Shown piece after piece: positions 1 through 26,260 of a stretch of 26,260 bases of DNA. The stretch covers positions 1-26,260 of IMG/VR virus record IMGVR_UViG_3300025030_001424; one strand, given 5' to 3'. The position numbers and the translations under genes were made by a program. Position 1 is the stretch's first letter, and every line of letters begins with the position of its first letter. Under the pieces are notes generated by a model. That model worked only from the letters and a program-made list of their open reading frames with translations. It made no database searches and had not been told where the DNA came from. The stretch is from a virus (taxonomy: Duplodnaviria > Caudoviricetes).

Positions 1-483
1 GATGTTTCGTCAGAACTTATTGCTCTGGTAACAGATGAAGTGGGTACTGGCTTTCTAACTTTCAATGCCGCACCGAACTTCACAGGAGATGTAGGATTTG
101 CCACCACTACAGGAACTTGGCCGTTGACTTCCTTTTCTTCAACTGAACCACAATTCTCACTCTCGGCAGGTACAGGTTTTGCGCAATGGGCTTTCAGAAA
201 TGCGGGAGGTAATCTGTATCTCTCTACTACTACAGTTGCGGGTACAGCAACTTCCACTCCTGCCGCCCTAGAACTTCGCAATTCTGGCACAGGTCTTGGC
301 ATAGCCACTTCCACATTCTCGTCTTCCGTTCTTGGATTAGGCACGACTGGCTCAACTAATGGTACAACGACTATAGCCGCAGGAAAACTTCAATTTGACG
401 GCTATAACACAGATGGAAGTAGGATATGTATGTATGTAGTTACCACCACTCTTACTATTCAAAGCGGAGCATGCAATCAATAA
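1..483 (+). CDS. C-terminal part of a Thr/Ser/Gly-rich beta-structured virion or surface protein (5'-truncated)
   Basis: The frame is open from base 1 (DVSSELIALVTDEVGTGFL...), so the track start at 40 is probably internal. It contains ATTT/STTT/ATST motifs and ends at TAA 481-483, 1 nt before the next ATG. Confidence 0.7.
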   Translation, partial: DVSSELIALVTDEVGTGFLTFNAAPNFTGDVGFATTTGTWPLTSFSSTEPQFSLSAGTGFAQWAFRNAGGNLYLSTTTVAGTATSTPAALELRNSGTGLGIATSTFSSSVLGLGTTGSTNGTTTIAAGKLQFDGYNTDGSRICMYVVTTTLTIQSGACNQ

Positions 484-484
484 C

Positions 485-1744
485 ATGAAAAAGCTAATTA
501 TATTATTGGTCTTAATAGCTTTTGGGATTCCAAGTCCTATCTATGCAGAAAGAATGTACACTACTGGATTTGAATGGGGAACAATAACGACAAATGTCGA
601 TTTTACAGTAATAGATGCTGGTTTTAACATAGGCACAACGACTCGTAGTGGTTCCTCATCAATCGTGTTTGACCCTGCAGTGAGTAACCAAAATCTATCC
701 TTTAACTATACAGTGGCAACTTCAAGTATTCAATATGCACGGGTCTACTTTAGATTTTCCACCTTTCCATCAACCGATACTACAATAATGGTTTTTAGAA
801 CATCAGGTGGAACTGCTATTTGTTTGATTGATTTTGATGCAGCAAATCTAACTCTAGAACTCCATAAGGGTGATACGGCGCAGGTTGGTTCTGATTCTGC
901 TACTTTGTCTCTAAATACATGGTACCAAGTTGAGCTCAAATGCCAAGACGATGGGACAACCAATGGTTTACCTTTAGAAGCACAATTAGATGGGACAAGT
1001 TTTGCTAGTGGTACAAATGTTGTTACGGGTTCAATTACAAGCATGCAGATTGGAACTCATATAGACATACCAACGATGTATATGTATATTGATGATGTCG
1101 CAATAAATGGTGCGGGTGGTTCTGTCCAGAACTCTTGGCCTGGAACAGGAAAAATAGTTCATATTCTACCAAGTGCAGCGGGTGACAATGCTCCTACTCT
1201 TGGTACTTTTAATTTGATAGACGAACTCCCACCAGATAATGCTACTTCGTTTATTGATTTAGACGCGGCAACAACAATTGCAGACTTTAATGCTTCTTCG
1301 ACTAGTCAGGTTGGTATAAATTCTTCAGATACAATTTCACTTGTAGAAATTCGGGTTAGAATTAGGGAAGAATCGGCTGCAGCAACACTTTATCAACTAC
1401 GAATCAAATCTGCTTCCGGTGGAACTCTTGCAACAACAACTAGTACGGATGTTGGTGGCACTACTTGGCAAACCAATCCAGTTTCTTCCACTGCTTTTAG
1501 AAAAAAGCTTGTTTCTTACATAGACCCGACAACAGGTATAGCTTGGACTCCTACAGGTACAAATTCTATAGATAATATGCAAATCGGGGTAGCTTCTTTG
1601 AGTGCTAATGATATTGATGTTTCAACCCTTGTAGCTGTGGTCGAATATGTGGACGGCATTACTTCACAAAATGTTACAAGTTCTCCAATGTGTCTAATAA
1701 ACGATGGCTTATTCATCCTCAACGGTCGTTTAATAATTCCATGA
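485..1744 (+). CDS. Secreted protein with a predicted LamG/concanavalin-like beta-sandwich
   Basis: N-terminal signal peptide MKKLIILLVLIAFGIPSPIYA; jelly-roll-like motifs TGFE, LNTWYQVELK and YIDDVAIN. Confidence 0.6.
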   Translation: MKKLIILLVLIAFGIPSPIYAERMYTTGFEWGTITTNVDFTVIDAGFNIGTTTRSGSSSIVFDPAVSNQNLSFNYTVATSSIQYARVYFRFSTFPSTDTTIMVFRTSGGTAICLIDFDAANLTLELHKGDTAQVGSDSATLSLNTWYQVELKCQDDGTTNGLPLEAQLDGTSFASGTNVVTGSITSMQIGTHIDIPTMYMYIDDVAINGAGGSVQNSWPGTGKIVHILPSAAGDNAPTLGTFNLIDELPPDNATSFIDLDAATTIADFNASSTSQVGINSSDTISLVEIRVRIREESAAATLYQLRIKSASGGTLATTTSTDVGGTTWQTNPVSSTAFRKKLVSYIDPTTGIAWTPTGTNSIDNMQIGVASLSANDIDVSTLVAVVEYVDGITSQNVTSSPMCLINDGLFILNGRLIIP

Positions 1745-1923
1745 AAAATCTCCGAACCATTTATTTAGGAACAGCTACGATAATAATTCTAGGAACAATC
1801 GCTTTCTCGCTCGCCTTTGTAATTTATAAATTCTTTGCAAACGAACCAATCTTGCCGAAGATAGAGCAAAACTTCTCGCCAGAATATCAGATACCTCACG
1901 AAACTAATCAAGGAAAAGGATGA
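1741..1923 (+). CDS. Small single-TM membrane protein (start revised to 1741)
   Basis: ATGA overlap with the upstream stop at 1741-1744; hydrophobic stretch IYLGTATIIILGTIAFSLAFVIY. Confidence 0.7.
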   Translation: MKNLRTIYLGTATIIILGTIAFSLAFVIYKFFANEPILPKIEQNFSPEYQIPHETNQGKG

Positions 1924-2159
1924 AAAACTTTAACAGAGGACAGATAAACATAATGACAGCTTTAATCGGAGCTTTAGGTATTATCACCGCTTCAGCGTTC
2001 ACTTCTTGGGCGACAGCAAACAACAAACTTGGAGATGTTAATACACAAGTCCAAGTGAATGAAGAAAGAGAAATGTTACATTATCAAGAGCTTAGAAAAG
2101 ATTTGTCCCGCATAGAAGAAAAATTGGACAAACTTATCATACAAAAAACTCTAAAATGA
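1920..2159 (+). CDS. Small membrane protein with N-terminal TM and C-terminal coiled coil
   Basis: ATGA overlap; MKNFNRG-QINIMTALIGALGIITASAF followed by heptads LRKDLSRIEEKLDKL. Confidence 0.7.
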   Translation: MKNFNRGQINIMTALIGALGIITASAFTSWATANNKLGDVNTQVQVNEEREMLHYQELRKDLSRIEEKLDKLIIQKTLK

Positions 2160-2281
2160 CACCTCAAATATCTTATAGTTATAAATATGTTTGGGGCATC
2201 TGCAATACTCACCCCGAAGCAGTGGTAGCGGTGGCGGTGGCTATCACGGTGTCGACGACTAATAATATGGGAAAAAGTTAA
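2156..2281 (+). CDS. 41-aa hypothetical peptide MTPQISYSYKYVWGICNTHPEAVVAVAVAITVSTTNNMGKS (not in ORF track)
   Basis: Fills the gap exactly: ATGA overlap at 2156-2159 and TAA at 2279-2281 directly before the ATG at 2282. Confidence 0.5.
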   Translation: MTPQISYSYKYVWGICNTHPEAVVAVAVAITVSTTNNMGKS

Positions 2282-2998
2282 ATGACTCTTATTCATCCTA
2301 GAAACAGTTTAAGTGGAGTTCAGGATCAGTCAGGAAAAACGATCGCTATTCTTCAAGTGGCGGTGGCGCAAGAAGAAGCAAAATTAAATGCTCTAAGATT
2401 TGAGACTCGATTTCTTGAGAATGTACGATCAAAGATTACTGGTGAGATGATTGACGAAGAAAACGAAGATTTGAGTAAAGTTGTTTTGACATTAAAAGAA
2501 TATCAGACCCTTGTTTCCTTTATTCCTAAATTGAAAGAGGAGGAGTCTCTACTCGGGCGCAGTAATGAATCTCTTAAGCAGGAACAAATAAAGTTGATTG
2601 AACAGACAAGTGTTTTGTCTAAGACAAAAGAGTCTATTGAAAGAGAGTTGACTGTTAGACGGGCTCACCTTGAGGGTGTTATGCAGTCAACTGATAATGA
2701 AATTACAGTTAAGAAGAAAAATTTAAATGACTTAAAGGTTGAACTTGATTTAAAAGAAAAAGAACTGGCAGAACTTTTGACAACTATCAGTAGTGAGAGT
2801 GAGTCTTTGTCCGGTAAGAAGCTCGAGCTTCAGGAGTATCAGGAGTTTCTAGAAAATAAGGCCCGGGATCTGATGCGGCTGGAACGAAGGGTGGAACGGG
2901 GCTGGAATACCAAGTTTCCCAAGGATAGAATGTTGATGAAGGAAAATAGGCCGTTAGTTGATAGTGTGGAAGAATTTAGTGATACAATAAGAGAGTAA
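2282..2998 (+). CDS. Coiled-coil hypothetical protein
   Basis: 238 aa, E/K/L-rich heptad pattern throughout. Confidence 0.7.
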   Translation: MTLIHPRNSLSGVQDQSGKTIAILQVAVAQEEAKLNALRFETRFLENVRSKITGEMIDEENEDLSKVVLTLKEYQTLVSFIPKLKEEESLLGRSNESLKQEQIKLIEQTSVLSKTKESIERELTVRRAHLEGVMQSTDNEITVKKKNLNDLKVELDLKEKELAELLTTISSESESLSGKKLELQEYQEFLENKARDLMRLERRVERGWNTKFPKDRMLMKENRPLVDSVEEFSDTIRE

Positions 2999-3000
2999 CT

Positions 3001-3525
3001 ATGAATAAAATTTGTCAACAGTGTAAAAAAGGTTTTGTTTCTAAATATAAGAAAATGGCTAAATTTTGTTCTCAAAAATGTTATGGTATCAGTCTAAAAA
3101 AGAATGTGGGAGGATTAAATCCATTTTTTGGAAAGACTCATACTGAATCTGTTCGAGAAAGAATAAGTGATGCTCGAAAGGGTAGGCGTTATGCAGTGTT
3201 TACTGAATTTAAGAAAGGAGTAAGACCGTGGAATTATAGAGGAGGAGTGGATGTCAGAAGTTATCATTCGCTTTTTAGTCCTGAATATGTTCTTTGGCGC
3301 AAGTCTGTGTTTGTGAGAGATAGCTTTAAGTGTAGAATATCTAATGGGGATTGTTCTGGACAGTTGGAGGTCCATCACATTTTACGATGGGCTGATTATC
3401 CTGAACTTCGTTATCAGCTTAATAATGGCATTACACTATGTCACTTCCATCATCCGAGAAGGAAGGAAGAAGAGAAACGACTACAGTCTGAATTTCAGGC
3501 TTTAGTGTCAGTATCAAGTGACTAA
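3001..3525 (+). CDS. HNH homing endonuclease with NUMOD3 motif and N-terminal Zn finger
   Basis: CQQC...FCSQKC Zn motif; NUMOD3-like NPFFGKTHTESVRERISDARKG; HNH core RDSFKC...LEVHHI...NNGITLCHFHH. Confidence 0.88.
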   Translation: MNKICQQCKKGFVSKYKKMAKFCSQKCYGISLKKNVGGLNPFFGKTHTESVRERISDARKGRRYAVFTEFKKGVRPWNYRGGVDVRSYHSLFSPEYVLWRKSVFVRDSFKCRISNGDCSGQLEVHHILRWADYPELRYQLNNGITLCHFHHPRRKEEEKRLQSEFQALVSVSSD

Positions 3526-3766
3526 AATTACTGCGGGAAAACCGGATTGGCAAAAGTTAGCAGCTATAGGAAGGCTTCCTAAAGAACAAAGAGGACAGAT
3601 TCCGATGTTAGTGGGAATGGATAAGTTAGAAGAAAAGGTTGAAAAGTTGGAAAAAGAGAATGAAAAGTTGGAAAAAGAGAATGAAAAGTTGAAAGAAAAA
3701 ATTAAGGAATTAAGAGCCGGAGGAGACAGTGGCGAGGGTGATAAGGATGATAAAAAAAATGAATAA
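3518..3766 (+). CDS. Small coiled-coil protein
   Basis: GTG start overlapping the HNH end; EKLEKEN heptad repeats. Confidence 0.65.
   Translation: MTKITAGKPDWQKLAAIGRLPKEQRGQIPMLVGMDKLEEKVEKLEKENEKLEKENEKLKEKIKELRAGGDSGEGDKDDKKNE
3641..3691 (+). repeat. 21-bp tandem repeat GAAAAGTTGGAAAAAGAGAAT, 2 full copies plus a 9-bp partial
   Basis: Exact copies at 3641-3661 and 3662-3682, partial at 3683-3691; each unit encodes one heptad. Confidence 0.9.
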
Positions 3767-3778
3767 AAATAAACTATC

Positions 3779-5233
3779 ATGCCAGTTCGCCGCATATACT
3801 CTGACATAAGTGAACTCCTCGATGGAGCAGAAACGCTTATTCTCGACGCTGACGTTGCCGCTGGCGCTACGTCTATTACTGTAAAAAGTATTACCGGTGC
3901 GGCTATTGACAATATTTTGTTTTTTCGTTTCCCCGGCAACGAGTCGGCTGAGATTGTCGTCACCTCTGCCTCTACGGCGCCGTCAGGCAATACCGTGACG
4001 TTGGTAGCGGCGGGTCTTGTGGAGCCTCATCCGGCTGGTACGGTGATCTACATCATTAGAGCGAATACAGTCCGATTCTATAGTTCCGCTACAGAAGTAA
4101 ACGCTAATTCAGATGATTCTACGTTGACGGCGCTGGCGGCGGCTCAGAACATCGATCCGACCCTTGTTCGAAACTTTTACGATGACACGACACAGACATC
4201 AGGATTTTACTATTGGCGATTTATTGACAGTATTAATTCCGTCAACTTGCTTTATTCGGACGCTATTCCGTGGGGACAAGTAGAAGTCACTTTTGCCGAA
4301 GACGAAGTCGGTTATGTGCTTGAATCTGTGCGTCGCAAGCTTGGTCAGGAATGGAACGAAACGTTCTCAAAACAGGTAGCGATGGATGAGATCAATGCGT
4401 GTCTGCGCTACGTTCAAGGAAAACTTAAGCGCTGGAGTCGTTACTTAATTGCGGATTATGTGATCGGGCAAACGGCTCGAGGAGTCTTTGATTTTGCACT
4501 TCCTGCGGATATTTATGATGATGAAACAAATAAGTCGGTTCTTCAAGTAAAGATTGGCGGTCTGGACAGACCTTTAAAACCGCTTGATGAAAAAGAATTT
4601 GAGGCTGCGATGAATGACGCTAAACATACGCAAGTGCGTACACTTGCGGTGGTGGGTGGAACGACTCTTGAGATTGACAATTCTTATGACTTTGACGACT
4701 CGGGGACTGTAAACGTTTACAGTTCAAATACTCTTGACGCTATTACTTATACTGGAGTAACACGTTCGGCAACTGCGGGGATTCTGACCGGCGTCCCGGC
4801 ATCTGGTGCTGGAGCTATTGGCGCAGCCCACGTTGTTGATCAGAACGTCTGGCAGGATGAACAGGAAGGTCAGCCGAGATATTTTAACGTCAGAAGTGGT
4901 CGCATCCGTATTTGGCCGTTGGTAGATTCTACTTGGATAAATAAGAACGTCACGATGGACTACAATGAAGAGGCCACGGCGGTTGATTCGGAAGCGGACA
5001 CTATTGATGCCCCGCGTTTTGATATGGTTCGGTACTGGTTACTTTGGCAAGGAAAGAATTACTGGCGCAATAATGGTAAGGAAGATCTGGATGACGGAGA
5101 TTTTAAGCTTTTCGGTGATACTTTAAAGTCTGCAATTCGAACGGAAGTCTCCGGACAAAAATACAAAATGGCTCCTAAAATAAACGAAATTAATTATCGT
5201 TCGGGCATCAGAAGAGAGCCGTATAGTGAATAA
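3779..5233 (+). CDS. Putative head-tail adaptor (tail tubular protein A-like) with extra beta domains
   Basis: Adaptor-like pattern VRRKLG...INACLRYV...FALPAD...IRIWP; lies directly upstream of the nozzle-like gene. Confidence 0.6.
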   Translation: MPVRRIYSDISELLDGAETLILDADVAAGATSITVKSITGAAIDNILFFRFPGNESAEIVVTSASTAPSGNTVTLVAAGLVEPHPAGTVIYIIRANTVRFYSSATEVNANSDDSTLTALAAAQNIDPTLVRNFYDDTTQTSGFYYWRFIDSINSVNLLYSDAIPWGQVEVTFAEDEVGYVLESVRRKLGQEWNETFSKQVAMDEINACLRYVQGKLKRWSRYLIADYVIGQTARGVFDFALPADIYDDETNKSVLQVKIGGLDRPLKPLDEKEFEAAMNDAKHTQVRTLAVVGGTTLEIDNSYDFDDSGTVNVYSSNTLDAITYTGVTRSATAGILTGVPASGAGAIGAAHVVDQNVWQDEQEGQPRYFNVRSGRIRIWPLVDSTWINKNVTMDYNEEATAVDSEADTIDAPRFDMVRYWLLWQGKNYWRNNGKEDLDDGDFKLFGDTLKSAIRTEVSGQKYKMAPKINEINYRSGIRREPYSE

Positions 5234-5238
5234 GCCTT

Positions 5239-6666
5239 ATGGCAAAGTTAGAGAAAACAGTCAAGTGGAGAGACGTCTCTGCGGGTAATATCCAAGCAGT
5301 TTCTTCTGATATTACTATCCCGAACTCGGTGCCGTTCTCGATGAACCTCCTTTTCGATAAAGTGCTTGGAGAAGCCGTCTCGCGTGAAGGTACGACCATC
5401 ATTGGTACTCAACTTTCTGCCGGAAATAATTGTCAAGGTCTTTTCCAGCATCTTGATACTACTGTTGCCAGTAGTGTACTTTTTGCCGGATTTAATGGAG
5501 TTATCTATAACGCTGTAACCGGGGCTACTTCTCTCAGTGGTCTAAGTACTACAGCTAAGATGCGTTTTGCCACTTTTCTTAATACAACACTGATGCTCAA
5601 TGGAGTGGTAGCTCGAGCTTATAACGGTGGCAGTTGGGCTTCTTCTGGGGGGCCGTTAGGAGTGGGTGGAGTACCGGCCGGAGCACAGTTCCCGATAGAG
5701 TTCAAGGATCGAGTTTATTGTGCTGTAACTGATCGGATTTATTACACAGCTACTCCTTTGAGCGGGACAGTCAGTTGGACTGCTGCTGGTTCAGGATCTC
5801 TGCAAGCGGAACAAGAAGACGGTGGTGGCACTCTTCAGGGTTTGAATAAAGTACCGGGGTATCTGATGCTTTATAAACAACGATCGCTTAAGCGTTGGAA
5901 TTTTGACTCGGCTTTTCCTGAAGACTTGGTTAACATCGGTACGCAATCAAACGAAAGTATTGTGCGAGCGCGAGGGAGAAACTACTTCTTCTATGGTCCG
6001 AAAGGATTTTATGAGACGAATGGTGGATACCCGCAACTTATCTCACGTCCGGTTCAAAGAATCGTTGAAGGCATGGCTAGTTCTTTTTATGAAGATGTTA
6101 ATGGCTGGAGCGACAACGAACATATTTATTGGTCTGTCGGAAACGTTACAGTAAATTTTGATCGTGGCTTTACGGAAACATATACTAATGTGGTTTTACG
6201 TTATCATATTGATAGTGGAGCTTGGGCTCCTCTTCGTTACGCTAATCAGTTTCAGTTCTTGTCTCAATACCTTACTGGTGATGATCTTGTGATTGTAGGC
6301 GGAGATGATGATGGACAAGTACAGCAACTCAATTCTGGAAATAGTGATTATAACAATCAGGCTATCACTTATATTCTGCAGTCTCCGGAATTTGACTTCG
6401 GTGATCGTGGTAAATATAAAACTATAAACGAGAAGATTGTGGTTCATTCTGACGGTACTCGAGGAGCAGAAATTCAGAGACGGCTTGATTACGGACAATG
6501 GGAAGCCTTCGGTTCTCTTGGAGATATTGTGACGGAAGTACTGATTAATAAACCGCTTCGGGCTCGGGTCTTTGAGTTTCGAGTAGTGGATTCGACTACT
6601 GGAGAGCAGATTAAGTTGAGGGGCCTAGATTTTCCCAATATAAATATTGAAGAATCTTCAAAATGA
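5239..6666 (+). CDS. Putative tail nozzle / tail tubular protein B (P22 gp10 or T7 gp12-like beta-propeller)
   Basis: 475 aa, all-beta; motifs FKDRVY, LMLYKQRSL, NIGTQS, GFYETNG, ISRPVQ, SPEFDFG; podovirus gene order. Confidence 0.65.
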   Translation: MAKLEKTVKWRDVSAGNIQAVSSDITIPNSVPFSMNLLFDKVLGEAVSREGTTIIGTQLSAGNNCQGLFQHLDTTVASSVLFAGFNGVIYNAVTGATSLSGLSTTAKMRFATFLNTTLMLNGVVARAYNGGSWASSGGPLGVGGVPAGAQFPIEFKDRVYCAVTDRIYYTATPLSGTVSWTAAGSGSLQAEQEDGGGTLQGLNKVPGYLMLYKQRSLKRWNFDSAFPEDLVNIGTQSNESIVRARGRNYFFYGPKGFYETNGGYPQLISRPVQRIVEGMASSFYEDVNGWSDNEHIYWSVGNVTVNFDRGFTETYTNVVLRYHIDSGAWAPLRYANQFQFLSQYLTGDDLVIVGGDDDGQVQQLNSGNSDYNNQAITYILQSPEFDFGDRGKYKTINEKIVVHSDGTRGAEIQRRLDYGQWEAFGSLGDIVTEVLINKPLRARVFEFRVVDSTTGEQIKLRGLDFPNINIEESSK

Positions 6667-6667
6667 T

Positions 6668-9001
6668 ATGAGTATTTTTATTGATGAGATTGGTTACAAT
6701 ATTCTTGATCTCGGATTTGATAAAAGTTTAATTAAAAATAATTCATTACAAACAACTCCGGAACTTATCAACGTCATTACGCAAGGGATAGCTCCTAAGA
6801 ACGTTACTTCTGGTGAAGTTATTTCTGATCTGGAACAAGCGGTAGGAGTACTCTTTAATGGAAAAACTGCTTTTGATAATACTGAGACTGGTTATCGTTT
6901 GGGTATTGATGAGGCTGACGGTTTAATGAAGTTTTACATCGGTAACACTACCGATTATTTAAACTGGACAGGTACAGAATTGATCATCGTCGGGGGGGTC
7001 AGTATTGATTTGCTTGATATCGGAGGGTCTGACGCCACTTCCTTTCACGTTGATGTTGACGGAAACATGTGGATGGGAGCAGCAACATTTGCAGTGGCTC
7101 CTTTTAAAGTTTCCAGCGCCGGAGCCTTGACTGCTACTGGTGTAACTATTACTGGCACTATCACAGCCACGTCAGGAGCAATCGGTGGTTGGACAATAAA
7201 TTCTACTTCAATCTACACAGGCACGGAGGACTTTGCCGCTTACACAGCCAACGCCGGAGATATGACCATTTACTCCGATGGGTCAAATTCTTCGATTCAT
7301 GCTTTTAATTTTTATATAGATGCTGGTGGCGATTTCCATACTCGAGGCGGAGACATCACGGGAGTTTCTATTGCAGGTATACCTAACAATACTTCAACGG
7401 ATATTTCTTTGATGGAATGTTCTCATAACCTTGTTTTCTCAGTTACTGATGCCGACACAATCGCGTGGGCCACAGGCACGATAATTTTCTCGAATGCCCG
7501 AACATTTACGATTGATGCTGGTAACACCGGAAATATGGTAGCTCTCACTTATATTTATCTTGACCCAGCAGTTTCTTCGACTGTGCTTCAAGTAACTACC
7601 ACCTATTCGACAGCGATGGGAGCAAACAAGAGACTGATAGGAACGGCACAAAATAACACAATAACTGCAAACTTCGTTCCCTACGGAGCGGGACAAATCT
7701 TGATAGACGGAGCAAATATCGGAGCACTCTCGATTGTAGCTGGGAACATTGCCGCTTCTACGATCACGGCCGGCAAACTGACGGTTTCACAACTCTCGGC
7801 TATCGCCGCAGACCTTGGCACTATCACCGCAGGAACAGTAACAGGAGCCACTATTCAAACCGCTTCTTCTGGCACAAGGTTCGTAATGACATCGAGTGCT
7901 TTTCAGGGAATCAATGCCAGTGCCGCAGTAATATTTGAGATTCTTCTTACCGGCGGAGACGTAGGGGACGTCATCATGGGTGATGACGCTACGGGGTCTT
8001 ATGCAAAGTGGGATAACTCTGCTGGCACTTTTGATGTATTTGCAGACAATATTCCTTCTGCTAGTCAAGGTACGTTCGGGGGTGACGGTTCTGACGGAGC
8101 TCTTTCCGCTTCGTCTGGCACAACTGATATTGACCTTGCAGGAGCAAAATCTGTTGTTAAAAACTATACTCTCATTTCTCTAACAGGATCGGCTAAACTC
8201 ACTTTTTCTAATCCTCATGCTAACGGCACTCTGATTATTTTGAAATCACAAGGCAACGTAACTTTGACCGCCTCCGCAACCATTATCGATGCTTCTGGAA
8301 TGGGGGCTACCGGAGGAACCGCTGTTTCTCAAAGTAGTAACGGAACTACCAACGGAAATAACGGAACAGTCGGGACAACCGACTTTACGATGTGGTCTAC
8401 TGGTAATGGAATCAAGGCAACTGCCGACGTGGGTGGCACTGCTTCCGCGGCCCTAACAGGTGCTTTTACTTATAAAACCACCGCAGAAAGTATTTATATT
8501 TCTAAATACTTTAACGCTTTTGTGGGTTCTGGCGGAGGTAGTGGAGCGGCAGGATGGACGACAGGATCGGATGCAGGAACGGTCACTTCGGGTGGTGGGG
8601 GATATGGAGGTGGAGCATTGATTATTGAATGTGCCGGAGCTTGGAACTTCACGACTGCTAGTGGTATTTCTGTCGCAGGTAAAGTTGGAACAGCTCCAAG
8701 TCAAGGTGGTACTACCAGAGCATCAGGAGGCGGAGGTGGAGGCGGTGGAGGGGGATTCTTTCTGGCTCTCTATAACACGCTTACAGCTAATTCTGGCACT
8801 GTTGTTGTTTCTGGTGGCGCCGCTACTGGTTCAGTAGCAGATTATTCTGCTGGACCTGATACTGGCATGGGTGGTGGTAGTGGTGGCAGTGGACAGACTG
8901 CCAGTAGTGCTGGAACTAATGGAGGAGCAAGCACTGCCGGTGATGGAAGCGCCGGCACTGCCGGTTTAGCTTTAGTTGTTGAGAACACAATATTCTTTTA
9001 A
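6668..9001 (+). CDS. Tail fibre / receptor-binding protein with Gly-rich C-terminal domain
   Basis: ITATSGAIGGWTI and LSAIAADLGTITAG fibre motifs; FGGDGSDG and GGGGGG Gly-rich tip. In-frame ATG at 6668 just after the upstream stop is preferred over TTG 6647. Confidence 0.75.
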   Translation: MSIFIDEIGYNILDLGFDKSLIKNNSLQTTPELINVITQGIAPKNVTSGEVISDLEQAVGVLFNGKTAFDNTETGYRLGIDEADGLMKFYIGNTTDYLNWTGTELIIVGGVSIDLLDIGGSDATSFHVDVDGNMWMGAATFAVAPFKVSSAGALTATGVTITGTITATSGAIGGWTINSTSIYTGTEDFAAYTANAGDMTIYSDGSNSSIHAFNFYIDAGGDFHTRGGDITGVSIAGIPNNTSTDISLMECSHNLVFSVTDADTIAWATGTIIFSNARTFTIDAGNTGNMVALTYIYLDPAVSSTVLQVTTTYSTAMGANKRLIGTAQNNTITANFVPYGAGQILIDGANIGALSIVAGNIAASTITAGKLTVSQLSAIAADLGTITAGTVTGATIQTASSGTRFVMTSSAFQGINASAAVIFEILLTGGDVGDVIMGDDATGSYAKWDNSAGTFDVFADNIPSASQGTFGGDGSDGALSASSGTTDIDLAGAKSVVKNYTLISLTGSAKLTFSNPHANGTLIILKSQGNVTLTASATIIDASGMGATGGTAVSQSSNGTTNGNNGTVGTTDFTMWSTGNGIKATADVGGTASAALTGAFTYKTTAESIYISKYFNAFVGSGGGSGAAGWTTGSDAGTVTSGGGGYGGGALIIECAGAWNFTTASGISVAGKVGTAPSQGGTTRASGGGGGGGGGGFFLALYNTLTANSGTVVVSGGAATGSVADYSAGPDTGMGGGSGGSGQTASSAGTNGGASTAGDGSAGTAGLALVVENTIFF

Positions 9002-9004
9002 TAA

Positions 9005-9013
9005 TGGTATAAT
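9005..9013 (+). promoter_or_regulatory. Extended -10 promoter TGGTATAAT, 8 nt upstream of ATG 9022 (near-leaderless transcript)
   Basis: Exact TGnTATAAT in the 20-nt intergenic gap. Confidence 0.6.
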
Positions 9014-9021
9014 AAAATAAA

Positions 9022-10113
9022 ATGCAAGAAGTATTTAAGGGAGTTACATATAACCTAGATGACCCTGAGGGAAAAGCGGCCTTTGACTTGGCTAAGTCTG
9101 GAAATCTTTATATTCAACAGTCTTATGCCCCAGCTAACTGGAGAGATTCTGACTACGACTTTGTAAAAGATACAGCTTCTACGATGACCCCAGAACAGCA
9201 ACTGGCACAAGCTCAAGCATTTAATACTCAGTGGGGAAGGACTGCTCCTGCTTCTTATGCTACAAACTCTGTCTGGGCGCAACTTGCTCCTGCACCTGCT
9301 CCTAATGTTTCAGCTACATCAACCTCTCCTACAAACATTACTCAGCCTGTCCCAACATCAGCTGCTTTTAAAAACACTGAAGCTTATAAAGCTTTGACTC
9401 AAGAAGAAAAAGATTTTGTTGATTTGGCTTACAACTTAATTTCCGTCGGGGGCGAAGAAGAAGCTAGAATTTTTGCTAATGCTATTACTCAAGCAAAAGC
9501 CATTGCCGATCCATATTTCCGATCAGTATTAACTCTTGCTTTAGGGGAAATTCAAGGAGCCATTGCTGAAAAGAATTTTGATTTTCAGACTAAAGCGGAA
9601 ATTTTGAAACGAACTAGAGACGAACTTTTTGAAGATCTAAAACGAGGTCGGGAATATCTGACTCTGGAACAGCAAGCTCTCTTAGGCAAAGAACTTAGTG
9701 TTTATGAAGAAGATCTGTTGACTATTGCTGATCAAGCAGCCGAGAAAGGTTTAACTTTTGCCACTGGCGCGCGCTCTCGAGCTTTGGCAGAAGAAAGACG
9801 CACTGAACAGTATGGAGAAGTAGTACAGTCAACTCAACGAGTCACAAACATGAGAATTAAGGAACTTGAAATCAGAGCTCAGAGAGGCGATCTTGACGCC
9901 CAAAGACAACTTGAAGCTTTGACCGGCCAGAAAGCCTTTGATCTTCAGAAGATCGGTCGAGCGGCTGAAGAAGTGTTAGGTACAACGAACCTTCCGGCCG
10001 TAGAAGGATATACACCGGCTGGCGGAGTGATCGGTAAAATTGAGGAAGAAAAACAGAAAGCTGTCATTTCCGACGTCGGCGCTTTTGTAAATCTTCAAAA
10101 AGGGTTTATATAA
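9022..10113 (+). CDS. Putative internal virion (ejection) protein 1
   Basis: Helical, A/Q/E-rich, with a P/T linker; first of three genes after the fibre, as in podovirus ejection modules. Confidence 0.5.
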   Translation: MQEVFKGVTYNLDDPEGKAAFDLAKSGNLYIQQSYAPANWRDSDYDFVKDTASTMTPEQQLAQAQAFNTQWGRTAPASYATNSVWAQLAPAPAPNVSATSTSPTNITQPVPTSAAFKNTEAYKALTQEEKDFVDLAYNLISVGGEEEARIFANAITQAKAIADPYFRSVLTLALGEIQGAIAEKNFDFQTKAEILKRTRDELFEDLKRGREYLTLEQQALLGKELSVYEEDLLTIADQAAEKGLTFATGARSRALAEERRTEQYGEVVQSTQRVTNMRIKELEIRAQRGDLDAQRQLEALTGQKAFDLQKIGRAAEEVLGTTNLPAVEGYTPAGGVIGKIEEEKQKAVISDVGAFVNLQKGFI

Positions 10114-10122
10114 TATAACAAT

Positions 10123-11154
10123 ATGCCTACATATCAATATGTAAACAAAACGGGACAGCTGGCGACAGTCGAGGCGAAAGATTCGGCTTCGGCTCTTGCC
10201 GCCGTTAAAAGTGTAGCCGACCCTCATAGTGGAGTATCACTTGTTACTGGAGCGGCAGCAACTCCGGTTGCTGCTCCCGCAGCGACAACAGCAATACCAT
10301 CCGGTACACTTCCGGCTCTTACTCCCCCAACTCCACCGACATTAAACGTAACTGGCACAGCAACTAATCCTTTGCCGGAAGTACCTACTCCGCAGTTCAC
10401 TAATCTAGGAAATCTCAAAGCTTCTCTTAGAGATGCCTTAAACGAAGCCGCTCGGGCCCGAGTAGAAAGTAACTATAAACAGGTGGCTCCACTCTCTAAA
10501 AATATTCCCGGCACGATGGGATCAATCGTTGACCTGATCAGAGGTGGTATTAAAACTCCGGTAGAGACAACTTTTAGCGATATTGTCGGGACTTTCAGAG
10601 AAACGAACGAAGCTAAAACCAGAAGCTACGAACGCGCCCAAGACGCACGAGAAAGGCAGTACGACAGACTGATCAGCATCCAGAGTGAAGAGAATCGGGT
10701 AAAGTTGCAAATTTATGATCGGGAACTGGCTCTTTATGAAAGTCAGGTAGCGGATAAAAAACAAGAACGACAAGCTGTTGATAAACTGCGCTTAGAGTTC
10801 GGTTCAATTATACCGGCGGATGCCGATCTTGAAACAGCACTAGCTTATGCCACTCCGGAGGTGGATCGACTATTAAAAGAAGAGCAGAAAGATAAAGGAC
10901 CAACCGCAAAAACTTTGACTCGAACCGATGTTCAACAATTAGGACTTCCAGTTTCTTTGGTAGGAACAACATGGGGAACACTTCAGTCTCAACTTGAAAG
11001 TAATACTCCTCCGGCATGGTTTAGAACAATGATAGAAAATGAACGAAAGCAATCGATCTTGCCAAGTGAGTTAATAACACTCTGGAACGAATTTAGAGGA
11101 GCATTTAATGATACTTTTACCAGTAGCGGAACAGACGACTTCGATAACTTATAA
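10123..11154 (+). CDS. Putative internal virion (ejection) protein 2
   Basis: P/T/A-rich linker followed by coiled coil; assigned by position. Confidence 0.5.
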   Translation: MPTYQYVNKTGQLATVEAKDSASALAAVKSVADPHSGVSLVTGAAATPVAAPAATTAIPSGTLPALTPPTPPTLNVTGTATNPLPEVPTPQFTNLGNLKASLRDALNEAARARVESNYKQVAPLSKNIPGTMGSIVDLIRGGIKTPVETTFSDIVGTFRETNEAKTRSYERAQDARERQYDRLISIQSEENRVKLQIYDRELALYESQVADKKQERQAVDKLRLEFGSIIPADADLETALAYATPEVDRLLKEEQKDKGPTAKTLTRTDVQQLGLPVSLVGTTWGTLQSQLESNTPPAWFRTMIENERKQSILPSELITLWNEFRGAFNDTFTSSGTDDFDNL

Positions 11155-11157
11155 ACT

Positions 11158-14070
11158 ATGCCAGTATCACAGTTTAACGGAATAGCTCAAAGACTTAAAA
11201 GTTTTTTTGAACCTGATCCAGAACAAGTGCGTACTCGCGATGTTATCCGTAACTTGCCAGAAAGCCTTAAAGACGTTGGCACTAAACTCGGAAACTTTTT
11301 TGTTCAAAGCGGGCAAGCAACATGGCGCGGTTATGGAGCTCTGGGACAACTTATCTCAACCAGAGGGGAATCTTCAGAGTTTATGCCTCAAGGACAATTT
11401 CAAAAAAAACTTTTTGGCACTGACCAATCTTTTAGCTTAAGATCAGTCGGAGAAGAAATTCCCGGCGTTAAGGGAAGAAAAGCTGCTCCTTTCGTCGGTG
11501 CTGCTTTGGGAATTTCTGACCTTATCCCGGGAGGCAGTCAAGCTAAACAAGGTCTTAAACTTTTAAGGGAAGTCAACAAGACAGACGACGCTTTTAAAAT
11601 ATTAAAAAGTGCTTTTAAGTTCTCAGATGATATTGCTAAAAAATATGCTCCTAAGTTTGCCAGTCTTACTGACGAAGCAAAAATTTCTGGGCTACTTGAC
11701 GAGGCGGTCAAAGAAACTGGATCTATAGCAAAAAAGGGGAAAAGAGTCGCTCAAACACTGCGAGAACGAGGGTTCGTCACTAGCGTCAAAGAGGCTTTTC
11801 CTGATGCTTCTTCTAAAGTAGCCGGTCAGTATATTCCTAAACCAAATGATGAGTTAGTAAGAACAGCCAGAAAACTTATCCAAGATGACTTTTTAAAAGC
11901 GGAACATCTGGCTAAAACCGGGATTGACGACGTTGCCGTCGCCACAGCTGATGAACTTATAAGACATTATGCTGACGCGGCTGCTAATGCCTCGGATACT
12001 CTCATTAAAGCTTCTATGGAGGATAAGATGGCCGAAATAGTAAACCCTTTAGCCAAAGCTTTGACTGAACACGGACGATCGGTCCAAGCCGCTTCACTTT
12101 TAGGAAAGATGACTCCTGAGGGACAAATACGTTTTGCCGCTCGAGAAATCCAGAAATATAATGAGATAGTTAAACAAACAAAGCTTCCCTTCATGAAAGA
12201 GATACCGGAATTAACTGGCAAACAGATTGGAACCATAACTGACAAAATGAACGAAATTGCCAGTCTTCCCGACGGCATACAAAAAGCTGAAGAATTTCAG
12301 AAACTACAAAAAGAAATTTTTGAAATGGTGCCATCTCCTCTTTTCAAAAAGATTGTCACTGTTTGGAAAGCGGGACTTTTGACGGGAATAAAAACAAGCG
12401 GTTTAAACATTTTTGCTAATGTGTCTCATGCTATAACTGAAACAGCAAAAGATGTACCAGCCGCCATAGTAGATAGCGTAGCCTCTCTTTTTACCGGTAA
12501 ACGTACTCTAGCTTTTACTTTGAAAGGGACAGGTAGTGGAATAACTGAAGGATTTGAAAAAGGTTGGAAGTTTTTCAGATCTGGATTTGACGAAAGAAAC
12601 ATTGCTCAAAAATTTGACTACAAAAATGTCAGTTTCGGCAAGAGTGTTTTCGCCAGAAGCATCAAAAAATACGAAGAAACCATTTTTAGAATTCTGGGAG
12701 CAGAAGATCAACCCTTTTATTATGGAGCTAAAGCTCGATCACTCTATTCACAAGCCATTGCTCAAGGAAAAAACCTCGGTCTTAAGGCAGACGAACTAAC
12801 TGAATTCGTTTCCGACATGGTTAAAAGCCCAACTGACGACATGCTCAAATATGCCGCAGTCGACGCTGAAACGGCCGTGTTTCAAAATAAAACAGCTCTT
12901 GGCAAGGCGGCTCGAGCTATACAGAAAATAGGAGGGGAACGATTCCCGATAGGAGAAATATTTGTGCCTTTCTCGCGCACTCCTTCATCTGTTGCTACAC
13001 AAGTAATTAATTATTCTCCTGTTGGGTTAGTTAAAACTATTGTACAAAATATGGGTAAAGGTAAATTTGACCAGCGTCTCTTTGCTCAAGGCATGGGGAG
13101 AGGGATTACTGGCACCGGCTTTTTGTATCTTGGAACAAAACTCTATGATAACGATCTCGTTACTCTCGATTACCCCAAAGGAGAAAGAGAACAAGAGGTT
13201 CTTAAAGCTGAAGGTAGAAAACCAAATACAATTAAAATTGGTGATAAATGGCGCTCGATCCAGTCGCTTGGTCCAGCTGGAAGTCTTCTTATAGTAGGAG
13301 CACATTTCCAAGAAGCTTATAAAGATACAGGCAGCCCTATTGCTGGTATCTACAAAGCTTTTACCGGCGGGGCGAAGTCGTTTACGGAACAAACTTTTCT
13401 GCAAGGAGTACGAAGTTTTGTTGAAGCATGGGATGATCCAGAAAGATATGCTGATGCTTATTTCGGCAACCTTCTAGCTTCCGGAGTGCCGACTATTGTC
13501 TCTGACGTTGCTAGAGCAAAGGATGGGACAGAACGCAGAGCACGCACAGCTATTGAACGGGTCAAGGCTCGAACTCCATTCTTACGAGAAGAACTTGAGC
13601 CTCAGGTTGACGTTTTTGGGAAAGAACGGGTAGTCGGGGGAAACTTTTTAGAAACGATGATAGACCCGACTCGTCCTACAAAAGAAATTTCAACTCCTCT
13701 TATTGAAGAATTAAGACGCCTTAGTAAAGCTGGATTCAAAGTTTCTCCGACTTTACTTGGGGACAAGAAGGGGTACTCCGCATTGACTCCAGAACAAAAT
13801 ACTGATCTTCTGAAACGGGCCGGGCAGATTACTGAAAGTAAAATGACAACCTTGATAAACAGTCCAAGATATCAAAAACTGGCTGATGATGAAAAAGCGA
13901 AAAAGATTGATGAGTTTGCCAATAAAGCTAAGATTGTGGCTCGAGCTGAAAAAGTATTGGAGCTAACTCAAGATCTTTCTGGGGAAGCTCTCAAGGAAAA
14001 GTTAGCTGAACTTAAGGCTTCGGGGCTGATGATTAGAGCAGTCTTTGAGAAATACAAAGATTTACGTTAA
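11158..14070 (+). CDS. Large internal virion / DNA ejection protein (P22 gp16 or T7 gp16-like role)
   Basis: 970 aa, helical; PFSRTPSSV resembles the PFxRTPxN motif of large ejection proteins; amphipathic GRGITGTGFLYLG segment; last gene of the structural block. Confidence 0.6.
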   Translation: MPVSQFNGIAQRLKSFFEPDPEQVRTRDVIRNLPESLKDVGTKLGNFFVQSGQATWRGYGALGQLISTRGESSEFMPQGQFQKKLFGTDQSFSLRSVGEEIPGVKGRKAAPFVGAALGISDLIPGGSQAKQGLKLLREVNKTDDAFKILKSAFKFSDDIAKKYAPKFASLTDEAKISGLLDEAVKETGSIAKKGKRVAQTLRERGFVTSVKEAFPDASSKVAGQYIPKPNDELVRTARKLIQDDFLKAEHLAKTGIDDVAVATADELIRHYADAAANASDTLIKASMEDKMAEIVNPLAKALTEHGRSVQAASLLGKMTPEGQIRFAAREIQKYNEIVKQTKLPFMKEIPELTGKQIGTITDKMNEIASLPDGIQKAEEFQKLQKEIFEMVPSPLFKKIVTVWKAGLLTGIKTSGLNIFANVSHAITETAKDVPAAIVDSVASLFTGKRTLAFTLKGTGSGITEGFEKGWKFFRSGFDERNIAQKFDYKNVSFGKSVFARSIKKYEETIFRILGAEDQPFYYGAKARSLYSQAIAQGKNLGLKADELTEFVSDMVKSPTDDMLKYAAVDAETAVFQNKTALGKAARAIQKIGGERFPIGEIFVPFSRTPSSVATQVINYSPVGLVKTIVQNMGKGKFDQRLFAQGMGRGITGTGFLYLGTKLYDNDLVTLDYPKGEREQEVLKAEGRKPNTIKIGDKWRSIQSLGPAGSLLIVGAHFQEAYKDTGSPIAGIYKAFTGGAKSFTEQTFLQGVRSFVEAWDDPERYADAYFGNLLASGVPTIVSDVARAKDGTERRARTAIERVKARTPFLREELEPQVDVFGKERVVGGNFLETMIDPTRPTKEISTPLIEELRRLSKAGFKVSPTLLGDKKGYSALTPEQNTDLLKRAGQITESKMTTLINSPRYQKLADDEKAKKIDEFANKAKIVARAEKVLELTQDLSGEALKEKLAELKASGLMIRAVFEKYKDLR

Positions 14071-14213
14071 TATGGATACGTTACTTCATACTCTTCAGAT
14101 GAACCAACATCAAAAACTCCTAGTAACATGTAGTAACCAGCCCATGCTAGAATAGTGTAACAAGTCAGTATAACTGTCCACCGAAGCGTTTCCTTAATAA
14201 ATTCCTTAACCAT
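14067..14213 (-). CDS. Small single-TM protein, candidate superinfection-exclusion factor (start ATG 14213, or 14219)
   Basis: MVKEFIKETLRWTVILTCYTILAWAGYYMLLGVFDVGSSEEYEVTYPY; the only antisense gene in the late region, with its own consensus promoter. Confidence 0.65.
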   Translation of the reverse strand: MVKEFIKETLRWTVILTCYTILAWAGYYMLLGVFDVGSSEEYEVTYPY

Positions 14214-14222
14214 AGACATGAT

Positions 14223-14252
14223 ATTATATACACAAACGAAATGAAATGTCAA
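14223..14252 (-). promoter_or_regulatory. Consensus sigma70 promoter TTGACA-N18-TATAAT
   Basis: -35 at 14252-14247 and -10 at 14228-14223 on the minus strand; both hexamers are perfect. Confidence 0.85.
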
Positions 14253-14274
14253 TTCATTCCTAAAGAAAAATAGT

Positions 14275-14475
14275 ATGATTAAACCTCAAGAATTTTTTAA
14301 CAAGCAGCATCAGTCAGACCACGATTTGCTCATTAGAATTGATGAGAAACTAGAATTATTTATCAAGGACGGAAAAGACCATGAAATTAGACTTAGAAGA
14401 CTGGAGATGTGGGGAGCTGTTGCAATAGGTGTGTCTTACGCATTACAATTTTATTTTAACTTTTTAAAAACATGA
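14275..14475 (+). CDS. Holin-like / XhlA-like small membrane protein
   Basis: Coiled coil DHDLLIRIDEK...DHEIRLRRLE followed by a C-terminal TM; ATGA overlap with the peptidase gene. Confidence 0.55.
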   Translation: MIKPQEFFNKQHQSDHDLLIRIDEKLELFIKDGKDHEIRLRRLEMWGAVAIGVSYALQFYFNFLKT

Positions 14476-15053
14476 AATATCCATTACCCATCGAAATAGT
14501 CAGAGGTCGTTCGCCTATCGTAACTCAAGAATATGGAGACAAATCTAGTGTCGCTTGGTACAAATCAAAAGGGATAGACCTCAAAGAACACAATGGTACA
14601 GATATAGTTACTGGCGGAGCAGTAGCGACTTATGGAACAAAATTAGTCTGCCCTGTTCCTACAGCTCTACTGGATAAAGTCTACTTTACTACTCCCCTTT
14701 CTACTCAAGGGAATGGTGTTAGAATTAGATGGCGAGATGAGAAAGGATTAAATCAGTGTTTAGTCTGGCACTTATCTGAAACTAACCAACAAGGAGAATA
14801 TAGGGAGAAAGATGTTTTAGGTTACATGGGAAACTCTGGAACTGTCCGACCTGAACCATCTGTTTGGAATGTCCACGCGGGGTCTCATTTGCACCTTATG
14901 ACTTACGTTAATAATGTTTTAGTAGACCCAAGAGAAATCTTTGACTTCACTAAGTGGTATGTCTCAGAAACAGACACCGGACAGGCAAAGGATCTGCCAC
15001 CATTCATCCACTTTCTTAATAAAATCAGAGAATCTTTGTTCGGAATTACATAA
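14472..15053 (+). CDS. M23-family metallopeptidase (probable endolysin)
   Basis: HNGTD (HxxxD), WHLS, GYMGNSG and GSHLH (HxH) motifs; flanked by small TM genes. Confidence 0.88.
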   Translation: MKYPLPIEIVRGRSPIVTQEYGDKSSVAWYKSKGIDLKEHNGTDIVTGGAVATYGTKLVCPVPTALLDKVYFTTPLSTQGNGVRIRWRDEKGLNQCLVWHLSETNQQGEYREKDVLGYMGNSGTVRPEPSVWNVHAGSHLHLMTYVNNVLVDPREIFDFTKWYVSETDTGQAKDLPPFIHFLNKIRESLFGIT

Positions 15054-15106
15054 GCGGTCCGAAACTCGAGACCTTAAACTAAGTATTGATTAGCTAATTA
15101 TAAATT

Positions 15107-15319
15107 ATGGCATATTCATTCACTAGAGGTTTAGGAAAAGGAGCTCTGTCTCTCTTGGCAATTACCGGTTCATTGGTAGCTTTTGCCGGTTTCTCAGACA
15201 TAACGATATGGAGTTTGTTGGAACAATACTTGAGGCCAGTAGTCGGAAGTCTTACTACTGGTGGAGTAATTGTGATGTTGGTCAATTATATTAAGGTGAG
15301 ATCTAAGACAGTGGTATAA
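15107..15319 (+). CDS. Putative holin (2 TM, basic C-terminus)
   Basis: Two hydrophobic segments and a KVRSK tail; follows the endolysin. Confidence 0.6.
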   Translation: MAYSFTRGLGKGALSLLAITGSLVAFAGFSDITIWSLLEQYLRPVVGSLTTGGVIVMLVNYIKVRSKTVV

Positions 15320-15325
15320 CAAAAC

Positions 15326-15454
15326 ATGGAAAACGAACCTGAAAATCCAGAAGAGGAACCGAAAGAAGGACTGGATGAAGAAGTAGATATTATCGAACCT
15401 GAAGAAGATGTCGATTTTCCAGCTGAAGGTGAAATAGATGATGAGGAAGTTTAA
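15326..15454 (+). CDS. 42-aa highly acidic peptide MENEPENPEEEPKEGLDEEVDIIEPEEDVDFPAEGEIDDEEV (not in ORF track)
   Basis: ATG 6 nt after the holin stop; 22 of 42 residues are D/E and only one is K; strong GAA/GAT codon pattern. Confidence 0.75.
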   Translation: MENEPENPEEEPKEGLDEEVDIIEPEEDVDFPAEGEIDDEEV

Positions 15455-15468
15455 TTCGTTTCTCACTC

Positions 15469-15507
15469 CCGTCTTAAAGTAATCTATAATGGGAAACTGT
15501 AAGACGG
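15469..15507 (+). promoter_or_regulatory. -10 box TATAAT (15485-15490) enclosed by an inverted repeat
   Basis: CCGTCTTAAAGT (15469-15480) and ACTGTAAGACGG (15496-15507) are 11/12 complementary; no good -35. Confidence 0.5.
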
Positions 15508-15511
15508 AGGA

Positions 15512-15548
15512 GGGATACGAATTGGTCGTATTCCACTGCTCTTTAACA
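15512..15548 (+). promoter_or_regulatory. Hairpin plus boxA antitermination site (rrn-type nut-like element)
   Basis: 9-bp stem GGGATACGA-attgg-TCGTATTCC (15512-15534), then TGCTCTTTAACA (15537-15548), the rrn boxA consensus bound by NusB/NusE. Confidence 0.75.
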
Positions 15549-15558
15549 AGGAGGATTT

Positions 15559-15669
15559 ATGTGGAAAGTTATCAAAGCAAACTTTCGGTGGTTCTGGCTC
15601 GATGTTCAATATCGGCTAGCCTGTCGCAAAGCAAAAAAAGAATGGCGACATCGAAGATATGGGAGGTGA
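15559..15669 (+). CDS. 36-aa cationic Trp-rich peptide MWKVIKANFRWFWLDVQYRLACRKAKKEWRHRRYGR
   Basis: SD AAGGAGG at 15548-15554; its stop lies inside the next SD (GGAGGTGA). Confidence 0.65.
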   Translation: MWKVIKANFRWFWLDVQYRLACRKAKKEWRHRRYGR

Positions 15670-15672
15670 TAT

Positions 15673-15819
15673 ATGTGCATCTTTTGCGGACACTCCGTCT
15701 GTCCTGATTGTGTGGACTATGCCCCGCTCGATTGGATAAGGTGTTGCTTCTGCAATCGCTGTTTCGCGAAAGGAGAAATGCCATGTACTGCGAAAAAGGA
15801 AAGGCATGGACAAGCCTGA
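15673..15819 (+). CDS. 48-aa Cys-rich peptide MCIFCGHSVCPDCVDYAPLDWIRCCFCNRCFAKGEMPCTAKKERHGQA (putative Zn finger)
   Basis: SD GGAGGTGA at 15662-15669; 9 Cys arranged in CxxC pairs. Confidence 0.65.
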   Translation: MCIFCGHSVCPDCVDYAPLDWIRCCFCNRCFAKGEMPCTAKKERHGQA

Positions 15820-16022
15820 TGCTCCGAGATGACGGCACCTACACTCATTATTGTAGCGGTTGCAGAGATACTCACGATGTGAAATATCCCGTACCAGAAA
15901 AGGAGGAGAAAAATGGAACACCCGATTTGCAAAGTATTCTTCTCGAAGATAAGCCCACAAGACGCATGGACATTATCAGTCGCTTTCGGTCTTCACAGCA
16001 CCGACGAGAGTTGGTACGATGA
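15783..16022 (+). CDS. 79-aa protein MYCEKGKAW...HYCSGCRDTH... (start revised from track ORF 15708)
   Basis: SD AAGGAG at 15770-15775, 7 nt before the ATG; C...CxxC...H Zn-ribbon-like N-terminal half. Confidence 0.55.
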   Translation: MYCEKGKAWTSLMLRDDGTYTHYCSGCRDTHDVKYPVPEKEEKNGTPDLQSILLEDKPTRRMDIISRFRSSQHRRELVR

Positions 16023-16053
16023 CCATTGGAACGATTCCGTTAGTAACTGCTAG
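15913..16053 (+). CDS. 46-aa peptide MEHPICKVFFSKISPQDAWTLSVAFGLHSTDESWYDDHWNDSVSNC
   Basis: SD AAGGAGGAG at 15900-15908; TAG at 16051-16053 just before the 3' hairpins. Confidence 0.6.
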   Translation: MEHPICKVFFSKISPQDAWTLSVAFGLHSTDESWYDDHWNDSVSNC

Positions 16054-16074
16054 TGTTCCTCCCCACGTTCTTTA

Positions 16075-16110
16075 GGAGGGGTAGTCAGATTTGTCTGGCT
16101 CCACCCCTCC
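16075..16110 (+). other. Stable 3' RNA hairpin
   Basis: GGAGGGGT/ACCCCTCC (8 bp) plus AGTCAGA/TCTGGCT (7 bp, one G-U), loop TTTG, CC bulge. Confidence 0.7.
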
Positions 16111-16114
16111 GCCC

Positions 16115-16141
16115 AAATCACAGATTCGTCTGTGGTTTTTT
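16115..16141 (+). terminator. Rho-independent terminator
   Basis: AAATCACAGA-TTCG-TCTGTGGTTT with a UUCG loop, running into a T tract. Confidence 0.8.
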
Positions 16142-16144
16142 GTG

Positions 16145-16153
16145 TGATACAAT
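16145..16153 (+). promoter_or_regulatory. Extended -10 promoter TGATACAAT for khpA
   Basis: TGnTAcAAT directly after the terminator, 32 nt before ATG 16186. Confidence 0.5.
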
Positions 16154-16185
16154 TTAACTAGTTATTAATAATAATAATTTTTGTC

Positions 16186-16461
16186 ATGAATCCTGATCAA
16201 GTTTTTCTTGAAATGGTTGTAAAAGGAATTGTTGATTATCCTGATGATGTGGAAATTAAAAGAACCGTAGACGAAATGGGTGTTCTCTTAGATTTAAAAG
16301 TTAATCCTCTTGATATGGGGAAAGTGATAGGTCGCAGCGGCGTAACTGCTAAAGCGATTAGAACATTGGTTCAAATCATCGGCACTAAAAATAGTGCTCG
16401 GGTATCAATTAAAATTTTTGATCCAAGACCGAGAGAAGTAGGAGTAACTAGACCTGTTTAG
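16186..16461 (+). CDS. khpA: KH-domain RNA-binding protein KhpA (YlqC/UPF0109 family)
   Basis: VKGIVDYPDDV...DMGKVIGRSGVTAKAIRTL, with the GxxG loop of the KhpA family. Confidence 0.9.
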   Translation: MNPDQVFLEMVVKGIVDYPDDVEIKRTVDEMGVLLDLKVNPLDMGKVIGRSGVTAKAIRTLVQIIGTKNSARVSIKIFDPRPREVGVTRPV

Positions 16462-16879
16462 CTTTCCACATCTTATAACAGGTTGGAAATTCATGAGTTA
16501 GATCTACTTCTGGATCATTCATCATCTCTTTGAAAACCTTTACCTGAAGTTCCCCATCAAAAATAACATTCATAATTTCTCCCAGTTCTATGTCCGGTAA
16601 GATATTATATTTTTTAATATAATAATATAAAGTGCCTATTTTAAATTGAAGCAAACCATAAGAAGGAGTACCGTCAGTGTCAGCTTTATTAATAATCTGT
16701 TCGTTTCCACCAGATTCACATTGGATTAAAAAATCAAGAAATTCTTGATGCTTGTATTCTTCTTTAATCACTACTTCTTCCCGTATATAAGTTTCTTGTT
16801 GAGGGACAACCATCGCAATCGTTCCAGCGAAGGTGCTCATACCTGTTAAAAGTAAAAGCAATCCCTTATAGTGTAACAC
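16448..16879 (-). CDS. Membrane-anchored lysozyme-like / lytic transglycosylase domain protein
   Basis: N-terminal hydrophobic segment; LIQCESGGN (catalytic ES) and SYGLLQF motifs. Confidence 0.75.
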   Translation of the reverse strand: MLHYKGLLLLLTGMSTFAGTIAMVVPQQETYIREEVVIKEEYKHQEFLDFLIQCESGGNEQIINKADTDGTPSYGLLQFKIGTLYYYIKKYNILPDIELGEIMNVIFDGELQVKVFKEMMNDPEVDLTHEFPTCYKMWKAKQV

Positions 16880-16883
16880 TATT

Positions 16884-17099
16884 TTATTTTATCATAATTT
16901 TATTATACAGACTCGTAAGTCGAGAAGTCGGTTGACCCTCATGTCTAGCCACAAGCATCTCATCTGTAATTAGTCGCTTAACTTCTTCCTGTCTTTTAGA
17001 AAGCAAACTTTCTGCATACGTTGCCAATCTAGTAATTACATCAGAAGAAGTATCTTCTGGCAATAGTTTTGACAATTCTCTTTTAATTTCGTCTTTCAT
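16884..17099 (-). CDS. Small helical hypothetical protein
   Basis: ATGA-coupled to the upstream gene in a tightly tiled operon. Confidence 0.65.
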   Translation of the reverse strand: MKDEIKRELSKLLPEDTSSDVITRLATYAESLLSKRQEEVKRLITDEMLVARHEGQPTSRLTSLYNKIMIK

Positions 17100-17317
17100 T
17101 TCTTTTCCTTTGATTCTTGAAAAAGAGAGAGTAACGCTTCAACCTGAATATCAAGAAAAACTACTCCGTTTATTTTCTTTGACTTAATTTTTCTTTTTAA
17201 CTCCTCCTCTCTTTGAGCGAGAATAGATAGCCACCAATCTACTTCTTTTTCAGTAACACCAAGCTGGACATAATGAAAGTGTTTTTTGAACTCCTCTTTA
17301 ATTTGTTCTTTCTTCAT
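17096..17317 (-). CDS. Small helical hypothetical protein
   Basis: Tiled operon; K/E-rich. Confidence 0.65.
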   Translation of the reverse strand: MKKEQIKEEFKKHFHYVQLGVTEKEVDWWLSILAQREEELKRKIKSKKINGVVFLDIQVEALLSLFQESKEKK

Positions 17318-17322
17318 CCTTT

Positions 17323-18207
17323 CTAAAGAGACATTGCCAACAACTCTATCTCTACTTTTAGTTGATCAATCAACTGTTGCATCAAGTTTAAAATCTGCTG
17401 TTCTAGCCAGCTTACACTACCACCAAATCCTTCTGGTTGTCTGCACCACTCCGTTCTTGTTGCTGTACACCACACAATGCCTCCACTTGGTGTTCTATGA
17501 ACTTCTATAGGTGCAAGAGCAGATGGAGGTGGAGGGGGCGTGTCCGAAGGACACGGAACCTCTGTCTGTATTCCCTCGTCGTTCGGGCATACGTCTACTG
17601 GAGCCGGTGGCTCTGCGCAAGGAAGTTCTGTTTGTATTCCTTCCTCTGGACACAAATCTACTGGCGGAGGCGGGGGCAATACGCATTCTCCTTCTTCAAG
17701 AATGTAGCCCTCTGGTACAATTTCCTGATTGCCTTCAAGATTCGGGCAAACATCTACGGGAGGCGGAGGTAGCACACACTGCCCTTCCTCTAAGATATAT
17801 CCCTCAGGCACTTCGTATTGATTGCCATCGATATTCGGGCAAACATCGGGACAGTCTTTTTTGACCGTGACCCTTGCGTTGTCGATTCTGTCACCCGGGC
17901 TAGGGTTGAACTCTCCGGGGAACTCATCGATGTAGTCAAAGTATCCGGCGTGTCCGTCCCCATCCACATCAAGTTCCACTTTTACCAGCACATACGGATC
18001 GTTGGTAGAGATTGTTATTTCTCTAGCTAGAGGGAAGTCGAAGTCAATAGAAACTTTCTCGTCGTAGTAGTCTCCGAAGTTGCCCTCATGGGATCCAGTG
18101 CTTCTTTGTTCATAAACAAACTCTGCACCACAGGCGACTACTGTTGCTCCTGCACTGAGCGGAAGCGCAAACATGGCTAAAAGTGCAATTGATAATAATT
18201 TTTTCAT
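17323..18207 (-). CDS. Secreted Pro-rich protein with four DxCP (thrombospondin-3-like) repeats
   Basis: Signal peptide MKKLLSIALLAMFALPLSAGA; DVCPNxxGNQxxVPEGYILEEGxCVLPPPP twice and DxCP..EGIQTExPC twice; C-terminal coiled coil. Confidence 0.75.
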   Translation of the reverse strand: MKKLLSIALLAMFALPLSAGATVVACGAEFVYEQRSTGSHEGNFGDYYDEKVSIDFDFPLAREITISTNDPYVLVKVELDVDGDGHAGYFDYIDEFPGEFNPSPGDRIDNARVTVKKDCPDVCPNIDGNQYEVPEGYILEEGQCVLPPPPVDVCPNLEGNQEIVPEGYILEEGECVLPPPPPVDLCPEEGIQTELPCAEPPAPVDVCPNDEGIQTEVPCPSDTPPPPPSALAPIEVHRTPSGGIVWCTATRTEWCRQPEGFGGSVSWLEQQILNLMQQLIDQLKVEIELLAMSL

Positions 18208-18241
18208 TAATCTTTGAAGATTACTTATAATTTCCCCTCTC

Positions 18242-19039
18242 TCAGCCGTGGGACTCAGCTATATGACTTGTTAATATTTCAAATCCGTCTTTCTTCACTA
18301 AAATCATATGTTCGAACATAGCGCAAACCTGATCATCAATACAAAACGCAGTCCATTTATCACCCATCATGCCTACAATGGCCTTGCCCGGAGTGATCAT
18401 CGGCTCAACACAGATAATTTGACCTTCTTCGAGCAAAATATTGTCGTTTGCCTTATCGTAATAGTGAGGAATAAAGGGTTTCATGTGCATTTCCTTGCCT
18501 ATAGCATGACCCCCAAAGTCCTTGATGACTCTAAATCCCATTTTGGAGACATAGTCCTCAATAGCTCTGCCTATGGCTGAAACAGGCGCTCCAGCTCTCA
18601 CTACCTCAATACCGCGATAAAGTCCTTCCTTAGCATATCTCAAGGCTCTAAGGCGTCTATTTGAGACATGTTCTCCGACAGGCACAGTCAGGGCGGCATC
18701 ACCGCAGACACCTTTATATTTTATTCCTAAGTCGTAAGTAATGATGTCTCCATCCTTTAAGGTCCTGTTATGGGGCGGAGCGTGACAAATCTCCTCATTG
18801 AGAGCAAAACAGACCGTAGCCGGATACGGGATCTCGGCCCACTTAGGATGATAGCCTTTATTAAAAGGAATGGCACCGGCTTCTCGGATTAGGCGTTCGG
18901 CCAGTTCGTCGAGCATGTCAAGACTGACTCCGGGAGCGGTCATTTTTTCAAGTTCAAGAAGTACTTTAGAAACAATATCGGCGGCTTTACGCATGTTTTC
19001 AAGTTCACTTCCAGAAGATAAAAATGAAAATAAACTCAT
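18242..19039 (-). CDS. map: Methionine aminopeptidase, type I
   Basis: All metal and substrate residues are present: ICH, YDLG, GDAA, GGHAIG, MH, VEPM, FEHM. Confidence 0.95.
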   Translation of the reverse strand: MSLFSFLSSGSELENMRKAADIVSKVLLELEKMTAPGVSLDMLDELAERLIREAGAIPFNKGYHPKWAEIPYPATVCFALNEEICHAPPHNRTLKDGDIITYDLGIKYKGVCGDAALTVPVGEHVSNRRLRALRYAKEGLYRGIEVVRAGAPVSAIGRAIEDYVSKMGFRVIKDFGGHAIGKEMHMKPFIPHYYDKANDNILLEEGQIICVEPMITPGKAIVGMMGDKWTAFCIDDQVCAMFEHMILVKKDGFEILTSHIAESHG

Positions 19040-19470
19040 GTCAATTTAATTTTACCGATAATTTTCTTAAGCGTCGCCCGATCACGAAGATCTGTGACAA
19101 AGTTATCGGCTATATAAAACATGTTATAAACAAAATGTTCTTTGCCTATTATCGGTGCCTCTTTTTTTTCAGGGACCGGTTCTGTATTCATCTTAACTTC
19201 CATACCGCCGCTTGTAGGTACAGTGAAGTTAAGTTGATCAAGAAGCTCTTGAATTTTAAGTATGCCTTTCTGTGAAATAGAAAGAAGTTTCCCTTGAGGG
19301 TAACCGGCCCGGACAATGTTATAAGCGTCTCCTTCACTAAAAGCCAATACCGCCATGACTCTGAAAGGAAACTGAATAAACATCGGACCTTCTTGTACGC
19401 TGTAAAGAAAGAGTCTTAATGGCTCATCTCCTTTAGCGATATCATATTTTTTCTTAATTGCGTCGTTCAT
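19036..19470 (-). CDS. Hypothetical protein (start revised to ATG 19470, MNDAIKKK...)
   Basis: The 5' extension in the track overlaps a recognisable zinc-ribbon gene in another frame; ATGA-coupled to map. Confidence 0.65.
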   Translation of the reverse strand: MNDAIKKKYDIAKGDEPLRLFLYSVQEGPMFIQFPFRVMAVLAFSEGDAYNIVRAGYPQGKLLSISQKGILKIQELLDQLNFTVPTSGGMEVKMNTEPVPEKKEAPIIGKEHFVYNMFYIADNFVTDLRDRATLKKIIGKIKLT

Positions 19471-19630
19471 TGTCCTTACCTTTAAATCTTTCTCGTTGCT
19501 TAAGTCGATGTTCAGAACATCGTTTCGGTGGAGGGTATCCTTGTTCAGCATAGTAACTTTGATCTCTTTCCGTAAATTCAAAAATAATATTGCATCCGGG
19601 TTCCGCACATTTAATTTCTTGACTTGGCAT
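19454..19630 (-). CDS. 58-aa zinc-ribbon protein (zf-trcl-like) MPSQEIKCAEPGCNIIFEFTERDQSYYAEQGYPPPKRCSEHRLKQRERFKGKDNERRN (not in ORF track)
   Basis: Matches the family pattern C..C...F.FT..EQ.FY.EKG....PKRC..CR, with the last Cys replaced by His. Confidence 0.85.
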   Translation of the reverse strand: MPSQEIKCAEPGCNIIFEFTERDQSYYAEQGYPPPKRCSEHRLKQRERFKGKDNERRN

Positions 19631-19646
19631 TTTCTCAAAACTTAAT

Positions 19647-19786
19647 TTAATAATCCGCCCACCTTGAGGATCATCAGAGGGAGAACAATGGCCAAAGTTT
19701 ACTTACGTTGGGAGGACAATATGAAGTGCCCTTTCCAAACCATTGACACGCCCCCTATGATAATCCCCAAAAGAGAGGACTACTAA
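19647..19786 (-). ncRNA. Unclassified 140-nt structured RNA element
   Basis: Nested stems of 10 bp, 15 bp and 8 bp plus an apical hairpin; every non-Watson-Crick pair in these three stems is G-U on the minus strand. Confidence 0.7.
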
Positions 19787-19941
19787 GCAGCACCTCCTCC
19801 GCCTCCACCCGTAGCTACTGCTTCGAGCTTACCTTCGTTAACGAGCGGCTGTGCCACTTCTTCTGAAAGCTCTACTACTGAGTCGACTACTTGTACAGCA
19901 CCATCGAGCTCAAACTCCACGAGGACTTTATAACTTGGCAT
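19783..19941 (-). CDS. 52-aa small protein MPSYKVLVEFELDGAVQVVDSVVELSEEVAQPLVNEGKLEAVATGGGGGGAA (not in ORF track)
   Basis: ATG after an AT-rich leader; Y.V...DG...VEL.EE.A..LV..G.LE pattern seen in small phage beta-domain proteins; double TAG stop. Confidence 0.75.
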   Translation of the reverse strand: MPSYKVLVEFELDGAVQVVDSVVELSEEVAQPLVNEGKLEAVATGGGGGGAA

Positions 19942-20004
19942 ATTATTATTTAATTAATTCTAATAAAGACTTTTCGGACCTTGTCGATCTCAAAATCCAT
20001 CTGC

Positions 20005-20703
20005 TCATTTGTATTTAAGCAGATCATTGATAGAGACGTCTTCATCCCATTCATCAATGAAGTAGTAAATATCCGGTTCCTCTTTAAATTGACCAAAGAG
20101 GATTGGATCTACTACATCTCTGATCCAGAACACACAAAAAGAATCAAATATCTTTTCTTTCTGTGCTCTGGCTAGTTTAACTTTAACATGTTTTGGAAGC
20201 GGTTTATCGTATTCCTCAAGATCATCAATCACCAACTCTTTACCTTTAGGAAGATGATCACGGTACTTCTCAATCATATTCTTATGAATGATGGTATCGT
20301 AATCTCTCAAGTTCGCAGCTGCTTTTTTGAGATTAAGATTCATAATTTTTTCAAATTGCTCTGCCACATTCTTTTGCCCGATAGAAGCATGTTCAGCCGC
20401 CTGTTCAAAGGCTTCTTCAGCCAGTTTCTGATAAAACTTCTTCTCCATTTTAGTCAAGCCTTTCTTGACTACTTTAAAGAAAGCTCGCGCCTGAAGTTCC
20501 GGCTGACTGGTATCCTTACGACCCCAAAACGTTTTACGTTTACGAGCAACATAAGCATTACCCTGAATCCAACCATTATCAACTGTTGTAATAATTCCAT
20601 TACCAATAAGCCAAGATCCGGTTCCAGCCGTGGTGGTAGTTTGCCAATCAATAGAAGAAGCTGTGGTAATTCCACTTCCAGTAATGTTAATTGTATTATC
20701 CAT
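20005..20703 (-). CDS. Phage hypothetical protein with DPILFG...YYFIDEWD C-terminal motif
   Basis: 232 aa in the tiled minus-strand operon; low-complexity Thr/Gly N-terminus. Confidence 0.7.
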   Translation of the reverse strand: MDNTINITGSGITTASSIDWQTTTTAGTGSWLIGNGIITTVDNGWIQGNAYVARKRKTFWGRKDTSQPELQARAFFKVVKKGLTKMEKKFYQKLAEEAFEQAAEHASIGQKNVAEQFEKIMNLNLKKAAANLRDYDTIIHKNMIEKYRDHLPKGKELVIDDLEEYDKPLPKHVKVKLARAQKEKIFDSFCVFWIRDVVDPILFGQFKEEPDIYYFIDEWDEDVSINDLLKYK

Positions 20704-20708
20704 AATAT

Positions 20709-21518
20709 TTATTTTACTTTTTTCTCTTTGCTCTTTCCAGTCGCATTTTTTTGCGGTGTAACTTCTTCAACTTTTTTTTCTGGCTCATTAAGAGATAAAC
20801 TAGCTGGTAATACTAACACCGGCGCTTCCTTAGCGTTCTTCTTACTATCGAAATAGTCGTACTGCCAGACAGCGCGCACACTCTCAAACACCTTGTAATG
20901 CTCTTTCCACTCAGGGTAAAGCACATAACGGTAGCCGTTCTTATTTTTCGCCCCGAGCTGAAGAGCAGCCGTGATGTCGATCTTCAGATCAGTATTCTCC
21001 TCAACAGCTTTAGCATATGAAGCAAATTGAAGAGGGAAATGTTCGTGGATACCGGAGCCACTCTTAAGGTCAAGAAGTACGTTCTGACTAGCAATCTCAT
21101 AAATGCGATCGAGCCGGCCAGCATATCCACCCTTCTTAGAGAATACTGGAAACTCCTTAGCGACGAGTTTCGGTTGTGTATCTTTGTACCAGACAACAAA
21201 CGAGTTAATCTTGAACCACTCTTCGAGAGAATAATCCTCTTTTACGAGAGTATCACCGTCCTCAAGCTTGTCGCAAGCGGTGTGGATCCTCGTTCCTCGC
21301 TCTCCTGCTTTTGACTTAATTCTCTGAGACTCATGCCAGCCCTGCTCTGCAATCCACTGAGTAAGATGCGGAGACTGCGGATAAGCATTGAGAATAGTAG
21401 TCGAGGACGGAAAAGTGCCGAGAAATTTCTCTTTCTTCTTGCCTTGTTCCCAGACGTTATACCAGTGTCCGGTCAACGTATCGGCAAGCTCTACTCTGTA
21501 ATGCTTAAGGATTTTCAT
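20709..21518 (-). CDS. PD-(D/E)XK exonuclease (RecB/Cas4-like phage exonuclease)
   Basis: PSSTTIL, GTRIH, YAGRLD, LDLKSG and LQFASY motifs. Confidence 0.85.
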   Translation of the reverse strand: MKILKHYRVELADTLTGHWYNVWEQGKKKEKFLGTFPSSTTILNAYPQSPHLTQWIAEQGWHESQRIKSKAGERGTRIHTACDKLEDGDTLVKEDYSLEEWFKINSFVVWYKDTQPKLVAKEFPVFSKKGGYAGRLDRIYEIASQNVLLDLKSGSGIHEHFPLQFASYAKAVEENTDLKIDITAALQLGAKNKNGYRYVLYPEWKEHYKVFESVRAVWQYDYFDSKKNAKEAPVLVLPASLSLNEPEKKVEEVTPQKNATGKSKEKKVK

Positions 21519-21613
21519 TTTCTTAGTAGATTATTAATACTTTTTAATTGATCATCAAGAACAGTTAACATTATGTTCCATTCCTTTTTCTTTACGATTT
21601 TGTAGTTGAACAT
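21515..21613 (-). CDS. 32-aa peptide MFNYKIVKKKEWNIMLTVLDDQLKSINNLLRK (not in ORF track)
   Basis: Starts 5 nt after the SSB-like gene stop and ends in an ATGA overlap with the nuclease. Confidence 0.6.
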   Translation of the reverse strand: MFNYKIVKKKEWNIMLTVLDDQLKSINNLLRK

Positions 21614-21618
21614 AACTT

Positions 21619-22071
21619 TTAAAAGTCCCCGCCCGTTACGCTCTGACTATCAAGCCATTCCTTGTTCATAGTCGGTTTACCCTCGTTATCCTTCGGAGCG
21701 TAGATCTTGATAATTTTTGCTGGTCCGAGTTTACCTTCTACCTCTTCGGTAAAAGTAAGCTTGACTACCTGACCCGGACGGAGACTATTCATTTGACCAT
21801 TGAAGATGTCATTACGTCCCCAGACATTCCACGACTCACCTTTATTGATTGCCGTAGGCGTTTCCGCCGGCTTTTTCTTAGTGAGCTTATGAAACGAGCC
21901 CTTCTCTGTATAGAACTCATAAATACTGTTTAACCCGAACTGCGTTTCAACGTTATGACGCGCTTTCACGAATGTACCTATCACGAAATTTCCAACCTTC
22001 CCCCAATCGATAGTTAGTGAAGACATCTCACTTGACTCATCGAAGTTTGAATCATCAAATATATCTGGCAT
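21619..22071 (-). CDS. Putative single-stranded DNA-binding protein (OB-fold)
   Basis: Beta-rich core (GQVVKLTFTEE...AKIIKIY), C-terminal DF tail, adjacent to the exonuclease. Confidence 0.6.
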   Translation of the reverse strand: MPDIFDDSNFDESSEMSSLTIDWGKVGNFVIGTFVKARHNVETQFGLNSIYEFYTEKGSFHKLTKKKPAETPTAINKGESWNVWGRNDIFNGQMNSLRPGQVVKLTFTEEVEGKLGPAKIIKIYAPKDNEGKPTMNKEWLDSQSVTGGDF

Positions 22072-22086
22072 GGTAATAATTTTAAT

Positions 22087-22293
22087 TTATAACGTTACCT
22101 CTATTACTGTCGTTTGAAGACAGTGAATACAATAGACACAATACTTTCTCTGAACACTGTTGACCTCCTTATAGAATTGAGGCACAACTCGCCACTCATG
22201 CTCAAGCTCAGGAACAAGACACCCCACTTGCATCGGATTAACCTTGATCCCTCGATTTTTTTCTTCTACCTGCTTATCTTTTTGTGTGTTCAT
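22087..22293 (-). CDS. Small Zn-binding protein
   Basis: C...HEW...YCIHC motif. Confidence 0.65.
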   Translation of the reverse strand: MNTQKDKQVEEKNRGIKVNPMQVGCLVPELEHEWRVVPQFYKEVNSVQRKYCVYCIHCLQTTVIEVTL

Positions 22294-22306
22294 GTAAGAT
22301 CAGCAT

Positions 22307-22516
22307 TCACTTCGTATAAACTTTTTTCACCCACTTAGGAACCCATCGAGGCGGACACCTTCCAATAATACGCATAACTGTTGAGATATGCTTCATATTG
22401 AATATCTTGCCAATTTGTGACGGAGTATAGTCTTGTTTAAAAAGAGCCCAGATAAGCTCATTGCGTTTATCTGTTAAAAACTCTTCCACCTTATCCCCAA
22501 CAATATCTATTGGCAT
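22307..22516 (-). CDS. Small HTH DNA-binding protein
   Basis: RNELIWAL...YTPSQIGKIFNMKHISTVMRII helix-turn-helix; first gene of the leftward operon. Confidence 0.7.
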   Translation of the reverse strand: MPIDIVGDKVEEFLTDKRNELIWALFKQDYTPSQIGKIFNMKHISTVMRIIGRCPPRWVPKWVKKVYTK

Positions 22517-22522
22517 GTTTAC

Positions 22523-22551
22523 AGTATAAAGGATATACTATCGGAACGCAA
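22523..22551 (-). promoter_or_regulatory. Sigma70-like promoter TTGCGT-N17-TATACT, 6 nt from ATG 22516 (leaderless)
   Basis: -35 at 22551-22546, -10 at 22528-22523. Confidence 0.7.
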
Positions 22552-22579
22552 CTGGTACTTGCACTAAAAACATCAAACC

Positions 22580-22588
22580 TGTGGATAA
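22580..22588. promoter_or_regulatory. Perfect DnaA box (TGTGGATAA = TTATCCACA)
   Basis: Exact 9-mer overlapping the GTG start at 22581; a 1-mismatch box TTATCCCCA is at 22491-22499. Confidence 0.65.
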
Positions 22589-23228
22589 CTTGCTTAACAT
22601 ACAAAATGAAGAAAGGGAAGGGTATCTGACAAAACTCGAGAAAAATCATCAAGAAAGCTTACCAAACTACACTTTCTACCAGCTCCTTGAAATATTCCCT
22701 GAAGCTAGACCGGCTATGAGACGCGGTCTCCTCACAAACATAAAAAAATATAAAGCTGACCTTAACGAATCAGTCCGGGTAGAAAACGAAGGTAAAAAAA
22801 TTATCTTTAACAAAACAAATGATCTGCGCTCTCAAGAATTTTGGCTATCTGTTCTTAATGTTTTTTATATAGAGCCCCTCCGGGCCGGTAGAGAAAATAA
22901 GATTAAACAGAGCCGGTTCTATCTGTCGGCGCTGAAGCCGAAGAAAGCGAGCGAGGTGGATCCGAGTAAAATTACTGACACTGACATCGCTAGAGCTAAA
23001 GAAGTGCCGATTGAAAGTCTTTATGTCGGGAAATTGAACCGACAAGGCAGTCGAGCAACAGGACAATGCCCGTTCCATATAGAGAAAACAGGAAGCTTCA
23101 TGATCTATATCAAGCAAAACACCTTCTATTGTTACGGCTGTAATGCTGGCGGAGACGTGATCGAGTACATCATGCAATCGAGTAAGTGTAATTTTTTACA
23201 AGCGGTAAAGTTGCTAATCAATAAATAA
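22581..23228 (+). CDS. Protein with a C-terminal CHC2 (DnaG-type) zinc finger and no TOPRIM domain
   Basis: CPFHIEKTGSF...FYCYGCNAGGDVIEY...FLQAVKLL. Confidence 0.88.
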   Translation: MDNLLNIQNEEREGYLTKLEKNHQESLPNYTFYQLLEIFPEARPAMRRGLLTNIKKYKADLNESVRVENEGKKIIFNKTNDLRSQEFWLSVLNVFYIEPLRAGRENKIKQSRFYLSALKPKKASEVDPSKITDTDIARAKEVPIESLYVGKLNRQGSRATGQCPFHIEKTGSFMIYIKQNTFYCYGCNAGGDVIEYIMQSSKCNFLQAVKLLINK

Positions 23229-23229
23229 G

Positions 23230-23394
23230 ATGACCAAAAAACGATCAAAGTATTGGAACACTATGGTAGACATTCTTGATGGAGAATTTCCAAAGGGTGA
23301 ATGTAAAGAACGTGGTAGAGCATTAGTAATGATTTCTTATATTGAAATGATGCTTCAAGGAGTGAAGTTTAATAATAACGGAGAACCGAAATAA
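23230..23394 (+). CDS. 54-aa hypothetical protein MTKKRSKYWNTMVDILDGEFPKGECKERGRALVMISYIEMMLQGVKFNNNGEPK (not in ORF track)
   Basis: Fills the gap exactly, with 1-nt and 3-nt spacers. Confidence 0.7.
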   Translation: MTKKRSKYWNTMVDILDGEFPKGECKERGRALVMISYIEMMLQGVKFNNNGEPK

Positions 23395-23397
23395 AAA

Positions 23398-25074
23398 ATG
23401 AAAAACGAAGCCATCAGGTTGAATAGCACTGTCAGTATTGATCTCCCTAAACTTATTTCGGGTAAACTTCTGGTACAAGCTAATTCTGGTGGCGGTAAGT
23501 CATGGCTCATACGCCGTATTGTCGAGCGCGCTTACGGCAAGATCCAAATTATCATTCTTGACCCGGAGGGAGAGTTCTCAACTTTGCGCGAGAAATTTGA
23601 TTTTGTGCTTGCCGGTAAGGGAGGGGATACCCCAGCAGAGCCTCGCAGTGCAGCGCTTCTTGCGACACGATTACTTGAGCTCAAAGTTTCTACAATCATA
23701 GACCTCTACGAACTCCACCCACAAGAACGCAAGCATTTTGTAAGACTATTTTTAGAGTCTATGGTTAATGTCCCCAAAAGCCTCTATCACCCCACGCTGG
23801 TTATTCTGGATGAAGCACACACCTTCGCTCCTGAGAAGGGTGAGGCAGAGTCTCTTTCGGCTGTGGTTGGCATGGCTTCTCTCGGTCGCAAACGTGAGTT
23901 CTCCTTGATCCTTGCTACTCAGCGTATCTCTAAACTTCATAAAGATGCAGCCGCGGAGTGTAATAACAAGCTGATTGGTCGTGCTTCCCTTGACATTGAC
24001 CGTAAGCGCGCGGCTGATGAGCTTGGTATTACTGATAAGGAGAAAATTCTGGCCTTGCGCTCTCTTGAGCCGGGGGAATTCTTTGCTTTCGGTCCGGCTA
24101 TCTCGAACGAAGTAATTAAGATTAAAGTGGGCGAGGTTAGTACCTCAATACCAAAAGGAGGAGCTGAATATAAAGTTGTTCCTCCGACAGAGAGAGTAAA
24201 AAAACTTCTAGGCAAGTTAGCGGATCTTCCGGCTGAAGCACAGAAAGAGGCACAGACGGTAGCAGAAATGAAAGCTGAAATTAGAAAACTTCGTCAGCAC
24301 AAATGTGCTCCCGTAGGTAATTTACAAAAAGAGCTCGAACCACATTTGATTGCTATTGCTACTGAACGTAAAGCTACACATCAATGGGTGGAACAATGGA
24401 GAGAGTTCGTTGGATATATTCATGCACACACTCGCCTTGATCTTCTTAAGGTTATAAAAGACCTTGATGAAAAAATGAAAAATAAGCCTAGTAATAAACC
24501 GGCAGGAAGCTACATAGGAAAACTACCGGGCAATTCAAATATCGTTAAAAGTGAACCGATCAGACCCCTACCAGTCCAAAAAGAACCAAAAATGGACGGT
24601 GAAGAAAATAGATCTGAAGTTGGTATTTGTGCTAAGAAAATCTACAGTTTTCTACATGAGAATAGTGGAAAGAGCTTTACTAAAGTACAGCTCGGAGCTG
24701 TTACCGGTTACTCTCCAAAGTCTGGTGGATTTAACAATGCTATTGCACGCCTCAATGCTCTTGGACTCATCAGAAAGAATAGAGAGCTAATCGAGATGGG
24801 CCAATTAGATACAGAACATATCATCGAAGGAGAAGAATTCTCACCGGAGCCTCGTTTCTGGGAACGGAAGCTTGGTAAGTGTGAAATTGAGATTTATAAG
24901 TGGTTGTGGGAAAGACAAGGTGAGGTACACACCAAAGAAACTATCGGAGAAGAGACTCACTATTCTTCTACAAGCGGAGGATTTAATAATGCTGTCTCTC
25001 ATCTTAACGCCATCGGTCTAATCCGTAGGCAAGATGGGGGATTAACAGTAAATCCAGAACTTTTAAACTTATGA
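23398..25074 (+). CDS. HerA/FtsK-superfamily ATPase (DUF87-like) with two C-terminal winged-helix repeats
   Basis: Walker A ANSGGGKS, ILDPEGEF, Walker B ILDEAH, ATQR; duplicated TK..G..T.YS..SGGFNNA...LNA.GLIR. Confidence 0.85.
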   Translation: MKNEAIRLNSTVSIDLPKLISGKLLVQANSGGGKSWLIRRIVERAYGKIQIIILDPEGEFSTLREKFDFVLAGKGGDTPAEPRSAALLATRLLELKVSTIIDLYELHPQERKHFVRLFLESMVNVPKSLYHPTLVILDEAHTFAPEKGEAESLSAVVGMASLGRKREFSLILATQRISKLHKDAAAECNNKLIGRASLDIDRKRAADELGITDKEKILALRSLEPGEFFAFGPAISNEVIKIKVGEVSTSIPKGGAEYKVVPPTERVKKLLGKLADLPAEAQKEAQTVAEMKAEIRKLRQHKCAPVGNLQKELEPHLIAIATERKATHQWVEQWREFVGYIHAHTRLDLLKVIKDLDEKMKNKPSNKPAGSYIGKLPGNSNIVKSEPIRPLPVQKEPKMDGEENRSEVGICAKKIYSFLHENSGKSFTKVQLGAVTGYSPKSGGFNNAIARLNALGLIRKNRELIEMGQLDTEHIIEGEEFSPEPRFWERKLGKCEIEIYKWLWERQGEVHTKETIGEETHYSSTSGGFNNAVSHLNAIGLIRRQDGGLTVNPELLNL

Positions 25075-25301
25075 AATCAAAACTCCAAAAAATTCAAGAA
25101 AAACGAGGAGTTTATGAACGAAGCCGAAGAGGAAAAATCATATCTCGCCGACTAGAAATTCAAAACGAGGCTCGTAAGGAGGCTCTCAAAAAGAAAGAAA
25201 TAAAACCTACAAACGACACAGCTCCTCTTGTTTCTAAATCGCACGGCACTAAATGGCAGCATCTTGTCTACTGGATCAAAAGTCTATTCCACATGAATTA
25301 A
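25071..25301 (+). CDS. Small basic hypothetical protein
   Basis: ATGA overlap; K/R-rich with an amphipathic C-terminus. Confidence 0.6.
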   Translation: MKSKLQKIQEKRGVYERSRRGKIISRRLEIQNEARKEALKKKEIKPTNDTAPLVSKSHGTKWQHLVYWIKSLFHMN

Positions 25302-25313
25302 ATATTAACCCCA

Positions 25314-26260
25314 ATGACCCAAAACGAAGGAATCAAACACGTTGAAGATGTCGTAAAAAGTGTATATCTTCTCGAAGACCCTCACATCATCAAGCTCCTT
25401 ATGGCACTGGCTATTTCTCACTGGCTCCCTTCAGATCCAGTCTGGACCTTCATCGTGGCTCCGCCCGGGGGTCTTAAGACCGAGTTGATCAAAACCCTAA
25501 GTGGACTCTCCCACGTCCATCCTCTCTCAACACTCACGTCAAGGACATTCGTTTCCGGACAGAAGAAAACCGGACAAGAGACATCGCTCCTTCTAAAAAT
25601 TACGAACGGCATCATTACCTTCGAGGATTTCACCACACTTTTATCGGAAAACAAAGACGAGCGCGGAGCGATCATGGGCCAACTTCGGGCCATCTACGGA
25701 GGCAAATTTGATAAAACCTTTGGTACAGGAGAAACTGTCTCATGGGAAGGCAAGATCACCGTCATTGCCGGCGCTACTTATGCTATTCATTCCCTGCGAG
25801 AACTCTATGCTTCTATGGGTGAGCGTTTTCTTATGTACAACATGATTCAGCCGGATCGTGTTGATGCCGCTAGACGAACAATGGAAAATCAAGAGTCCGG
25901 AAAGATGAAAGAAATGCGCGCTAAAGTTCAACAAGCTGTTCATCATTATCTTCTTGACGAATTCAAACTACCCGAAAAAATGCCGAAAATTAAACATGCT
26001 CTTCGAGAAGAATTATTGGAGATTGCTGAACTTGCTACTCGCGCGCGTTCGGCTGTAGAGCGTGAATGGCGCAGTCCAAATAAGGAAATAACCGAAGCAT
26101 ACCCGCCGGAGATGCCGACCCGTTTTGCGGCCCAGCTTCAGACGGTGGCTATGGCTCTGATGTGCATCAACTTTAACGACACCGGTAAGGCGGACTTACT
26201 GCCGAGCGATCACGAGATTCTCTATAAACTTGATCTTGACTCTATTACTAAGTCGAAGCG
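25314..26260 (+). CDS. MCM-like AAA+ replicative helicase (3'-truncated; not in ORF track)
   Basis: MTQNEGIKH...DPVWTFIVAPPGGLKTE (Walker A), IITFEDFTTLL (Walker B region), QLRAIYGG, MGERFL (Arg finger), EMPTRFAAQL (sensor-2-like); frame runs to the window end. Confidence 0.75.
   Translation, partial: MTQNEGIKHVEDVVKSVYLLEDPHIIKLLMALAISHWLPSDPVWTFIVAPPGGLKTELIKTLSGLSHVHPLSTLTSRTFVSGQKKTGQETSLLLKITNGIITFEDFTTLLSENKDERGAIMGQLRAIYGGKFDKTFGTGETVSWEGKITVIAGATYAIHSLRELYASMGERFLMYNMIQPDRVDAARRTMENQESGKMKEMRAKVQQAVHHYLLDEFKLPEKMPKIKHALREELLEIAELATRARSAVEREWRSPNKEITEAYPPEMPTRFAAQLQTVAMALMCINFNDTGKADLLPSDHEILYKLDLDSITKSK

Follow-up and report, generated by a model that had tools for sequence, protein, structure and literature searches.

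Why does a phage whose genes mostly lack a Shine–Dalgarno (SD) sequence carry a compact operon in which each of four mini-genes is led by a strong one, behind an exact boxA, and whose ribosomes would read it? The locus lies in a 26,260-base virus record (hereafter, the window), whose last 25,704 bases match a 48,436-base record (99% complete) without difference. It occupies the meeting point of the phage's two transcription arms, with structural and lysis genes on the + strand up to 15454 and replication genes on the − strand down to 16448 (Table 1). The sequencing runs listed as containing this DNA are all DNA runs from groundwater, soil or sediment; none of those listed is an RNA run. The phage terminase is just 25–29% identical to those of distant phages in a cultured-phage collection, the 50,697 phage records of which gave no DNA match. 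An initial annotation had regarded the cassette as a distinct expression unit in an otherwise SD-less phage of a CPR-like host, and its boxA as a device that protects a poorly translated RNA from Rho. The comparisons described here argue that the cassette is a real, mobile and selected unit, and bear on who reads it and on what boxA does.

Table 1. Elements of the cassette and its 3′ neighbour, in window positions
Feature	Positions	Strand	Remarks
28-nt inverted repeat, −10 box in loop	15453..15523 (arms 15453–15480 / 15496–15523)	+	79% complementary
−10 box TATAAT (15485–15490) with GGGA	15485..15494	+	seen in the letters
9-bp 5′ hairpin preceding boxA, rRNA-leader layout	15512..15534	+	fold prediction
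boxA TGCTCTTTAACA, exact E. coli consensus	15537..15548	+	motif match
SD1 and ORF1 (15559–15669), 36 aa, net charge +10, aromatic	15548..15669	+	
SD2 and ORF2 (15673–15819), 48 aa, 9 Cys in CxxC pairs	15661..15819	+	
SD3 and ORF3 (15783–16022), 79 aa	15770..16022	+	constrained part: first 40–55 residues
SD4 and ORF4 (15913–16053), 46 aa, acidic-aromatic	15900..16053	+	
G+C-rich bulged hairpin, UUUG loop	16075..16110	+	z −4.7 and −5.0; compensatory changes
Invariant GCCC linker and intrinsic terminator (stem 16115–16138, U tract)	16111..16141	+	
KhpA-family KH protein gene, SD-less, 3′ neighbour	16186..16461	+	PF13083, 1.9e-20

The leader features named in the initial annotation, a −10 box, a 9-bp hairpin and a perfect boxA running into an SD, all lie where they had been placed. 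A sigma-70 promoter scan gave no −35 good enough for listing ahead of TATAAT, and transcription probably starts near 15497. The −10 element, TATAATGG, likewise ends the 16S promoters of four genomes (G005, G007, G086 and G233). If the start is as proposed, boxA is promoter-proximal, behind the 5′ hairpin, the loop of which is AUUGG. The boxA 12-mer, judged by the consensus given in the accessible text of PMC13753749 and PMC5725501, has a single exact match in the window, with 0.009 exact copies expected from base composition, and GYTCTTTAANA a single exact match in the 48,436-base genome copy. The last A of boxA is the first base of AAGGAGG, a one-base overlap with SD1, and boxA ends 10 nt ahead of the ATG of ORF1. 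No terminator is predicted between boxA and the end of the cassette, and the unit is about 640 nt long. The region 15450–15565 folds with z −4.2 (−3.9 when the inverted-repeat region is folded as DNA). The long repeat and the 9-bp hairpin are mutually exclusive folds; the repeat can form solely in DNA or in RNA reading through from the lysis genes, and the 9-bp hairpin would then be lost.

The four small SD-led ORFs reported earlier are present in their places, and their translation signals are unlike those of the rest of the genome, which agrees with the view of a distinct expression unit. The predicted energies of the duplexes with the anti-SD are −11.4, −11.5, −8.7 and −11.6 kcal/mol for ORF1 to ORF4, respectively, as against +1.8 to −6.6 kcal/mol for 31 other starts picked in the window, none of which reaches −7. 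When SD strength was scored genome-wide, strong SDs proved rare outside the cassette, with only 2 of 47 genes of at least 90 aa reaching −8 kcal/mol and none −9.5. Moreover, more than two such SD-led ORFs within 580 nt were found in none of 2000 composition-matched resamples; the cassette has four. The phage is thus largely SD-less, as had been claimed, but not entirely so: since a further SD-led mini-ORF is found at 19688–19786, the cassette is not its sole use of an SD.

The coding status of ORF1 rests on its SD and on coupling, its TGA falling within SD2; no homologue was found in the data searched, and that the basic product binds RNA is a guess. Composition suggests, again as a guess, that the products of ORF2 and ORF3 are zinc-finger-like and zinc-ribbon-like, respectively. 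ORF4 is a member of a small family in which the core DAW..AFG..STDESW is shared and a Cys stands at the C terminus. A profile of ORF4 run against 1.84 billion proteins returned four matches: a call of the window DNA itself in which TGA is read through (P0003), two more distant relatives, both ending in Cys, and a fish repeat, which was dropped as a chance match. P0003, a single protein made of ORF1, ORF2 and ORF4 with TGA read as Trp, was dismissed as an artefact of gene calling on three grounds: TGA terminates 10 of 29 long ORFs, selection between ORF2 and ORF4 follows the frame of ORF3, and an insertion shifts the frame in a relative.

Relatives of the cassette show coding selection, which supports the micro-proteins foreseen in the initial annotation. 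Related contigs were sought in the same sequencing runs (8 of the 20 listed were examined), and none extends to the leader with its repeat and boxA. One contig of 772 bases, about 85% identical to the window, reaches from ORF2 as far as the 3′ hairpin. Among the 40 differences listed, a subset of those present in the related contigs, third codon positions account for 9 of 14 in ORF2 (15673–15769) and for 9 of 15 in ORF3 (15783–15899). In the ORF3 tail (15954–16022) all five differences listed fall at first positions, which makes the last third of ORF3 a passenger, unconstrained in its own frame. Over the whole frames of ORF2 and ORF3 the third-position bias is modest (p 0.03 and 0.12, respectively). 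A third variant of ORF2 is present among the related contigs. The 772-base contig retains an SD ahead of each of its ORFs, and about 100 extra bases ahead of its ORF4 core, read from loose ends, carry an SD-like run and an ATG. A metagenome scan (57 of 64 parts) gave one new locus, L081, which covers the 3′ part of the cassette; over residues 17–46 of ORF4 it shows one residue change, 6 of 7 base changes being synonymous. The genes downstream of the cassette in L081 differ from those of the window, the khpA gene being replaced, and are likewise SD-less. Recurrence in relatives, proposed earlier as a check, is therefore observed, with parts of the cassette found in the related contigs and, beside other neighbors, in L081. 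A phage of the same group that lacks the cassette was not found.

Selection also extends to the 3′ end. The region 16050–16150 folds with z −4.3, and both the G+C-rich hairpin and the terminator described before are present, although the UUCG loop is closed by an A–U and not by a C–G pair. Relative to the window, 4 of the 7 inner pairs of the 3′ hairpin are altered on both sides in L081 with pairing retained, and the loop, GAUUUGUC, is unchanged. The L081 terminator keeps the outer stem, and its inner pairs and loop are swapped.

Searches of reference collections placed the cassette in no described family. Rfam gave no match over the cassette, and Pfam, PHROGs, NCBIfam and PADLOC gave none for ORF1 to ORF4, for which a part in host takeover or anti-defence had been suggested. 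The ESM Atlas held no usable match for ORF4 and just unnamed clusters under 0.9 for ORF2; a word-indexed protein search returned nothing for ORF2 or ORF4, and two near-identical proteins for ORF3. Scans of viral contigs with the leader, ORF2, ORF4 and the 3′ element yielded as true matches just two records identical to the window. An AlphaFold prediction for ORF4 from five sequences (pLDDT 58, one helix at 15–24) was set aside.

The probable host was approached through the khpA gene, a host marker that lies outside the cassette. Relatives of the phage KhpA were found at 23 loci of a genome collection, 19 at 57–68% identity and 4, from other phyla, at 40–51%. The 19 nearest come from Liptonbacteria, Wolfebacteria, Paceibacterota, Saccharibacteria and Patescibacteria, six being labelled just "bacterium", so that the best relatives with a named lineage are all Patescibacteria, in line with the CPR-like host suggested earlier. 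These data, mainly one gene together with the SD-less style of the phage, point to a host belonging to the same class as the Wolfebacteria genome G005; we take this class to be Paceibacteria, a group of ultra-small Patescibacteria (hereafter, the host class). MetAP was tried as a second marker and was uninformative, with nothing at E 1e-60 in 301 genomes and 37% identity to one class contig.

NusB is present in 99 of 101 host-class genomes. Rho was detected in none of the same 101, which are incomplete MAGs, by a search in which the control was matched in 8 of 14 named genomes, and in none of the five KhpA-nearest genomes was there a Rho match above the cut-off. A boxA-like motif occurs in 14 of 18 readable rRNA leaders of the class, the mean for shuffles being 0.7 and the motif having been drawn from the same leaders; these boxA are mostly looser than that of the window, which is matched exactly in one of the 18 (G084). 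As to the anti-SD, 30 16S tails were read from 49 genomes, 43 of which had been chosen for a boxA–SD match (see below); 20 lack CTCCT and 10 keep it, in agreement with the detection of the anti-SD in 48% of Parcubacteria given in the accessible part of PMC9297842. The genomes richest in boxA–SD leaders (G051, G269 and G045) are among those that keep CTCCT, and in the KhpA-nearest genomes with a readable 16S tail the anti-SD is absent (4 of 4). In four genomes without an anti-SD, GGAGG stands 4–10 nt ahead of the first ATG of 62 of 1197 frames, as compared with 6, 4, 5 and 4 in shifted bins.

Patescibacteria genomes were also searched for the leader itself, as had been suggested. When 401 class genomes were scanned for a boxA with RGGAGG no more than 25 nt behind it, 44 had at least one match; the matches numbered 57 (55 distinct), as compared with 22 when the pattern was reversed. 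These counts come from interrelated genomes in which some MAG contigs may be foreign. Genomes that lack the 16S anti-SD are among those with such leaders. In 61 genomes of Clostridia, which are larger and SD-using, the same pattern gave 4 matches and its reverse 5. The class matches are mostly intergenic, and many stand behind a clear sigma-70 promoter. At the 30 loci fetched, a start codon follows 3–11 nt behind the SD in 28 of 31 matches, and one leader (L149) shares 17 letters with that of the window. The recurrence of these leaders indicates that the signals of the cassette are not foreign to the host lineage. Many of the class genes behind them look, when read by eye, like ordinary enzymes, which fits use inside the cell. 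The hairpin–boxA–SD order, with an ORF of 35 aa, is also seen at L032, within an unrelated large phage, and counts as no more than a lead.

Crude gene calls were made over some 2 Mb of sequence drawn from seven class genomes. BoxA-like motifs (up to 2 mismatches) occur there in 19 of 79 SD-led intergenic leaders and in 57 of 923 others (p 1.4e-6); shuffles and permuted motifs gave about 3 (permuted mean 3.0). Without the genome that had been picked for a boxA–SD match, the figures are 14 of 64 and 36 of 718. A motif trained on rRNA leaders is less enriched, at 5 of 79 versus 17 of 923 (p 0.024), and at 2 of 64 versus 11 of 718 without that genome, which is not significant. Moreover, in a set of 201 genomes the conserved C of boxA gave 31 matches, whereas the three variants in which it was replaced together gave 45. 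Pyrimidine tracts that simply pair with the SD may thus account for some of the signal. The coupling of boxA and SD is real; its strength, and the shares of Nus factors and of SD pairing in it, are uncertain. A further motif in the SD leaders, TTGTCC, was weak and was not retained.

The reading that we prefer, and to which we give an even chance, is that the cassette is a mobile operon that copies a class of SD-led accessory genes of its Paceibacteria-type host, that it is likely to be expressed there, and that Nus binding probably gates its translation. The host sigma-70 polymerase would start at the TATAAT–GGGA element, and the 5′ hairpin and boxA would load NusB–S10 as on the host rRNA leaders. 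The bound Nus complex, sitting on SD1, is likely to bar ribosomes during RNA synthesis, as on suhB of E. coli, while the short RNA would be completed and capped by the 3′ hairpin and terminator. After release, the strong SDs and the stop–start coupling would give a burst of the four peptides, the level of which would follow free NusB–S10. In RNA that reads through from the lysis genes the long repeat would form instead and boxA would be closed on SD1, so that the cassette would stay silent late in infection. Of the peptides, one is basic, two may bind zinc and one is acidic-aromatic; they are predicted to be binders of protein or RNA that adjust the host or rival phages. Since Rho was not found in the host class, the role of boxA is presumably translation gating rather than antitermination. 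If the host has an anti-SD, no further reader of the cassette SDs is required; if it has none, its 16S cannot read them, and another reader within the cell, or the bacterium on which the host lives (the basibiont), is needed.

It is the second case that gives room to a different reader. Possibly, though we consider it unlikely, the cassette is, as the initial annotation had speculated, a message for foreign ribosomes: protected RNA or DNA would pass to the basibiont, whose SD-reading ribosomes would make four effector peptides, boxA permitting RNA synthesis in the rRNA mode without translation and the 3′ hairpin serving as a tag for stability or export. Equally doubtful is a wider claim: a whole class of SD-led messages tagged with boxA, illegible to the anti-SD-less ribosomes of the Patescibacteria cell, would be made by these bacteria and by their phages and handed to the bacterium that the cell lives on. 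The absence of the anti-SD from all four of the KhpA-nearest genomes read is in keeping with such a message, as are the spacing of GGAGG in anti-SD-less genomes, which needs an explanation beyond the cell's own 16S, and the relative diverged by about 15%, in which the SDs are kept and a new one stands ahead of the inserted ORF. In addition, the boxA has the exact E. coli form, rare in the rRNA leaders of the class, and, according to PMC10746230, spacers against some of the predicted CPR phages are found in non-CPR bacteria as well. However, no route of transfer was found among the papers listed, one third of the class 16S tails read (10 of 30) keep CTCCT, including those of the genomes with the most boxA–SD leaders, many class genes with such a leader resemble ordinary enzymes, and any benefit to a phage, lytic or temperate, of influencing its host's own host would be indirect.

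It is also conceivable, if rather improbable, that boxA acts mainly as an anti-SD and that the two alternative 5′ folds form a Nus-free RNA switch, set by the point at which transcription starts, that controls SD1. The predicted probability that SD1 is unpaired is 0.20 in read-through RNA and 0.56 in RNA from 15497, and the long repeat excludes the 9-bp hairpin; the weak result with the rRNA-trained motif and the C-change control point the same way. Pairing of boxA with SD1 (CUCUUU–AAGGAG) is, however, predicted at just −3.9 kcal/mol and could form without the TAACA half, and yet the whole 12-mer is exact; a hairpin followed by boxA is the layout of the rRNA leader (PMC13753749, in the part available). 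Such a switch and a role for Nus factors are compatible, and both can be true.

Slightly less probable again is that the cassette was acquired recently from a phage infecting some SD-using bacterium that has Rho; promoter, boxA and SDs would then be leftovers that the present host does not read. The G+C content of the cassette, 0.46 as against 0.38–0.39 in the flanking DNA, would fit an import, promoter–boxA–SD–small ORF units occur in unrelated viral contigs, and a profile of the ORF4 family, run with no positive control, had no match in 301 class genomes. But the synonymous bias, the kept SDs and the compensatory stem changes, seen between two locally SD-less phages, mean that selection continued after the two had diverged; no donor-like match was found among the 50,697 phage records; and leaders of this kind are more frequent in host-class genomes than in those of Clostridia. 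Least credible of all is the proposal of the initial annotation that, in the CPR cell, Nus factors brought in by boxA keep Rho off an RNA that is poorly translated. The boxA is exact, NusB is present and the role is known on rRNA (PMC13753749), but no Rho was detected in the 101 class genomes or the five nearest ones, the unit is short and has no predicted internal terminator, and the one tested precedent for a boxA adjoining an SD, suhB, is a translational repressor.

What the locus means depends on who reads it. We start from the premise that a phage keeps solely signals that are read; a selected copy of the boxA–SD leader would then be evidence for a working SD-led route in Paceibacteria, and not debris of gene transfer. 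The cassette also raises the question of what NusB and boxA do on mRNA in a lineage in which Rho was not found, and, at 700 nt, it is a ready-made reporter for this and for the SD route. If the SDs are read at home, the cassette is a phage moron in a new form, in which Nus factors gate the leader and the genes add three new families of micro-proteins. Should the basibiont prove to be the reader, this would be the first instance in which a phage uses mRNA signals to address its host's own host, and would be categorically new. Literature searches, from which subscription papers were mostly outside scope, gave, among the papers listed, none that connects Patescibacteria, or phages that infect them, with either boxA or SD-led leaders, and the accessible text of PMC13059738 and PMC12647753 holds nothing on the subject.

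Several known systems share parts of this architecture. In the rRNA operon leader a 5′ hairpin and boxA assemble a NusB–S10–NusG–NusA complex (PMC13753749, accessible text); the cassette has the same −10 element as the class 16S promoters, a 5′ hairpin and an exact boxA, and the likely host class has NusB and boxA-like rRNA leaders. In contrast, the RNA downstream of the cassette boxA is protein-coding and SD-led, with ORF2 to ORF4 under selection, and no Rho was detected in the class. In suhB of E. coli, boxA lies 6 nt ahead of the SD and Nus factors repress translation, a repression demonstrated just in E. coli and Salmonella, where it feeds into Rho (PMC5725501, in the sections available). 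Common to both is a boxA that adjoins an SD and has a start codon no more than 50 nt away; in the cassette, however, boxA overlaps the SD, the cargo is not a Nus factor, the carrier is a phage and not a chromosome, and the Rho-dependent second step would be impossible in the likely host, where Rho was not found. As at the lambda nut site and N leader (boxA–boxB and N; PMC5725501), a phage boxA precedes the gene for a small basic protein in the cassette, namely ORF1, the product of which could bind RNA. The cassette hairpin, however, lies 5′ of boxA with no boxB-like hairpin on the 3′ side, SD1 and ORF1 follow boxA directly, and ORF1 is similar to no family.

A few strong SDs in an otherwise SD-less genome are also found in the Bacteroidetes, where rpsU provides a precedent for rare regulatory SDs (PMC7797042, in part), and in anti-SD-less Parcubacteria (PMC9297842, in part). 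The cassette differs from both in being a phage accessory operon, and part of its host class has lost the anti-SD altogether rather than keeping it hidden.

Phage morons are clusters of early accessory genes for micro-proteins. Like them, the cassette combines a putative promoter element and a terminator of its own with small genes of unknown function, placed where the arms meet; it has different neighbors in L081, in which the terminator at 16115–16141 is kept. Of a moron-type promoter, the −10 and GGGA are present and there is no −35. The cassette departs from the moron in its translation signals, which are unlike those of the rest of the genome, in the boxA on SD1, in the covarying 3′ hairpin and in having no family match. 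On Rho it falls outside the classes of rRNA antitermination and suhB, and on boxB outside that of lambda nut. New here are a phage copy of the leader with its boxA and the test for Rho in the host class. By analogy, the cassette would work most like a phage moron that has an rRNA-type leader (PMC13753749, as far as its accessible text describes it) in the geometry of suhB.

NusB is near-universal in the likely host class, that of the Wolfebacteria genome G005 (called Paceibacteria and assigned mainly from KhpA; 101 genomes), and no Rho was found in these 101 genomes. BoxA-like motifs are still present in the rRNA leaders of the class. A TTGTYC motif is recurrent 30-110 nt upstream of the 16S start (16S leaders of loci L161-L176 and L181 and of genomes G005 and G086), and recurs weakly in leaders with a Shine-Dalgarno site (SD) too.

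A very acidic ORF lacking an SD lies directly upstream of the boxA-led four-ORF cassette. On its 3' side, a CCTC-rich, anti-SD-like tract follows the stop codon of ORF4, the last micro-protein gene; the tract is also found in L081, a related metagenome locus, and the cassette SDs could be its pairing partners. Members of the ORF4 family, of differing length, have a C-terminal Cys in common (window 15961-16053; proteins P0004, P0005 and P0007), and one relative lies on a contig whose depth in sequencing run X2 is far higher than that of the phage (197 versus 15). Further downstream, an A+T-rich stretch with a palindrome, matched with 5 mismatches by unrelated contigs in three runs, may be a binding site, or may be due to chance.

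A second SD-led mini-ORF, without boxA, has an inner start that is preceded by GGGAGG and gives 21 aa; a family search returned no match. The 183-aa ORF of genome G001, which by reading its sequence we take to resemble a tyrosine recombinase, is 44% identical to a gene in the class contig L253, and the recombinase-like product hints at a temperate life of the phage.

Features of the phage and of the cassette flanks
Feature	Position	Strand	Remarks
Acidic ORF	window 15326-15454	+	42 aa
CCTC-rich tract	window 16056-16064	+	
KhpA RNA-binding protein gene	window 16186-16461	+	host-type
Palindromic stretch	window 16868-16904		37 bases
Methionine aminopeptidase gene	window 18242-19039	-	host-type; Pfam M24
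Second mini-ORF	window 19688-19786	+	32 aa; opposite strand to replication arm, in 370-nt gap
Recombinase-like ORF	G001 28917-29468		beyond window; G001 numbering

Leaders combining boxA and an SD also precede apparent nucleotide/sugar enzymes at L124 (G051), L132 (G045) and L145 (G345), in genomes whose 16S 3' end keeps CTCCT; the products, named by inspection and not from database matches, are presumably a dCMP deaminase with a thymidylate kinase, a dUTPase and a nucleotidyltransferase. The order of promoter or hairpin, boxA, SD and small first ORF is likewise seen in the unrelated viral contigs L024, L037, L044, L045 and L032 (L032:1460-1700), the last being part of a large, largely SD-poor phage.
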